Virus genome (UHGV): UHGV-0172001
Length of the DNA stretch: 46,559 nucleotides
DNA from: a virus
Direction: 5' to 3' (one strand)
A model generated the notes under the pieces. The model searched no databases. It was not told the origin of the DNA and saw only the letters and a list, made by a program, of their open reading frames with translations. How positions within the stretch are numbered: the first letter of the stretch is position 1; every line of letters starts with the position of its first letter. Made by a program: the position numbers and the translations under genes. Below, piece after piece: positions 1 to 46,559 of this stretch.

Positions 1-41
1 ATAGCGGTCATAAAACCGCCGCGAAGCAGTCGACCGATCAT
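1..41 (-). CDS. 5' end of a flanking chromosomal gene (partial, first 13 codons MIGRLLRGGFMTA)
   Basis: The reverse strand reads GGTGGA (RBS), a short spacer, then ATG ATC GGT CGA CTG CTT CGC GGC GGT TTT ATG ACC GCT, running off the window edge. It lies outside the phage modules. Product not recognised. Confidence 0.3.
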   Translation of the reverse strand, partial: MIGRLLRGGFMTA

Positions 42-109
42 TCGAGTTCCACCTTTTTATTCATAAGGCGGGACACTTTCAGGATTTTGAATTTATTCAA
101 TTTTTTCCT

Positions 110-131
110 TTCTCCAAAATCTCTCCAAAAC
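110..131. repeat. Candidate attL core: two tandem copies of TCTCCAAAA
   Basis: TTCTCCAAAAT (110-120) and TCTCCAAAAC (122-131). The same TTCTCCAAAAC occurs at 46361-46371. A match of only 10-11 nt could be chance. Confidence 0.25.
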
Positions 132-349
132 TTTTCCCCAAAACAGGACCACGCATTTTACAGCATTTTTATACATGGGTGAGCTTACTAGGACAGAAAA
201 GTATTCCAGTTTGTTTACCCATATCGCTTTCCGAATGAGATTTTTGATGTGATTTCTTCGTGTTGAAAAACCACATAATGTGGTATTAGAATTAGCTATC
301 AAGATTCACTTTGAATCCGTTTTGAATCCCATTGAACTCAGGAGTGACT

Positions 350-553
350 ATGAAGCGTAAAAGTGTGGCTTTGTTACAAGCCATTGGCTCGGTTATAGCC
401 CTGAGCCCGACGGTCGTTTCAGCAAATGGTATGCCAGCGAATCCAGTTTCCGCTTTGCGTCAGGATGCTGCGGCTATCAGAGGCGATTTCCAAAAAGCAA
501 TGGTATCCGTTAACGTTGAAAAGCTGAACAATGCCAGATCAAAAAGAAAGTGA
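350..553 (+). CDS. Small hypothetical protein with a signal-peptide-like N-terminus (67 aa)
   Basis: AGGAGTG RBS 4 nt upstream of ATG 350. MKRKSVALLQAIGSVIALSPTVVSA is followed by a polar tail. It overlaps the next gene by 23 nt. Confidence 0.45.
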   Translation: MKRKSVALLQAIGSVIALSPTVVSANGMPANPVSALRQDAAAIRGDFQKAMVSVNVEKLNNARSKRK

Positions 554-998
554 GAACACCAAACTCACTTGTGAAGAACAAAAGGATAATGAACTGGTTT
601 CTCGAGTAATCGAAAATCCAGAGGTCTTAAACAGGGTTTTGGATAGTCCGCAGGTGCGGGCTATTGTTTGCCAGCATTTTCAGGGGCCTGTTCCGCCACC
701 TTCAATGCTTAAAAAGTATGATCAACTGGTGCCTGGGCTTGCAAATCGACTTGTTGAGTTGACCGAAAAAGAGCAGGCTCATCGCCATAAAACAGTGGCT
801 GATAGCATTGATATTGCCAGAGATGGTCAAACAAAGGCTTTTTGGTTGGCAATATTGATCATCTTAGCTGCCACTGTCTTTGGCGTCATGGGGGAGACAG
901 TTCTTGCCGGAACTCTCGTTTCAATAGATCTTGTTGCATTGGTTACGGCATTTATTGTTGGAAAACATTATTCTAAGCAGGAACCTGATCAAGATTAG
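531..998 (+). CDS. DUF2335-like membrane protein (155 aa, two C-terminal TM helices)
   Basis: Polar N-terminal half with PPPSMLKKYDQLVPGLANRLVELTEKEQAHRH, then the hydrophobic stretches FWLAILIILAATVFGVMG and LVSIDLVALVTAFIVG. The family assignment is from memory of the DUF2335 pattern. Confidence 0.5.
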   Translation: MPDQKESENTKLTCEEQKDNELVSRVIENPEVLNRVLDSPQVRAIVCQHFQGPVPPPSMLKKYDQLVPGLANRLVELTEKEQAHRHKTVADSIDIARDGQTKAFWLAILIILAATVFGVMGETVLAGTLVSIDLVALVTAFIVGKHYSKQEPDQD

Positions 999-1004
999 TC
1001 TCCG

Positions 1005-1030
1005 AACCCCGGTTGATGCCGGGGTTTTTA
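1005..1030 (+). terminator. Intrinsic terminator after the attL-proximal two-gene module
   Basis: CCCCGG ttgatg CCGGGG stem followed by TTTTT. Confidence 0.6.
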
Positions 1031-1074
1031 CACTAGCAAAGCAATATCAACATTTTTCAGCTGTATTTATTTCG

Positions 1075-2193
1075 TCAAACAACCAATTTAACCCATTCCT
1101 GACCACGAGTATCGTTATAACGATCGGTGGTTGCCTGGACTTTATGTCCCAGTAATGTTTTTGTATCAATACCCTGCGCGCGGTACAGTCGTTCTGACAG
1201 GGAGCGTTGTTCATGAAATGTTGGCGGAGTTTTTCCTGCTGGTGGAGTTATCCCAGCCAGATCCCGTGCTTTGGCAAAGTAGTCGCTCAGGTTGTCTTTA
1301 CTCATCGGCTTTGGTTGTTTCTGGTGCCGACTATGGATTAGATATGGACTTAATATTCTGTCTCGGCACCCATCAATAACTTCTTTTAACGTTATCCCAA
1401 TGGCATCACAGCGTAGTGTAAGCGGTAACGCCAGACGCATTCCGGTTTTTCCCTGGGTGATATGCAAGTGTTCGTTCCACACATCTGAAAAACGCATGTG
1501 GCAAATGTCATCACGGCGCTGACCAGTAACAATCGCAAGAAGCATTGCGTTACGGATAAAGTGTTTTTCAGGCGTTGCGTTGTAAATTTTTTGCCAGTCT
1601 TCCAGGGTGAGCCTGGCTCTAGTTACTTTAGGGATCGGTTTACGGGTAGCCTCCGGAGGATTCCATCCAGGAGGAACTTCCCCTGCATGCTGTGCTTCTT
1701 TATAAATATCAACCCATAATCCACGATTTACTCTCGCTGTGCTGACCATGTCTTTATCCAGCCACTCATCCAGTATTAATGCAAAGTCTCTTACTTCCAG
1801 TTCTTTCAATGGGTAGTTTCCCAGACGGGAAACCAGGTATGCAGCCATTCGGGCTTTTTCTTTGTGAGTTGTAGCTGCAATATCTCCATTTTTCAGTCGC
1901 GTGTCCTGTATTTTCAGATATCGATCAACCCATGCCTTTAATCTGATACCCCGACGTTTTGTTGCTGACGGGCTTTCATCAATTTTGCGCATGAAATATT
2001 CAGCTTCTGCTGCTGCTATTCGCTGATTGGCTGTGGAAGCAATTTTTTCTGCTTTACCTTTATCTGTTCCGAGTCCGTGAAATTTTCCAGTCACAGGGTT
2101 TTTATACTGGTAGTAAACCCTGCCAGTTCTGCGATCAAACTTTTCGTAAAGACCGGCTACGTCAGTGCTGTTTTTTCGTGGCCTCGGTGACAT
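1075..2193 (-). CDS. int: Tyrosine recombinase, phage integrase (372 aa)
   Basis: C-terminal catalytic signature (GQRRDD..., HEQRSL, LGHKVQATTDRY). The position next to xis and the prophage end fits. Confidence 0.9.
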   Translation of the reverse strand: MSPRPRKNSTDVAGLYEKFDRRTGRVYYQYKNPVTGKFHGLGTDKGKAEKIASTANQRIAAAEAEYFMRKIDESPSATKRRGIRLKAWVDRYLKIQDTRLKNGDIAATTHKEKARMAAYLVSRLGNYPLKELEVRDFALILDEWLDKDMVSTARVNRGLWVDIYKEAQHAGEVPPGWNPPEATRKPIPKVTRARLTLEDWQKIYNATPEKHFIRNAMLLAIVTGQRRDDICHMRFSDVWNEHLHITQGKTGMRLALPLTLRCDAIGITLKEVIDGCRDRILSPYLIHSRHQKQPKPMSKDNLSDYFAKARDLAGITPPAGKTPPTFHEQRSLSERLYRAQGIDTKTLLGHKVQATTDRYNDTRGQEWVKLVV

Positions 2194-2431
2194 GAGTTAA
2201 AATCTCCTTCAGTGCATCATCATCGCCAGTATGAATTTCCGGCGCAATTCCCGTTTCACTTGGTCCAACAAATACTGCCCGGCGATCTATCAGCCAACGC
2301 CCACGAATTTTTTGTGGTCTCGGAACGATGTATCCAAGTTTTCCGTATTTCACCAAGGTAGTGTTTGTTATTGGGAGGCTGAACCGTTTAGGTTTCCACT
2401 CGTCGAGCGTTATCAGGTACTGTTCGCTCAT
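2162..2431 (-). CDS. xis: Excisionase-like DNA-binding protein
   Basis: YLITLDEWKPKRF...LVKYGKLGYIVPRPQKIRGRWLIDRRAV resembles the lambda Xis winged-helix pattern. It overlaps the int start. The start was chosen at MSEQYL. Confidence 0.65.
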   Translation of the reverse strand: MSEQYLITLDEWKPKRFSLPITNTTLVKYGKLGYIVPRPQKIRGRWLIDRRAVFVGPSETGIAPEIHTGDDDALKEILTHVTEATKKQH

Positions 2432-2492
2432 GGCTATCACTCCGGAACGCGCCAGTTGCAGAATACCAACGACAACTGGCGACGGTTGAACA

Positions 2493-4949
2493 TTAAAAAT
2501 CAGCCTGACTCGGGATCAGTTTTTGCCAGATAGCTGAAACGTATTTTGCCTGGTAACGGGCGTCATCAAGTGCATTATGGCGCTCACCTTCGAATGGAAT
2601 AGCCGTTCTGGCATCGAAGTCTATGGCTTTCCCCAGCTCAACGATTGTGCGTACATCGCGATCGTTGTAGTAGCTCCACGGGCAGGGGATCCCCTGCCGT
2701 TCGTATGAACGGCGTAAAATCACGTTGTTGAAGTTGGCTTCCTTCCCCCAGATCTGAACAAAAAATTCACCGGAGTTTTCGTCGATAAATTCCCGCAATT
2801 GCAGCAGTGCATCATCTAACGGGATTTCATCGGTCATAATGGCAGATTGCGCTTCGCGTGATTGTTTACACCAGTACTTTATTGCGCCCCGGTCGATGAC
2901 TCCGCCAGCAGTTTCCAGATCGATGGTCTTGCTAAATTCCGGCCCCATATCTCCGGTTTGCGGATCGTAAAATATTGCACCTATTGAGATAATCGGGGCA
3001 TCGGGACTTGTGCCCATAGTTTTAAGGACGATCATCAAGTGGTGCCACACCCTGCTGGTGGATGTGCTTTCATGATGACCGTTCACCTTAACTGAGTGAT
3101 TTGTCGCCTCGCCAGTTTTATTATCGCTATCGTGATGCTGATTGCTGCCAGGGTTCTCCTTGTGTGGATGTTCAGCGTCTTCCATTTCCTTCGGATCATT
3201 TTCCTGAACTTCAACCTGATTCTCTTCATCGAATGTTTCCTGGTATGTTGCGTCGCCCATCACCGCGCCACAATCAGGGCAGTTGCCGCCACCGCTCTGA
3301 CCGCAGGCGGTGCAGACTTTTTCCAGTTCCTGTTGCGCTACTGGCTCGGATTGTTTCGTTTCTGGCTCGTTTTGTTGCGCATTTCGGCTGTTTTGTTCCG
3401 CTTTCTGGTCGTTCTGTTCCGATTCTTGCTGGTTCTGGTTTACAGAATCGCGGGTTTCAATCCCCTTCACCCATTTCGGATCATTCGGGTCGCTAATCCC
3501 TGCAACAAATTCTCCGCGAGAGGCCGCAAGCAACTTATTGGCGTCAGGCTGGCTGATATTGGATGCCTGCATAATTTTGTTTACTTCGTCAGCGGTAACT
3601 TTTACCTGATTAGCCGGATCTATCTGTGCCTGAGTATCCAGCGATTGCGTGTCCTGGCGATGTTCAGTTGTATCCGGCTCCATTGTTTCAGCCGTTGCCT
3701 GTTCATCTGCCATTGCGTCAGACGGTTGTGATTTTTCCTCATTATTTTTTTCTTCTTCTGTTTCGCGTTTAGCAGCCAGTTCGCGGTTAACTTCTTCCAG
3801 GATATCTTTTTCCGGTGTATGTCGTGCAGCAGCGAGAGTTTCCTCGGTAGGGTTCTCGTGATCAGTCTCCGTTAAATAGGCGTTGATATACCCCTGAAGG
3901 CGTCCCGGGTAATGATAAAACTCAGGGTGTGCGCTCCGGATAAGTGCAAAAATAGCGGCGCGGGAGTAATCCAGGATACCCGGGATTGCGCGAAGTGCTG
4001 CGGACCATTCTTTGAACGGACTTTCTTTCTTCCGGACGACTTCTTTTGCGCGACGATAAACGCTGCCCGGAATTTCATAAATATTAAAATCCATCGGAAG
4101 TGTGGCCGCTGCTATCTCCACATCCAGCGTATCGAAGGTGTGTACTAAATTCGGATTGCGATCGGTTTTGTTCCCTCCACCGGCATTAGCACCGGAAGCC
4201 GTGCGGGTGATGCGTGAAACACGATTTCCTCTCATCCACTCTTTTGTCAGCAGACCGCGATCGGTGTAGTCAGCGTCCAGATATGCTTCGAAAAAAGCAG
4301 TCATTAGCCCCAGGCCTGAATTGCCAGGATTAGGGAAAACTTTGTCAGTATCACGCACCAGTTTGTGGAGATCGCGAATTTCCAGTGGATCGAGCAGACT
4401 GGTTTTATGCGAAATAGCGAGGGCAGTAACAGCCGGTAGTTCTTCAGCCCGTGCAATGTGTAATGCCTGGAGTTCGTCGCGTGAAACGTGCGTTACCGGT
4501 TTTTCGCTGCCGCGTTGAGCAAGCCAGCGAATGGGCAGTTCCTGACCGGAAACCGGCAGGAGCATGTTCTCCTCAATCTCAGCCATGTCTTCGCCGTTGA
4601 CGTTGGTATTGTCAGTGCTGGCTGGTTTATCCTGAACAGAGGGCGAGGGCGCGATAAGTACCATTGTGATACCATCTTCCCCGCCTTTTTCGTATCGGTT
4701 GCAGAATTTGGTATCAAACACGCCTTCCGGAGGAAGGTCATTCACAACGGGTAAATGGACGCGAACAGGTTTTTTAAAATCCTCTTCGTCAAATCCAGCA
4801 TCGTCCATTGCGACAACACCGCGTGATATTGCAACCGATAATTTTTTTGCTGTGCGCCAGTAAAAACCGCCTTTAATCCCAAGGCGTTTTCTGACTTTGT
4901 CATTTTTTGCTTCGTAATATAGTGCAATTTCTTCTTTATCAGCGCTCAT
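2493..4949 (-). CDS. RecE-N-terminal-region-like protein with a C-terminal DnaQ/DEDDh-type (Rv2179c-like) 3'-5' exonuclease domain (818 aa)
   Basis: Residues about 110-640 are colinear with my recollection of the Rac RecE N-terminal region ([42 protein letters not shown], Zn-ribbon [28 protein letters not shown]). The last ~190 aa instead carry [25 protein letters not shown] and HNALDDA, which are DEDDh motifs. Confidence 0.8.
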
Positions 4950-5026
4950 TGATAAACCTCGTAACTATTTTTAGTGTGAGCAAATCCCTGCCATTTCTGA
5001 CATATAAAAATGAAATCGGATATTAA

Positions 5027-5230
5027 TTACGGTGCTGTTTTAAGTCCTGCCGGGACTTCGTTATTATCCATGCGAATAACTTTATCGACCGGATAACAGT
5101 TACCGGGAATTTTCTGTTCATCTGCGGCAGCCATGCATTCTTCCATTGAGTCACGTATATCAACAATAAGATCAAGTGGTTCGCCTGTATTAAGAAAAAC
5201 TGTCAGAACGAGTGCGTATGCTGTATTCAT
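5027..5230 (-). CDS. ydfD: YdfD-like small protein (Qin prophage lysis-associated protein homolog)
   Basis: MNTAYALVLTVFLNTGEP...EQKIPGNCYPVDKVI closely matches my recollection of E. coli YdfD. ATGA overlap with the dicB stop. Confidence 0.8.
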   Translation of the reverse strand: MNTAYALVLTVFLNTGEPLDLIVDIRDSMEECMAAADEQKIPGNCYPVDKVIRMDNNEVPAGLKTAP

Positions 5231-5415
5231 TGCCAGTATCCTTTTTGCATCAGACGTAAACGGGCCAGCATTGAAACAATGCATATTTGATTTAATAACT
5301 CCCGTTCGTGTTTTCTCTTATTAATGGCATCTTCAGTAAATGCAGGGTTACTGATACTGACACCAATTTCAAAACAACCTTCAGACGTATTAACGTTTGG
5401 TAATAACGTTTCCAT
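5227..5415 (-). CDS. dicB: Cell division inhibitor DicB (62 aa)
   Basis: METLLPNVNTSEGCFEIGVSISNPAFTEDAINKRKHERELLNQICIVSMLARLRLM is near-identical to K-12 DicB as I recall it. Confidence 0.9.
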   Translation of the reverse strand: METLLPNVNTSEGCFEIGVSISNPAFTEDAINKRKHERELLNQICIVSMLARLRLMQKGYWQ

Positions 5416-5596
5416 TATCGCGTCCTCAACAATGAATTTTGTGATGCGGTGCCTGGTGCCTCCAGGTGACGTTAACCAGTTAACAATTAACGCCGGATAC
5501 AGGGAAACCCATAAACACCCGATACGGGGGAACTAATCGCTTTTTAACTGTTCCGCGTGCGCTGAGCCGCATTCACCGCATCACAAAATTCACTTT

Positions 5597-5653
5597 AAAA
5601 AGGGCGGACATCAGCCAGCAATGAAACTGATGCCGCCAAAAGGTAATCAACAT
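5597..5653 (-). ncRNA. dicF: DicF-like sRNA with intrinsic terminator
   Basis: The minus strand reads ..TTTTGGCGGCATCAGTTTCATTGCTGGCTGATGTCCGCCCTTTTT. K-12 DicF as recalled reads TTTGGCGGTATCAGTTTTACTCCGTGACTGCTCTGCCGCCCTTTTT. Same position immediately upstream of dicB. The 5' end is approximate. Confidence 0.7.
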
Positions 5654-5984
5654 GGGTTGTTGCAGCGGGGTTGTCACTTAAGCGTATGGTCAGCCTGACA
5701 ACCTGGTGCATTTTCTGGAGCAATGGAGGAAACCCCAGCCATACTTACCGCCGCGCCATTTCGCGGATTGCCACAACCGGAAGCGCACAATCGAAGAAAT
5801 CTAACGACAAGCCCTCTAAGGAAAAGACACCTCCGCCGTGCGCTTTCGCGTTATGCCCTGAGTTTTCAGGGATATATCCTTTCAGTAAACTGCCAGTGCC
5901 GGATTCTTATCCGTGTCCGGCGCACGACAACACGCTGTCACGTGTGGTCTCCATTCTCAACCAGTAACCTCAATGGAGGATAAA

Positions 5985-6194
5985 ATGCCAAACAAGCCAA
6001 TACATCCGCTTATTGAAAAACAGATTGAATGCCTGGTTAATCAACTCAGGCAATCAGGGTTATTAAAAACTCATTCAGAGCTAGGACTCACAGAATCGGC
6101 ATTCGACGATAAATTAAATAATGCGCTTTATAATGGCATCATTGATTACAATCGTGGTGCTGGTCGTCGTGGCCCTGCTGGTACAGCTTTGTAA
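5985..6194 (+). CDS. Hypothetical protein (69 aa), opposite in orientation to the PL operon
   Basis: GGAGGA RBS 6 nt before ATG 5985. Polar, helical-looking sequence (MPNKPIHPLIEKQIECLVNQLRQSGLL...). Its stop abuts the stop of the convergent 216-aa gene with no spacer. Confidence 0.5.
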   Translation: MPNKPIHPLIEKQIECLVNQLRQSGLLKTHSELGLTESAFDDKLNNALYNGIIDYNRGAGRRGPAGTAL

Positions 6195-6845
6195 TTACCA
6201 GTTAATCCATAGCGGATAGTGTTCAGCATAAATATAGCTATACACATCCAGGTTGTATTTGCGGTCTGTCCTTAGCAGGTCGCAAATACACGCCGCAGCT
6301 TCCAGGGCGGAAGCTTTGTTGCTGAATAACCATGTAGCAACATTCCAGCGATTATCTTTATCCCACTCTTTTGCGAGAGCTGACACCACGAAGGAGCCGT
6401 TGGTGTTGCCATCAAATACTTCCGTTTCCAGATTTTTAAGTAATGCCTGGTGAATTTTTGCCAGGTATTCAGTCGGAATTTCGCCACGGATTCGGATAAG
6501 GTTGTCATAAACAAACATGTTTCCCGCATATGGCGATTTTTCTTCCTTGTTTTTTAAACCAGCATCATGAGCAAACTGATCAATTTCTTCTTCCGTTGGT
6601 TTCGTATTGATGTTTTGCGCTGTCGTTTCTGCAATTTTCTTTGCCGAATTCTCTTTGTAGTCATTGTTCGGGAACGAGTAAGAATACAGACCGACAAAAG
6701 AATTGCGGACATTATTTGATAAATTTCTGATGAACACTTTATCTACTAATATCATTGGGTTCTGCGCCAGTTGCGAGCGAATCACATCAGCGGCCATTTC
6801 CTGTATTGATATTGGTAAATCTTCAAATTCCATCGTCAACCTCAT
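6195..6845 (-). CDS. Hypothetical protein (216 aa), AT-rich orphan in the PL operon
   Basis: Long ORF whose start is translationally coupled (TGATG) to the upstream ydfA-like gene. No motif recognised. Visibly lower GC than its neighbours. Confidence 0.6.
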   Translation of the reverse strand: MRLTMEFEDLPISIQEMAADVIRSQLAQNPMILVDKVFIRNLSNNVRNSFVGLYSYSFPNNDYKENSAKKIAETTAQNINTKPTEEEIDQFAHDAGLKNKEEKSPYAGNMFVYDNLIRIRGEIPTEYLAKIHQALLKNLETEVFDGNTNGSFVVSALAKEWDKDNRWNVATWLFSNKASALEAAACICDLLRTDRKYNLDVYSYIYAEHYPLWINW

Positions 6846-6997
6846 CAGTCAGTGTTTCTGGCCAACCAGCGACGCGCGCCAGATTCGGTTTTAAACGTTT
6901 TGCTTTTGGTATACGTCATAGCGGTGAACGTGCCGTCCTGGTTTGGAAACACGCCGTACACCAGAGACTCGTTGTTGTCAAGATAGATAGTATCCAT
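6845..6997 (-). CDS. YdfA/YdaF-like DUF1391 small protein (50 aa)
   Basis: MDTIYLDNNESLVYGVFPNQDGTFTAMTYTKSKTFKTESGARRWL matches the DUF1391 pattern of the Rac/Qin first PL gene. GAGGT RBS. The longer track ORF would begin upstream of the predicted PL promoter. Confidence 0.7.
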   Translation of the reverse strand: MDTIYLDNNESLVYGVFPNQDGTFTAMTYTKSKTFKTESGARRWLARNTD

Positions 6998-7070
6998 GCT
7001 GACCTCATTTCCCCTTAACGCCGGGGTAGCGGAACTAAGACCTGTCGCACCGTTGTGCTTTGATGGTTGA

Positions 7071-7112
7071 ATGATACTATTCAAAGTAGATAAGTCAACA
7101 CAAAAAGTAGAA
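7071..7112 (-). promoter_or_regulatory. PL-like early-left promoter with two TCTACTTT operator motifs
   Basis: Minus strand: TTGACT - 16 nt - TATCAT. TCTACTTT sits in the spacer and a second copy sits just upstream of the -35. The same 8-mer occurs in the PR spacer. Confidence 0.55.
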
Positions 7113-7152
7113 TTTATTGTATCGTTTTCTATATAAAGTTGTTTTTTAAGGC

Positions 7153-7176
7153 AAAAAAAACCGGCAATGCCGGGTT
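7153..7176 (-). terminator. Intrinsic terminator downstream of the repressor gene
   Basis: The minus strand reads CCGGC att GCCGG followed by TTTTTTTT. Confidence 0.65.
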
Positions 7177-7193
7177 TGTTAATGGATAAAAAA

Positions 7194-7679
7194 TCACTCG
7201 GAAGGAGGGGGGCAGGCGTATTCCTTGTAGAAATCGTAAAGCTTCTTGAGTCTCATCTCAAAAGCTAGGAGCATGTTCTTGGCTTCAACGGGGGGGAACT
7301 CTCGATACGTTCGTATCAGTCGTTTTTCATCCTCACTCAACTCGGCGAACTCACCACTACAGCTGGTGTCGGATTCTTGTGTTGTAAATGCTCCCCCTGT
7401 CGGTTCACTTCCTTTTTCCACCAGTTGACCATATTCCAGCCATGCGGGCTCGACCCCCAGGAACTCCGCTATTCGCTCAAGTTTTTCGTCTCGCGGTTTA
7501 GCGGTGCCCAGGGTATAGCGCCGCGCCATTTCGTATGTAACACCCGTGGACAGGCTTAAATCCCTGATGGATACATTTTTTTTGTCCATCTCAGACTTAA
7601 GCCTTGTCGCGAATGCGTGATGTTTATGTGTGCTTTCTATCATATGTGGAAGGTTAAAGCAGTTACCGTGTTTCGTCAT
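7194..7679 (-). CDS. DicA-like HTH_XRE prophage repressor (CI functional analog, no S24 peptidase domain)
   Basis: HTH segment VSIRDLSLSTGVTYEMARRYTLG. The C-terminal LSEDEKRLIRTYREFPPVEAKNMLLAFEMRLKKL resembles the DicA C-terminus. Divergent from the cro-like gene. The start ATG 7679 is preferred to the track TTG 7700, which lies inside the PR -35. Confidence 0.75.
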   Translation of the reverse strand: MTKHGNCFNLPHMIESTHKHHAFATRLKSEMDKKNVSIRDLSLSTGVTYEMARRYTLGTAKPRDEKLERIAEFLGVEPAWLEYGQLVEKGSEPTGGAFTTQESDTSCSGEFAELSEDEKRLIRTYREFPPVEAKNMLLAFEMRLKKLYDFYKEYACPPPSE

Positions 7680-7722
7680 TTCTATTTTGTGTAGTTGCAA
7701 TTTCTACTTTTCGTAGTATTAT
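7680..7722 (+). promoter_or_regulatory. PR-like early-right promoter and operator region
   Basis: TTGCAA (7695-7700) - 16 nt - TATTAT (7717-7722). The spacer contains TCTACTTT and the dyad CTAC-N5-GTAG. Confidence 0.55.
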
Positions 7723-7749
7723 GGCGTCATTCTTGAAACGAGGTTAACG

Positions 7750-8034
7750 ATGAGTACGACGCATAAAAACATCACAGAAAAGGCGGTTACGGCAATTGGA
7801 TCCCCTACAGCTGTAAGCCGCATGTTTGGTTTTAGATCGCCTCAATCCATCTTCAACTGGATTATCCGAAACAGGGTACCCGGCGAAAGGGTTATCAGGC
7901 TTTGTGAATTGGGGGGGTGGGTTGTTACACCGCATGATCTCCGTCCCGATCTGCATCCCACTCCGATTAGCGGGATTCCAGAAGATGTTATCAGATCCAA
8001 AAAAATAGGGTTGATTCATGAAAATCAAGCATGA
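7750..8034 (+). CDS. YdaS/DicC-like Cro-type regulator (94 aa)
   Basis: AIGSPTAVSRMFGFRSPQSIFNWI..RVPGERVIRLCELGGWVVTPHDLRPD fits the YdaS/Cro family. First gene after PR. Confidence 0.7.
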   Translation: MSTTHKNITEKAVTAIGSPTAVSRMFGFRSPQSIFNWIIRNRVPGERVIRLCELGGWVVTPHDLRPDLHPTPISGIPEDVIRSKKIGLIHENQA

Positions 8035-8443
8035 ACACATCCGCATGGCGATGAATACCTGGGCGCATCCGGACGGTGAAAAAGTTCCGGCAGCTGAAAT
8101 AACCCGGGCTTATTTTGAGCTGGGTATGACGTTCCCGGAATTATATGACGACAGCCATCCGGAAGCCCTGGCTCGCAATACCCAGAAAATTTTCCGCTGG
8201 GTAGAGAAAGACACTCCTGATGCGGTTAAAAAAATTCAGGCGTTGTTACCAGCGATCGAAAAAGCAATGCCGCCTCTGCTGGTGGCCCGAATGCGCAGCC
8301 ACAGTTCAGCCTGGTTTCGAGAGCTGGTGGAGACGCGGGAACGGCTGGTGAGAGATGCTGATGATTTTGTCGCAGTGGCGATCGCTGGTTTCAACCAGAT
8401 GAATCGTGGTGGTCCGGCGGGAAATGCTGTGGTGATGCACTAA
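8018..8443 (+). CDS. YdaT-like protein (CII functional analog)
   Basis: The N-terminus MKIKHEHI and the overall pattern match Rac YdaT as I recall it. It follows the cro-like gene with an overlap. Confidence 0.7.
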   Translation: MKIKHEHIRMAMNTWAHPDGEKVPAAEITRAYFELGMTFPELYDDSHPEALARNTQKIFRWVEKDTPDAVKKIQALLPAIEKAMPPLLVARMRSHSSAWFRELVETRERLVRDADDFVAVAIAGFNQMNRGGPAGNAVVMH

Positions 8444-8466
8444 AAGCACGGTGTTCGGAGTTTTTT

Positions 8467-9414
8467 ATGAGCAGCAAGCTTCATGGTCTTGTCTGGGAAG
8501 GGTGTGCCTTCACCGGCATGATCTTATCCCGGGTGGCAGTAATGGCTCGCCTTGCAGACTACAGCAATGACGAAGGTGTGTCATGGCCTGCAGTGGAGAC
8601 TATTCGTCGTCAGATTGGGGCAAAGAGTGAATCAACGGTTAAAGCGGCGATAGCGGAACTGGAAAAGAACGGCTGGCTGACGAAGGAGGAACGTAAGGTC
8701 GGTGGGCGTAATGAAAGCAATATCTACCGTCTTAATGTGGAAAAACTCGAAGCAGCAGCAGCGGCGGCGCGTGAGGCATATAAACCGAAAAGAAAAATTA
8801 ACCCGGTAAAAAATGACCCGTCAAATATTGACCCCTCAACGGTTGACCCGTCAAATTTTGATGGATCAACCGTTGATAAAAAACAGCCGGTTAGGGGGGC
8901 GATGGTTGGCCCCGATCCGTCAGTATTAAAACCTGATCCGTCAGATAAAAGATCTTCTTGTCCGGAAGCTTCGCAACCGGACCTGCAGGCGGCTGAACAG
9001 GATTTTTTAACCCGACACCCTGACGCGGTTGTGTTCAGTGCGAAAAAACGCCAGTGGGGCAACCAGGAGGATTTAGCGTGTGCGCAGTGGATCTGGGGAC
9101 GAATCGTGAGTCTTTACGAACAGGCTGCCAGCGATGATGGTGAGATCACGCGACCGAAAGAACCCAACTGGACTGCATGGGCCAATGACGTGCGCACAAT
9201 GCGGATGCTTGATGGCAGAACTCACAGACAAATTTGCGAAATGTTTGGTCGGGTACAGCGGGATCCATTCTGGGTAAAAAACGTCATGAGCCCGTCAAAG
9301 CTTCGCGAAAAATGGGACGAACTGGTCATCCGCCTGGGGCGTTCGCCTGTACAGCGTTGTGTGAATCACATTTCTGAACCGGACACCGAAATTCCGCCGG
9401 GCTTCAGGGGGTAA
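8467..9414 (+). CDS. Replication initiator, lambda O-like / YdaU-like (315 aa)
   Basis: N-terminal winged-helix (VSWPAVETIRRQIGAKSESTVKAAIAELEKNGWL). Internal iteron-encoded repeats DPSNIDPSTVDPSNFDGSTVD. Position after the cII analog. Confidence 0.75.
   Translation: MSSKLHGLVWEGCAFTGMILSRVAVMARLADYSNDEGVSWPAVETIRRQIGAKSESTVKAAIAELEKNGWLTKEERKVGGRNESNIYRLNVEKLEAAAAAAREAYKPKRKINPVKNDPSNIDPSTVDPSNFDGSTVDKKQPVRGAMVGPDPSVLKPDPSDKRSSCPEASQPDLQAAEQDFLTRHPDAVVFSAKKRQWGNQEDLACAQWIWGRIVSLYEQAASDDGEITRPKEPNWTAWANDVRTMRMLDGRTHRQICEMFGRVQRDPFWVKNVMSPSKLREKWDELVIRLGRSPVQRCVNHISEPDTEIPPGFRG
8813..8950. repeat. Origin-like iteron array inside the initiator gene
   Basis: About six copies of TGA(C/T)CC(G/C)TCA(A/G): atgacccgtcaaat, ttgacccctcaacg, ttgacccgtcaaat, atggatcaaccg, ccgatccgtcagta, ctgatccgtcagat. 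Confidence 0.65.
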
Positions 9415-9454
9415 GTGTTAATTTCTGGTCATGAGGTAATTTTCAGGAGGGCTT

Positions 9455-9874
9455 GTGGCAAAAGTATTTACACAAGAAGAGCGGGAAAAAATTAAGGGGC
9501 TGGTTGTTGAACTTGTACGCCAGAGCGGGCGCGAGACGTTACGACAACTGGAAGCTAAGACAGGTGCGACAAGATATTTAATAAGCGTTCTTGCCAGAGA
9601 GCTGGTTGCCAGTGGCGATGTATACAACTCTGGTTACGGGTTATTCCCGTCTGAACAGGCGCGTAAGGACTGGCAAAACGCCCGCAAAAAACTCTCGAGG
9701 GCAAAGCTGAAGAAAACATCTGTGGTTGATCCGGACCTTATCTGGTCGTTACCAGACGGAGAAATACGCCGCTACGACAGGCGTCAGAACATAATCTGTC
9801 GCGAGTGCCGGAGAAGTGAAGTTATGCAGCGAGTTTTGATGTTTTACAGGGGTAATAACGGAGCAACGATATGA
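9455..9874 (+). CDS. Hypothetical protein (139 aa), possible winged-helix; occupies the slot of a replication accessory gene
   Basis: GGAGGG RBS with a GTG start. ...RETLRQLEAKTGATRYLISVLARELVASGDV. No helicase-loader motif seen. Confidence 0.5.
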   Translation: MAKVFTQEEREKIKGLVVELVRQSGRETLRQLEAKTGATRYLISVLARELVASGDVYNSGYGLFPSEQARKDWQNARKKLSRAKLKKTSVVDPDLIWSLPDGEIRRYDRRQNIICRECRRSEVMQRVLMFYRGNNGATI

Positions 9875-10170
9875 GGGTTTATATCGCAGGGCCGATGACC
9901 GGGTATAAAAATTTCAACCGTGAGGCATTTCACGAGGCGGAAGAGAAGCTGAAACAGAAAGGGTGCACGGTGTTGAATCCGGCAGTGCTTCCTGGTGGGC
10001 TGACACAGGCGCAGTACATGGATATTTGTACGGCGATGCTCCGCTGTGTGGATACGATTTACATGCTGAAAGGCTGGCATCGGTCGGCAGACGCTAAGGC
10101 AGAACTGGCGCTGGCGGCGAAACTGGGGCATGAGGTTGTATTTCAGGAGGCAACCAGTGAGCGAGATTAA
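9871..10170 (+). CDS. DUF4406 / nucleoside 2-deoxyribosyltransferase-like protein (99 aa)
   Basis: MRVYIAGPMTGYKNFNREAF...A...L...G..VLNPA is the characteristic DUF4406 N-terminus. Confidence 0.65.
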   Translation: MRVYIAGPMTGYKNFNREAFHEAEEKLKQKGCTVLNPAVLPGGLTQAQYMDICTAMLRCVDTIYMLKGWHRSADAKAELALAAKLGHEVVFQEATSERD

Positions 10171-10744
10171 CTATCAGGCACTGCGTGAGGCGGCAGAAGC
10201 AATAAAAATAGCAGCCACACCACAAAAATTGCTGGCATTTCGTATGAAGGTCACACCTCAGGTTGTGCTGGCACTGCTGGATGAACGGGAAAGAAACCAG
10301 CAATACATAAAACGCCGCGATCAGGAGAACGAGGAAATTGCGCTAACGGTAGGGAAGCTGCGTGTTGAGCTTGAAGCAGAAAAATCAAAACTCAACGAGC
10401 AGCGTGAGTATTACGAGGGAGTAATCGCGGATGGAAGTAAGCGCATAGCAGAACTGGAAGCACGGGAAATAAAACCAGCCAAAGGCGAAGTTCTTGTCGT
10501 TGTATCTGGTTTTACTGGTTGCGGGAAAAGCGCCATTGCCGGGGAAATAGAAATTGCGATGAAAGCTATTGGTGTGCCGGTTCTATGGACTAATGGCGAT
10601 GCGGAAAAGCGCATGACAGGAGCTGACTGGCTGACAGCGATTGAGATGTACAAACCAACTGTGTGCATCGTGGAAGTTAATGTGCCACGCGCCGCTGGCA
10701 TTCGCATCAAAGGAGAGGAGCATGCAAATAAAACCAGAAGATGA
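10157..10744 (+). CDS. Ead/Ea22-like coiled-coil protein with a short C-terminal Walker-A-like segment
   Basis: Coiled-coil LRVELEAEKSKLNEQREYYEGVIADGSKRIAELEA, then GFTGCGKS. The GTG 10157 start is inferred; the track ORF starts at 10130. Confidence 0.5.
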   Translation: MSEINYQALREAAEAIKIAATPQKLLAFRMKVTPQVVLALLDERERNQQYIKRRDQENEEIALTVGKLRVELEAEKSKLNEQREYYEGVIADGSKRIAELEAREIKPAKGEVLVVVSGFTGCGKSAIAGEIEIAMKAIGVPVLWTNGDAEKRMTGADWLTAIEMYKPTVCIVEVNVPRAAGIRIKGEEHANKTRR

Positions 10745-11078
10745 GTTAAGTAATATTGTTTTATTTCCGGTAAAGGAGGATGACCCACGTGATCAGGTTA
10801 ATTTTCTTTATGAGCCATCGGAAAGACCATACTGCCATCACGCTTCTGTCCGGGTTGACGAAAAAGAGCGTCAGGTCCGCTGTAAAATCTGCGGTGCAGT
10901 TGTGGAGCCGTTTGACTGGATGCTCTCAGTGGCGAAAAGAGAAACCAGACTGGCAGATGATGTAAGGCTATTGCGCCAGGAGGAACAGGAAAGGCGGAAA
11001 AATATAGAAAAGTTAATTCAGATTGAGCGTAACGCGAAAGCGCGGATACGCAGGGCGACAAAATCCAGAACTGAATAA
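10722..11078 (+). CDS. Hypothetical zinc-ribbon/coiled-coil protein (118 aa)
   Basis: GGAGAGGAG RBS before ATG 10722. CHH...CKICG pair, then a basic coiled-coil tail. Confidence 0.5.
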   Translation: MQIKPEDELSNIVLFPVKEDDPRDQVNFLYEPSERPYCHHASVRVDEKERQVRCKICGAVVEPFDWMLSVAKRETRLADDVRLLRQEEQERRKNIEKLIQIERNAKARIRRATKSRTE

Positions 11079-11171
11079 ATTTAGCGCTGTAAATACAATT
11101 TAATCCTTAACCGGAGGGATTCCTGCACCCTCAGAACATCAGGAGGCCGCCCGAAAGGGCGGTAATGAAAA

Positions 11172-11579
11172 ATGGCTGAATTAACCAAAGAGCAATTAAT
11201 CGAAGAGGCCAAATTAAAAATAGCGATTACGAAATGTCACCCCCATTCAGGGATGGCACGGATAGAGGGTGAGTTATTCAAAATTGCACTGGCATCGCTG
11301 GAATCAGAGCCGGTGGCGTCATGCATTATTGAAGATGGGGGCATGTGTGTTGATGGATTCGGTGAGTATGTAGGTCACTCACTGCCTGATGGAAGCCACG
11401 ACCTTTACACCGCCCCGCCAGCGCCGGTAGTGCCTGAAGGGCTTGTTAAAGCGGTACGCTTTTATGAACAGGTAAAGTGTGAGAATCCGCCAGCTGAAAC
11501 CGGAGCATGGAAAGACGCTGTTGACTGGGTGCTCAAAGAGGCTTGCCAGGCTGTAAACATTGGCAACAAAGGAGAGTGA
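11172..11579 (+). CDS. Hypothetical acidic protein (135 aa), nin-region type
   Basis: Clean ORF with the LYTAPPAPVVPEG linker typical of small early-region prophage proteins. Confidence 0.5.
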   Translation: MAELTKEQLIEEAKLKIAITKCHPHSGMARIEGELFKIALASLESEPVASCIIEDGGMCVDGFGEYVGHSLPDGSHDLYTAPPAPVVPEGLVKAVRFYEQVKCENPPAETGAWKDAVDWVLKEACQAVNIGNKGE

Positions 11580-11580
11580 T

Positions 11581-11799
11581 GTGTCTACATTATTCAGAAA
11601 AGAATATCCGCGAAAAAGTAGAGCGACAGAATTTTTGTTTCTCATTCTGTTTATCGTGTTGATGACACCGATATCCCCGCTAATTTTTGTCTGGGCAATC
11701 GGGAAAATAATTGAGCCAGTTATTGAATTATATAACGACGTGGTATGGGCGTCGTTCAATACACTGCACAATAAAATTAATCCATATAAGGAAAACTGA
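11581..11799 (+). CDS. Small membrane protein (72 aa)
   Basis: AAGGAG RBS 6 nt before GTG 11581. Hydrophobic core FLFLILFIVLMTPISPLIFVWAIG. AT-rich. Confidence 0.4.
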   Translation: MSTLFRKEYPRKSRATEFLFLILFIVLMTPISPLIFVWAIGKIIEPVIELYNDVVWASFNTLHNKINPYKEN

Positions 11800-11800
11800 A

Positions 11801-12166
11801 ATGGCACTGACGAAAAAACAACGTGCAGAGCTGCGCATGAAGTTCGGCGGTCGCTGTGCTTATTGTGGCTGCGAACTTGGCGAAAAGTGGCATGTAGACC
11901 ATGTAAAACCGGTCATTCGTTTTGCTGGAAATATGCTTCACCAGGAACGTGACGATATATCCAACATGGTTCCGGCATGCCACCCATGCAATCTGCATAA
12001 GCATTGCAGTAGCCTGGAAGATTATCGGCGAATTATCAGTGATGGTCGTCGTGAATTCCTTGCGTCCGGGAAAGGCAAGGCGCTGGTTCGTATGGGATTG
12101 GTTGAAATGAAATCTGACCCGGTTGTGTTCTGGTTTGAAAAATATCAAGAAGGGGCTACCGCATGA
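11801..12166 (+). CDS. HNH endonuclease (121 aa)
   Basis: CAYCGCEL...WHVDHVKP...N.VPACHPCNLHK is an HNH motif. Confidence 0.8.
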   Translation: MALTKKQRAELRMKFGGRCAYCGCELGEKWHVDHVKPVIRFAGNMLHQERDDISNMVPACHPCNLHKHCSSLEDYRRIISDGRREFLASGKGKALVRMGLVEMKSDPVVFWFEKYQEGATA

Positions 12167-12549
12167 CCACTTTTACCAATAGCAAACTAACAGACGAATA
12201 CGTTTCAAATGCAACGTTGATTCGGCTCATTCTGTGGGCTGACCAGCACAATAGCCATTATGTTGTAGCGGCTCTGCGCGAGCTACAGGAGCGCCGCAAG
12301 GCTGATAGTGTGCCTGTAGAAATCAACGACGACATGGCTTACGCATTTCACCATGCGCTTTCTGACTCATCGCTTGGCTCTGATGAAATCGAAGAAATTA
12401 AAACCGGGTTGCGCGCAGCCTTTGCCAATGTTGCCGTCCAGCCTGCGCTGATAGTGCCGGCTGAAATCGAGCCAGACGATAGCAATACGTTTGATTATGT
12501 TGATGGCTGGAACGCCTGCCGCGCCGCCATGCTTAAGGGAGATAAATAA
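12163..12549 (+). CDS. Hypothetical protein (128 aa)
   Basis: ATGA-coupled to the HNH gene. The C-terminal DYVDGWNACRAAML motif is common in prophage early-region orphans. Confidence 0.5.
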   Translation: MTTFTNSKLTDEYVSNATLIRLILWADQHNSHYVVAALRELQERRKADSVPVEINDDMAYAFHHALSDSSLGSDEIEEIKTGLRAAFANVAVQPALIVPAEIEPDDSNTFDYVDGWNACRAAMLKGDK

Positions 12550-13112
12550 TGATTAATCGAACCAAACTGGAACACATTCTCGAATATGCCAGGCAGCAGA
12601 AATGTATTGGGCAACTTTGTAAAATTCCACCAGGAGATATGGTTGAAATCGTGGAAATGGCCATGCGTAAGGCTGGCAACTCTCCGGTAACTCCGGCTCG
12701 CCTGCCTGGTGGTTTCACCATTGAGGATGCGAAGGAGTTACATGAAGACCTGGTTCGCAGCCACATAAGCCAGGCTTTAAGTGGTGAAAAGATGAAAAAG
12801 AACGATCGCGATACTGATTTGCGCTGGATTCATGGCGTTATAGTACAGGCAGCGTGGTTTGTGAAAGCTTCACTGGATGCGTTGCCTGAACCGCTGCGGG
12901 AGGAGAAGGGAGGAAGTGCCAACTGTACTGCCAGTCATGGTACAACCGACAATCCACCAGTACCAGGCAAACAGACTGACGAATTAACCATGCTGGTTAA
13001 GCAATTGGTCAGTCAACTGAAGAAAGTGAAGCCGGACTGTAAATTGCCGGATAAGGCGATGGACTACCTGAAACGGAACGAACTGATAAGTGCGGAGGAT
13101 GTTTTGCGATGA
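12549..13112 (+). CDS. Hypothetical protein (187 aa)
   Basis: TAATG-coupled start. No recognised motif. Confidence 0.5.
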   Translation: MINRTKLEHILEYARQQKCIGQLCKIPPGDMVEIVEMAMRKAGNSPVTPARLPGGFTIEDAKELHEDLVRSHISQALSGEKMKKNDRDTDLRWIHGVIVQAAWFVKASLDALPEPLREEKGGSANCTASHGTTDNPPVPGKQTDELTMLVKQLVSQLKKVKPDCKLPDKAMDYLKRNELISAEDVLR

Positions 13113-13192
13113 CCTGGCCTGAAGCATTCACAACGGTAGGAATTGCGATGGCGGTGGCGCTGATGGTGTATTCGATTTGCCGCTGGGGATAA
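13109..13192 (+). CDS. Possible 27-aa membrane peptide
   Basis: ATGA overlap with the preceding stop. MTWPEAFTTVGIAMAVALMVYSICRWG. A terminator follows. Too short to be sure. Confidence 0.25.
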   Translation: MTWPEAFTTVGIAMAVALMVYSICRWG

Positions 13193-13198
13193 CAAACA

Positions 13199-13229
13199 AA
13201 AACCCCGGATTGATGGTCCGGGGTTTTTG
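13199..13229 (+). terminator. Intrinsic terminator ending the early-right nin-like block
   Basis: AACCCCGGA ttgatgg TCCGGGGTT followed by TTTT. Confidence 0.7.
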
Positions 13230-13449
13230 AAGGAAACAAAACAGAAACAACAATTGCCGTTACCTGTTGTTACCATGGCAAGTAAACGTATCTCAGGCGA
13301 GCGCATTGCGCCGTTCTGACGCAGATAAATTAGCCTGGATAGATGGTGCTGGCAATAAAAAATAGCGTTTTCTTATCGGTGTCGGTAAGATTGCTGCGGG
13401 TGCTTGAGGCTGTCTGCCTCGGGCATGCCACTGTAAGGCAGACAGAGAA

Positions 13450-13530
13450 AAGCCCCAGTTAACATTACGCGTCTTGCAGGACGCTTAACATTAATCTGAG
13501 GCCCAATCTATGCCACACAAACATAGGTTA
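13450..13530 (-). ncRNA. sok: Sok-like antisense RNA (position approximate)
   Basis: Inferred from hok/sok architecture: the antisense RNA covers the hok mRNA leader around the mok start. I could not define its promoter or ends. Confidence 0.3.
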
Positions 13531-13716
13531 GCCTCTTACGGACCGAAAGGTCAAGGAGAAGCAGGCTATGAAGCAGCAAAAGGCGATGTTAATCGCCCTG
13601 ATCGTCATCTGTTTAACCGTCATAGTGACGGCACTGGTAACGAGGAAAGACCTCTGCGAGGTACGAATCCGAACCGGCCAGACGGAGGTTGCTGTCTTCG
13701 TAGACTACGAATCTGA
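13510..13716 (+). CDS. mok: Mok-like overlapping leader reading frame
   Basis: The ORF overlaps hok in another frame, starting in the conserved leader (..TAGCCTCTTACGG..CAAGGAGAAGCAGGCTATGAA), as in R1 parB. Confidence 0.5.
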   Translation: MPHKHRLASYGPKGQGEAGYEAAKGDVNRPDRHLFNRHSDGTGNEERPLRGTNPNRPDGGCCLRRLRI

Positions 13717-13723
13717 GAAGTAA
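13568..13723 (+). CDS. hok: Hok/Gef family type I toxin (51 aa)
   Basis: MKQQKAMLIALIVICLTVIVTALVTRKDLCEVRIRTGQTEVAVFVDYESEK carries the Hok signature (TM helix, TRK.LCE.R, EVAAF..YES.K). The upstream leader carries CTTGAGGCTGTCTGCCTC, as in the hok mRNA. Confidence 0.9.
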   Translation: MKQQKAMLIALIVICLTVIVTALVTRKDLCEVRIRTGQTEVAVFVDYESEK

Positions 13724-13792
13724 GAGTGACCAGGCGGGAGAGTAATCTCCCGCCACCTCTGATGTGTCGGCATCCTCAACGCACCCGCACTT

Positions 13793-13816
13793 AACCCGCT
13801 TCGGCGGGTTTTTTCA
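13793..13816 (+). terminator. hok mRNA terminator
   Basis: AACCCGC ttcg GCGGGTT followed by TTTTT. Confidence 0.75.
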
Positions 13817-13934
13817 CGTACTGTGGTTGTGAATACGATTGGTATTAGGCTATGCTAACAACATTAGCCTGACTAATTTTGTATTGACTTGATTTTTTGT
13901 TAAAGAACAGGACGGAGAAGTAAGGGTACACCCA

Positions 13935-14114
13935 ATGAGCTACGCACTAAAAAAACACCCGCGATTGAGTATTCCCCCTCGCGATAAAAGCGTTGTGGCA
14001 GCTCCGCGCCCGGCTATTGATGAAAATTGCACACATCGTGAGCAGGTGAAAAATGCTTTCGATTTCGGTTTTTCTCGTTACGAGAAGGCAATGGAAGAAC
14101 TTTCAAAAGTGTAA
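13935..14114 (+). CDS. Putative antitoxin of the Doc-family toxin (59 aa, family not recognised)
   Basis: GGAGAAG RBS region. The ORF ends 18 nt before the doc-like start. It is below the ORF-track cutoff, so I translated it by hand: MSYALKKHPRLSIPPRDKSVVAAPRPAIDENCTHREQVKNAFDFGFSRYEKAMEELSKV. Confidence 0.5.
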   Translation: MSYALKKHPRLSIPPRDKSVVAAPRPAIDENCTHREQVKNAFDFGFSRYEKAMEELSKV

Positions 14115-14132
14115 TAATGGGTATTGTGCTCT

Positions 14133-14618
14133 ATGGCTGAGATTGTTGAAGGAGTGCACTATCTTTCGGTTGATGATCTTACTGAAATCAATCGCCTTTT
14201 AATTGAGCTTCAAACACCAGATGAACCTGTAGGTGTGCTGAGTGTTGATAATTTAAGTTCTTCTCAGGCCCGTCCCAGCATGGTTCGATGGTATGAACAG
14301 ACTAATGACATGTTTGTACTGGCATCGGTATTGATTGAAAGTCTGATTCAGAATCATCCGTTTGCTAATGCGAACAAACGAACAGCTATGATGGCTGGTT
14401 ACGTCTTCTTGTTGTTGAATGGCTATGAGTTAACAGCACCAGGCGATGAAATCGTTGAAATGGCAGAGGGACTGGCCTGCAAAACCTATACTCGAGAAGA
14501 TCTCGAGAACTGGTTGTGTTATTGGTCTCGCGCGTATGACAGCCGGGAATTATGTAAAACAGGCGCAACTATTGTTTTGTATGAAACTATCAAGCTTAAA
14601 ATAGAACAGCAAAACTAA
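14133..14618 (+). CDS. doc: Fic/Doc family toxin (Doc-like kinase)
   Basis: HPFANANKRTAMMAGYVFLLLNG matches the Doc-type Fic motif H.F..(A/G)NKR. Size and the small upstream partner are typical of phd-doc. Confidence 0.8.
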   Translation: MAEIVEGVHYLSVDDLTEINRLLIELQTPDEPVGVLSVDNLSSSQARPSMVRWYEQTNDMFVLASVLIESLIQNHPFANANKRTAMMAGYVFLLLNGYELTAPGDEIVEMAEGLACKTYTREDLENWLCYWSRAYDSRELCKTGATIVLYETIKLKIEQQN

Positions 14619-14633
14619 AGGTGCTTCCAATGA

Positions 14634-14657
14634 AAACCCGCTTCGGCGGGTTTTTTG
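14634..14657 (+). terminator. Intrinsic terminator after the doc-like gene
   Basis: AACCCGC ttcg GCGGGTT followed by TTTTT; same hairpin as at 13793. Confidence 0.75.
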
Positions 14658-14738
14658 TTGTTTATTTTCGGTGAGTATGATGCATCTGGTTGTACTGATG
14701 TGATTGGCTGATTCTGTTATTCAGGTGGCTTATTGCTG

Positions 14739-14766
14739 TTGATTGGCATGTCTTCGCGGCTAGAAT
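14739..14766 (+). promoter_or_regulatory. Sigma70-like promoter upstream of the DUF968-rusA-Q block
   Basis: TTGATT - 16 nt - TAGAAT. A perfect 12-bp palindrome CCCCTTAAGGGG lies at 14803-14814. Confidence 0.45.
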
Positions 14767-14846
14767 CGAGGCTCTTGAGTAGCGCGCAGGGAGAAGAGGG
14801 ATGGACCCCTTAAGGGGAGGTGTTTAAAGTTCACGGGATTTTGGTT

Positions 14847-15014
14847 ATGAACGATAAGGAATTAATTGCTGCGCTTTCTGTACCTGGTAATTATGAAGTA
14901 ATTGTTCTTGAGAATGGTGAATTTATCGTAATGCCATTGCCATCCGATGTTATTCTGATCACCAAAGAATCGCATGCGGATTCGGTCAGTCACTTCAGCA
15001 TTAAGAAAGACTAG
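14847..15014 (+). CDS. Small hypothetical protein (55 aa; start uncertain, GTG 14820 is an alternative)
   Basis: ORF MNDKELIAALSVPGNYEVIVLENGEFIVMPLPSDVILITKE... with a weak RBS. Confidence 0.35.
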   Translation: MNDKELIAALSVPGNYEVIVLENGEFIVMPLPSDVILITKESHADSVSHFSIKKD

Positions 15015-15080
15015 ATTATAATGCCGTAGTCAAAGCCAGCCTGAACAACTGGCGTCTGTCGCACCATTACGAGGACAGTA

Positions 15081-15359
15081 GTGGTGCATTACAAGAAAAT
15101 TAACAATTCTGATAATTCAGCCGTCTTTGCCAGCAGGCACGGGCGGCGCTCTCACGCATTCAAATATGACTGGTACCAGCATGACCCCTGCACTGAAGAA
15201 CAGGCCGAATGGCTGATTCAGAACTACCGCAGGCGTGGGTACGAGTTTCAGAAAGACCTCAGTCCTGACTTCCGACACTGGATAATTTCTGTCAGGCTCC
15301 CTTATTCCGAACGCCCACCGTGTCCGTCCCGCACATTCCAGCAACGCATCTGGAGGTAA
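15081..15359 (+). CDS. Hypothetical protein (92 aa)
   Basis: GAGGA RBS with a GTG start. Its stop overlaps the DUF968 start (TAACGTG). Confidence 0.45.
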   Translation: MVHYKKINNSDNSAVFASRHGRRSHAFKYDWYQHDPCTEEQAEWLIQNYRRRGYEFQKDLSPDFRHWIISVRLPYSERPPCPSRTFQQRIWR

Positions 15360-15360
15360 C

Positions 15361-16410
15361 GTGCGGGTATTGCTTCGACCTGTTCCGGTACCGGAACTTG
15401 GGCTGGTGGTGCTAAAACCGGGCCGTGAATCCATGCGGGTATTTCATAATCCTCGAGTACTGGTGGAGCCGGAACCGAAAAGCATGTGCAGTCTGCCGTC
15501 CGGAGTTGTTCCTGCCGTTCGCCAGCCGCTGGCGGAAGATAAATCATTGCTGCCATTTTTCAGCGACGAACGGGTGATTCGTGCTGCCGGCGGCGCTGGT
15601 GCACTGTCTGACTGGCTCCTGCGTCATGTTAAATCCTGCCAGTGGCCTCATGGTGACTACCATCACAGTGAAACCGTCATACATCGTTACGGTACCGGCG
15701 CGATGGTGTTGTGCTGGCACTGCGACAACCAGCTGCGGGACCAGACCTCAGAATCACTTGAGCAACTTGCTCAACAAAACCTGACAGCATGGATGATTGA
15801 CGTCATCCGTCACGCAATAAGCGGTGCGCAGGAGCGTGAATTATCGCTGGCTGAATTATCCTGGTGGGCTGTCTGCAATCAGGTGGCGGACGCACTACCG
15901 GAGGTAGTATTACGTCGTTCTCTGGGGTTACGTGCGGAAAAAATTCGCTCGGTGTACCGCGAAAGCGACATCATACCGGGAGAGCAGACAGCCACCAGCA
16001 TACTGAAGCAGCGCACAAAAAATATTGCGCTACCACCTCACGCCCACCAGCAACAGAACCCACCACAGGAAAAGACGGTGGTAAGCATTGCCGTTGATCC
16101 AGATTCTCCGGAATCTTTCATGAAGCGCCCTAAACGTCGCCGCTGGGTTAACGAGAAATACACGCGCTGGGTAAAGATGCAGCCGTGTGCGTGTTGTGGT
16201 AAGCCAGCCGACGATCCCCATCACCTGATTGGTCACGGTCAGGGAGGGATGGGAACAAAGGCCCACGATATTTTTACGCTACCGCTGTGCCGGGAGCATC
16301 ACAACGAACTTCATGCTGATCCGCTGGCATTTGAAGAAAAGCATGGTTCCCAGATTGATTTAATTTTTCGTTTTCTTGATCACGCCTTTGCAACCGGTGT
16401 GCTCGGGTAA
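15361..16410 (+). CDS. DUF968 protein, YdfU-like, with a C-terminal HNH-like Cys/His cluster (349 aa)
   Basis: CACCGKPADDPHHLIGHGQGGMGTKAHD..LPLCREHHNELH. Same size and position (before rusA and Q) as Qin YdfU. Confidence 0.7.
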   Translation: MRVLLRPVPVPELGLVVLKPGRESMRVFHNPRVLVEPEPKSMCSLPSGVVPAVRQPLAEDKSLLPFFSDERVIRAAGGAGALSDWLLRHVKSCQWPHGDYHHSETVIHRYGTGAMVLCWHCDNQLRDQTSESLEQLAQQNLTAWMIDVIRHAISGAQERELSLAELSWWAVCNQVADALPEVVLRRSLGLRAEKIRSVYRESDIIPGEQTATSILKQRTKNIALPPHAHQQQNPPQEKTVVSIAVDPDSPESFMKRPKRRRWVNEKYTRWVKMQPCACCGKPADDPHHLIGHGQGGMGTKAHDIFTLPLCREHHNELHADPLAFEEKHGSQIDLIFRFLDHAFATGVLG

Positions 16411-16422
16411 AAGAGGTTACTG

Positions 16423-16797
16423 ATGCGTATAGAGTTTGTTTTGCCTTATCCGCCGACGGTGAACACCTACTGGCGTCGTCGTGGCAGCACATATTTTGTA
16501 TCAAAAGCCGGTGAGCGTTATCGCCGTGATGTGGCGCTTATTGTTCGCCAGCAGCGGCTGAAATCAAACCTGTCCGGAAGGCTGGCAATAAAAATTACTG
16601 CAGAGCCACCAGATAAGCGCCGTCGTGACCTGGACAATATTCTGAAAGCACCACTGGATGCGCTGACGCATGCGGGACTGCTTATCGATGACGAGCAGTT
16701 TGATGAAATTAATATTGTGCGCGGTCAGGTCGTTCCTGGTGGTCGGTTGGGCGTGAAGATTTACGAAATAATGCATGACGGGCAGGTCAAAAAATGA
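16423..16797 (+). CDS. rusA: Holliday junction resolvase RusA
   Basis: LPYPPTVNTYWRRRG...PDKRRRDLDNILKAPLDALTHAGLLIDDEQ is the RusA signature. Confidence 0.9.
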   Translation: MRIEFVLPYPPTVNTYWRRRGSTYFVSKAGERYRRDVALIVRQQRLKSNLSGRLAIKITAEPPDKRRRDLDNILKAPLDALTHAGLLIDDEQFDEINIVRGQVVPGGRLGVKIYEIMHDGQVKK

Positions 16798-17615
16798 AGC
16801 TGGAAGATTTACCGAAATACTATTCCCCGAAATCGCCAGGCCTGACTGATGCATCCGCCTCGACATCAAAAGATGCACTGAGTATCACTGATGTGATGGC
16901 TGCACAGGGCATGACACAGAACCGGGCTGAGATGGGATTTTCTGCGTTCCTGGGGAAAATGGGCATTAGTATGAACGACAGGGCGCGGGCAACAGAATTA
17001 CTGGCAGATTATGCATTAAGTCAGTGCGATCGCGTGGCGGCGTTAAGAAAACTTCCGGCAGAAATAAAACCGGCAGTGATGCGCATTATGGCTTCGTATG
17101 CTTTTGAGGATTATGCCCGCAGCGCAGCGAGTAAAAAGCAGTGCCCTTGTTGCCATGGGGAAAAATTTATTGAAAGCGAAGTTTTTACAAACAAGGTTCA
17201 GTATCCGGATGGTAAGCCGCCAGTATGGGCAAAGTGTACAAAAGGCGTGTATCCGTCTTACTGGGAAGAATGGAAAAAAATCCGGGAGGTGGTGAAAGTT
17301 TCCTGTCCTGAATGTAAAGGGAAGGGGGAGATCTCCACTGCCTGTAAAGACTGCCGTGGGCGTGGTGTTGCCATTCATCGTGAAGAGTCAGAAAAACGGG
17401 GTATGCCTGTTATCAGGGACTGCCGGCGTTGTGGCGGTCGTGGCCATGAAAGATTACCGTCAACGGAGGCATTTAATGCCATATGCAAAGTGACGAGTGC
17501 TATCACGCTTGATACATGGAAAAAATCAGTGAAACGCTTTTACGATACGTTGGTGGTTCGGTTTGACATTGAAGAGGCATGGGCAGAGCGGCAGTTAAAG
17601 AGGGTAACGCGATAG
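16794..17615 (+). CDS. Late antiterminator Q, zinc-finger (QuuQ-like) type (273 aa)
   Basis: Four CxxCxGxG-type motifs (CPCCHGEK, CPECKGKG, CKDCRGRG, CRRCGGRG). It lies immediately upstream of a lambda-like PR' and tR'. Confidence 0.7.
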   Translation: MKLEDLPKYYSPKSPGLTDASASTSKDALSITDVMAAQGMTQNRAEMGFSAFLGKMGISMNDRARATELLADYALSQCDRVAALRKLPAEIKPAVMRIMASYAFEDYARSAASKKQCPCCHGEKFIESEVFTNKVQYPDGKPPVWAKCTKGVYPSYWEEWKKIREVVKVSCPECKGKGEISTACKDCRGRGVAIHREESEKRGMPVIRDCRRCGGRGHERLPSTEAFNAICKVTSAITLDTWKKSVKRFYDTLVVRFDIEEAWAERQLKRVTR

Positions 17616-17620
17616 TGTTG

Positions 17621-17660
17621 TTGATTTTTCCCGAATCTGTGGTAAATTCGCCATAACGAT
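17621..17660 (+). promoter_or_regulatory. PR'-like late promoter with promoter-proximal pause element
   Basis: TTGATT - 16 nt - TAAATT, then AACGATGGG at 17655. Lambda PR' reads GGGTAAATTTGACTCAACGATGGG. Confidence 0.65.
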
Positions 17661-17695
17661 GGGCTTTTTGTGCCTGACGTTAGCGTGATTTCTAC

Positions 17696-17720
17696 AGCCC
17701 GCCAGCGAGCGGGTTTTTTG
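17696..17720 (+). terminator. tR'-like terminator
   Basis: CCCGC cagcga GCGGG followed by TTTTTT, about 50 nt after the predicted start. Confidence 0.7.
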
Positions 17721-17880
17721 TTGTGATAGATAACAACTCCAGGTGGCATTCATTAGTGAATATTAGTTAATGTGTGCTGCCATGCGTTAAAAGATGTCAA
17801 TTCGTTATTGACCGATATCAAATTATGGAAAGATGAATATCATTACTATTGAAAATTCGTTGTTTCAATAGGTGATATTT

Positions 17881-18597
17881 ATGCATAAACTAATTAAGCT
17901 GTTTTCATTTTTTATTGCACTATCGATATCTCAGTGTTATGCCACTAGTAATGAATTCATAAGCGCCAGTAACAGTAGGGCATTTTCATTTTTTTTGCCT
18001 ACAGGGCAAGCAATGGCTATCCAGTATCTTGATGGACTTAAAAGATATTCAGCGAGCGAGATTATAGACGACTTCAATAATAATGAATTGAGAGCGAAGA
18101 AAAAGTATAAAGATGTATTCATCATAAACTCAACAGCGCGGGCGATTAAGCAAGACCTTGATGATAGGTTTTTTGTTCTGCTAAGGGATGGTAATAGTGG
18201 ATTTGAATCGTTTTATGCTTACTATGATAAGAAATCAGAAGGTGACTTAGAGTTTCTTAACGAAGGTGATAATGTGGAGTTTATTTGCTCCAATGTTAAA
18301 AACATCATTATGCCAAGAGCGGAATGTTTTTCTATCGCTTTAAATCTTGAATCTCAAAATATTCAGGGAAATCCTATAAGATTTTTTGATAATGCTTATA
18401 AGTTGCAAAACACTTATAAGGCTACAAAAATAACATTTATACTTTATTCTCTTCTGAAGGATAAAATTGAAAAGGACTGCGAAGAATCTATTGAAGCATG
18501 CAACCTAGCTGCCAGGAAGTTTACGGATAATGGCGCATTACTTGACTCCATGCTTGAACCTTATGCGGATATGTTAAGTAAAATCGGTAACAATTAA
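17881..18597 (+). CDS. AT-rich moron: secreted protein with a tRNA_anti-like OB-fold segment (238 aa)
   Basis: N-terminal signal sequence MHKLIKLFSFFIALSISQCYA. SASEIIDDFNNNELRAKKKYKDVFIINSTARAI...GDNVEFICSNV resembles the pfam tRNA_anti-like pattern. Strong compositional shift. Confidence 0.6.
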   Translation: MHKLIKLFSFFIALSISQCYATSNEFISASNSRAFSFFLPTGQAMAIQYLDGLKRYSASEIIDDFNNNELRAKKKYKDVFIINSTARAIKQDLDDRFFVLLRDGNSGFESFYAYYDKKSEGDLEFLNEGDNVEFICSNVKNIIMPRAECFSIALNLESQNIQGNPIRFFDNAYKLQNTYKATKITFILYSLLKDKIEKDCEESIEACNLAARKFTDNGALLDSMLEPYADMLSKIGNN

Positions 18598-18609
18598 CAA
18601 GGTTACATT

Positions 18610-18640
18610 CCAGCCATCCTGCCAGGGCTGCTTTTTTTTA
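18610..18640 (+). terminator. Intrinsic terminator after the moron
   Basis: CAGCC atcctgccag GGCTG, then C and TTTTTTTT. Confidence 0.6.
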
Positions 18641-18720
18641 CCTCATTTACATCTATTGCTTGCTGGCTTTTTCGACAAGAGTTATTGGTATGTCACGTTA
18701 ACCAGAAAAGGGAAAAAGAC

Positions 18721-18918
18721 ATGCTAAAACAGCAGGATATGACCGAAACCGCCAGAGTGGTGTTTAATGAGTTAAGCGTCAGCGAACCGGCGACCGTCGG
18801 GGAGATTGCACAGAATACTTACCTTTCACGCGAACGCTGCCAGTTAATACTGACCCAGCTTGTTATGGCGGGTCTGGCAGATTATCAGTTCGGTTGTTAC
18901 AGACGCCTTCCGCAGTGA
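18721..18918 (+). CDS. Small winged-helix-like protein (65 aa)
   Basis: MLKQQDMTETARVVFNELSVSEPATVGEIAQNTYLSRERCQLILTQLVMAGL. A hairpin plus T-run follows its stop. Confidence 0.5.
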   Translation: MLKQQDMTETARVVFNELSVSEPATVGEIAQNTYLSRERCQLILTQLVMAGLADYQFGCYRRLPQ

Positions 18919-19068
18919 AGGCTTTTTAATTTGTGGTAATGGGCGGCTGGTGGGTGTTAGCGGCACCTGCCAGCCATCTGCTCATGCGTTGGGGTCACAA
19001 GCAAACCTCAGGCCCATCTGCTTTGCGCAAAAGCAGAATGAGCCTATCAGAGAAGTGCTTATTGATCT

Positions 19069-20115
19069 ATGGCTAATACTGTAAAAATATCCAGTTGTGA
19101 GTTAATCAACGCTGATTGCCTGGAATTTATCCAGACCTTACCGGAAAACTCTGTCGATCTGATAGTCACAGACCCGCCATACTTTAAAGTGAAGCCCGAA
19201 GGCTGGGATAACCAGTGGAAGGGTGACGATGATTATCTGAAATGGCTGGACCAGTGTCTGGCGCAATTCTGGCGGGTATTAAAGCCTGCCGGAAGTCTTT
19301 ACCTGTTCTGTGGTCATCGCCTGGCATCTGATATCGAAATCATGATGCGTGAACGCTTTAATGTGCTGAACCACATTATCTGGGCGAAGCCGTCCGGGCG
19401 CTGGAACGGGTGCAACAAGGAAAGCCTGCGGGCGTATTTTCCGGCAACAGAACGCATTCTGTTTGCTGAACATTATCAGGGGCCATACCAGCCCAAAAAT
19501 GACGGCTATGCGGCAAAGGGGCGCGAGCTAAAACAGCACGTCATGGCCCCGCTGATTTCTTACTTTCGTGATGCGCGTGAATTACTGGGAATAACGTCAA
19601 AACAGATAGCGGAAGCCACCGGAAAGAAAAACATGGCTTCGCACTGGTTTGGCACCAGTCAGTGGCAGTTGCCGAACGAAGGCGATTATCTGAAATTACA
19701 GGCGTTGTTTGCGCGTGTTGCAGCAGAAAAACATCAGCGCGGTGAACTGGAAAAGCCACACCACCAGCTGGTCAGCACATACAGTGAACTGAACCGGCAA
19801 TATGCCAGTCTGCTGGAGGAGTACAAATCCCTGCGGCGTTATTTTTCCGTATCGGCTGCCGTTCCGTATACGGATGTCTGGACGCACAAGCCTGTGCAGT
19901 ATTACCCCGGCAAACATCCCTGTGAGAAACCGGCGGATATGTTGCGTCAGATAATTACCGCCAGCAGCCATCCGGGAGATTTGGTCGCTGATTTTTTTAT
20001 GGGGTCGGGGTCAACAATAAAAGCAGCATTATCGCTGGGAAGGCGTGCAATAGGTGTGGAACTGGAAGAAGAGAGATTTAACCAGACTGTAATTGAAATA
20101 AAAAATAATCGTTAA
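19069..20115 (+). CDS. Beta-class N6-adenine/N4-cytosine DNA methyltransferase (348 aa)
   Basis: Motif IV IVTDPPYF lies near the N-terminus and motif I DFFMGSGST near the C-terminus. No adjacent endonuclease. Confidence 0.85.
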   Translation: MANTVKISSCELINADCLEFIQTLPENSVDLIVTDPPYFKVKPEGWDNQWKGDDDYLKWLDQCLAQFWRVLKPAGSLYLFCGHRLASDIEIMMRERFNVLNHIIWAKPSGRWNGCNKESLRAYFPATERILFAEHYQGPYQPKNDGYAAKGRELKQHVMAPLISYFRDARELLGITSKQIAEATGKKNMASHWFGTSQWQLPNEGDYLKLQALFARVAAEKHQRGELEKPHHQLVSTYSELNRQYASLLEEYKSLRRYFSVSAAVPYTDVWTHKPVQYYPGKHPCEKPADMLRQIITASSHPGDLVADFFMGSGSTIKAALSLGRRAIGVELEEERFNQTVIEIKNNR

Positions 20116-20284
20116 ATGTGTGTATCATCATTTCTGCATTTTATGAATAATAGAAATTTATACATATATTTACGAATATTGACACGGTTTTTAATTGAAA
20201 AAGTATCTGTCCTCATTAATATTCTTTTTCGGTTCCGAGGGGGATGTAAAGCGCGGTCATTTTTATTTTTCCTGAGGAACCAAT

Positions 20285-20360
<76 letters not shown>

Positions 20361-20363
20361 TAT

Positions 20364-20438
<75 letters not shown>

Positions 20439-20800
20439 GCATTTGAAATAAGCCTTATTGTATTGCAGCACTGGCGTATTTTTTATTACGTGGGAGCAGG
20501 TTGTTTTGAAAAAGCATTCTGTTCTCTGGCTATGATTTGAGGCCAGGTTAGCCTCAGTGCTGATTTTTCTGCGACAGCAGAATGGTGCATTGCTGGTGGA
20601 GATTTTGTATTTCCTGGCAGGGTCGGTGATGCATCATTCTGGTGTTGTAAATAACACCACCGGGGTGTTCCTCAGAGCGAGGGTGGTTAAAAGAGTCGGT
20701 TTAACGGGAAATCACAGTATTCATACAGGACGGAATACTTCGGGAGGCACCCGACACCTCGGTTTTATTACAATTAAGAATGTATTTCTTGCATTGACCA

Positions 20801-20826
20801 ACCGCCGTATCCGGCGGTTTTTTTTA
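20801..20826 (+). terminator. Intrinsic terminator 1 of 3 upstream of the lysis genes
   Basis: CCGCCG tatc CGGCGG followed by TTTTTTTT. Confidence 0.7.
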
Positions 20827-20847
20827 TTCAGAATCTCGTTTCTTTAT

Positions 20848-20872
20848 GGTTCGCTGCGGCGGGCCTTTTTTA
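20848..20872 (+). terminator. Intrinsic terminator 2 of 3
   Basis: GGTTCGC tgcg GCGGGCC (two G:U pairs) followed by TTTTTT. Confidence 0.5.
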
Positions 20873-20957
20873 TATCTGCGTTTCACTCAACGTGTATTGA
20901 ATCTGAATACATCACATAAAAGACATCGGTGGATGCCTTCGACGGGGTGTTTTATTA

Positions 20958-20981
20958 CGGGCCGCTGGCGGCCCTTTTTTA
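20958..20981 (+). terminator. Intrinsic terminator 3 of 3
   Basis: GGGCCGC..GCGGCCC followed by TTTTTT, 20 nt before the holin RBS. Confidence 0.6.
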
Positions 20982-20999
20982 TTTACAGGAGAAAAAAGT

Positions 21000-21392
21000 A
21001 TGTCTGAACCCTTGTCCGGTTCCGGCACGGCTGCGGCGCTCGGTGGGGCGACGGTATTCGGGCTGTTTACCGGAACGGATTTCGGGATTGTGTTTGGTGC
21101 GTTCGCCGGGGCGTTATTTGTGGCAACGATGCCGCAGGCGCTTTCAGCCTGGCGTGTGGCGGCGCATTTTCTGGTGTCGTTCATTATCGGCGTGCTGGGC
21201 GCAGAGGTTCTGGCATCCTGGCTGGTAAAGCATACAGGGTTTGACGGTGCACCTGTTGACGCACTGTGTGCAGTACTGGTGTCAGTGGTGTCGGTGAAGA
21301 TTCTGTCATTCATCCACCAGCAGGATATTGCATCACTGGTGTCCGGCCTGTTCTCCCGTCTGCGTGGCGGAGGAGGCGGCAATGTTAAGTAA
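21000..21392 (+). CDS. Putative holin (130 aa, three TM segments)
   Basis: AGGAG RBS. Three hydrophobic helices, then a charged C-terminus. First gene of the lysis cassette. Confidence 0.6.
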   Translation: MSEPLSGSGTAAALGGATVFGLFTGTDFGIVFGAFAGALFVATMPQALSAWRVAAHFLVSFIIGVLGAEVLASWLVKHTGFDGAPVDALCAVLVSVVSVKILSFIHQQDIASLVSGLFSRLRGGGGGNVK

Positions 21393-21657
21393 CCTTCCCG
21401 GATTACTGAATGTGGCGTTATGCACGGTTATCGTGCTGACGCTCTTTTTTTATCGTCGCCGTGATTCCAGACATAAACCGCTGATGTCATGGCTGGCCTG
21501 GCTGCTGATGCTGCTGTATGCCTTTGCGCCCCTCAGCTATCTGTGTGGTCGCCCGTTAGCAACGGGCTGGCTGGAAGTGTTTTTTAACCTGCTGTTCTGC
21601 GTGCTGGTGATACGCGCACGCGGGAACGTCACAAAAATCTTTCCATTGTTGAGGTGA
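21382..21657 (+). CDS. Second holin/antiholin-like membrane protein (91 aa)
   Basis: GGAGGAGG RBS before ATG 21382, overlapping the previous stop. Three hydrophobic segments. Confidence 0.55.
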   Translation: MLSNLPGLLNVALCTVIVLTLFFYRRRDSRHKPLMSWLAWLLMLLYAFAPLSYLCGRPLATGWLEVFFNLLFCVLVIRARGNVTKIFPLLR

Positions 21658-21659
21658 AT

Positions 21660-22037
21660 ATGTCGGGTAAATTCAGATTTAGTCGTCGCAGCGAAAAGAA
21701 TCTGGAGGGCGTTAAACCACAGCTGGTTGCTGTCGTTCGCCGTGCGCTGGAGCTGACGGAGGTTGATTTCGGTATTACGGAAGGCCTGCGCAGTAAGTAT
21801 CGCCAGAAACAGCTGGTCGCGGAAGGGAAAAGCCAGACCATGAACAGCCGCCACCTGACCGGTGATGCGGTGGATGTTGTGGCCTACATTGGCAGCCAGG
21901 TGTCATGGGACTGGCCTCTGTACGAGAAAATCGCGCAGGCATTTAAGCAGGCTGCTGCAGAGCTGGGGACTGCCATCGAATGGGGCGGGGACTGGAAAAC
22001 ACTGAAAGACGGGCCTCACTTTCAGTTGAAACGCTGA
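21660..22037 (+). CDS. Endolysin, peptidase M15 family (L-alanyl-D-glutamate peptidase, T5 Lys-like)
   Basis: FRFSRRSEKNLEGVKPQLVAVVRRALELTEVDFGITEGLR...SRHLTGDAVD...GGDW...DGPHFQL carries the H..D...H zinc ligands and is colinear with the T5 endolysin as I recall it. Confidence 0.8.
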   Translation: MSGKFRFSRRSEKNLEGVKPQLVAVVRRALELTEVDFGITEGLRSKYRQKQLVAEGKSQTMNSRHLTGDAVDVVAYIGSQVSWDWPLYEKIAQAFKQAAAELGTAIEWGGDWKTLKDGPHFQLKR

Positions 22038-22051
22038 TAACCAGGTGTGTT

Positions 22052-22249
22052 ATGAGCAGAAAACACTGGACGCACAGAATGCCGCGAACGGCGGCGAAAT
22101 GGGTACTGGTAGAGATACTGGTGCCTTTTTTATTGGTGGGATGCGTCAGCCTGGATAAAGCGCGTCAGCTTTTCGATACAGCCTCTCAGGTCTGTGAAAT
22201 TGTCGACGCTGTTAGATGCTGCGTTAAAATAAATGATCATTATCAATGA
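22052..22249 (+). CDS. Cys-rich lipoprotein (lipobox LLVGC) in the spanin position
   Basis: MSRKHWTHRMPRTAAKWVLVEILVPFLLVGC, then a 35-aa mature part with 4 further Cys. Neither proline-rich like Rz1 nor TM-anchored like a u-spanin. Confidence 0.5.
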   Translation: MSRKHWTHRMPRTAAKWVLVEILVPFLLVGCVSLDKARQLFDTASQVCEIVDAVRCCVKINDHYQ

Positions 22250-22307
22250 GTTAGATTGTGCCCGGTGATAATTTCTCCATGCGTACGCAACAATTGGAGA
22301 AATACGT

Positions 22308-22514
22308 ATGAAGTACTATGTTCACACTCTTGAAGATGCTCAGAACGATCACGAAGTTCATACAGAAACTTGTTTTCGACTTCCTGACGCAAACAATCGT
22401 AAGGAGCTGGGTGAGTTTAACTCATGCGAGCCAGCTGTGAGGGCTGCAAAAAATCTGGGCTACACAAGAGCAAATGGGTGTTACTGGTGCTGTAGAGATT
22501 GCCATACATCCTGA
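22308..22514 (+). CDS. Small Cys/His-rich hypothetical protein (68 aa)
   Basis: GGAGAAA RBS. ...HTETCFRLP...NSCEPAV...NGCYWCCRDCHTS. A terminator follows. Confidence 0.5.
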   Translation: MKYYVHTLEDAQNDHEVHTETCFRLPDANNRKELGEFNSCEPAVRAAKNLGYTRANGCYWCCRDCHTS

Positions 22515-22537
22515 CAGAAGATGTGAACTTAATGGTA

Positions 22538-22561
22538 AAGGTCGCTTCGGCGGCCTTTTTT
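22538..22561 (+). terminator. Intrinsic terminator
   Basis: GGTCGC ttcg GCGGCC followed by TTTTTTT. Confidence 0.65.
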
Positions 22562-22593
22562 ATTGCTCAAAAAACGAAAGAACGGAGGTACGT

Positions 22594-22875
22594 ATGTACG
22601 CACTGAAAAAAATTACGGTAACTGAAGATGGTCGCCAGGTTGAGGAAGTGCATGTCCTTGGGGATATGTATCGCCTGGAGTTCTATCCGCGTGACACTCA
22701 TCTTGCTGCAAAAATTGAGTATTGCCGGGACGGGAATACTCCATGTATTCCGGTAGAAAAAGAGGATGAGGTTTACATTACCACACTGACCGGAGACACG
22801 GTGCGTTGTATCTGTCGCGGTGACAGTAAAGCCCGGGATGAAATAGCCAGATGTCGCACTCATACCAGTAAATAA
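22594..22875 (+). CDS. Hypothetical protein (93 aa)
   Basis: GGAGG RBS 6 nt before ATG 22594. No motif recognised. Confidence 0.5.
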   Translation: MYALKKITVTEDGRQVEEVHVLGDMYRLEFYPRDTHLAAKIEYCRDGNTPCIPVEKEDEVYITTLTGDTVRCICRGDSKARDEIARCRTHTSK

Positions 22876-23138
22876 AAAGTAAAGTCCCGGCTGCGCCAAT
22901 TATTTGATGCAGCTCCTCAGGCCTGTCCGCTGATTGATGGCATCCGGCAGTGTCTGCAGAACTGATCGCCTGTAAGAGCAGAATATTTCGCTGAAAAATG
23001 AAGGATGCGCCAGCGTCCGGAAAGCATGAAATTCTGCTGTGTGTGTCAATTTGTCTTATACATTCTGAATCTTGCCGAATCAGGATGAACTTTGAACAAC
23101 AGCCCGGGCGGCAAGGGGCATTTTTATCCGGAGGGGAT

Positions 23139-23363
23139 ATGAAGAGATTACTGGTAACCGTAAAGCCCTTTAACGGAACGATTCCATTCAGGGTTTTGCA
23201 GCGTGGACGTGTTCTGGTTAAGGATATCTTCAGTGGTAAATGCACGGAGTGTTATTCCCGGACATATGAAGTGGATGCCACGGATGAAGAAATTTCTGTT
23301 GAATGTGATCTGAACGCAAATATGGCGGGGATTGTAACGGCCACGTTGTTGCCTATTTCATGA
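23139..23363 (+). CDS. Hypothetical protein (74 aa)
   Basis: GGAGGGG RBS before ATG 23139. The longer track ORF (from 22998) has an implausible N-terminus. Confidence 0.45.
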   Translation: MKRLLVTVKPFNGTIPFRVLQRGRVLVKDIFSGKCTECYSRTYEVDATDEEISVECDLNANMAGIVTATLLPIS

Positions 23364-23403
23364 ATGACATAGAATGTCTCTGGGTACCCAAAAGGAGAAC
23401 ACT

Positions 23404-23619
23404 ATGTTTGTAGAAAATAACCTGAAGGCTGATCCTGATAATCAGGGATGGGTTCTGGGTTGGGCTGTAGTACGTGACAAACCCTGGCATCTGGTCGGCA
23501 TTTATGCAACGGAGGATGGCGCAAAGTCTAAACGCTCTGAATTGAATGGGGAGTATGAAGTTCGTTATGGTTCCCATCGTTTAGGTAGTGATGATTTTAT
23601 GTCTGTCGGACTTAGCTAA
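23404..23619 (+). CDS. Hypothetical protein (71 aa)
   Basis: AAGGAG RBS before ATG 23404. A terminator follows. Confidence 0.5.
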   Translation: MFVENNLKADPDNQGWVLGWAVVRDKPWHLVGIYATEDGAKSKRSELNGEYEVRYGSHRLGSDDFMSVGLS

Positions 23620-23640
23620 CTGGCTGTGATGCCTGTTTGT

Positions 23641-23666
23641 AGCCCCGCAAATGCGGGGCTTTTTTA
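23641..23666 (+). terminator. Intrinsic terminator
   Basis: AGCCCCGC aaat GCGGGGCT followed by TTTTT. Confidence 0.75.
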
Positions 23667-23675
23667 TATCTGGAG

Positions 23676-23978
23676 ATGATGATGGAAAAAACAGAAAACA
23701 AACCGGTTGTAATTGGTGCCGCTGCTGTTCCGTTTAAGTTTGAACTGTCACAACTGGTGGAAGTATGCATCAGTGATGAATGGGGTGAGGTTAAAGCTCG
23801 CGCTCAGTATGCGGGTGGCGAAAATCAGTACTTACTCCACTACAAAGCAGCTGATGGTCGCGCCACGACGGAGTGGTTTGGTGAGTCAATGCTGGAAGCA
23901 ACAGAAGATGATCGTCATCCTGGTTGTCCGGTATTTGCCGGTATGGAATTACCGAAAGGCGCGGTAGTTACTGAGTAA
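23676..23978 (+). CDS. Hypothetical protein (about 100 aa)
   Basis: GGAG RBS and three consecutive ATGs. No motif recognised. Confidence 0.5.
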   Translation: MMMEKTENKPVVIGAAAVPFKFELSQLVEVCISDEWGEVKARAQYAGGENQYLLHYKAADGRATTEWFGESMLEATEDDRHPGCPVFAGMELPKGAVVTE

Positions 23979-23983
23979 CAGGC

Positions 23984-24021
23984 ATTACAGCAGCCCTTCA
24001 CTCTAAGGGGCTGCTGTAATG
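23984..24021. repeat. Perfect 14-bp inverted repeat (hairpin without a U-tract)
   Basis: CATTACAGCAGCCC - 10 nt - GGGCTGCTGTAATG. Confidence 0.8.
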
Positions 24022-24209
24022 TGAGAAATAAAAAACCGGCAGGGGAAATCCATTGAAGATTTGCCGGTGGCAAAAGAGGGCCATGTTTTTAACCTTAGTC
24101 GCAGAGTTACGGAGTGCAACTACGAATGCTGCCGGTATATGGCTGAATGGCGTTTCAATGATGTACGTCATCTTATCTGTAAATGTTAATGATAAACGCT
24201 CCCATTTGT

Positions 24210-24400
24210 GCGGGTCCTTTCCGGAATCTGAAACACCGAGGGTACGCGTACGCGCAAAAACGCGCTATTTATGAAAATTTTCAGGGAAAAAGCAGATCCG
24301 TTCTTCTTCTGGCTAACCTGTTGTTTAATATAATTTTCTTGAAAAAAAGAAAGGATCTGGCAGCGGTAATTTTTCGCTGAAAAAAGCATTTTGAGATCCT
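24210..24400 (+). other. cos: Lambda-like cos site (cosQ-like, cosN, cosB with R-type repeats)
   Basis: GGGTCCTTTCCGG (24212) matches the lambda right end. CGCTATTTATGAAAATTTTC (24263) is identical to lambda nt 22-41 as I recall them. CCGTTCTTCTTC, AAAGAAAGGATC and the inverted GATCCTTTCTTC resemble lambda R3/R2/R1. It lies directly upstream of nu1. Confidence 0.75.
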
Positions 24401-24427
24401 TTCTTCTTTTTGTGGGGGATATGTGAC

Positions 24428-24976
24428 GTGAAGGTTAACAAAAAGAAACTGGCGGAGATTTTTGAGTGCGATGTCAGAACAATCACTGGCTGGCAAAGTC
24501 AGGGGCTGAGAATTTTGTCGGGGGGAGGCAAAGGTATCGAGGCCATGTTCAATACTGCAGAAGCCATTGAGTGGTATGCGCAGCGGGAAAAAGATATCGA
24601 AAACGAAAAGCTCCGCAAGGAACTGGAAGATTTGCGTTCGGCTGCAGAATCAGATTTACAACCCGGCACCATTGACTATGAACGCTACCGGCTCACAAAA
24701 GCACAGGCTGACGCACAGGAGCTGAAAAATGCCCGCGAAGAAGGGCTGGTGCTGGAAACGGAATTGTTTACCTTCATTCTGCAACGTGTGGCTCAGGAGA
24801 TTTCGGGAATACTTGTACGTGTGCCGCTGACATTACAGCGTAAATATCCGGATATTTCACCGTCACACCTTGATGTGGTGAAAACTGAAATCGCAAAAGC
24901 CTCCAATGTTGCAGCTAAAGCCGGTGAAAACGTGGGCAGGTGGATTGATGATTTCAGACGCACAGAAGGCAGCTAA
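24428..24976 (+). CDS. nu1: Terminase small subunit, lambda Nu1-like
   Basis: [20 protein letters not shown]......GGGKG compares with lambda [61 protein letters not shown] is conserved. The GTG start has a GGGGG RBS. Confidence 0.9.
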
Positions 24977-26864
24977 TGCAGCCGGTGCGATAACCACAGG
25001 GCTTTTATCTCTCAATATTCCGGTACCACTGACGACAGTTCAGTGGGCTGATCGACATTATTATCTGCCGAAAGAATCTTCATATACCCCCGGGCAATGG
25101 GAAACACTGCCGTTTCAGGTCGCCATTATGAACAGCATGGGAAATGACCGGATCCGCACTGTTAATCTGATTAAATCGGCGCGCGTTGGCTACACCAAAA
25201 TGCTGTTGGGGGTGGAGGCTTATTTTATTGAGCATAAATCCCGTAACAGTCTGCTTTTTCAGCCAACAGATTCTGCTGCAGAAGATTTCATGAAATCTCA
25301 TGTTGAGCCAACGATAAGGGATGTCCCTGCATTGCTGGAGCTGGCTCCATGGTTCGGAAGAAAGCACCGCGATAATACACTCACCCTGAAGCGTTTTTCC
25401 TCCGGCGTGGGTTTCTGGTGCCTGGGCGGTGCCGCGGCTAAAAACTACCGTGAAAAATCTGTGGATGTGGTCTGCTATGACGAACTCTCCTCGTTTGAAC
25501 CGGATGTGGAAAAAGAAGGTTCGCCGACGTTGCTTGGCGATAAACGTATCGAAGGCTCTGTATGGCCTAAATCCATACGCGGTTCAACGCCAAAAATTAA
25601 AGGCTTCTGCCAGATTGAGAAAGCCGCGAATGAATCTGCGCATTTCATGCGGTTTTATGTTCCTTGCCCTCATTGCGGGGAGACCCAGTATCTGAAGTTT
25701 GGCGATGATGCGACGCCGTTTGGCCTGAAATGGGAGAAGGGTAAACCGGAAACGGTGTATTACCTGTGTGAACACAATGGCTGTGTGATCCGCCAGTCAG
25801 AACTTGACCAGAGCGACGGACGCTGGATTTGTGACAATACCGGGATGTGGACGCAAGACGGCCTGACATTTTACAGCGCCAGTGATGAGGAGATACCGCC
25901 ACCGCGCTCAATCACGTACCACGTGTGGACGGCGTACAGTCCGTTCACCACCTGGGTACAGATTGTTTATGACTGGCTGGATGCGCTGAAGGATCCGAAC
26001 GGCGTCAAGACGTTTATTAACACCACGCTCGGAGAACCCTATGAAGAGGCCGTGGCAGAAAAGCTGAGTTTCGAGTTATTGCTGGAAAAGGTCTGTCACT
26101 ATGGCGCGCAGGTTCCCCTGCGGGTGGTTTACCTGACTGCCGGGATCGACTCCCAGAAAGATCGCTATGAAATTTATGTCTGGGGCTGGGCTCCCGGCGA
26201 AGAAGCCTTTCTGATTGACAAGCAAATTATCATGGGGCGACCGGAAGACGAGGACACCCTTAAACGTGTTGATGCGGTGATCAGGAAAAAATACCGCCAT
26301 GCTGACGGTACTGAAATTTCCATTTCCCGCGTCTGCTGGGATACCGGTGGTATCGACCAGGACATTGTGTATCAGCGTTCCAGAAAGCACGGCACTTTTT
26401 TTGTGCTTCCCATTAAAGGAGCATCGGTGTACGGCAAGCCGGTGATCACCATGCCCAAAAAGCGCAACCAGCGTGGGGTGTTTTTGTGTGAGGTGGGCTC
26501 TGATACCGTCAAGGAAATGCTGTACGCCCGTTTTGCCCTGCCGGTGGTCTCTGCCAGTGAAGCCGCCCCGTATACCTTCCGTTTTCCGGATAACCCGGAC
26601 ATTTTTTCGGAAGAAGAGGCGCGTCAGATCGTGGCGGAAGAACTGGTGGAGAAGGTGGTTAATGGCAGAGTGAAACTGCTGTGGGATAAAAAAGGGCGAC
26701 GCAACGAAGCCCTCGACTGCCTGGTATATGCCTATGCTGCCCTGCGTATTTCAGTTCAGCGATGGCAGCTGGACCTTGAGGCGCTGGCCCGGGCACGAAG
26801 AGATGAGCAGGATGAGGATGATATGAGTCTGGAAGAAATCGCGGCTGCACTGAGTGGAGGATAA
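24948..26864 (+). CDS. A: Terminase large subunit, lambda gpA-like
   Basis: Colinear with lambda gpA ([61 protein letters not shown]). It overlaps the nu1 3' end, as in lambda. Confidence 0.95.
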
Positions 26865-27077
26865 GTGATGATTTATACACATGAGATGCTTTGCGAAGCA
26901 CGTCGGGCGCTGCATGAACTGATGATCGGGCGTGCTGTGGCTTCTGTCAGTAAGAACGGACGGCAGGTACAGTATTCGCGGGCGACGATTAATGAATTAC
27001 GGCGATATATTGAGGAAATTGAAAGTGCGCTTGGAATGTCAGGTCGTCGCCGTGGCCCTGTAGGAGTACGACTGTGA
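26865..27077 (+). CDS. W: Head-tail joining protein, lambda gpW-like
   Basis: ARRALHELM.G..VA.V.K.GR.V.....TI.EL..YI.E.E...GM..RRRGP matches lambda W. Confidence 0.85.
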   Translation: MMIYTHEMLCEARRALHELMIGRAVASVSKNGRQVQYSRATINELRRYIEEIESALGMSGRRRGPVGVRL

Positions 27078-28645
27078 GCGGGGGACTGGTGGATCTTCAT
27101 GGGCAACCTCTGCGGCATAGCATGGGATATTCCGGTGGTGGTACCGGATTTGGCGGGCAACTGGCTGAATGGCTGCCTGCACCGGAAAGTGCTGATGTGG
27201 CACTCTTACCTTCCATTCAGCTGGGTAACGCCCGTGCGGATGATCTGGTCCGTAACAACGGTATTGCCGCAAATGCTGTGGAAATTCATAAAGACCATAT
27301 CGTCGGGCACATGTTTCGCCTGAGTTACCGACCCAACTGGCGCTGGCTGGGGATGTCGGAAGCTGATTCGCATGCCTTTATTGAAGATGTTGAGGCGGCG
27401 TGGATGGAATATTGCGATCCGGTGTTTGGTTCGATGGATGTGGAAGGGCGTCGCTCGTTTACCGAATTTATTCGTGAAGGGGTGGGGGTCCATACTTTTA
27501 ACGGTGAAATTTTTGTCCAGCCAGTATGGGATACGGAATCCACGTCATTATTCAGAACAAAATTCAAGACCATCAGTCCGAAGCGCGTCAGCACGCCCGG
27601 TTATGGCATCGGCGATCGTTTTATGCGTGCCGGAGTGGAAATCAACCGTCACGGAAAGGCGATGGCTTATCATGTTCAGGACGATGACTGGCCTGGCTAC
27701 GGTGTCAGCAACTGGACACGGATTGCGGCGACGCTGCCCTCCGGGCGACCGGGAATGATCCATGTGTTTCAGCCGCAGGAGGACGGACAGACGCGCGGGG
27801 CCAACCAGTTTTATTCCGTGATGGAGCGCCTCAAGATGCTCGACACACTACAGGCCACGCAACTGCAGTCGGCGGTGGTGCGGGCGATGTATGCCGCGAC
27901 GATTGAATCCACACTGGATTCGGAAAAAGCATTTGAATATATCGCCGGTGTGGGTGATGGCGGAAAAAATCCCCTGAACACCATCATGAAAGGCTATGCG
28001 CGCTATTACGCCACCAATACGGTAAAGATGGGTGGGGTTCGTATTCCGCATCTTTATCCGGGGGATTCACTGAATCTGCAGACAGCACAGAATGCGGATA
28101 ATGGTTTCTCTGAACTGGAAAAGGCGCTGTTACGTTACATTGCTGCCGGACTGGGCGTGTCCTATGAGCAGCTTTCCCGTGATTATTCACAGGTCAGTTA
28201 TTCCAGTGCCAGGGCATCCGCCAATGAGTCGTGGCGGTATTTTATGGGGAAACGAAAATTTGTGGCCAGCCGACTGGCGTCACAGATGTTTGCCTGCTGG
28301 CTGGAGGAAGCCCTTATTCGCGGTGTGATCCGCCCACCGAAATCCCGTTTCTCATTCTGGGAGGCCCGTTCCGGGTGGTGTCGTGCCGAGTGGATTGGTG
28401 CCGGTCGCATGGCGATTGATGGCCTTAAGGAGGTGCAGGAGGCGGTGATGCGTATTGAAGGTGGCCTGAGCACGTACGAGAAGGAGCTGGCCCTGATGGG
28501 CGATGACTATCAGGAGATTTTCCGCCAGCAACTGCGTGAAAGCCAGGAGCGACAGGCGGCTGGTCTTCCCCGCCCCATCTGGATAAAGGATACGTTTCAG
28601 CAGCAGATCCGACAGACAACGGGAGAAAAAGTCGATGCGTCGTAA
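27074..28645 (+). CDS. B: Portal protein, lambda gpB-like (523 aa)
   Basis: Size, position and lambda-family portal pattern. GTG start overlapping the W stop. Confidence 0.9.
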   Translation: MSGGLVDLHGQPLRHSMGYSGGGTGFGGQLAEWLPAPESADVALLPSIQLGNARADDLVRNNGIAANAVEIHKDHIVGHMFRLSYRPNWRWLGMSEADSHAFIEDVEAAWMEYCDPVFGSMDVEGRRSFTEFIREGVGVHTFNGEIFVQPVWDTESTSLFRTKFKTISPKRVSTPGYGIGDRFMRAGVEINRHGKAMAYHVQDDDWPGYGVSNWTRIAATLPSGRPGMIHVFQPQEDGQTRGANQFYSVMERLKMLDTLQATQLQSAVVRAMYAATIESTLDSEKAFEYIAGVGDGGKNPLNTIMKGYARYYATNTVKMGGVRIPHLYPGDSLNLQTAQNADNGFSELEKALLRYIAAGLGVSYEQLSRDYSQVSYSSARASANESWRYFMGKRKFVASRLASQMFACWLEEALIRGVIRPPKSRFSFWEARSGWCRAEWIGAGRMAIDGLKEVQEAVMRIEGGLSTYEKELALMGDDYQEIFRQQLRESQERQAAGLPRPIWIKDTFQQQIRQTTGEKVDAS

Positions 28646-30251
28646 TTTATCGCATATTGCCGCCATGGCATTTAATGAACCGCTTTTACTGGAGCCCGCT
28701 TATGCGCGGGTTTTCTTTTGCGCGCTGGGTAAAGAGATGGGGGCCGGCAGCCTTGCCGTTCCTCAGCAGGCTGTTCAGCTTGATGCTGATGGTATGCAAC
28801 TGGCTGTGACTGACTATATGGCGGGCGGTCAGCGCCCGGCAAAGAGTTACCAGGTGAAGAATGGCATCGCCATTCTGCCGGTGAGCGGCACGCTGGTGCA
28901 TAAACTGGGTACCCTGCGCCCTTACTCCGGCATGACAGGCTATGACGGCCTGACTGCCCGTCTTCAGATGGCGGTGAATGATCCGGATGTGCGCGGCATT
29001 TTGCTGGATATCGACAGCCCGGGCGGTCAGGCTGCCGGGGCGTTTGACTGTGCTGACATGATTTACCGCCTGCGGGAACAGAAGCCCGTGTGGGCGCTGT
29101 GTAATGATATGGCCTGTTCAGCCGCCATGTTGCTGGCGGCAGCCTGTACGCGTCGGCTGGTCACGCAGACGGCAAAAATTGGTTCGATTGGTGTGATGAT
29201 GGCGCACACCAGTTACGAGAAACAACTGGCACAGGAAGGGGTGGATATCACGCTGATTTACTCCGGGCAGCACAAGGTTGACGGCAACAGTATTCAGGCA
29301 TTGCCGGCAGGTGTGCGTGCAGATTTTCAGCGCCGTATTGATGAGGCCCGCCGGATGTTTGTCGACAAGGTGGCGCTTTATACGGGGCTGAGTTCAGAGG
29401 CGGTGATGAATACCGAGGCTGCCGTTTATGACGGTCAGGCAGGCATTGATGCAGGCCTGGCTGATCAACTGATTAATGCTGCAGATGCCGTTGAAGTGAT
29501 GGTTTCTGCACTGAATGACTCTGTTACGAAGGAGAATGCAATGACTGTTAAAAATCTCACCGTTGCTGAAGCGGTGGCCCAGGAAAATCAGCGCGTGATG
29601 GGGATCCTGAATTGTCAGGAGGCGAAAGGGCGCGAGCAACTGGCGCAAATGCTGGCAGAACAACCGGGAATGTCGGTTGAGCAGGCGAAAACGTTGCTGG
29701 CAGCTGCGCCGGTTGCCGGTACTGACAGCACGGGGGGGCAGATTATGGCGCTGCCGGAAGCAAAGGGGCGTGAGCAACTGGCACAGATGCTGGCAGGTCA
29801 ACCGGGAATGACGGTGGAGCAGGCGAAAGCGTTTCTGGCAGCAGCCCCTGCTGCCAGTGCTGCAGGCACAGGCGATAAGATTATGGCGTTGCCGGAAGCT
29901 AAAGGGCGTGAACAACTCGCGCAGGCGCTGGCTGAACAGCCGGGAATGACCGTTGACCAGGCAAAAACGTTACTGGCAGCGGCACCGGTTGCCTGTTCTG
30001 CAAGTGTCGGCGAGCAGATTATGGCGCTGCCGGAGGCGAAAGGGCGCGAGCAACTTGCACAGGCACTGGCAGAACAACCGGGAATGACAGTGGCGCAGGC
30101 AAAAACGTTGCTGGCAGCCGCGCCGACGGCATCGCAGCCGTCACAGGAAACACTTTTTGATCGCTTTATGGCACAGCATGCTGCCAGTGCGGTTTCCGGT
30201 GGTGGAGCTGCCGGGCACGGAGAAGAAGATCTGCTGATGAGTATGCCGTAA
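28635..30251 (+). CDS. C: Head maturation protease (S49/ClpP-like, lambda gpC-like) fused in frame to a repeat-expanded scaffold region (538 aa)
   Basis: S49 motifs (ILLDIDSPGG, MACSAAMLLAAAC, IGSIGVMM). The C-terminal third carries four 46-aa repeats. By analogy with lambda C/Nu3, a nested in-frame scaffold product is expected. Confidence 0.85.
   Translation: MRRNLSHIAAMAFNEPLLLEPAYARVFFCALGKEMGAGSLAVPQQAVQLDADGMQLAVTDYMAGGQRPAKSYQVKNGIAILPVSGTLVHKLGTLRPYSGMTGYDGLTARLQMAVNDPDVRGILLDIDSPGGQAAGAFDCADMIYRLREQKPVWALCNDMACSAAMLLAAACTRRLVTQTAKIGSIGVMMAHTSYEKQLAQEGVDITLIYSGQHKVDGNSIQALPAGVRADFQRRIDEARRMFVDKVALYTGLSSEAVMNTEAAVYDGQAGIDAGLADQLINAADAVEVMVSALNDSVTKENAMTVKNLTVAEAVAQENQRVMGILNCQEAKGREQLAQMLAEQPGMSVEQAKTLLAAAPVAGTDSTGGQIMALPEAKGREQLAQMLAGQPGMTVEQAKAFLAAAPAASAAGTGDKIMALPEAKGREQLAQALAEQPGMTVDQAKTLLAAAPVACSASVGEQIMALPEAKGREQLAQALAEQPGMTVAQAKTLLAAAPTASQPSQETLFDRFMAQHAASAVSGGGAAGHGEEDLLMSMP
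29604..30155 (+). repeat. Four tandem 138-nt (46-aa) in-frame repeats inside gene C
   Basis: ATTATGGCG recurs at 29742, 29880 and 30018, a period of 138. Unit: IMALPEAKGREQLAQ.LA.QPGMTV.QAK.LLAAAP + variable 10 aa. Confidence 0.9.
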
Positions 30252-30288
30252 GCGTTATCCGTGATTCAGATAAATCAGGAGACTGAAA

Positions 30289-30624
30289 ATGATTAAAACA
30301 ACCACAGAAAAGCGCGCGGATGTGCATATTTTTGCCGGAAGCGATCCGGCGCATACCGCAACAGCCACCAGTGGTATCAGTGCTGCCACGCCCGCACTGA
30401 CGCCGCTGATGCTGGATGACGCCACCGGCAAACTGGTGGCATGGGATGGTCAGAAAGCAGGAACGGCAGTGGGCGTGCTGGCTCTGGCGCTTGCCGGAAC
30501 AGAACCCACGCTGACGTACTACAAAAGCGGTACATTTGCCACTGAGTCGCTGGTCTGGCCTGATTCTGTGGATGCGGTGAAAAAAGCCAACGCATTTGTG
30601 GGAAGTGCCATCAGCCACGCCTGA
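30289..30624 (+). CDS. D: Head decoration protein, lambda gpD-like
   Basis: [21 protein letters not shown]....KLVAWDG...TFYKSGTF pattern as in lambda D. Confidence 0.9.
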
Positions 30625-30648
30625 TGGTGAAGTGATTGACTGAAAAAA

Positions 30649-30676
30649 CGGGTCGCGATGCGGCCCGTTTGTGTTT
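30649..30676 (+). terminator. Intrinsic terminator between the decoration and capsid genes
   Basis: CGGGTCGC gat GCGGCCCG followed by TTTGTGTTT. Confidence 0.5.
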
Positions 30677-30693
30677 CTGAAGGAAAATAAATT

Positions 30694-31722
30694 ATGGGGT
30701 TATTTACCACGCGTCAGTTACTCGGGTACACCGAGCAGAAAGTGAAATTTCGTGCGCTGTTTCTGGAGCTGTTCTTTCGTCGCACGATCACTTTCCATAC
30801 TCAGGAAGTCATGCTGGATAAAATTACCGGCAAAACACCGGTTGCGGCGTATGTGTCTCCGGTGGTGTCAGGCAAAGTGCTGCGCAGCCGTGGTGGTGAA
30901 ACCCGCGTGTTACGTCCCGGTTATGTAAAACCAAAACACCGCTTTGATTATCAGCAGGCAGTGGAACGTCTTCCGGGGGAAGATCCGGCCCGTCTTAATG
31001 ACCCGGCCTACCGCCGCCTGCGTATTCTGACTGACAACCTGAAGCAGGAAGAGCAGGCGATTGTACAGGTGGAAGAAATGCAGGCGGTCAGTGCCGTTCT
31101 GCAGGGTAAGTACACCATGAGCGGGGAACAGTTTGAGACGGTGGAAGTGGATTTTGGGCGCTCTGCCACCAATAACATTACGCAGGCTGGCGGCAACAGA
31201 TGGTCACAGCAGAATGCTGACACCTTTGATCCAACGCACGATCTGGATGCGTACTGTGATTTTGCCTCCGGGACCATCAATATCGCGATTATGGATGGCA
31301 CAGTCTGGCGTATGCTGAATGGCTTTAAGCTTTTCCGTGAAAAACTGGATACCCGTCGTGGTTCAAAATCGGAACTGGAAACCGCGCTGAAAGACCTGGG
31401 CTCCGTAGTCTCTTTTAAGGGTTATTACGGTGATCTGGCTATTGTGGTGGCGAAAACCGCTTACGTCGATGAAAACGGGGATGAACAGCGTTATCTGCCG
31501 GAAGGCACACTGATTCTGGGGAACACTCAGGCGGAAGGCGTCCGTTGCTATGGGGCCATTCAGGATAACCAGGCGCTGAGTGAAGGGATCACCTCTGCAA
31601 TTCGTTATCCAAAACACTGGCTGGAGGTGGGTGATCCTGGTTGCGAATATACCATGACGCAGTCTGCGCCGTTGATGGTGTTGCCGGATCCTGACGCGTT
31701 TGTGGTGGTTCAGGTGAAATAA
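30694..31722 (+). CDS. E: Major capsid protein, lambda gpE-like (342 aa)
   Basis: FKF..LFL.LFFR, YVSP.VSG.V.RSRGG, PGYVKPKH, VEEMQAVSAVL.GKYTM.GE.F, LDTRRGS.SELETA.KDLG, all as in lambda E. Confidence 0.95.
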   Translation: MGLFTTRQLLGYTEQKVKFRALFLELFFRRTITFHTQEVMLDKITGKTPVAAYVSPVVSGKVLRSRGGETRVLRPGYVKPKHRFDYQQAVERLPGEDPARLNDPAYRRLRILTDNLKQEEQAIVQVEEMQAVSAVLQGKYTMSGEQFETVEVDFGRSATNNITQAGGNRWSQQNADTFDPTHDLDAYCDFASGTINIAIMDGTVWRMLNGFKLFREKLDTRRGSKSELETALKDLGSVVSFKGYYGDLAIVVAKTAYVDENGDEQRYLPEGTLILGNTQAEGVRCYGAIQDNQALSEGITSAIRYPKHWLEVGDPGCEYTMTQSAPLMVLPDPDAFVVVQVK

Positions 31723-31727
31723 GGCGG

Positions 31728-31750
31728 GGCGGGATATTCCCGCCTTTTTC
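31728..31750 (+). terminator. Intrinsic terminator after the capsid gene
   Basis: GGCGGG atatt CCCGCC followed by TTTTT. Confidence 0.65.
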
Positions 31751-31769
31751 TTTAGCGCACGGGAGAGAT

Positions 31770-32138
31770 GTGATGACAAAAGAGCAGATGACTGAACGTT
31801 TGCAGGAACTGGCAGTGATTCTGGGGCGTGAAGCAGATATTTCAGGTTCAAAGGCCGATCTTGAGCAGCGCCTGGCGGAATGGGAAGAGGAGGCCGCCGG
31901 ATTCGATGGGGAGGATACCGGGGCGGAAGAGGTGGACAACGATGCATCCGGCGACGGGATGCATTCTGAGCGGGGACTCGTCCGGGTGCGCATGCTGAAA
32001 ACAGCGCATATGCCAGCCTGTGATGCTGTGACGGGAAAAATGTTGATGTTCGCCCGGGCCTCCAGTGTTGTGCTGGTTAATGAAGCCGCAGTTCCTGCAT
32101 TGCTGGCGGACGGTCTGGCAGAAAAAATTCGGGAGTAA
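31770..32138 (+). CDS. Hypothetical head-associated protein (about 122 aa, acidic middle)
   Basis: Occupies the lambda Fi position. No motif recognised. Confidence 0.5.
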   Translation: MMTKEQMTERLQELAVILGREADISGSKADLEQRLAEWEEEAAGFDGEDTGAEEVDNDASGDGMHSERGLVRVRMLKTAHMPACDAVTGKMLMFARASSVVLVNEAAVPALLADGLAEKIRE

Positions 32139-32542
32139 TGATGTTTGATAATCTGTTCGATCAGGCCATGAGTGATGCGGATAACATCATCCTGGATACG
32201 ATGGGGACGGAAATCAGCATATATCCGGGCGGCACGGAAAGAAAAATCCGTGCCGTTTTTGATGCCCCGGCAGATAACACCGGGATGAACACTGGCAGTG
32301 GCGAAATTCGTGATACTGCGCCCGTGTTATTTACCCGGAGCACATGGGCCGCCGGTCTGAAAAAATATGACAGGGTCATGATCCACGGCGAACCCTACCA
32401 GGTGGTCGATCCCGGCTGGGATGAGTCGGGTACTGCGGGTCATGGTGTGATTACCATTACTCTTGCGCGGGGAGAACCCGGAAGAAGTACACCTGCTGCC
32501 CCTGTCCGACCGAGTAAACGTTATGGCAGTCAGAGAGCATGA
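32138..32542 (+). CDS. Putative head-tail adaptor/joining protein (134 aa)
   Basis: Position and size. The last ~25 codons overlap an alternative frame (see findings). Confidence 0.45.
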   Translation: MMFDNLFDQAMSDADNIILDTMGTEISIYPGGTERKIRAVFDAPADNTGMNTGSGEIRDTAPVLFTRSTWAAGLKKYDRVMIHGEPYQVVDPGWDESGTAGHGVITITLARGEPGRSTPAAPVRPSKRYGSQRA

Positions 32543-33245
32543 GCGAAGCAGTGCCCGGCAGCGACGGCTGGCACGAAACCTCGTCGTCGATATTGACGAG
32601 GATGAGGTGCTGAAAATTATCGCGAAACTGGGTGGTTCAAAAAGCCAGATCCGTAAAGCCTGGGGTGTGGCGCTAAAAAGAGCCGCGTCCGCACTGCGGA
32701 TGAAGGCCATGGCAGAGTTTAAAAAACAGGTTGCGCCACGCAGCCAGAAAATGATCAAAAACCGTGTCTTGAATGCTTTTATCATTCGTCGAAATGGCGA
32801 TGAGTTTGATGAGGCGAAGGTATGGTTTGGCCTGAACGCCATCAAAGTCCGTGATTTGCGCGGACGTATTACCGGTGGAAGGCGTGGCGAACGCCATCAG
32901 TTGCGCGATGAACGGGGGCGTTTTGCACCGGCCACACGCCGAAGACAGGCGAGGGAGATTCGTTTTAAACCTGCCGGGGAGGCAATACCGGTCACTACCT
33001 GGTCAGGTGAAGAGGCTTTCATTAATGAATTTGAGTCTGAAAACCGGAGCGGATGCATTTCACGACGTAAGACGGTACTGGTCCGGCAGGCATCCGGACG
33101 ACGAAGGGTACGCGAAGCAGAAATTGATATTTATGAAGCCATGCTGAACCGTATAGAGGATTTTGTTTTCCCGGATGCGGAAGCGCTGATCCTGAAAAAT
33201 TTTGAGCATGAACTGAAATTCCGGGTATTTAAGGGGCTGGAGTGA
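32523..33245 (+). CDS. Putative head-closure/tail-completion protein (about 240 aa; start uncertain between 32463 and 32523)
   Basis: Long basic ORF between the head and tail modules. Loosely resembles the HK97 gp10 family in its N-terminal half. Confidence 0.4.
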   Translation: MAVREHERSSARQRRLARNLVVDIDEDEVLKIIAKLGGSKSQIRKAWGVALKRAASALRMKAMAEFKKQVAPRSQKMIKNRVLNAFIIRRNGDEFDEAKVWFGLNAIKVRDLRGRITGGRRGERHQLRDERGRFAPATRRRQAREIRFKPAGEAIPVTTWSGEEAFINEFESENRSGCISRRKTVLVRQASGRRRVREAEIDIYEAMLNRIEDFVFPDAEALILKNFEHELKFRVFKGLE

Positions 33246-33808
33246 TGGAACCATTGATGATGGGAACCTGGCATCAGGCAGTGATTGACAGTCTGAAACA
33301 AATTCCCTGGGTGGAAGATGCCGATGACTACCCGGAAAAAGTGACGCAACTGGTGACGCCTGCCGTGTTTGTGGATGTGCCTGGCTGGGACAAGGCACAG
33401 TTTGCCGACGGGCAAACGCGGGTCACACTGAAATGCGATCTGTTTGTGGTGACTGATCGGGCCGGAAAGACGGAAAACGTGCCAAAACCGCAGATATTTG
33501 CCCGCTGTCTGGCAATGGATTTATCTGACTGGATTGATGGAGCCACGTTCGGGCTGGATAACGTTGACCCGGCGGTTTTTATCGATGCTGAGGTGGATAC
33601 CTTCGACCGACTGCTGGACGACTACATCGTTTTCCGTGTCTCTTTTGAACAGGACATTCCGGTCGGCGAAGATCCGTTTGCAGTTCCGGCAGGTGCGCCG
33701 TTACAGGAAGTCTGGCTGGGTAAAGTACCGGAAACCGGTAAAAAGCATGTGCAGGATTATCGTCTTATCTGGAAAGCGGAGGGCACCGGCGATGAGTCTG
33801 GCGGATGA
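33242..33808 (+). CDS. Putative neck/tail-completion protein (188 aa)
   Basis: ATGA-coupled to the preceding gene. It overlaps the gpV start. No motif recognised. Confidence 0.4.
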   Translation: MMEPLMMGTWHQAVIDSLKQIPWVEDADDYPEKVTQLVTPAVFVDVPGWDKAQFADGQTRVTLKCDLFVVTDRAGKTENVPKPQIFARCLAMDLSDWIDGATFGLDNVDPAVFIDAEVDTFDRLLDDYIVFRVSFEQDIPVGEDPFAVPAGAPLQEVWLGKVPETGKKHVQDYRLIWKAEGTGDESGG

Positions 33809-34415
33809 AGTGGCAGAGTTACGCCGCAGGGTGGCGGACATGGTCCGTCGCGGCGTGGTGGAAGAGGTGATCCCGGGTAGCCCGGTGATGGTCCGGGTGG
33901 ATATCGGAGATGTGCTTTCGCCGCCGTTGCCCTGGATTCAGGTGCAGTCCGGGCGTTACATGCAGGTCAGTAATTACCCGGCACCCGGAGATGCGGTCAC
34001 GGTGATATCGGAGGCAGGTGATCTGCGTAATGGTCGGGTGTATCCGGGGGCCAACATTGACGCGATTCCGGTACCGGCGGGCAGTGAACACGAGCATGTT
34101 ATTTTGTTTGATACCGGAACGGAGATCCGTTACGACCGCCAGGCTAATGCCCTGTCCATCACGCTGGTTGAAGGCGGCAGCTATAAAATCACCGGCAGGG
34201 GAACGCTTGACGGTCCGGTGGAAATCACGGATACCCTGACTGTGCAGGGAAAAACGAAGATTAATGCCGATACGCAGGTTCTGGGCAATATCGGTGCCTC
34301 ACAGGAGATCACCGACAAAACCGGTAGCATGAGTAAAATTCGCAAAATTTATAATACTCATGATCACCCTGGCGACAGCGGGGGAACCACCCGTAAACCT
34401 AACCAGGAAATGTGA
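33792..34415 (+). CDS. V: Baseplate spike/assembly protein, P2 gpV-like (207 aa)
   Basis: ELRRRVADMVRRGVV and the C-terminal NTHDHPGDSGGTT compare with P2 V HTHKHPGDSGGTT. The track ORF from 33498 is an upstream extension in the same frame. Confidence 0.85.
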   Translation: MSLADEVAELRRRVADMVRRGVVEEVIPGSPVMVRVDIGDVLSPPLPWIQVQSGRYMQVSNYPAPGDAVTVISEAGDLRNGRVYPGANIDAIPVPAGSEHEHVILFDTGTEIRYDRQANALSITLVEGGSYKITGRGTLDGPVEITDTLTVQGKTKINADTQVLGNIGASQEITDKTGSMSKIRKIYNTHDHPGDSGGTTRKPNQEM

Positions 34416-34437
34416 ACGCCGCACCGGCGTTTTTTTT
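34416..34437 (+). terminator. Intrinsic terminator after V
   Basis: ACGCCG cac CGGCGT followed by TTTTTTT. Confidence 0.65.
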
Positions 34438-34449
34438 CGGAAAAATTTC

Positions 34450-34806
34450 ATGATTGGTATTGATTCCGCCACTGGCAGATATCTGCACGGTAACGAACAT
34501 CTGCGTCAGTCCGTCACCGATATTTTATCAACACCGGTCGGCAGCCGGGTACTTCTCAGGGAATACGGCAGTAGGTTGTTCAGTCTGCTTGATAACCCGC
34601 AGGATGATTTTACGCGGGTGAGGATTGTCCGTGAAACGGCAACCGCCCTTGAACGCTGGGAACCCCGCCTGACCCTCCGGCGGGTGGAGGTGACGTGGAC
34701 AGGAGAAGGAAGCGCCTGGCTGACGCTTGTCGGGGTGAACAACGAAACACAGGAAACGATTCGACTCGAGGAGATAAAAATTGGCAGCATCTCAGGCAAT
34801 CATTGA
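34450..34806 (+). CDS. W: Baseplate wedge protein, P2 gpW / gp25-like
   Basis: HLRQSVTDILSTPVGSRVLLREYGS.L..L.D.P is the GPW/gp25 signature. Confidence 0.85.
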   Translation: MIGIDSATGRYLHGNEHLRQSVTDILSTPVGSRVLLREYGSRLFSLLDNPQDDFTRVRIVRETATALERWEPRLTLRRVEVTWTGEGSAWLTLVGVNNETQETIRLEEIKIGSISGNH

Positions 34807-35695
34807 TCTGTCCGCGATACCTGTACCGGATGCGGTGGAGGTGCCGGACACCGCTGTACTGATCACTCAGATAGTGGCGAAATACCAGGAACTGGACACG
34901 TTGTTTTCGGCCCTGGTGGAATCCGATCCGGCGTATAAATGGGCAGAGGCACTGGCTTTTCGGGTGGCGCTGATGCGCCAGCAGGTCAATGATGCTGTCC
35001 GGGCTGTACTGCTTGCCAGTGCCCGCAGGAACGATCTGGATCAGATTGGTGCGAATTTTCAGGTGCAACGTCTGGTGATTACCCCGGCAGATGACAGCAC
35101 TATTCCGCCCACGCCTGCGGTGTATGAAGATGATGACGCTTTTCGCGAACGTATTCAGTTGTCATGGGCACGACTCAGCACCGCAGGCGCGAGAAACGCA
35201 TACCACTATTTTGCACAGAGTGCCGATCCTGATGTGCTGGATGTGAAAGCCTACGGACCGGAAACGCATTCACAGGAAGGGCGTGTTTTTCTTTATGTGT
35301 TAGCGCGTACAGGAAATGGTACGGCATCACAACCTCTGCTGGATAAGGTGGCGGCGTCAGTCAATGATGATGAAATTCGACCCCTGACGGATTTTGTCAG
35401 CGTCCGTGCGGCAGAAATTATTCCCTACGATGTGGTGGCGGATATCCATATTCCCTACGGGCTGGATGGTGAACTGGTGATGAAAAATGCCCGCCAGGCG
35501 CTGCAGACCTACACTGACAGTGTGCACCGGATTGGCTCTGTGGCGTCCTGCTCAGGTATGGACGGAGCCCTGCATCAGACGGGGGTGATTACGGTGGCAC
35601 TGAAATCGCCGGCCAGTGATATTGTTCCGGCGATGGGGCAGGCTCCATGGTGTCGCTCAGTCACACTGAACAAGGTGGAGACAACCGATGAATGA
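34781..35695 (+). CDS. J: Baseplate protein, P2 gpJ-like (304 aa)
   Basis: IIDLS.IP.PD.VE, NDLDQIGANF...RL.ITPADDSTIPPTPAV.E.D..FR.RIQ is near-colinear with P2 J as I recall it. Non-ATG (TTG) start. Confidence 0.85.
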   Translation: MAASQAIIDLSAIPVPDAVEVPDTAVLITQIVAKYQELDTLFSALVESDPAYKWAEALAFRVALMRQQVNDAVRAVLLASARRNDLDQIGANFQVQRLVITPADDSTIPPTPAVYEDDDAFRERIQLSWARLSTAGARNAYHYFAQSADPDVLDVKAYGPETHSQEGRVFLYVLARTGNGTASQPLLDKVAASVNDDEIRPLTDFVSVRAAEIIPYDVVADIHIPYGLDGELVMKNARQALQTYTDSVHRIGSVASCSGMDGALHQTGVITVALKSPASDIVPAMGQAPWCRSVTLNKVETTDE

Positions 35696-38096
35696 CAAAA
35701 TCAGAAGCATACTACCGGTCAGCGCCAGCCGGGCAGAGCGGGTGGTGGACAGTACCGCCGGTGATATGCTGGCGGAAATCGCGGTCTGTCTGATCCGGTA
35801 TGTCAAAAATCCCGATTTATGTCCTGCTGAATTGCTGCCATGGCTGGCCTGGGAAATGTCGGTGGATACCTGGAACGAACACTGGACAGAGGCGGAAAAA
35901 AGGGCGGCAATAAAGCGTGCTGCCTATATCCATCGTCACAGGGGAACAAAAGCCGCACTGAATGAATCCCTGGCAGACAGTCCGTTCCGGTCGCAGATTG
36001 TGGAGTGGTATGAGCAGACACCACCGGGGGAGCCCTATACCTTCCGGCTGAATGTGGAGCAGAAGGACCTGCCGGTTCTGATGAACGACCACCAGGATTT
36101 GAAGCATGCCGTATTACGGGCAAAAAATCTGCGCAGCTGGTTCAGTGTTCATATTTACGGAAGTAGTCGCGGAAATGGCTTTGGTTATGGTTATGTCACT
36201 GCGACGGAAAAACTGAAAAACAGGATACTGCCGTCAGAAATACAGCTGATACCAGATAATCTGCGACTGCTCCCCGGAGAAGAGGTGTCTGTAAAGGTGA
36301 CGGTGCTTCCCCGGATTGCAGATGATCGTTCGTTTACGGTACAGCCCGAAGATGAAGGCGTGGCGGCAATCAGTATCTCTGGCGATATTATTACTCTGAC
36401 AGGGAAGCGGTTTGGTCACACCACTGTAATTGTTTCAACGGTGAATGGTGTGATTGCCAGACTGCCCGTAAATGTTGTGTCTGTTGTTCAGGTTATTGTT
36501 CGTGCTGATAATGTCAGCAGACCTCTGTTTTTTATAGACGCTCAGGATAATGACTTCACCATTGATTATGGTGATGGAGTGGACTGCAGGGATTATGTCA
36601 TTGAAGCAGGTATGGTTAAAACCACCCGGGAATTACCCGTCGGGGAAGAAATTACGCTGACGATTAAAGGTGCTGAGAGTGTGACATTCTACTCATCATC
36701 AGCATTAAACAGACCCAACCCATTACTGGAGATTATCAGGGTCAGTGGCACCAGAAGATATATGTCGCAGTTTGCAAATTTGCAGAATACATTACGAAAA
36801 ATTCATGCTGGTGCTTTTGATAATTTGCCTCGTGCGCTTTCATTCTCGGGGGCGTTTCGGGGATGTTCAGCATTAACTGAATTACCTGAAAACCTTTTTG
36901 CACAATGTGCAGAGGTATCTTCATGGAATGAGGCATTTTACGGATGTACTGGTCTGACAGATATTCCGGTTTTATTTGCACCTGAATCAAATGCGCGCAC
37001 GCTTTCAAAGTTGTTCTACGGTTGTTCGAAAATAGTCCGGGTTCCGGAAGCGTTGTTTGCAGGTATGGATGACGCCTGGACTTTTGAGTCAGCATTTTAC
37101 GGATGCAGCAAGATGGTTAATGCTCCGGCCATTCCCGCACGCAGTCTTCAGAGCCTTTACATGACTTTTTCCGGTTGTAGTGAGCTGGCTGAGCTTCCTG
37201 TGATATGGGGGAAAGAAAACGAAAGCCATGCGTTATCGATTAATTTGTCTTACGCATTTTACGATTGCCGGTCTCTGACTGTTATTCCTGAAAACTGGCT
37301 GGATGTTATCCGGCATCGGATGGCGCATGTCAGAGGGATATTTAATAGGTGTTCCAGCATACGCAGTGTCCCCTCACGATTATTTGCCGGAGCAAATAAT
37401 CTACGCACTGCTGACAATGCGTTTGATGGCTGCCGCGGTATTACCTGTATCGGAGAGGGGGTGTTTGAGGGATGCCGGAGTCTGAGCGAAATAAACTATG
37501 CGTTCCATTACTGCAGTGCGCTTGAGACAATCGGCAACAGGGTTTTTGCGGATTGTGTGTCTCTGAGATCAATGGCATCTACGTTTGCCAACAGCAGTAT
37601 TGTCAATGCCGGAGAAGAACTTTTCGCTGGTTGTACATCCCTGACATTAATGGAGTCCGTTTTTGTAAACTGCCGGAAACTGGTTATGTTGCCGGACAGT
37701 ACGTTCAGAGGGTGCACTTCGCTGAAAAGCGTACCTTATCTTTTTTCTGGTTGCAGTGCATTAACGAGGATCCAGGAGGCATTATTTTCCGACTGCTCAC
37801 TTACCGGAGGAGGTGGTATGTTCCGGTGGTGTTCGTCGCTGACACAAATTCCATCTGGATTAATTAATCATCGGGACAGCAATGCGGGTATAGCTGAAAT
37901 GTTCCGGGAATGCACATCACTGGCAATGGATATTAATGAAATATTTCCTCATGCCTTCACTGAAAGGCGCAATCTGTCGTATGTGTTTTATCGTTGCAGT
38001 AATGTGACGGGGAGTAAGTCAGAATTTCTGGCGAAATTCCCGGAACCGATATCTGTTGCTTATGCATTTGATTATTGTCCGCTACTTACAGACTGA
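35688..38096 (+). CDS. I: Baseplate gpI-like protein fused to an Ig-like (Big_2-type) domain and about 20 BspA-type leucine-rich repeats (802 aa)
   Basis: aa 1-185 match P2 gpI (CPAELLPWLAWEMSVDTWNEHW.EAEKRA.I..A..IHRH.GT). aa ~190-265 read VSVKVTVLP...GHTTVIVSTVNG. From aa ~375, F-x-G-C-x-x-L-x-x-(I/L)P recurs every 23-25 aa. Confidence 0.85.
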   Translation: MNDKIRSILPVSASRAERVVDSTAGDMLAEIAVCLIRYVKNPDLCPAELLPWLAWEMSVDTWNEHWTEAEKRAAIKRAAYIHRHRGTKAALNESLADSPFRSQIVEWYEQTPPGEPYTFRLNVEQKDLPVLMNDHQDLKHAVLRAKNLRSWFSVHIYGSSRGNGFGYGYVTATEKLKNRILPSEIQLIPDNLRLLPGEEVSVKVTVLPRIADDRSFTVQPEDEGVAAISISGDIITLTGKRFGHTTVIVSTVNGVIARLPVNVVSVVQVIVRADNVSRPLFFIDAQDNDFTIDYGDGVDCRDYVIEAGMVKTTRELPVGEEITLTIKGAESVTFYSSSALNRPNPLLEIIRVSGTRRYMSQFANLQNTLRKIHAGAFDNLPRALSFSGAFRGCSALTELPENLFAQCAEVSSWNEAFYGCTGLTDIPVLFAPESNARTLSKLFYGCSKIVRVPEALFAGMDDAWTFESAFYGCSKMVNAPAIPARSLQSLYMTFSGCSELAELPVIWGKENESHALSINLSYAFYDCRSLTVIPENWLDVIRHRMAHVRGIFNRCSSIRSVPSRLFAGANNLRTADNAFDGCRGITCIGEGVFEGCRSLSEINYAFHYCSALETIGNRVFADCVSLRSMASTFANSSIVNAGEELFAGCTSLTLMESVFVNCRKLVMLPDSTFRGCTSLKSVPYLFSGCSALTRIQEALFSDCSLTGGGGMFRWCSSLTQIPSGLINHRDSNAGIAEMFRECTSLAMDINEIFPHAFTERRNLSYVFYRCSNVTGSKSEFLAKFPEPISVAYAFDYCPLLTD

Positions 38097-38108
38097 TAAG
38101 GAGAGCTT

Positions 38109-39539
38109 ATGCCATCAGGGCTGACGTTAACAAAAAAAGGGGCTGCCGAAATAGAGTCTGCTTATCAGGCTGGACAGGTAGTGACGATCACTCATGTACT
38201 GACAGGAGATGGCGGCGGGCAGACGTTACCGTCAACGCCGGATGAAATGGCAGCAATGTCGGCATTGCTGGGGCAATTTGGTCAGGAGCCATTTTCAGAA
38301 GGTAAGGTTGATGAGGGATTTATTAGTGGTGACATTGTTATTGACTGTAAAAAATACCCAGGAAAGACACTGCGTGAACTGGGGATTGTAAGCAGCAGCG
38401 GTACGCTGATAGCGTACGGGCGTTATCCGGATACGTACTTACCGGCACAGACAGATTCTGTCATCAAAGAGGTTATCCTGACACTGGTACTGGGGCTGAC
38501 GCATGCGCAGAACGTGACGCTGGAGCTTGACCCGTCCAGGGTGATTATCACGCAGGAGGCAGGAGATAAACGCTATCTGCGTATCAGAGAGAATCTTGCC
38601 GATGTGGAAGATAAAGATGAAGCGGTTGATAACCTCGGGTTAAAACCGACGGTGGACAAGGCAAAAAATGCCGTCCAGCGCGACGGCGATACCATGACCG
38701 GCGAGCTGAAAATCCGTGGTGTTAATGCGCTGCGAATTTTCAACGAAGCCTTTGGTCTGATTTTTCGTCGTTCGGAAGAGTGCCTGCACCTTATTCCTAC
38801 CAGTGAAGGTCAGGGCGAGAATGGTGATATTGGTCCACTTCGCCCGTTCACTATTAATCTGCGGACGGGTGAAATATCTATGTCGCATAAAGTGTCTGTT
38901 GGCGGTGGTTCGCAGGTCAATGGTGCACTGGGTATCGGCGTTCAGAACGCGCTGGGCGGAAACTCAATTGCTTTCGGGGATAACGATACAGGTATAAAAC
39001 AAAACGGTGACGGTATTCTGGATGTTTATGCGAATGGTCAGCATGTATTTCGTTTTCAGAATGGTGTTGCCATGGCGTTAAAAAATATTCAGGCCGGGAA
39101 TGCCAGAATATTCACATTATCCAGTTCCAACAGCTCCACGAAAAATGCAGGGTTTAATTTATGGGGTAATTCATCCCGACCTGTAGTTGCAGAGCTTGGT
39201 GATGATTCCGGCTGGCATTTTTACAGCCAGAGAAATACCGATGGCAGTATCACATTCGCTGTAAACGGACAGATGATCCCATCAAACTATGGAAATTTCG
39301 ATGCCCGTTATCAGCAGCGAAATGGCGGCGTGCAGGATGTGCGTTATGGTTCCGAAATGTTTTATAACCCGGGAGGTAACCAGGTGTCCTGGACATTTCG
39401 CTCACCTTCAGGCCACGGATTATCCGGTATTAATGTGCAGGAAACCGGAAGCAATTCGGCAGATAACATCGGCGGCGTATATTACCGACCTCTTCAGAAA
39501 CTGATTAATGGCACCTGGTATAACGTGGCGAGTGTTTAA
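38109..39539 (+). CDS. H: Tail fibre, P2 gpH-like (476 aa)
   Basis: N-terminal baseplate-attachment region (ITHVLTGDGGG...LRELGI...GTLIAYG). The C-terminal GGNSIAFGDNDTGIKQNGDGILDVYANGQHVFRFQNGVA...INGTWYNVASV is very close to the P2 H C-terminus as I recall it. Confidence 0.9.
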   Translation: MPSGLTLTKKGAAEIESAYQAGQVVTITHVLTGDGGGQTLPSTPDEMAAMSALLGQFGQEPFSEGKVDEGFISGDIVIDCKKYPGKTLRELGIVSSSGTLIAYGRYPDTYLPAQTDSVIKEVILTLVLGLTHAQNVTLELDPSRVIITQEAGDKRYLRIRENLADVEDKDEAVDNLGLKPTVDKAKNAVQRDGDTMTGELKIRGVNALRIFNEAFGLIFRRSEECLHLIPTSEGQGENGDIGPLRPFTINLRTGEISMSHKVSVGGGSQVNGALGIGVQNALGGNSIAFGDNDTGIKQNGDGILDVYANGQHVFRFQNGVAMALKNIQAGNARIFTLSSSNSSTKNAGFNLWGNSSRPVVAELGDDSGWHFYSQRNTDGSITFAVNGQMIPSNYGNFDARYQQRNGGVQDVRYGSEMFYNPGGNQVSWTFRSPSGHGLSGINVQETGSNSADNIGGVYYRPLQKLINGTWYNVASV

Positions 39540-39541
39540 CA

Positions 39542-40084
39542 ATGTTGCATTTAAAAAATATTACTGCGGGTAATCCGAAAACCGCAGAACAATACCAGAT
39601 GACAAAAAAATATGATGTTACCTGGCTTTTTTCGGAAGACGACAAAAACTGGTATGAAGAACTGAAGAATTTCGCCAGCGACACAATAAAAATAGCTTAC
39701 ACCGGAGATGGTCGCGTGGTATGGGTCGGTAAGGATGTGACAGGCATTGAACCCCGCAACACCAGTGTTATTGAGGTTCCGGACATTACCGCTAACCGTC
39801 GTATCACCGCGCCGGGCTACTGGTTTTACCGCGACGATAAATTTGTCTTCGACTACAAACTTAAAGCAGAAGATGAGCGCGATGCTCTTCTGGCTCAGGT
39901 CAGCATCATAACCAGCGAATGGGAAAAAGACCTGCTGCTGGGATTAATCAGTGACGAAGACAGGGAGAAGCTGAAAGCGTACCGCATTTACGCGAAATCG
40001 CTGCAGGCGATGGATTTCAGCGCTATTACGGATAAGACCACTTACAACAATATTAGCTGGCCTGAGCAGCCACAAAATACCTGA
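39542..40084 (+). CDS. G: Tail fibre assembly chaperone, P2 gpG/Tfa-like
   Basis: Position after H. The C-terminal ...LLGLISDEDREKLKAYRIYAKSLQAMD...WPEQP is typical of the Tfa family. Confidence 0.85.
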   Translation: MLHLKNITAGNPKTAEQYQMTKKYDVTWLFSEDDKNWYEELKNFASDTIKIAYTGDGRVVWVGKDVTGIEPRNTSVIEVPDITANRRITAPGYWFYRDDKFVFDYKLKAEDERDALLAQVSIITSEWEKDLLLGLISDEDREKLKAYRIYAKSLQAMDFSAITDKTTYNNISWPEQPQNT

Positions 40085-40102
40085 AAAAGAAGTTAATCAT
40101 CT

Positions 40103-40126
40103 GACCGCCTGAGGGCGGTTTTTTTA
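40103..40126 (+). terminator. Intrinsic terminator between the fibre and sheath operons
   Basis: CCGCC tgag GGCGG followed by TTTTTTT. Confidence 0.7.
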
Positions 40127-40138
40127 TGGGAGAAATGT

Positions 40139-41614
40139 ATGTCCGGATTACATGGTGTTGAAACCATTGAACTGACGACAGGCACGGTTGCCGTGCAGAC
40201 CATCTCCACGGCAGTGATTGGCCTGGTGGGGACAGCGCCGGACGCCTCTGGTGGTGTGTGCGCTTCCGGCACAGCCGGCTCCTGGCTGCTGGGAACGGCG
40301 CTGGATTTCACGGCGAAACAGGAAGGCCGGGCCGGCAATAAGATTTCGGTGGTTGCCGTCGCGGCCACAGAACAAAGCGCGCAGACCACGGCCTCACTGG
40401 AAGGTACAACCCTGACGATAAAGCTGGGGACGGATGAACACAGCCAGGTTAACGCCACGGTGGACCGTGTAACTGAAGTGGTGAATGCACTGGGTGATTC
40501 ACCTGTGACGGCGGCGGTCAGTACCCTGAATGCAGGGAGCGCTGAAAATAATGTGGTGTCGCCATTCAGCCTGACGTTATCCGGCGGGGAAGATGAGGCG
40601 TTCCCGGTTAATACACCAGTTGTGGTGGCAGGAGCCATTACTCAGGCAGGAAAACTGGGGGCCGCCGGAACACTGTATCCGGCCCTGCGAGATATTTTTG
40701 ATCAGACCGGTGCACTGGTGATTGTGGTACGTGCGGAAAGCAAACCGAAAGCGAAAGAGGCTGAACAACGCGCGGCGGTGATTAAGGCCATGGAAGCGCT
40801 GACAGAGAGTAAAGGTGTGACGGGCTATCAGCCGCGCATTCTCATTGCCACGGGTTACAGTGAGGATGATGGTGTGGCAAAGGCGCTGGAAACGTATGCC
40901 GCGAAGCTGCGGGCTGTGGCCTATATCGACTCTCCCTCAATGGCAACGCCGCAGGATGTGGTTCAGCGGCGCGCATCCTTTGGCGGGCGCGTGGAACTGA
41001 TGCGCCCACGCGTGTCAGTAACGGATGACAGCGGGCAGATGGTATTTCGTCCGTATTCGGCGCGCGCTGCCGGGCTGCGTGCCCGTATTGATTACGAAAA
41101 AGGGTGGTGGTGGTCCAAATCAAACCAGGACGTGATGAATATCACCGGTCTGGAGCAGGTGGATACGTTTATTCTCGGGGAGCAGAACTGCACGGCAAAC
41201 CTGCTGAACATGGAAAATATCTCCACCATTATTCGTCACGACGGCTTTAAGCACTGGGGGAACCGTCTGTGTTCATCCCACAGTCAGTGGCGCTTTGAGC
41301 CGGTACGCCGTACTGCAGATGTGATTGAGGACAGTATTCAGGAGGCCATGCTGCCTTATGTCGATCGCCCGCTGGATCGTGATGTGGCGGACGACATTCT
41401 TGGCAGTATTAATGCCTATATGCGTCAGCTTAAAAATCTGGGCGCGATCCACGGTGGCAGAGCCTGGCTGAATGATGAACTGAACACAGCAGAAACCCTG
41501 GCTGCCGGGCAGTTGTATATCGATTATGACTTTGGACCGAAGTCACCACTGGAACGCCTGACACTGCGGGCGATGATTAACAATAAACTGGCGCTGGAGG
41601 AGCTGACGGTATGA
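40139..41614 (+). CDS. FI: Contractile tail sheath protein (491 aa)
   Basis: MSGLHGVETIE...IGLVGTAP N-terminus and C-terminal sheath pattern. It precedes the tube gene. Confidence 0.85.
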   Translation: MSGLHGVETIELTTGTVAVQTISTAVIGLVGTAPDASGGVCASGTAGSWLLGTALDFTAKQEGRAGNKISVVAVAATEQSAQTTASLEGTTLTIKLGTDEHSQVNATVDRVTEVVNALGDSPVTAAVSTLNAGSAENNVVSPFSLTLSGGEDEAFPVNTPVVVAGAITQAGKLGAAGTLYPALRDIFDQTGALVIVVRAESKPKAKEAEQRAAVIKAMEALTESKGVTGYQPRILIATGYSEDDGVAKALETYAAKLRAVAYIDSPSMATPQDVVQRRASFGGRVELMRPRVSVTDDSGQMVFRPYSARAAGLRARIDYEKGWWWSKSNQDVMNITGLEQVDTFILGEQNCTANLLNMENISTIIRHDGFKHWGNRLCSSHSQWRFEPVRRTADVIEDSIQEAMLPYVDRPLDRDVADDILGSINAYMRQLKNLGAIHGGRAWLNDELNTAETLAAGQLYIDYDFGPKSPLERLTLRAMINNKLALEELTV

Positions 41615-42129
41615 TTACGGGTGAAAAAAAACTGTTGCGCGCGTGGGCGTTATTTCTTCCTGGCGGGATCCGTCTTCAGGGGGCGCATGAGTACACGCCG
41701 CCAGCCATTAATATCACGACAGTGGATATCAAAACCGGTGCAATGGATGCACCGGTGGCAGTGGATGACGGCATGGAAGCGCTGACCTGCTCATTTAAGA
41801 TTTATGGCTACGATGTTGCCATGCTGACCCTGCTGGGATTACAGGCCGGGCTTTATTCGCCGGAGATCGTTGTCCGCCAGGCTTACCGGGTGGGGAATGC
41901 GACCAGCGGACAGGTGGAAACACTGCAGGGGATGATCACCAGTATCACGCCGGATGCGCGCCCGGCAACGTCACAGGCGGAGGCTTCGGTGACGGTGGAG
42001 ATGTCGCTGAGTTATTACCGTCAGGCTGTAGATGGTCTGGAAACCATCTGCATTATTCCGGAGGAATTTGTTCGTCGTATTAACGGCGTTAATGTTCTGT
42101 CGGATCTGAAAAAAATCATCCGGGTTTAA
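41611..42129 (+). CDS. FII: Tail tube protein, P2 FII-like (172 aa)
   Basis: Size, position and ATGA coupling to the sheath gene. Confidence 0.8.
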   Translation: MITGEKKLLRAWALFLPGGIRLQGAHEYTPPAINITTVDIKTGAMDAPVAVDDGMEALTCSFKIYGYDVAMLTLLGLQAGLYSPEIVVRQAYRVGNATSGQVETLQGMITSITPDARPATSQAEASVTVEMSLSYYRQAVDGLETICIIPEEFVRRINGVNVLSDLKKIIRV

Positions 42130-42148
42130 TCCGGGTATCCGGTTATTC

Positions 42149-42178
42149 AGGCGGCTCAGGCCGCCTTTTCTTTTTTTA
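42149..42178 (+). terminator. Intrinsic terminator after the tube gene
   Basis: GGCGGC tcag GCCGCC followed by TTTTCTTTTTTT. Confidence 0.65.
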
Positions 42179-42184
42179 AAGGAG

Positions 42185-42493
42185 ATGCTTATGTCGGAAA
42201 AAAACAGTGTGCCTGCCAGCAGCGTGGAAATTGTGTTATCCGTGCCGTATGTCACCGCATCAGGACAGACGATCACGCACGTCACCATGCGTGCGCCCAC
42301 TGTCCGCGATCGTCTGTTGCATCGCCGGAGTACCAAACCGGAAGCAGAGGCTGATCTGGATATGATTGCCGGTCTGTGTGGGATGGACGCGGCAGACATG
42401 ATGAACATGGAAGCGTGTGATTACCTGGCCCTGGAGCGTCAGTTTAATGTTTTTTTGCTGCCGCCGGTCCGGCGGAAGAAGAAAGTATCCTGA
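42185..42493 (+). CDS. E: Tail assembly chaperone, P2 gpE-like
   Basis: Position before the tape measure gene. Contains the slippery T7G run. Confidence 0.8.
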   Translation: MLMSEKNSVPASSVEIVLSVPYVTASGQTITHVTMRAPTVRDRLLHRRSTKPEAEADLDMIAGLCGMDAADMMNMEACDYLALERQFNVFLLPPVRRKKKVS

Positions 42494-42630
42494 CAGCGAT
42501 ACGGCGTGCCGGTGCCTGGTTCGGGTGGTCTCCCGGAGATGTGATGGCGCTGCCGTATACGGATTTTGTGTCAATGATGCTGGCGGAGTCGGAAGAGAGG
42601 AAGCGACGTTATGGCAACGGTTGGCGATAA
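42185..42630 (+). CDS. Frameshifted chaperone E+E' (-1 slip at T TTT TTG, 42451-42457)
   Basis: After the slip the -1 frame reads AAAGPAEEESILTAIRRAGAWFGWSPGDVMALPYTDFVSMMLAESEERKRRYGNGWR and stops at 42628-42630. Same heptamer and geometry as P2 E/E+E'. Confidence 0.7.
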
Positions 42631-44263
42631 CCTTAAAGCGAATATCAGGATCGGCGGCACGATAGATCCGTCGTGGAAAAAATCGGTAGATGGACTTAAG
42701 CACGGATTATCAGGAGCAACGCAGGAAGTGGCTCGCCTGACACGCCAGCAGGATGTACTGAAACGAAAAATTCAGGCTGGCGTACTGGCTGGACAGGATA
42801 TTACTGAACTGCGAAAGCAGTATGAAAAGCTGGGCAAAAAAATTCATGATGCCGCCGGAGAGCAGGACAAATTTAACCGTAAGCTGGCTCGTGCTGAACG
42901 TCTGGAACGCTGGAAAGGGCGGGCCGGGACGGTCCTTAAAACCGGTTTTGGGCTTTCTGTTGGTTCGGGGTTGACGCTGGCAGCGGGCACTACCGCTGTG
43001 CTTAACCGGAATACGGAAACGGCAGAGCGGGCAGGGATAGCCCGCAGTTACGGGGTGGATTATGAAACCTATGCGGCATGGGATTCACTTGCCCGGCTGA
43101 TGGGGCTGAACGGTGAAAACATCGGTGATCTGTTTGAGGAGTACCGGAACAAGGTTTTTGACGATGATAATGGTGCCACGGATAAAGGGGCCATTCAGGA
43201 GGTGTTTGGTGCGCTGGGGCTGAAAGCCGGGGTGATGGCCGGAAAAAGCAACCAGGAGCAGGTCGAGTTTTTATTTGATCGCTTACTGCAGGTAGAGAAT
43301 GAACAGGTGGCTGCCGGGATGGCAGATGCGCTGTTTGGTGGTGAGGCCAATAAAATTCTGACCTGGATGCGTCTGTCAGGAAAAACTTACCGGGAGCTTA
43401 TCAGTGAGCAGAAACGCTATAACCTGGTGACAAAGGCAGGGGCAGATGGCGCAGTTCAGGGGCATATGGCGCTGTCAAATCTCAGTAATGTTCTGAGTTC
43501 GTCCATTGATGAAATCAGCGGGCAACTGGGTAAGGAGCTGGCACCACATATTCAACAGGTGACGGATGACCTTGCGGCCTGGTTTAAGTATGGTGGACTG
43601 GAAAAAATCCGGGCATTTATCCGTGATGATGCCCTGCCGGCGCTGATCGACATGGCAGCATGGATGTGGAAATTCGGAAAAGTTCTGGCTGGAATCACAC
43701 AAAAAGCCATTGAGTGGGGGTTAGCGGATGATCCACGAGAGGACCGGCGAGAGGTGCTGGAATATCTGGCAAAAATGGGGTCGCCGGAGCTGGCGAGAGC
43801 GGTGGCGCAGAAAAACGGTCAGGGTGAATGGTTTGATGAACTTATCAGGCAAAATCCGGACCTGACGAAACAGGTTGTACAGGCCTATAAAGACACCCGC
43901 GGTTATTTCCCCTGGAATCATGACGATAAAAAGTTTGATGCATTTCTCGACCCTTTGCTGGGACCGAAGGAAGAACCTGATTTTAAGGCGATAAAAGAGA
44001 AATCCCGCACCTACATTGACGGACTTCCTGCGGCAGGTCAGGGACAGGAAAATCCTGATCGCCTTTCAGCCCTCCAGTATACACCCGGCAGTATCAGCCA
44101 GGTGGAAGTAAAACCCACATATCAGATACGGGCCGAATTTAACATCACCCAGAAATCTGGCGAGGATGCCGGACAACTGGCAGACAGGGTGACGAAAAAT
44201 CTGGGGGATATTAATTTTGGCCAGCGTTCCCGTATGACTGATGGTTATGAATCCTGGGGGTGA
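42611..44263 (+). CDS. T: Tail tape measure protein (550 aa)
   Basis: Position, coiled-coil N-terminus, and Gly/Ala-rich hydrophobic segment (GFGLSVGSGLTLAAGTTAVL). Confidence 0.85.
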   Translation: MATVGDNLKANIRIGGTIDPSWKKSVDGLKHGLSGATQEVARLTRQQDVLKRKIQAGVLAGQDITELRKQYEKLGKKIHDAAGEQDKFNRKLARAERLERWKGRAGTVLKTGFGLSVGSGLTLAAGTTAVLNRNTETAERAGIARSYGVDYETYAAWDSLARLMGLNGENIGDLFEEYRNKVFDDDNGATDKGAIQEVFGALGLKAGVMAGKSNQEQVEFLFDRLLQVENEQVAAGMADALFGGEANKILTWMRLSGKTYRELISEQKRYNLVTKAGADGAVQGHMALSNLSNVLSSSIDEISGQLGKELAPHIQQVTDDLAAWFKYGGLEKIRAFIRDDALPALIDMAAWMWKFGKVLAGITQKAIEWGLADDPREDRREVLEYLAKMGSPELARAVAQKNGQGEWFDELIRQNPDLTKQVVQAYKDTRGYFPWNHDDKKFDAFLDPLLGPKEEPDFKAIKEKSRTYIDGLPAAGQGQENPDRLSALQYTPGSISQVEVKPTYQIRAEFNITQKSGEDAGQLADRVTKNLGDINFGQRSRMTDGYESWG

Positions 44264-44754
44264 AGATGGTGGATTTACTGGGCTGGGGCGTAAACCGGCT
44301 TGAGCGCGAAGCATGGGACGCAGTGGGCTCATTAACGGAGGTGGCTTCCCGCGTCATGCTGTCGTTTGGTGAGTTTGAATTCAGTATCGATACGGCAGCG
44401 TATAACGCCATGAAGCGCACCATGGAATGGCGGTGGGATGAACAGCAGCTTATCGGAAAAAACGACCTGCTGCAGTATACCGGCAAAGGAGCCAGAGCAA
44501 TAACCCTTGAAGGTATGGTGCATGCAGGATTTCGTGACGGTGTGGGAATGGATGCCCTTGATACACTGGTTCAGATGGTGGATGACAATCCGGCTCCCCA
44601 CCTTCTGGTTTCAAGCACAGGTGATGTGATGGGGTATTTTGTTGCAACCTCCTATTCAGATAACACCACGTCCTTTCTTCCCGGCGGTGCGCCGAAGAAC
44701 AAAACGTTCACACTGGAGCTGAAATACTATGGCGAAAAACTGGCGGACCACTGA
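44260..44754 (+). CDS. U: Tail protein, P2 gpU-like
   Basis: Position in the T-U-X-D order. FEFSIDTAAYNAMKRTMEWRW fits the gpU family pattern. Confidence 0.75.
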   Translation: MKMVDLLGWGVNRLEREAWDAVGSLTEVASRVMLSFGEFEFSIDTAAYNAMKRTMEWRWDEQQLIGKNDLLQYTGKGARAITLEGMVHAGFRDGVGMDALDTLVQMVDDNPAPHLLVSSTGDVMGYFVATSYSDNTTSFLPGGAPKNKTFTLELKYYGEKLADH

Positions 44755-44947
44755 CGGCGATATGCTGGATGATATCTGTCAGAGACACTATGGCAGCGCC
44801 GGACTTAACCAGTCACTGGCGGCGGTACTGGAAGCCAATCCCGGACTGGCTGACCTTGGTCCGGTCTATCCGGCGGGAGTGGAAATCGTGTTGCCGGACT
44901 GGACATATGAACCGGAGCAAAAGGAGGCGTTTCAGTTATGGGACTGA
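44729..44947 (+). CDS. X: Tail protein X (LysM-like), P2 gpX-like
   Basis: GDMLDDICQRHYG......AVLEANPGLADLGPV.PAGV.I.LPD matches P2 X. Confidence 0.85.
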   Translation: MAKNWRTTDGDMLDDICQRHYGSAGLNQSLAAVLEANPGLADLGPVYPAGVEIVLPDWTYEPEQKEAFQLWD

Positions 44948-46038
44948 ATGAGTATCAGCCGGATTTCAGCCTGACAGCAGAGGGGGAGGATATCACGAAG
45001 GCCATAAAGCGGGGGCTGGCTGAACTGCGTTATACCGATAATGGTGCTGCCACAAAGCGGTCCGATGAACTGATGATAACCCTGTTCAGTGAGACGATGG
45101 CGCTGCCGCCAAAAGGCGCGGTATTAACGCTGGGGCTGGGATTCAACGGAAACCTGGTAAATAAAGGCAGTTTTACCGTCTGTCAGGTGGCAAGTGGTGG
45201 TCCTCCCCGCCGAATCACCATTTATGCCACAGCCGCCCCCATGAATGCGTCAAAACATGGCGCAGACGTGACTGCACTGAAAACCCGTGCGTTCAGCGAT
45301 GTTACGCTGGGTGACCTGGTGAAAACGATCGCCACTGAAAATAATCTGGTGGCGCGGGTCTCACCGGCGCTGGCAAAAATTCGTATCCCGTGGGTGATGC
45401 AGTCATCTGAATCGGATGCGTCCCTGCTGTCCCGGCTTGCAGGTATGTATGGTGCCACCAGTAAACCGACGAACGGTTACTGGTTATTTCTGGAGTATGG
45501 CGCATCACAGAGCGCGGGTGGCAGGGATGCGCCTGTAATGACCATCACGCCGGGCATGGTGTCAGACTGGGATTACCGGGAGGGGGAGCGGCAGGGAGCA
45601 TCCGGAGGCGGAAAAGGAACAACAAAAAAAGGGAAAGTGGGTGTCAGATATTTTGACTCTCGCGACGGGAGAACGCGTGAATTTAAAGTGGATGTGGAGT
45701 CCACAGACAAGCGACATCCATTCACTCAGCCGGATCAGGATACAGCAAAACACTGCGCAGACTCTAAGGTTAAACGTGTGCAGAAAGCCGGACGCCAGAT
45801 GACGATAACGCTGCCCTGCAGGCCCGCATTGTTGAAAGCTGGGGCGGAAATGCGTTTTATCACGCAGGGATTTGGGGTACGGGAAGATCATAACTGGCAG
45901 GCTGAGTCGGTGGAGTTTTCACTGGCACCGGGGCAGGGATTTACGCTGAATCTGTCGCTGGCCACCGATATCTCCGCGAAAGGGAAAGCATCAGGGAAGA
46001 AGAAAGCGGATAAAAAAGGCGTGAATTATTACGGGTAA
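44938..46038 (+). CDS. D: Tail/baseplate hub protein, P2 gpD-like (366 aa)
   Basis: YQPDFSLTAEGEDIT start and last position in the tail operon, typical of the late control D family. Confidence 0.85.
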   Translation: MGLNEYQPDFSLTAEGEDITKAIKRGLAELRYTDNGAATKRSDELMITLFSETMALPPKGAVLTLGLGFNGNLVNKGSFTVCQVASGGPPRRITIYATAAPMNASKHGADVTALKTRAFSDVTLGDLVKTIATENNLVARVSPALAKIRIPWVMQSSESDASLLSRLAGMYGATSKPTNGYWLFLEYGASQSAGGRDAPVMTITPGMVSDWDYREGERQGASGGGKGTTKKGKVGVRYFDSRDGRTREFKVDVESTDKRHPFTQPDQDTAKHCADSKVKRVQKAGRQMTITLPCRPALLKAGAEMRFITQGFGVREDHNWQAESVEFSLAPGQGFTLNLSLATDISAKGKASGKKKADKKGVNYYG

Positions 46039-46265
46039 AAAAAAGCGCGCTTCGCCAATCCGGGGCGAAGCACGTCTGAATGACACCTGAAAATTTCCCG
46101 TCCGTTAAGTGTCCGTCCCGAGAGAAGTGGGGAACCATAACACCCTGTCGGGACGCAGAAAGAAACAACACAACTTGCAGGGATATTTTCTTGATAAAGT
46201 ATGAATGAGCAAGTGATTGTTTGTGCTGGCGGGGATTTTAGGAATTTTTCTTTAACAAATGATAA

Positions 46266-46295
46266 CCCCGACTGTTTTAGCAGACGGGGTTTTTA
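46266..46295 (+). terminator. Intrinsic terminator in the ORF-free right arm
   Basis: CCCCGACTG ttttag CAGACGGGG followed by TTTTT. Confidence 0.55.
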
Positions 46296-46360
46296 AGTGG
46301 AGAGCTATAAAAGAGCCTTAGTGAGAAAGTGATAGTAAGGATTAAAAGTGCTCGAAACTA

Positions 46361-46371
46361 TTCTCCAAAAC
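46361..46371. repeat. Candidate attR core TTCTCCAAAAC
   Basis: It matches the left-flank motif at 110-131 and lies about 98 nt from the stop of the flanking minus-strand gene. Confidence 0.25.
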
Positions 46372-46468
46372 AAGATTGCAATAGACTGATATCAATGGAA
46401 TTACCTGCATTGTTACACCAATCCTTAAACCCCCTCAAAATTGATTCTATTGCATTGAATATAAAGGA

Positions 46469-46559
46469 TTAATCATCTAATTCGCTCACCTTCTTATTCA
46501 GCAGACGAGAAGCGCGCCAGTAAACCAGCAACATCAGGCCCATTACGATAGTCAGCGTA
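46469..46559 (-). CDS. 3' end of a flanking chromosomal membrane-protein gene (partial)
   Basis: The reverse strand reads ...TLTIVMGLMLLVYWRASRLLNKKVSELDD then a stop. The hydrophobic helix followed by a basic tail looks like a real coding end. Product not recognised. Confidence 0.45.
   Translation of the reverse strand, partial: TLTIVMGLMLLVYWRASRLLNKKVSELDD

What the first reader, a model, noticed from the sequence alone, without database searches (positions are those of the whole stretch)
2493..4949. RecE-like scaffold with a swapped and apparently inactivated exonuclease domain, and no annealase
About 530 aa match my recollection of the dispensable N-terminal region of Rac RecE, including the Zn-ribbon CxxC...CPDCG. 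The C-terminal PD-(D/E)XK exonuclease VIII domain is replaced by a DnaQ-like DEDDh (Rv2179c-like) domain.

In that domain the expected Exo I D-x-E on strand 1 reads V-L-K (LMIVLKTMG; codons gtc 3029-3027 and aaa 3023-3021). The Exo II aspartate reads N (ANFNNVIL; aac 2729-2727). Each change is a single nucleotide away from the acidic codon. Exo III (HNALDDA) is intact.

No recT/bet-type annealase follows, because xis comes next. Two readings fit. The locus may be a decaying recombination module in an otherwise intact phage. Alternatively it may be a pseudo-nuclease retained for binding, for example as a nuclease decoy or inhibitor.
Basis: partly seen in the sequence, partly recalled or inferred. 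Interest (0 to 1): 0.55.

Follow-up and report, generated by a model that had tools for sequence, protein, structure and literature searches.

The report
Catalytically dead prophage DexA-like exonuclease allele
This E. coli prophage gene is a rare natural allele of a very common phage exonuclease in which three of the five catalytic residues have been replaced, so it almost certainly no longer cuts nucleic acid, and the same first step (a glutamate turned into a lysine) has happened independently in several related bacteria.

Summary
ORF 2493-4949 (-) encodes 818 aa. Residues 58-617 match Rac RecE 50-588 (58% identity). Residues 637-808 are a DEDDh domain (Pfam PF16473, E 2e-56) whose closest solved relative is phage T4 DexA. 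At the DexA catalytic positions D7/E9/D119/H186/D191 the window reads V641/K643/N741/H791/D796.

The architecture is ordinary. Full-length copies occur in 1,246 of 5,426 complete E. coli genomes and in isolated phages, always next to xis-int and never with recT. The missing annealase is therefore the family norm, not decay.

What is unusual is the allele. 124 of 128 family representatives keep D-E-D-H-D, and no complete E. coli genome carries V-K-N. It is real: 13 intact copies from independent assemblies sit in three different prophage backbones. It arose stepwise, E643K first, then D641V, D741N and N736K.

Glu-to-Lys at Exo I recurs in at least five independent lineages. One is a parallel dead allele in Citrobacter koseri.

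Best reading: a loss-of-function allele whose metal pocket was neutralised while the reading frame was kept. A retained non-catalytic role is not excluded. Interest is moderate.

The parts
2493..4949 (-). Whole gene, 818 aa: RecE N-terminal region fused to a DexA-like DEDDh domain. This is the V-K-N allele.
   Evidence: ORF list. Exact protein present in public E. coli assemblies, HCQ9019863.1 and MGV6309950.1, on at least 9 contigs.
3096..4949 (-). RecE-like N-terminal region (aa 1-618). Its function is unknown in RecE itself.
   Evidence: NF007259 aa 1-618 to profile 1-600/877. BLASTP to K-12 RecE gives 58% identity over aa 58-617. Pfam Exonuc_VIII at aa 56-189.
3267..3314 (-). Zinc-ribbon-like [16 protein letters not shown] (aa 546-561), conserved in Rac RecE.
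   Evidence: Translation. Aligned with RecE ACNACGQTGGDNCPDCG. Weak Pfam DZR hit, E 0.13.
2526..3041 (-). DexA-like / Rv2179c-like DEDDh exonuclease fold (aa 637-808).
   Evidence: PF16473 E 2e-56. Profile hit to T4 DexA 8KEL/8KEN, E 3e-15. AF2 model pLDDT 89, pTM 0.86. Foldseek top hit DexA, E 6e-11, TM 0.76.
3021..3029 (-). Exo I position: V641-L-K643 where the family has D-L-E (GTC, CTT, AAA).
2724..2750 (-). Exo II region: WGKEANFNN where the family has WGNGA(N/T)FDN. Changes are N736K, G737E and D741N.
2559..2579 (-). Exo III: HNALDDA, with H791 and D796 intact.
2162..2440 (-). Excisionase, immediately downstream in the same leftward operon.
   Evidence: Pfam Exc PF07825, E 6e-5. Annotated excisionase in E. 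coli relatives.
1075..2193 (-). Lambda-type integrase. The prophage sits next to potC.
   Evidence: Pfam Arm-DNA-bind_1 plus Phage_integrase. Context in L003-L008.
5027..5415 (-). Upstream genes of the operon: DUF1482 and DicB. There is no annealase between the repressor and the exonuclease gene.
   Evidence: Pfam, PHROGs, tblastn with RecT finds nothing.

Best explanation
The gene is a natural, catalytically dead allele of a widespread lambdoid-prophage protein. That protein joins the N-terminal region of RecE (function unknown) to a DexA-like DEDDh 3'-5' exonuclease domain.

Canonical alleles carry the two-metal site D641/E643/D741/H791/D796. In this allele three of the four carboxylates are gone (V641, K643, N741), and the adjacent GNG loop reads GKE. 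The domain therefore cannot hold the two Mg2+ ions and cannot hydrolyse a 3' end.

This is inferred from the established mechanism of DEDDh enzymes and from the DexA catalytic residues named in PMC12153337.

The changes came in order. E643K arose first, together with G737E. That state is preserved in an Escherichia whittamii relative. D641V, D741N, N736K, N648S, F661Y and V733I followed.

The net effect is that a pocket carrying four negative charges becomes roughly neutral: K643 positive, D796 negative, and E737 next to K643. I infer that this stabilises a metal-free fold.

The rest of the protein and the reading frame are kept. The likely reasons are that the N-terminal region still matters and that translation must run through to xis-int. 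The allele has since been moved by recombination into at least three prophage backbones.

Most likely this is a loss of nuclease function that is tolerated, or mildly favoured, in lysogens. It is less likely to be a new activity.
For: - Catalytic positions are fixed by a profile alignment to a solved structure and by fold.
- Relatives at 92% identity keep D/E/D with codons one nucleotide away.
- Family conservation is 124 of 128 representatives.
- Stepwise order: P0010/L009 has D641, K643, WGYE and D741.
- On the stem leading to V-K-N there are 6 nonsynonymous and 0 synonymous changes. That has P about 0.005-0.011 under the family's usual omega of 0.2-0.25, and P 0.23 under neutrality.
- All 13 V-K-N genes examined are intact ORFs, in three backbones with three different integrases.
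- The parallel Citrobacter koseri dead alleles (E575K, D679A, A676Y/C, one also H729Y) have additionally changed the family-invariant R705 and V708. This is the pattern expected when constraint on nuclease function is relaxed.
- One K-only allele in IMG/VR is frameshifted.
- Rarity: 0 of 5,426 complete E. coli genomes carry V-K-N, and 2 of 5,426 carry the K-only 63-mer.
Against: - Glu-to-Lys is the shared step in about 7 of 9 variant lineages, with at least 5 independent origins. Under plain loss of function, other equally easy transitions (D to N, H to Y) should be as common. This points to selection on how the site is disabled.
- Within the V-K-N lineage the C-domain shows about 7 synonymous against 4-7 nonsynonymous changes, fewer replacements than neutrality predicts (P 0.003-0.018). 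Several of these sites may be recombination imports, which weakens the test.
- Pairwise omega for the dead C-domains is only 0.27-0.35.
- In the E. coli allele no conserved non-active-site column except F661 (F to Y) has been hit.
- No biochemical data exist for any of these alleles.
Confidence: 0.55

Rival explanations
1. Retained pseudo-nuclease. The dead DexA-like domain is kept because it still binds 3' ends or still oligomerises. DexA works as dimers and tetramers. The dead domain could act as an end-binding module, or as a dominant-negative or decoy partner for active paralogues from co-resident prophages or incoming phages. Glu-to-Lys would then be the preferred switch, because it kills chemistry while keeping the pocket folded.
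For: - Recurrent, independent Glu-to-Lys origins.
- 13 of 13 intact ORFs spread over three prophage backbones.
- Replacements in the E. coli allele concentrate on Exo I, the GNG loop and Exo II. Other conserved columns are untouched apart from the conservative F661Y.
- Within-lineage N:S is below neutral.
- E. coli genomes carry a median of 2 and up to 9 copies of this gene family, so partners exist.
- DexA oligomerisation is described in PMC12153337.
- Nuclease-dead prophage DEDDh 'TONDO' proteins can still defend (PMC13344964).
Against: - The lineages are small and young.
- The older C. koseri dead allele has lost invariant residues of the NDRDVRT motif, which argues against preserved substrate binding there.
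- The selection tests are confounded by recombination.
- There is no direct evidence of binding or heteromer formation.
Confidence: 0.3
2. Still an active nuclease. Other residues (E737, D677/E679 of the IDLET segment, D650) would substitute for the lost carboxylates, or a lysine-assisted one-metal mechanism would operate.
For: G737E introduces a new carboxylate next to Exo II at the same step as E643K. H791 and D796 remain.
Against: - IDLET is present in canonical alleles too and is not conserved in the family.
- D650 is likewise shared with canonical alleles.
- The C. koseri, P0145 and P0225 variants lose further catalytic residues (H to Y, D to G) after Glu-to-Lys. This is not expected if activity were being preserved.
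- To my knowledge, no DEDDh enzyme works with one carboxylate.
Confidence: 0.05
3. Remnant of a decaying RecET recombination module.
For: The N-terminal 600 aa are RecE-like, and the prophage has a Rac-type immunity region with YdaS and YdaT.
Against: - The RecE-N::DEDDh fusion without recT is the conserved, intact state in more than a thousand E. coli genomes and in plaque-forming phages such as mEp460, Evi, Tritos and HannyBb.
- Its catalytic residues are normally conserved.
- It is therefore a stable alternative module, not a decaying one.
Confidence: 0.05
4. Sequencing or assembly artefact.
For: None.
Against: The identical protein occurs on at least 9 contigs from independent isolates and metagenomes. 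Related V-K-N alleles occur in other backbones.
Confidence: 0.01

Closest known systems
Canonical E. coli prophage 'exonuclease' / '3'-5' exonuclease' (for example WP_171463331.1 and WP_001542183.1; also annotated 'exodeoxyribonuclease VIII' in phages mEp460, Evi, Tritos)
   Same: - Same length and same architecture.
- 92% amino-acid identity.
- Same position between DUF1482/DicB and xis-int.
- No recT.
   Different: Canonical alleles read MIDLETMG, WGNGANFDN and HNALDDA. The window reads [17 protein letters not shown] and HNALDDA.
Rac prophage RecE (exonuclease VIII), E. coli K-12 b1350
   Same: N-terminal region: aa 58-617 aligned with RecE 50-588 at 58% identity, including the zinc ribbon. 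The immunity region of the prophage is Rac-like.
   Different: - There is no PD-(D/E)XK nuclease domain.
- There is no RecT partner, and no ralR or rcbA.
- The polarity of the attached nuclease family is 3'-5', not 5'-3'.
Phage T4 DexA (PDB 8KEL/8KEN) and the E. coli homologue EcD of the 'HREX' defence (PMC12153337)
   Same: DexA is the closest solved structure by profile (E 3e-15) and by fold (TM 0.76). The motif layout is shared: Exo I on strand 1, WW helix, Exo II, NDRDVRT, Exo III.
   Different: - DexA and EcD keep all five catalytic residues and are active DNases.
- The window's domain has lost three, and it is fused to a 630-aa N-terminal region.
- Identity to DexA is only about 18%.
Citrobacter koseri prophage RecE-N-like::DexA-like dead alleles (P0141, P0280, P0282, P0283, P0286; BCL48915.1 on AP023452.1)
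   Same: Independent parallel: same architecture and same position next to int. The changes are Exo I Glu to Lys, loss of the Exo II Asp and remodelling of the residue before Exo II. Canonical alleles coexist in the same 90% cluster.
   Different: - Exo I Asp is kept, and Exo II Asp becomes Ala rather than Asn.
- Invariant R705 and V708 are also changed.
- The C-domains are 59% identical to the window's.
TONDO prophage DEDDh exonucleases with auxiliary domains (PMC13344964)
   Same: Prophage-borne DEDDh domain joined to an auxiliary domain of unknown function. In two of four tested cases a catalytic-dead mutant still defended.
   Different: These are ISG20-like proteins, chosen to be under 500 aa, that act on RNA phages. 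No sequence relation to this family was tested or shown here.

Membership tests
DEDDh (DnaQ-like) 3'-5' exonucleases, Rv2179c-like / DexA-like subfamily (PF16473) | Sequence profile match above the curated threshold | tested here: met
   PF16473: 191 bits against a cut-off of 27, aa 637-808 covering profile positions 2-177 of 177.
DEDDh (DnaQ-like) 3'-5' exonucleases, Rv2179c-like / DexA-like subfamily (PF16473) | DnaQ-like fold | tested here: met
   AF2 model pLDDT 89.3, pTM 0.86. Foldseek top hits are T4 DexA, then RNase T and oligoribonuclease.
DEDDh (DnaQ-like) 3'-5' exonucleases, Rv2179c-like / DexA-like subfamily (PF16473) | Five catalytic residues D, E (Exo I), D (Exo II), H, D (Exo III) | tested here: not met
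   V641, K643, N741, H791, D796. 124 of 128 family representatives have D-E-D-H-D.
DEDDh (DnaQ-like) 3'-5' exonucleases, Rv2179c-like / DexA-like subfamily (PF16473) | Metal-dependent 3'-5' exonuclease activity | not testable with these tools
   Needs purified protein.
RecE / exonuclease VIII (NCBIfam NF007259 equivalog) | Whole-protein score above the equivalog cut-off | tested here: not met
   921.8 bits against a cut-off of 1269. Only profile positions 1-600 of 877 are matched.
RecE / exonuclease VIII (NCBIfam NF007259 equivalog) | C-terminal PD-(D/E)XK 5'-3' nuclease domain | tested here: not met
   BLASTP similarity ends at RecE residue 588. tblastn of RecE 589-866 finds nothing in the window.
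RecE / exonuclease VIII (NCBIfam NF007259 equivalog) | Adjacent RecT annealase partner | tested here: not met
   tblastn with K-12 RecT finds nothing. Neighbours are DUF1482, DicB and xis. The other early ORFs scanned show no annealase family.
RecE / exonuclease VIII (NCBIfam NF007259 equivalog) | RecE N-terminal region | tested here: met
   58% identity over 568 aligned columns. PF06630 E 1e-35.
HREX defence nucleases (bacterial DexA homologues, PMC12153337) | Homology to DexA | tested here: met
HREX defence nucleases (bacterial DexA homologues, PMC12153337) | All exonuclease residues conserved | tested here: not met
   Three of five are replaced.
HREX defence nucleases (bacterial DexA homologues, PMC12153337) | 5hmC-recognition residues (DexA W152, D169) | tested here: inconclusive
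   In the profile alignment W152 falls on Y761. This position is Y in the window and in L002, and W in many homologues. The alignment ends before D169.
HREX defence nucleases (bacterial DexA homologues, PMC12153337) | Protection against T4 / cleavage of 5hmC DNA | not testable with these tools
   Needs an experiment. PADLOC 2.0 has no model that matches.
Pseudoenzyme (pseudo-nuclease retained for a non-catalytic role) | Fold kept, catalytic residues lost | tested here: met
Pseudoenzyme (pseudo-nuclease retained for a non-catalytic role) | Purifying selection on the dead domain after inactivation | tested here: inconclusive
   Within-lineage counts are 7 synonymous against 4-7 nonsynonymous, P 0.003-0.018 versus neutrality. 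Several sites look like recombination imports. The C. koseri dead allele shows hits at invariant positions.

The most novel reading that the evidence does not exclude
Exo I Glu-to-Lys would be a recurrent, selected switch that converts prophage DexA-like nucleases into non-cleaving proteins. These might be end-binders, or dominant-negative or decoy subunits acting on active paralogues or on phage DexA. The V-K-N allele would be the most advanced example, a metal-free pocket that neutralises its own charge.

The evidence does not exclude this:
- at least five independent Glu-to-Lys origins;
- intact ORFs in every backbone;
- replacements confined to the active-site neighbourhood in the E. coli lineage.
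Probability: 0.2. Interest if true: 0.6.

Novelty: new variant of a known kind. Interest (0 to 1): 0.38.

Why it matters
The RecE-N::DexA-like 'exonuclease' is one of the commonest early genes of E. coli lambdoid prophages. Similarity to its C-domain is found in about 4,000 of 5,426 complete genomes, often several per genome, yet its role is barely studied.

Natural dead alleles give a ready-made genetic contrast for asking what the nuclease does. Candidate roles are defence against modified-DNA phages as proposed for HREX, processing of phage DNA ends, or nothing in the lysogen.

The stereotyped route of inactivation is Glu to Lys first, followed by loss of the Exo II Asp. It suggests a constraint on how a two-metal site can be switched off without unfolding the domain. 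That can be tested directly with stability and binding measurements.

If the dead proteins prove to be dominant-negative partners of active paralogues, this would be a new kind of interaction between co-resident prophages.

Tried and rejected
- **Single-sequence PDB search.** phmmer of the domain against PDB sequences found nothing useful. A 24-sequence profile was needed to reach DexA.
- **IDLET (aa 676-680) as a displaced Exo I.** Rejected. The segment is shared with canonical alleles and reads ISLES or ISLVD in homologues.
- **Cluster sizes as allele counts.** I first read the cluster sizes of P0028 (649 members) and P0029 (167) as the number of Glu-to-Lys sequences. An exact 63-mer search showed only 2 of 5,426 complete genomes with it. 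In the C. koseri cluster the members differ at these very positions. Cluster sizes therefore cannot be used as allele counts.
- **Collection scans for the V-K-N Exo I 24-mer.** GTDB species representatives gave 0 hits. JGI metagenomes gave 1 hit, a contig already known.
- **Degenerate D-L-K-T-M-G scan of GTDB.** It returned mostly Patescibacteria and Planctomycetales MAG contigs, which I did not examine further, plus one useful Buttiauxella hit.
- **PADLOC.** No model matches the protein.
- **Literature.**
  - The Rv2179c paper (JBC 2014) is not held.
  - 'PF16473' gave no papers.
  - A word-start search for 'full-length RecE' returned receptor papers.
- **Donor of the 685-695 patch.** The patch has 10 of 11 codons changed. 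I looked for a donor among 279 fetched homologues and found none.
- **Structure prediction.** It was redone with permitted rows.
- **Model coordinates.** They are not returned, so distances between K643, E737 and D796 could not be measured.
Full report
**What is there**

The minus-strand ORF 2493-4949 encodes 818 aa. Pfam finds the RecE N-terminal family Exonuc_VIII at aa 56-189 (E 1e-35). It finds the Rv2179c-like DEDDh domain PF16473 at aa 637-808 (E 2e-56, full profile coverage).

The NCBIfam RecE equivalog aligns aa 1-618 to its first 600 of 877 positions and falls below its cut-off. BLASTP against K-12 RecE gives 58% identity for aa 58-617 against RecE 50-588. The match includes the CxxC...CPDCG ribbon and ends just before the RecE nuclease domain.

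[quoted passage not shown] The window contains no RecT-like or RecE-nuclease-like sequence. The leftward early operon runs: repressor, DUF1391, a 216-aa unknown, DicB, DUF1482, this gene, xis, int.

As far as the window extends, the prophage also has Q, a DNA methyltransferase, large terminase, portal, protease, major capsid protein, tail fibre and tail sheath. It looks complete.

**Which residues sit at the catalytic positions**

A single-sequence search of PDB found nothing. A profile of 24 homologues hit phage T4 DexA (8KEL/8KEN, E 3e-15).
- DexA FIIDFETMG aligns with window LMIVLKTMG.
- DexA SFD119 aligns with window NFN741.

The DexA paper names D7, E12 (as printed; the sequence shows E9), D119, H186 and D191 as the catalytic motif (PMC12153337).

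An AlphaFold2 model of aa 631-818 is confident (pLDDT 89, pTM 0.86). Its best structural match in PDB is DexA (E 6e-11, TM 0.76), followed by RNase T and oligoribonucleases.

The window therefore reads V641, K643, N741, H791, D796 where the family needs D, E, D, H, D. The conserved GNG loop before Exo II reads GKE. The IDLET segment at 676-680 is not an alternative Exo I. Canonical alleles have it too, and more distant homologues read ISLES or ISLVD there.

**The architecture is ordinary; the allele is not**

Megablast finds full-length copies in 1,246 of 5,426 complete E. coli genomes. Similarity to the C-domain is present in 4,065 genomes. For the whole gene there is a median of two and up to nine matching places per genome.

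In those genomes the gene sits in the same place, next to xis-int and downstream of DUF1482 and DicB, with no recT. Isolated phages carry it as well, including mEp460, Evi, Tritos and HannyBb. The missing annealase is therefore the normal state of this module.

The closest E. coli alleles (92% amino-acid identity) read MIDLETMG and WGNGANFDN, with codons GAC, GAA and GAC. Among 120 close homologues the consensus is MIDLETMG / WGNGA(N/T)FDN / HNALDDA.

A full scan of 1.84 billion representatives found 9,730 family members. Of the 128 top representatives covering all five columns, 124 are D-E-D-H-D.

No complete E. coli genome carries the V-K-N allele. The best nucleotide identity over the C-domain is 93.3%. 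Its Exo I 24-mer is absent from GTDB species representatives.

**The allele is real and has a history**

The exact protein is in public E. coli assemblies (HCQ9019863.1, MGV6309950.1) and on at least nine contigs.

Its 90% cluster has 14 members. All full-length members carry V-K-N and WGKE. I recovered DNA for 13 genes, and all are intact ORFs of 806, 818 or 825 aa. The length differences are in-frame indels in the acidic linker.

They lie in three prophage backbones with three different integrases and attachment sites:
- next to potC (the window and L003-L008, L017, L018);
- next to the rspB-like dehydrogenase (L010);
- next to yccA (L011, L015, L016).

25 codon positions are fixed in all V-K-N genes compared and differ from a state that L001 and L002 share. 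Of these, 22 fall between codons 610 and 741 and only three in the first 600 codons. The N-terminal region is thus freely recombining with ordinary alleles, while the dead segment travels as a unit.

An Escherichia whittamii fragment (P0010/L009) preserves an intermediate. It has D641, K643, WGYEASFD and D741, and it already carries T647, G688, A689, Y692, W694, E737 and S759.

After that split, the stem leading to V-K-N has six changes, all nonsynonymous: D641V, N648S, F661Y, V733I, N/Y736K and D741N. It has no synonymous change. That outcome has probability 0.005-0.011 under the family's usual omega of 0.2-0.25, and 0.23 under neutrality. Constraint on these positions was therefore released or reversed.

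The older stem has about nine replacements and eight synonymous changes. Ten of the eleven codons 685-695 are changed, five of them only synonymously. This looks like a conversion tract from an unsampled donor.

**Is the dead domain still under selection?**

Within the V-K-N lineage the C-domain shows about seven synonymous and four to seven nonsynonymous differences. That is fewer replacements than neutrality predicts (P 0.003-0.018).

Several of the variable sites are polymorphisms also seen in canonical alleles, so recombination imports may bias the test. Pairwise omega between the window and canonical alleles is 0.23-0.33, against 0.14-0.53 among alleles that keep all three carboxylates or lack only the Exo I Glu.

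Apart from the Exo I, GNG and Exo II positions, the lineage's replacements fall on variable columns. The exceptions are the conservative F661Y and the unusual L694W/C. This is suggestive of a kept fold but is not significant once F661 is counted.

**A recurrent route**

The four non-canonical representatives are P0141 (D-K-A-H-D), P0145 (D-K-N-H-G), P0225 (D-K-N-G-D) and P0200 (D-E-D-H-G).

P0141 stands for a Citrobacter koseri cluster of 38 proteins with the same RecE-N-like::DexA-like architecture. Of the 15 cluster proteins examined:
- five are dead (DLKTMG with GNG[Y/C]SFAN; one also has H to Y in Exo III);
- ten are canonical.

A dead and a canonical C. koseri allele sit in the same prophage at the same site. 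Their C-domains differ by 17 synonymous and 17 nonsynonymous changes (dS 0.147, omega 0.27), against dS 0.059 and omega 0.33 for the N-terminal part. The dead allele has also changed the family-invariant R705 and V708 of the NDRDVRT motif.

Glu-to-Lys alone occurs in three further settings:
- a Buttiauxella gaviniae stand-alone homologue;
- an E. coli background found in two complete genomes;
- ten IMG/VR contigs, most also with W692R and one frameshifted.

D741N alone occurs in P0062.

Apart from V-K-N and its E. whittamii intermediate, which share one origin, each variant lineage is closer to a canonical relative than to any other variant lineage. There are therefore at least five independent Glu-to-Lys origins, and every multi-hit lineage includes it.

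If the five catalytic codons were hit at random by their equally easy transitions, this dominance would be unlikely. My estimate is P about 0.005 for five of seven. This is my own calculation, not a tool output, and it rests on the assumed independence of the lineages.

**Interpretation**

It is shown that three of four metal-binding carboxylates are gone, that the fold signature is intact, that the allele is natural, rare and mobile, and that the changes came stepwise.

It is inferred that the domain cannot carry out two-metal hydrolysis. It is also inferred that the successive changes neutralise a pocket that would otherwise hold four uncompensated negative charges. In the DnaQ sheet (order 3-2-1-4-5, from general knowledge of the fold) K643 sits at the end of strand 1 and E737 just after strand 4, so they are plausibly adjacent. 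I could not measure this because model coordinates are not returned.

I favour a tolerated loss of nuclease function with the frame kept (0.55). The reasons are:
- the lineages are rare and young;
- further catalytic and invariant residues keep being lost in the older C. koseri lineage;
- one K-only allele is already frameshifted.

The frame may be kept because the N-terminal region is still used, or because a stop codon upstream of xis-int would be polar. Both reasons are inferences.

The rival is a retained pseudo-nuclease acting by binding or by poisoning oligomers of active paralogues (0.30). It is supported by the recurrence of one specific substitution, by the intact ORFs in three backbones and by the sub-neutral N:S ratio. 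Published work adds two relevant facts. DexA works as dimers and tetramers, and an E. coli homologue defends against T4 (PMC12153337). Some nuclease-dead prophage DEDDh proteins still defend against RNA phages (PMC13344964).

**Novelty and score**

The gene family and its architecture are already annotated in thousands of genomes. The dead allele is a new variant of a known kind.

The recurrent Glu-to-Lys route is, as far as the searched literature shows, not described. Interest is 0.38. The case is a clean and testable natural pseudo-enzyme, and a useful handle on a common but little-studied prophage gene, but it is not a new kind of system.

Noticed in passing
L044 4001-6259 (Citrobacter koseri AP023452.1) versus L045 4001-6259: There is an independent dead allele of the same fusion in C. 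koseri: E575K, A676Y, D679A, plus R705Q and V708A in the invariant NDRDVRT motif. It sits in the same prophage and att site as a canonical allele. One relative (P0283) also has H to Y in Exo III.
   Followed up: partly
L026 7024-7614 (Buttiauxella gaviniae); L034-L043 (IMG/VR): Exo I Glu-to-Lys as the only catalytic change occurs in a stand-alone 196-aa homologue and in ten E. coli-type viral contigs. Most of the E. coli-type ones also carry W692R (IKRWLKQS). L033 is frameshifted about 95 aa into the domain.
   Followed up: partly
window 3402-3404 region (aa 516) and L017/L018: Among V-K-N alleles there is an in-frame 7-aa insertion, AEQN(D/S)(Q/R)(K/N), that looks like a duplication in the acidic Q/E/N-rich linker. 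L010 carries in-frame deletions (806 aa).
   Followed up: no
window 332-998 (+): Between int and the host potC side lie a 155-aa DUF2335 membrane protein and a small upstream ORF, at the prophage end on the opposite strand. They look like a moron. The 155-aa protein gave a weak PADLOC hit to PD-T4-6 (E 0.002).
   Followed up: no
window 14124-14618 (+): A Doc-like toxin gene (phrog_577, E 2e-50) lies in the right arm, between the replication-proximal genes and Q.
   Followed up: no
window 11711-12166 and 15361-16410 (+): There are two HNH endonuclease genes (phrog_2118 and phrog_96) in the early-right region.
   Followed up: no
window 19069-20115 (+) and 40139-41614 (+): A DNA methyltransferase lies downstream of Q. 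A tail sheath gene is also present, so a lambdoid/Rac-like early region is joined to a contractile-tail morphogenesis module.
   Followed up: no
window 2862-2894 (codons 685-695 of the gene): Ten of eleven consecutive codons differ from all canonical alleles, five of them only synonymously. This looks like a short conversion tract from a donor not found among 279 fetched homologues.
   Followed up: partly
NZ_CM129040.1 1109151-1111054 (hit H57): In this E. coli genome the homologous gene is annotated as two features, '3'-5' exoribonuclease domain-containing protein' and 'RecE family exodeoxyribonuclease'. That suggests a split or disrupted copy.
   Followed up: no
window 6195-6845 (-): A 216-aa early-left protein has no Pfam family and matches only a PHROG of unknown function (phrog_2151). 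It is conserved at this position in related prophages.
   Followed up: no

Follow-up and report, generated by a model that had tools for sequence, protein, structure and literature searches.

The small RNA DicF, which is among the oldest known in bacteria, acts on cell division, metabolism, and EHEC virulence, and the leader of about 340 nt from which it comes has so far been treated as a passive untranslated region. In pore-forming colicins, another described system relevant to this locus, the immunity genes are oppositely oriented. The 5' end of DicF is made by RNase E from a polycistronic transcript (PMC5069750, PMC9438474). The early operon of the N-less lambdoid phage HK022 contains put, a cis-acting structured RNA located upstream of terminators (PMC9378689).

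The DNA analyzed here (the window) is the whole 46,559-nucleotide stretch of the virus genome UHGV-0172001. A reading made by a model from the letters alone (the sequence-only reading) had described positions 5,654 to 6,845 as an orphan convergent gene pair with an ORF-free structured leader upstream of dicF. This portion of the window belongs to an E. coli-type prophage and covers the segment nearest the promoter of its early-left operon, which is of the Qin/dicBF type (Table 1). The PL-like promoter lies 3' of the repressor gene (7194–7700, minus strand) and of the repressor's terminator, at the position of the dicB-operon promoter in the Qin prophage of K-12. The order that follows from the repressor and PL is ydfA, a cargo slot, an untranslated leader, a DicF-like small RNA, dicB, ydfD, and a recE-like gene, and it contains the members of the Qin order in sequence (an HTH repressor, ydfA (DUF1391), a long dicF untranslated region, dicB, and ydfD (DUF1482)). 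RefSeq annotations of near-identical loci and of K-12 agree with this identity, and a permissive Rfam scan gave DicF-like and STnc100-like RNA matches. The position of N is filled by the DUF1391/ydfA gene, not by an N-like gene. The description of the gene pair as AT-rich and of the leader as GC-rich holds in relative terms only, as the GC fraction is 0.39–0.47 in the former and about 0.50–0.53 in the latter.

Table 1. Features of the early-left operon in the window, from the promoter toward dicB
Feature	Position	Strand	Evidence or remark
Early-left promoter, PL-like (TTGACT-16-TATCAT)	7071–7098	-	Consensus scan, 10/12 positions matched
ydfA-like gene, DUF1391, 50 aa, first in operon	6845–6997	-	Pfam PF07151, E 2.1e-26; phrog_751; position of K-12 ydfA
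Gene X, 212 aa, "Ybl81", phrog_2151 (most likely start)	6195–6833	-	ORF open back to 6845
Gene Y, 69 aa, phrog_4274, convergent with X	5985–6194	+	E 5e-42
CAATGGAGGA, copy 2	5971–5980	+	Gene Y ribosome-binding site
Inverted repeat CTCCATT(16 nt)AATGGAG	5949–5978	.	Pairs most of the Y Shine-Dalgarno sequence
Hairpin ACACG-CTGTCA-CGTGT	5930–5945	.	Between module U and the Y ribosome-binding-site hairpin
Module U, upstream leader module	5778–5927	-	Conserved with the K-12 Qin spacer
CAATGGAGGA, copy 1	5721–5730	+	Loop of hairpin B, allele-specific
Core structured RNA domain, 119 nt, 3' part of leader	5659–5777	-	Four helices and a pseudoknot
Divergent DicF-like small RNA and intrinsic terminator	5602–5652	-	Stem 5607–5634, then U tract
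dicB	5227–5415		ORF list, synteny with K-12

The layout of the leader had been thought to differ from that of Qin. This is not the case, as it aligns with the K-12 spacer between ydfC and dicF with a mean column identity of 87%. The two leaders are homologous, have the same hairpins, and lie directly 5' of a DicF stem-loop terminator, whereas the upstream genes (ydfB and ydfC in K-12, the X/Y cassette here), the loop of hairpin B, and the loop and seed of DicF are different. No evident similarity of X or Y to YdfB or YdfC was seen when the translated sequences were compared by reading. Several points of the sequence-only reading stand: its short hairpins are present in the sequence, neither of the two long plus-strand ORFs in the leader (98 and 86 aa) matches Pfam or PHROG significantly, and the minus-strand RNA folds better than shuffled sequence (z = -2.8, equaled by 0 of 100 shuffles). 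We conclude that positions 5654–5984 are the conserved, untranslated DicF precursor leader that is already known from K-12.

The DicF-like RNA downstream of this leader scored 34.1 bits (E 3.7e-05) against Rfam family RF00039, which is under the gathering score of 48, and the Rfam scan at the gathering threshold gave no hit. By position it corresponds to DicF, being a terminator stem-loop located between promoter-proximal small genes and dicB in a dicA/dicC-type immunity region.

Within the 3' part of the leader, we identified a structured RNA domain, the core. Its outer helix (GUUGUGGC/GCUGCAAC) is accompanied by hairpin A (CCGCG/CGCGG, also seen as the double change CCGCA/UGCGG), hairpin B, hairpin C (GGUUGUCA/UGACAACC), and the pseudoknot GUAUGG:CCAUAC, and some of the junction and unpaired nucleotides are invariant. 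Hairpin B is variable, as at least 8 different stems form it. Covariation across homologous prophages, a check proposed by the sequence-only reading, was analyzed in an alignment anchored on a fixed 19-mer. In this alignment, 96.4% of cells were paired compared with 29–52% in slid controls, and 9 core pairs were changed on both sides compared with 3.0 ± 1.2 in shuffles (0 of 500). The same four helices were found in the RNAalifold consensus. The G-U wobble pairs fix the strand of the core as that of the PL transcript.

With a covariance model of the core, the domain in the window scored 120 bits. The same domain is conserved across enterobacterial prophages, among them those of Erwinia, Izhakiella, and Trabulsiella, and is also present in phage P1, in the ban leader. 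The Rfam/CMsearch comparison that had been suggested for the leader yielded no match for positions 5640–5990 at either gathering or permissive thresholds, and for the core there was no match in Rfam release 15 at E values up to 10. No description of the core was found in the literature searched, with older papers on dicF, P1, and the put family lying outside its reach. A candidate second copy in the PR operon was rejected as spurious; this sole hit had 18 bits, many mismatches, and a location inside a 187-aa ORF.

The "dicF-like region" of P1 (the ban operon leader) contains the same core (86 bits with the covariance model), in which hairpin C and the pseudoknot show compensatory changes. There, the core begins about 24 nt past the start predicted for Pban, an early promoter under the control of the C1 repressor, and it is followed by an intrinsic terminator with an unrelated hairpin. 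P1 also differs from the window in its outer helix, in its non-lambdoid genome context, and in having neither module U nor a DicF-type seed or stem.

Almost all the variants examined have an intrinsic terminator within about 15–60 nt 3' of the core, and at nearly all loci the core ends about 7–35 nt 5' of a DicF-like stem-loop; these stem-loops are homologous in nearly every locus. Phages Ayreon and cdtI, which have no annotated N gene, carry the core about 300 nt past the PL promoter given in their annotation. In Qin-type prophages, it is more than 1 kb from the promoter, within a polycistronic RNA. The core probably controls events at the DicF terminator. It would act in cis on the nascent PL transcript and set the outcome at this terminator, either a stop with release of the DicF precursor or read-through to dicB, the recombination genes, and int/xis. 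A conserved folded domain that sits beside the DicF terminator and is also present in the P1 ban leader points to an unrecognized control step, one that would set the output of DicF, DicB, and recombination/excision functions in phages without N.

Because RNase E generates the 5' end of DicF (PMC5069750, PMC9438474), the core could equally well serve in processing. [quoted passage not shown] The short distance between the core and the DicF-like stem-loop at nearly all loci is consistent with such a module, but P1 retains the domain and a terminator with no recognizable DicF seed, and a 119-nt pseudoknotted fold with invariant junctions would exceed the needs of known RNase E guides. We consider a pure processing role somewhat unlikely.

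The presence of a multi-helix junction, a pseudoknot, and invariant unpaired nucleotides directly followed by an intrinsic terminator also raises the question of a ligand-sensing (riboswitch-like) attenuator, in which a host metabolite or ion would stabilize the fold and shift the adjacent termination. A conserved fold lies beside a terminator here; a conserved, mutually exclusive antiterminator pairing was not found when variants were inspected by eye. In this inspection, the 3' strand of the outer helix and the junctions were compared with the terminator arms, and the DicF seed was compared with hairpin C; no alternative pairing between domain and terminator was consistent across lineages, which weakens a simple attenuator model. 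As the core also has no Rfam relative and the downstream genes offer no metabolic logic for a ligand, we regard a riboswitch-like function as quite improbable.

The compact unit in P1, where promoter, domain, and terminator together span about 190 nt under C1 control, would fit a stand-alone trans-acting noncoding RNA, such as a decoy or sponge for a host factor, that is freed at the DicF-type terminator. Such an RNA has no known partner, however, and the Qin-type location of the domain, far from the promoter and inside a polycistronic RNA, argues against it, so that this alternative, too, has a low probability. Control of the DicF terminator in cis remains the function of the core that we favor.

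As a cis-acting structured RNA in an early operon that functions without N, the HK022 put element is a proposed functional analog of the core. The two differ in architecture: put is about 70 nt long, folds into two stem-loops, and has related copies downstream of both PL and PR, whereas the element described here has 119 nt, four helices, and a pseudoknot and exists as one PL-side copy, the single credible one in the window. Homology to put was also considered and rejected, as the covariance model had no match in the HK022 immunity region (L006, L007) and the architecture is different. The only shared sequence, the 9-mer GCGCGGCGG, is a probable chance match.

Upstream of the core, module U contains the hairpins CCGGA..UCCGG, CCCUGA-AAAC-UCAGGG, and GCGAAAGC, as well as a long-range helix (GCGCACGG/UUGUGCGC) that encloses a variable insert. 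A compensatory variant (CUCUGA/UCAGAG) is known for this module, and in some Stx phages module U is present without the core. Two of its hairpins (UCCCUGAAAACUCAGGG and GCGAAAGC) are boxB-like and precede the first terminator, as in the nut sites of lambda and P22. Unlike those phages, this operon has no N-like gene in the N position, boxA was not identified (non-systematic search), and the first hairpin of module U has a tetraloop, whereas boxB has a pentaloop. The antitermination system of mEp021 is a separate, N-like one.

The 10-mer CAATGGAGGA occurs exactly twice in the window, as had been reported (chance expectation 0.13; two or more matches in 0 of 100 shuffles). The view of the two UCCUCCAUUG copies in the minus-strand RNA as conserved anti-Shine-Dalgarno elements is not supported. 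Copy 2 is just the Y ribosome-binding site read in antisense, and copy 1 is one allele of a variable hairpin loop that is missing from K-12 and most relatives. The 10-mer repeat is allele-specific and not a conserved element. A link between this hairpin-B loop allele and the presence of Y was considered and discarded, as the allele is also found in loci with other cargo or with none.

On the PL strand of the cargo slot, the minus-strand ORF of 216 codons (6195–6845) is present, but the label "orphan" is not appropriate, as its product matches phrog_2151 (E 3e-99), a family of unknown function, and has 129 homologs in Escherichia and Salmonella. The true start of gene X is most likely the second ATG, since the homologs are mostly 204–214 aa long (212 being the commonest length) and begin with MEFKDLP, the PHROG profile alignment begins at residue 5, and GAGG is located 7 nt 5' of that ATG. 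With this start, X would begin 11 nt past the ydfA stop and not through the ATGA overlap. Residues 1–55 form an N-terminal module common to many other cargo proteins, and residues from about 100 to 212 form a cassette-specific C-terminal domain. In profile searches, the former was widespread and the latter rare, and the N terminus of X also matched phrog_1363, phrog_6937, and phrog_9419.

Neither X nor Y had a significant match in Pfam, NCBIfam, PADLOC, or PDB sequences, and no mention of the name "ybl81" was found in the literature searched. Structure prediction, which had been recommended for both proteins, gave a poor AF2 model of X (pLDDT 54) and a two-helix hairpin for Y (pLDDT 75). The fold search of Y against PDB gave meaningless matches only. 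The weak BFVD matches of the X model (YsxB-like and cysteine-protease-like, E at or above 0.015) were set aside.

The plus-strand ORF of 69 codons (5985–6194) is likewise present, with the strong ribosome-binding site GGAGGA 5' of its ATG and with its stop abutting that of X with zero spacer (TAATTA at 6192–6197). Like X, it was termed an orphan and is not one, as shown by its match to phrog_4274, also a family of unknown function. Y has 35 homologs and is annotated in RefSeq as a hypothetical protein. Since the PL-like promoter is on the minus strand at 7098–7071, PL transcription must cross Y in the antisense direction, a point that the sequence-only reading had derived from the geometry. 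A consensus scan upstream of Y revealed no promoter-like site on the plus strand; a candidate picked outside the scan, TTTTCA-17-TAAACT at about 5866–5894, matches at just 8 of 12 positions.

This lack of a predicted promoter, together with a ratio of synonymous to non-synonymous codon differences of about 1:1, could mean that Y is not a real gene and that its open frame and its conservation only reflect constraints acting on the antisense PL transcript. The pattern of variation argues otherwise, as 9 of 9 loci, with DNA divergence of about 20%, preserve the frame, all five other frames have stops, and the third codon position is twice as variable as the others (11, 11, and 22 variable columns by codon position). 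In addition, the strong ribosome-binding site is conserved, unrelated ORFs in other alleles share the exact start position, and the family is recognized by both RefSeq and PHROGs. It is thus very improbable that Y is an artifact of this kind.

Comparison with related prophages shows that a hypervariable cassette of two genes lies between ydfA and the dicF leader and that positions 5985–6845 represent one of its alleles. The slot for accessory cargo suspected in the sequence-only reading is genuine, as it holds at least 8 unrelated small genes that run against PL and at least 8 different C termini on the PL-sense gene. The PL-strand genes have the common N-terminal module of about 55 aa with differing C termini. 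The small convergent genes, which comprise at least 8 Y families, lie behind one common leader with a hairpin that sequesters the ribosome-binding site, and in the loci examined the start of Y is at a fixed distance of 200–207 nt from the core. The Shine-Dalgarno-pairing stem also precedes unrelated cargo genes elsewhere, with its architecture kept and its loops varying, and a second sequence version of it (CTCCT...AGGAG) precedes other Y genes. In the combinations of X C terminus and Y, the 3' ends abut or overlap. One X C terminus was paired with two different Y genes, so the pairing is not strictly one-to-one.

The X/Y pair is present in about 594–600 of 5426 complete E. coli genomes (about 11%). 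The X C-terminal domain and Y were found together in 9 of 9 fetched loci carrying either one and in about 594 of 597 genomes, and the counts (597, 576, and 594 genomes) show that the adjacent genes are co-inherited, a linkage for which adjacency alone could account. Of the E. coli strains sequenced, about one in nine therefore carries this uncharacterized gene pair, and the slot that it occupies is a defined hotspot in which to seek induction-phase effectors and their partners.

The organization of the cassette resembles that of polymorphic toxin/immunity cassettes, in which a conserved N-terminal module has swappable C termini, each with a small cassette-specific gene. X and Y may form an effector/inhibitor pair. 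The position of Y, a small gene set against a damage-inducible transcript, is also reminiscent of the immunity genes of pore-forming colicins. The analogy is incomplete in that the pairing in the slot is looser than one-to-one and there is no family match. The best explanation of the locus, to which we give a little less than even confidence, is that a cassette with an effector (X) and its neutralizer or modulator (Y) lies next to the known DicF leader, which contains a cis-acting core RNA domain. X would be produced only after induction. Low-level production of Y from its own strand would take place under PL repression and would be silenced once antisense PL transcription runs through the gene, and the most plausible activity of Y would be to neutralize or modulate X. 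The roles assigned here to the RNA domain, X, and Y are ones that we infer. In a more far-reaching version, which we find doubtful, the 119-nt domain would represent a new class of RNA that controls transcription in cis, acting either as an antiterminator that needs no protein or as an attenuator that senses a ligand. N-less lambdoid prophages and P1 would use it to choose between DicF-type release and early-gene read-through, and the X/Y cassettes would be polymorphic effector-inhibitor modules that are swapped by recombination between the conserved N-terminal coding region of X and the conserved leader.

The sequence-only reading had instead seen a lysogeny-expressed gene opposed by the lytic transcript, in a slot that is a classical site for exclusion or defense cargo. 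On this view, Y would be an exclusion or defense gene that the lytic PL transcript opposes, and X would be an unrelated early gene. The orientation of Y against PL is in line with this proposal, as are the hypervariability of the slot, which is like that of other accessory-gene ("moron") and defense hotspots, and the existence of an alternative allele in which the strand of Y encodes a 148-aa protein with two transmembrane segments. A search of PADLOC-DB 2.0 gave no matches for X or Y and no significant match for the alternative cargo proteins, however, with marginal scores only for YdfA (AbiEi, E 0.016) and for one alternative cargo protein (BrxA, E 0.014). Furthermore, no promoter is predicted for Y, its Shine-Dalgarno sequence is held in a hairpin, and the 69-aa protein, a soluble helical hairpin, shows nothing effector-like. 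We therefore judge a defense role for Y to be unlikely and retain the effector/inhibitor reading of the cassette.

Two minor observations concern the surroundings of Y. At another locus (L118), the protein encoded in the Y slot (94 aa) matches GhoS (PF11080, 21.2 bits compared with a cutoff of 21 bits), an assignment that does not cover the Y of the window. In the hairpin at 5930–5945, the stem is conserved and the loop is inverted in other alleles (TGACAG instead of CTGTCA).

The window is a lambdoid prophage of E. coli type and belongs to the Qin/dicBF kind. Its early-left operon is laid out on the minus strand as listed in the table, and the annotation of RefSeq E. coli loci near-identical to the window agrees with this layout, as does the frame of the K-12 Qin prophage.

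Early-left operon features in minus-strand order, followed by the pairing elements of the core RNA domain
Feature	Position	Strand	Remarks
HTH repressor	7194-7700	-	terminator next in minus-strand order
PL-like promoter	7098-7071	-	TTGACT-16-TATCAT, promoter scan
ydfA-like DUF1391 gene	6845-6997	-	Pfam E 2.1e-26
216-codon ORF (X, widest frame)	6195-6845	-	
ORF-free stretch (leader)	between 216-codon ORF and DicF-like stem-loop	-	
DicF-like stem-loop	5602-5652	-	
STnc100-like spacer	between DicF-like stem-loop and dicB	-	
dicB	5227-5415	-	
DUF1482/ydfD gene, then RecE-like exonuclease	downstream of dicB	-	
Outer helix			GUUGUGGC / GCUGCAAC
Hairpin A			CCGCG / CGCGG
Hairpin B			variable in length and sequence
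Hairpin C			GGUUGUCA / UGACAACC, loop 19 nt
Pseudoknot			junction GUAUGG with loop CCAUAC

In K-12, 340 nt separate the end of ydfC from dicF. When the leader of the window (5654-5984) was aligned with this spacer, mean column identity was 87%, and the spacer keeps every hairpin listed in an earlier, sequence-only reading. By this comparison, the leader is recognizable as the known dicF untranslated region; the earlier statement of a layout unlike Qin is correct for the upstream genes and incorrect for the leader itself. The leader had also been described as structured on the minus strand and free of credible ORFs, and both descriptions stood: minus-strand folding beat that of shuffled sequence (z = -2.8), and the long plus-strand ORFs inside the leader gave no significant family match in Pfam or PHROG. 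RNase E cuts DicF out of its untranslated region, and either an intrinsic terminator or RNase III sets the DicF 3' end (PMC5069750, PMC9438474). The DicF match in the window scored 34 bits versus an Rfam gathering score of 48, and 5602-5652 (-) is a divergent DicF-like RNA.

In DNA searches, the 3' third of the leader was the piece most widely common to other sequences. It is present in many temperate coliphages, in P1 and P7 just past the C1-controlled ban promoters (labeled "dicF-like region" in GenBank), and, directly 3' of a dicA-like gene, in a phage with Actinobacillus as its listed host. When genome and virus collections were scanned with a 19-mer from this third, ∼90 distinct variants were recovered, including those in prophages of Erwinia, Izhakiella, Trabulsiella, and Citrobacter.

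The corresponding core domain of the window, 5659-5777 (-), folds as four helices and a pseudoknot. Among 38 distinct sequences, which are closely related to each other, standard pairs filled 96.4% of the pair cells, compared with 29-52% when partners were slid by 1-3 columns, and 9 pairs were changed on both sides versus 3.0±1.2 in shuffles (0 of 500). These double changes include GGC/GCC to GGU/ACC in the outer helix, GUUGUCA/UGACAAC to GUUGCCA/UGGCAAC (P1) or GGUAACCA/UGGUUACC (Izhakiella) in hairpin C, and GUAUGG:CCAUAC to GCAUGG:CCAUGC in the pseudoknot. At least eight different stems form hairpin B. The 19-mer anchor forced invariance of part of hairpin A and of the 5' strand of the pseudoknot; a second scan with another anchor gave the hairpin A double change CCGCA/UGCGG. 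Frequent G-U pairs show that the folding strand is that of the PL transcript. RNAalifold independently returned the same four helices, with double changes in 10 of 32 pairs. It also proposed that a GGU/ACC helix encloses hairpin B, an arrangement partly incompatible with the pseudoknot, and the P1 variant favors the pseudoknot over this helix. With a covariance model built from the alignment, the window yielded a single credible copy, at 120 bits; a second candidate, an 18-bit, mismatch-rich match within a 187-aa ORF, was rejected. From the covariation, we conclude that the core domain is, at the level of sequence comparison, a conserved structured RNA. It had no match in Rfam even at E values up to 10 (351-nt search), and an RNA domain without an Rfam entry, common to dicF leaders and the P1 ban leader, goes beyond the accessible papers and the RNA-family library.

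In almost all variants examined, a stem-loop with a U tract lies ∼15-60 nt past the core domain. This terminator is mostly a DicF-like hairpin, the stem of which covaries too, and in P1 it is the unrelated hairpin GCCCAUCUUCGGGUGGGCG-U7. It must be passed to reach downstream genes, among them dicB, recE, and a 372-aa ORF (1075-2193), which we take from its position only to be the integrase. The core domain begins ∼24 nt past the predicted ban transcript start in P1. In phages Ayreon and cdtI it is located ∼300 nt past the annotated PL promoter, and in the window ∼1.3 kb downstream of PL. We propose that it would act in cis on the nascent early-left transcript and set the outcome at the adjacent terminator, either a stop that yields a DicF precursor or read-through. 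A pure role in processing or stability must be taken seriously as an alternative, given that the DicF 5' end is produced by RNase E. The domain could instead be a ligand-sensing attenuator, but no alternative pairing between domain and terminator that is consistent across lineages was found, which argues against a simple riboswitch-type switch; as a further rival, it could be part of a released trans-acting RNA. The closest functional analogue of the proposed cis-acting role is put of phage HK022 (PMC9378689). Membership in the put family was rejected, as size and architecture differ, the core domain is single-copy, and the covariance model found no copy in the HK022 immunity region.

The GGCGG/CCGCC base of the DicF-like hairpin is constant across core-domain loci, but its loop and 5' seed region come in many versions, suggesting that the targets differ. 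In phage pPE4 (∼3115-3300 of that locus), the outer-helix 3' strand and the DicF-like stem-loop are in tandem duplicate downstream of the core domain.

Upstream of the leader lie the PL-sense gene X (212 aa) and the convergent plus-strand gene Y (5985-6194, 69 aa). The sequence-only reading was largely accurate, and its coordinates and sequence details held up: both ORFs are present, with stop codons adjoining in TAATTA, and GGAGGA lies ahead of the 69-aa ATG. The label "orphan" did not survive, as X belongs to phrog_2151 (E 3e-99) and Y to phrog_4274 (E 5e-42), both with no annotated function. X is called "Ybl81" in some records, and homologues occur only in Escherichia and Salmonella. The start assigned to X at 6845 is almost certainly to be replaced by the second ATG, at 6833, judging from homologues (mostly 204-214 aa, commonest 212, N terminus MEFKDLP), a PHROG profile that aligns from residue 5, and a GAGG 7 nt upstream; X thus begins 11 nt past the ydfA stop. 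RefSeq calls X a partial pseudogene lacking its N terminus in two loci (L001 3301-3816 and L002 3298-3813); by tblastn, 212 of 212 X codons align in one frame there, and the call may be too conservative. Y looks like a real gene from its sequence: with DNA divergence at ∼20%, its frame is intact in nine of nine loci, variation is twice as frequent at third codon positions as at the other two, every other frame contains stops, and the ribosome-binding site is conserved. A terminator-like hairpin (AGCTTCC-AGGGC-GGAAGCT with a weak T tract, 6297-6315 (+)) lies inside X, ∼100 nt past the Y stop, and could end a Y transcript.

A consistent picture emerged when loci with ydfA and the leader in common were compared: the slot is hypervariable, and the X/Y pair is one of its alleles. 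The N-terminal module of the PL-sense gene is constant and is joined to at least eight different C termini; the small genes on the opposite strand, 57-94 aa long, are of at least eight unrelated kinds (families include phrog_4274, 4987, 18692, 10348, 10133, and 8894). C terminus and small gene pair mostly, not strictly, one-to-one, and K-12 ydfB plus ydfC is another filling of the same slot. In L061 and L123, a 148-aa anti-PL protein with two predicted transmembrane helices and no Pfam or PADLOC match replaces the small gene. In L118 (113-548), the small protein (94 aa) reaches the Pfam GhoS threshold (21.2 versus 21 bits) and is convergent with a 51-aa PL-sense gene, overlapping it by 4 nt. 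In the compared combinations of X C terminus and Y, the convergent 3' ends abut or overlap by 12-44 nt. The small genes have their 5' region in common and begin at a distance of 200-207 nt from the core domain. This region consists of module U (5778-5927 (-) in the window), an ACACG..CGTGT hairpin with a loop inverted between alleles, and the inverted repeat CTCCATT(16 nt)AATGGAG, in which most of the Shine-Dalgarno sequence is paired. The region also exists in a second sequence version (CTCCT...AGGAG) of unchanged architecture. The cassette logic of this slot goes beyond the accessible papers.

The 10-mer CAATGGAGGA occurs twice in the window, as had been noticed, with 0.13 occurrences expected, and the repeat thus exceeds chance at window level. 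Copy 2 (5971-5980) is the Y ribosome-binding site and one arm of the hairpin sequestering the Shine-Dalgarno sequence. Copy 1 (5721-5730) lies in the hairpin B loop, in one of several hairpin B alleles. Loci whose cargo is different or missing have this allele too, and other Y-carrying loci lack it. As anti-Shine-Dalgarno elements, the two copies are not a conserved pair.

Neither X nor Y matched Pfam, NCBIfam, PADLOC, or PDB sequences significantly. AF2 gave a poor model for X (pLDDT 54) and predicted Y to be a two-helix hairpin that has a basic tail (pLDDT 75), and fold searches with both models gave nothing usable. In a profile search of 1.8 billion representatives, X residues 1 to ∼55 were a module at the N terminus of many different small proteins, and the C-terminal domain (∼residues 100-212) had few relatives, one with an HTH domain. 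Among 5426 complete E. coli genomes, Y was matched in 597, the X C-terminal domain in 576, and both together, at least 80% covered, in 594, with up to four copies in a single genome.

For the cassette, as for the RNA domain, we infer a function, with lower confidence in the cassette mechanism as a whole. X would be made only once PL is derepressed; Y would be made only from its own strand, opposed by PL transcription through it, and its translation would be limited by the hairpin sequestering its ribosome-binding site. Co-inheritance of Y with the X C-terminal domain, swappable C termini on a common N-terminal module, and convergent layout resemble effector/inhibitor (toxin C terminus/immunity) cassettes, and immunity genes of pore-forming colicins are likewise oppositely oriented. 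The earlier proposal of exclusion or defence cargo was right about the kind of slot, the alleles of which vary; Y may still be a lysogen-expressed exclusion or defence gene, but this view has no positive support, as X and Y match no PADLOC defence family and the promoter scan predicted no promoter upstream of Y.

Module U hairpins UCCCUGAAAACUCAGGG (5849-5864) and GCGAAAGC (∼5838-5848), on the minus strand, resemble lambda and P22 boxB, but the window lacks an N-like gene, and no N gene stands at the N position in the operons of the window, Ayreon, cdtI, or P1. The C terminus of YdfA contains GARRWLARN. A compensatory module U variant, CUCUGA/UCAGAG, occurs in L039 and L104. In L013, L045, L051, L123, L024, L037, L082, and L033, module U is replaced by the conserved, H-type-pseudoknot-like motif CCACCUCGCCUGACGUGGUUAAAAGCAGGCACACAAC; the direct repeats TTGTTGTTGGGGAWAT upstream of it may mark a different promoter/operator. 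Two tRNA T-arm-like hairpins (GGCAGGUUCAAUUCCUGCC and GGUCCGUUCAAUUCGGAC) lie just upstream of the core domain in the L036 (Erwinia), L037 (Izhakiella), and L082 leaders. Elsewhere in the prophage, a strong sok antitoxin RNA match (13398-13570 (+), Rfam 109 bits, gathering score 59) indicates a hok/sok-type module on the PR side, and two tRNA genes adjoin at 20285-20357 and 20364-20435 (+) (74 and 66 bits).
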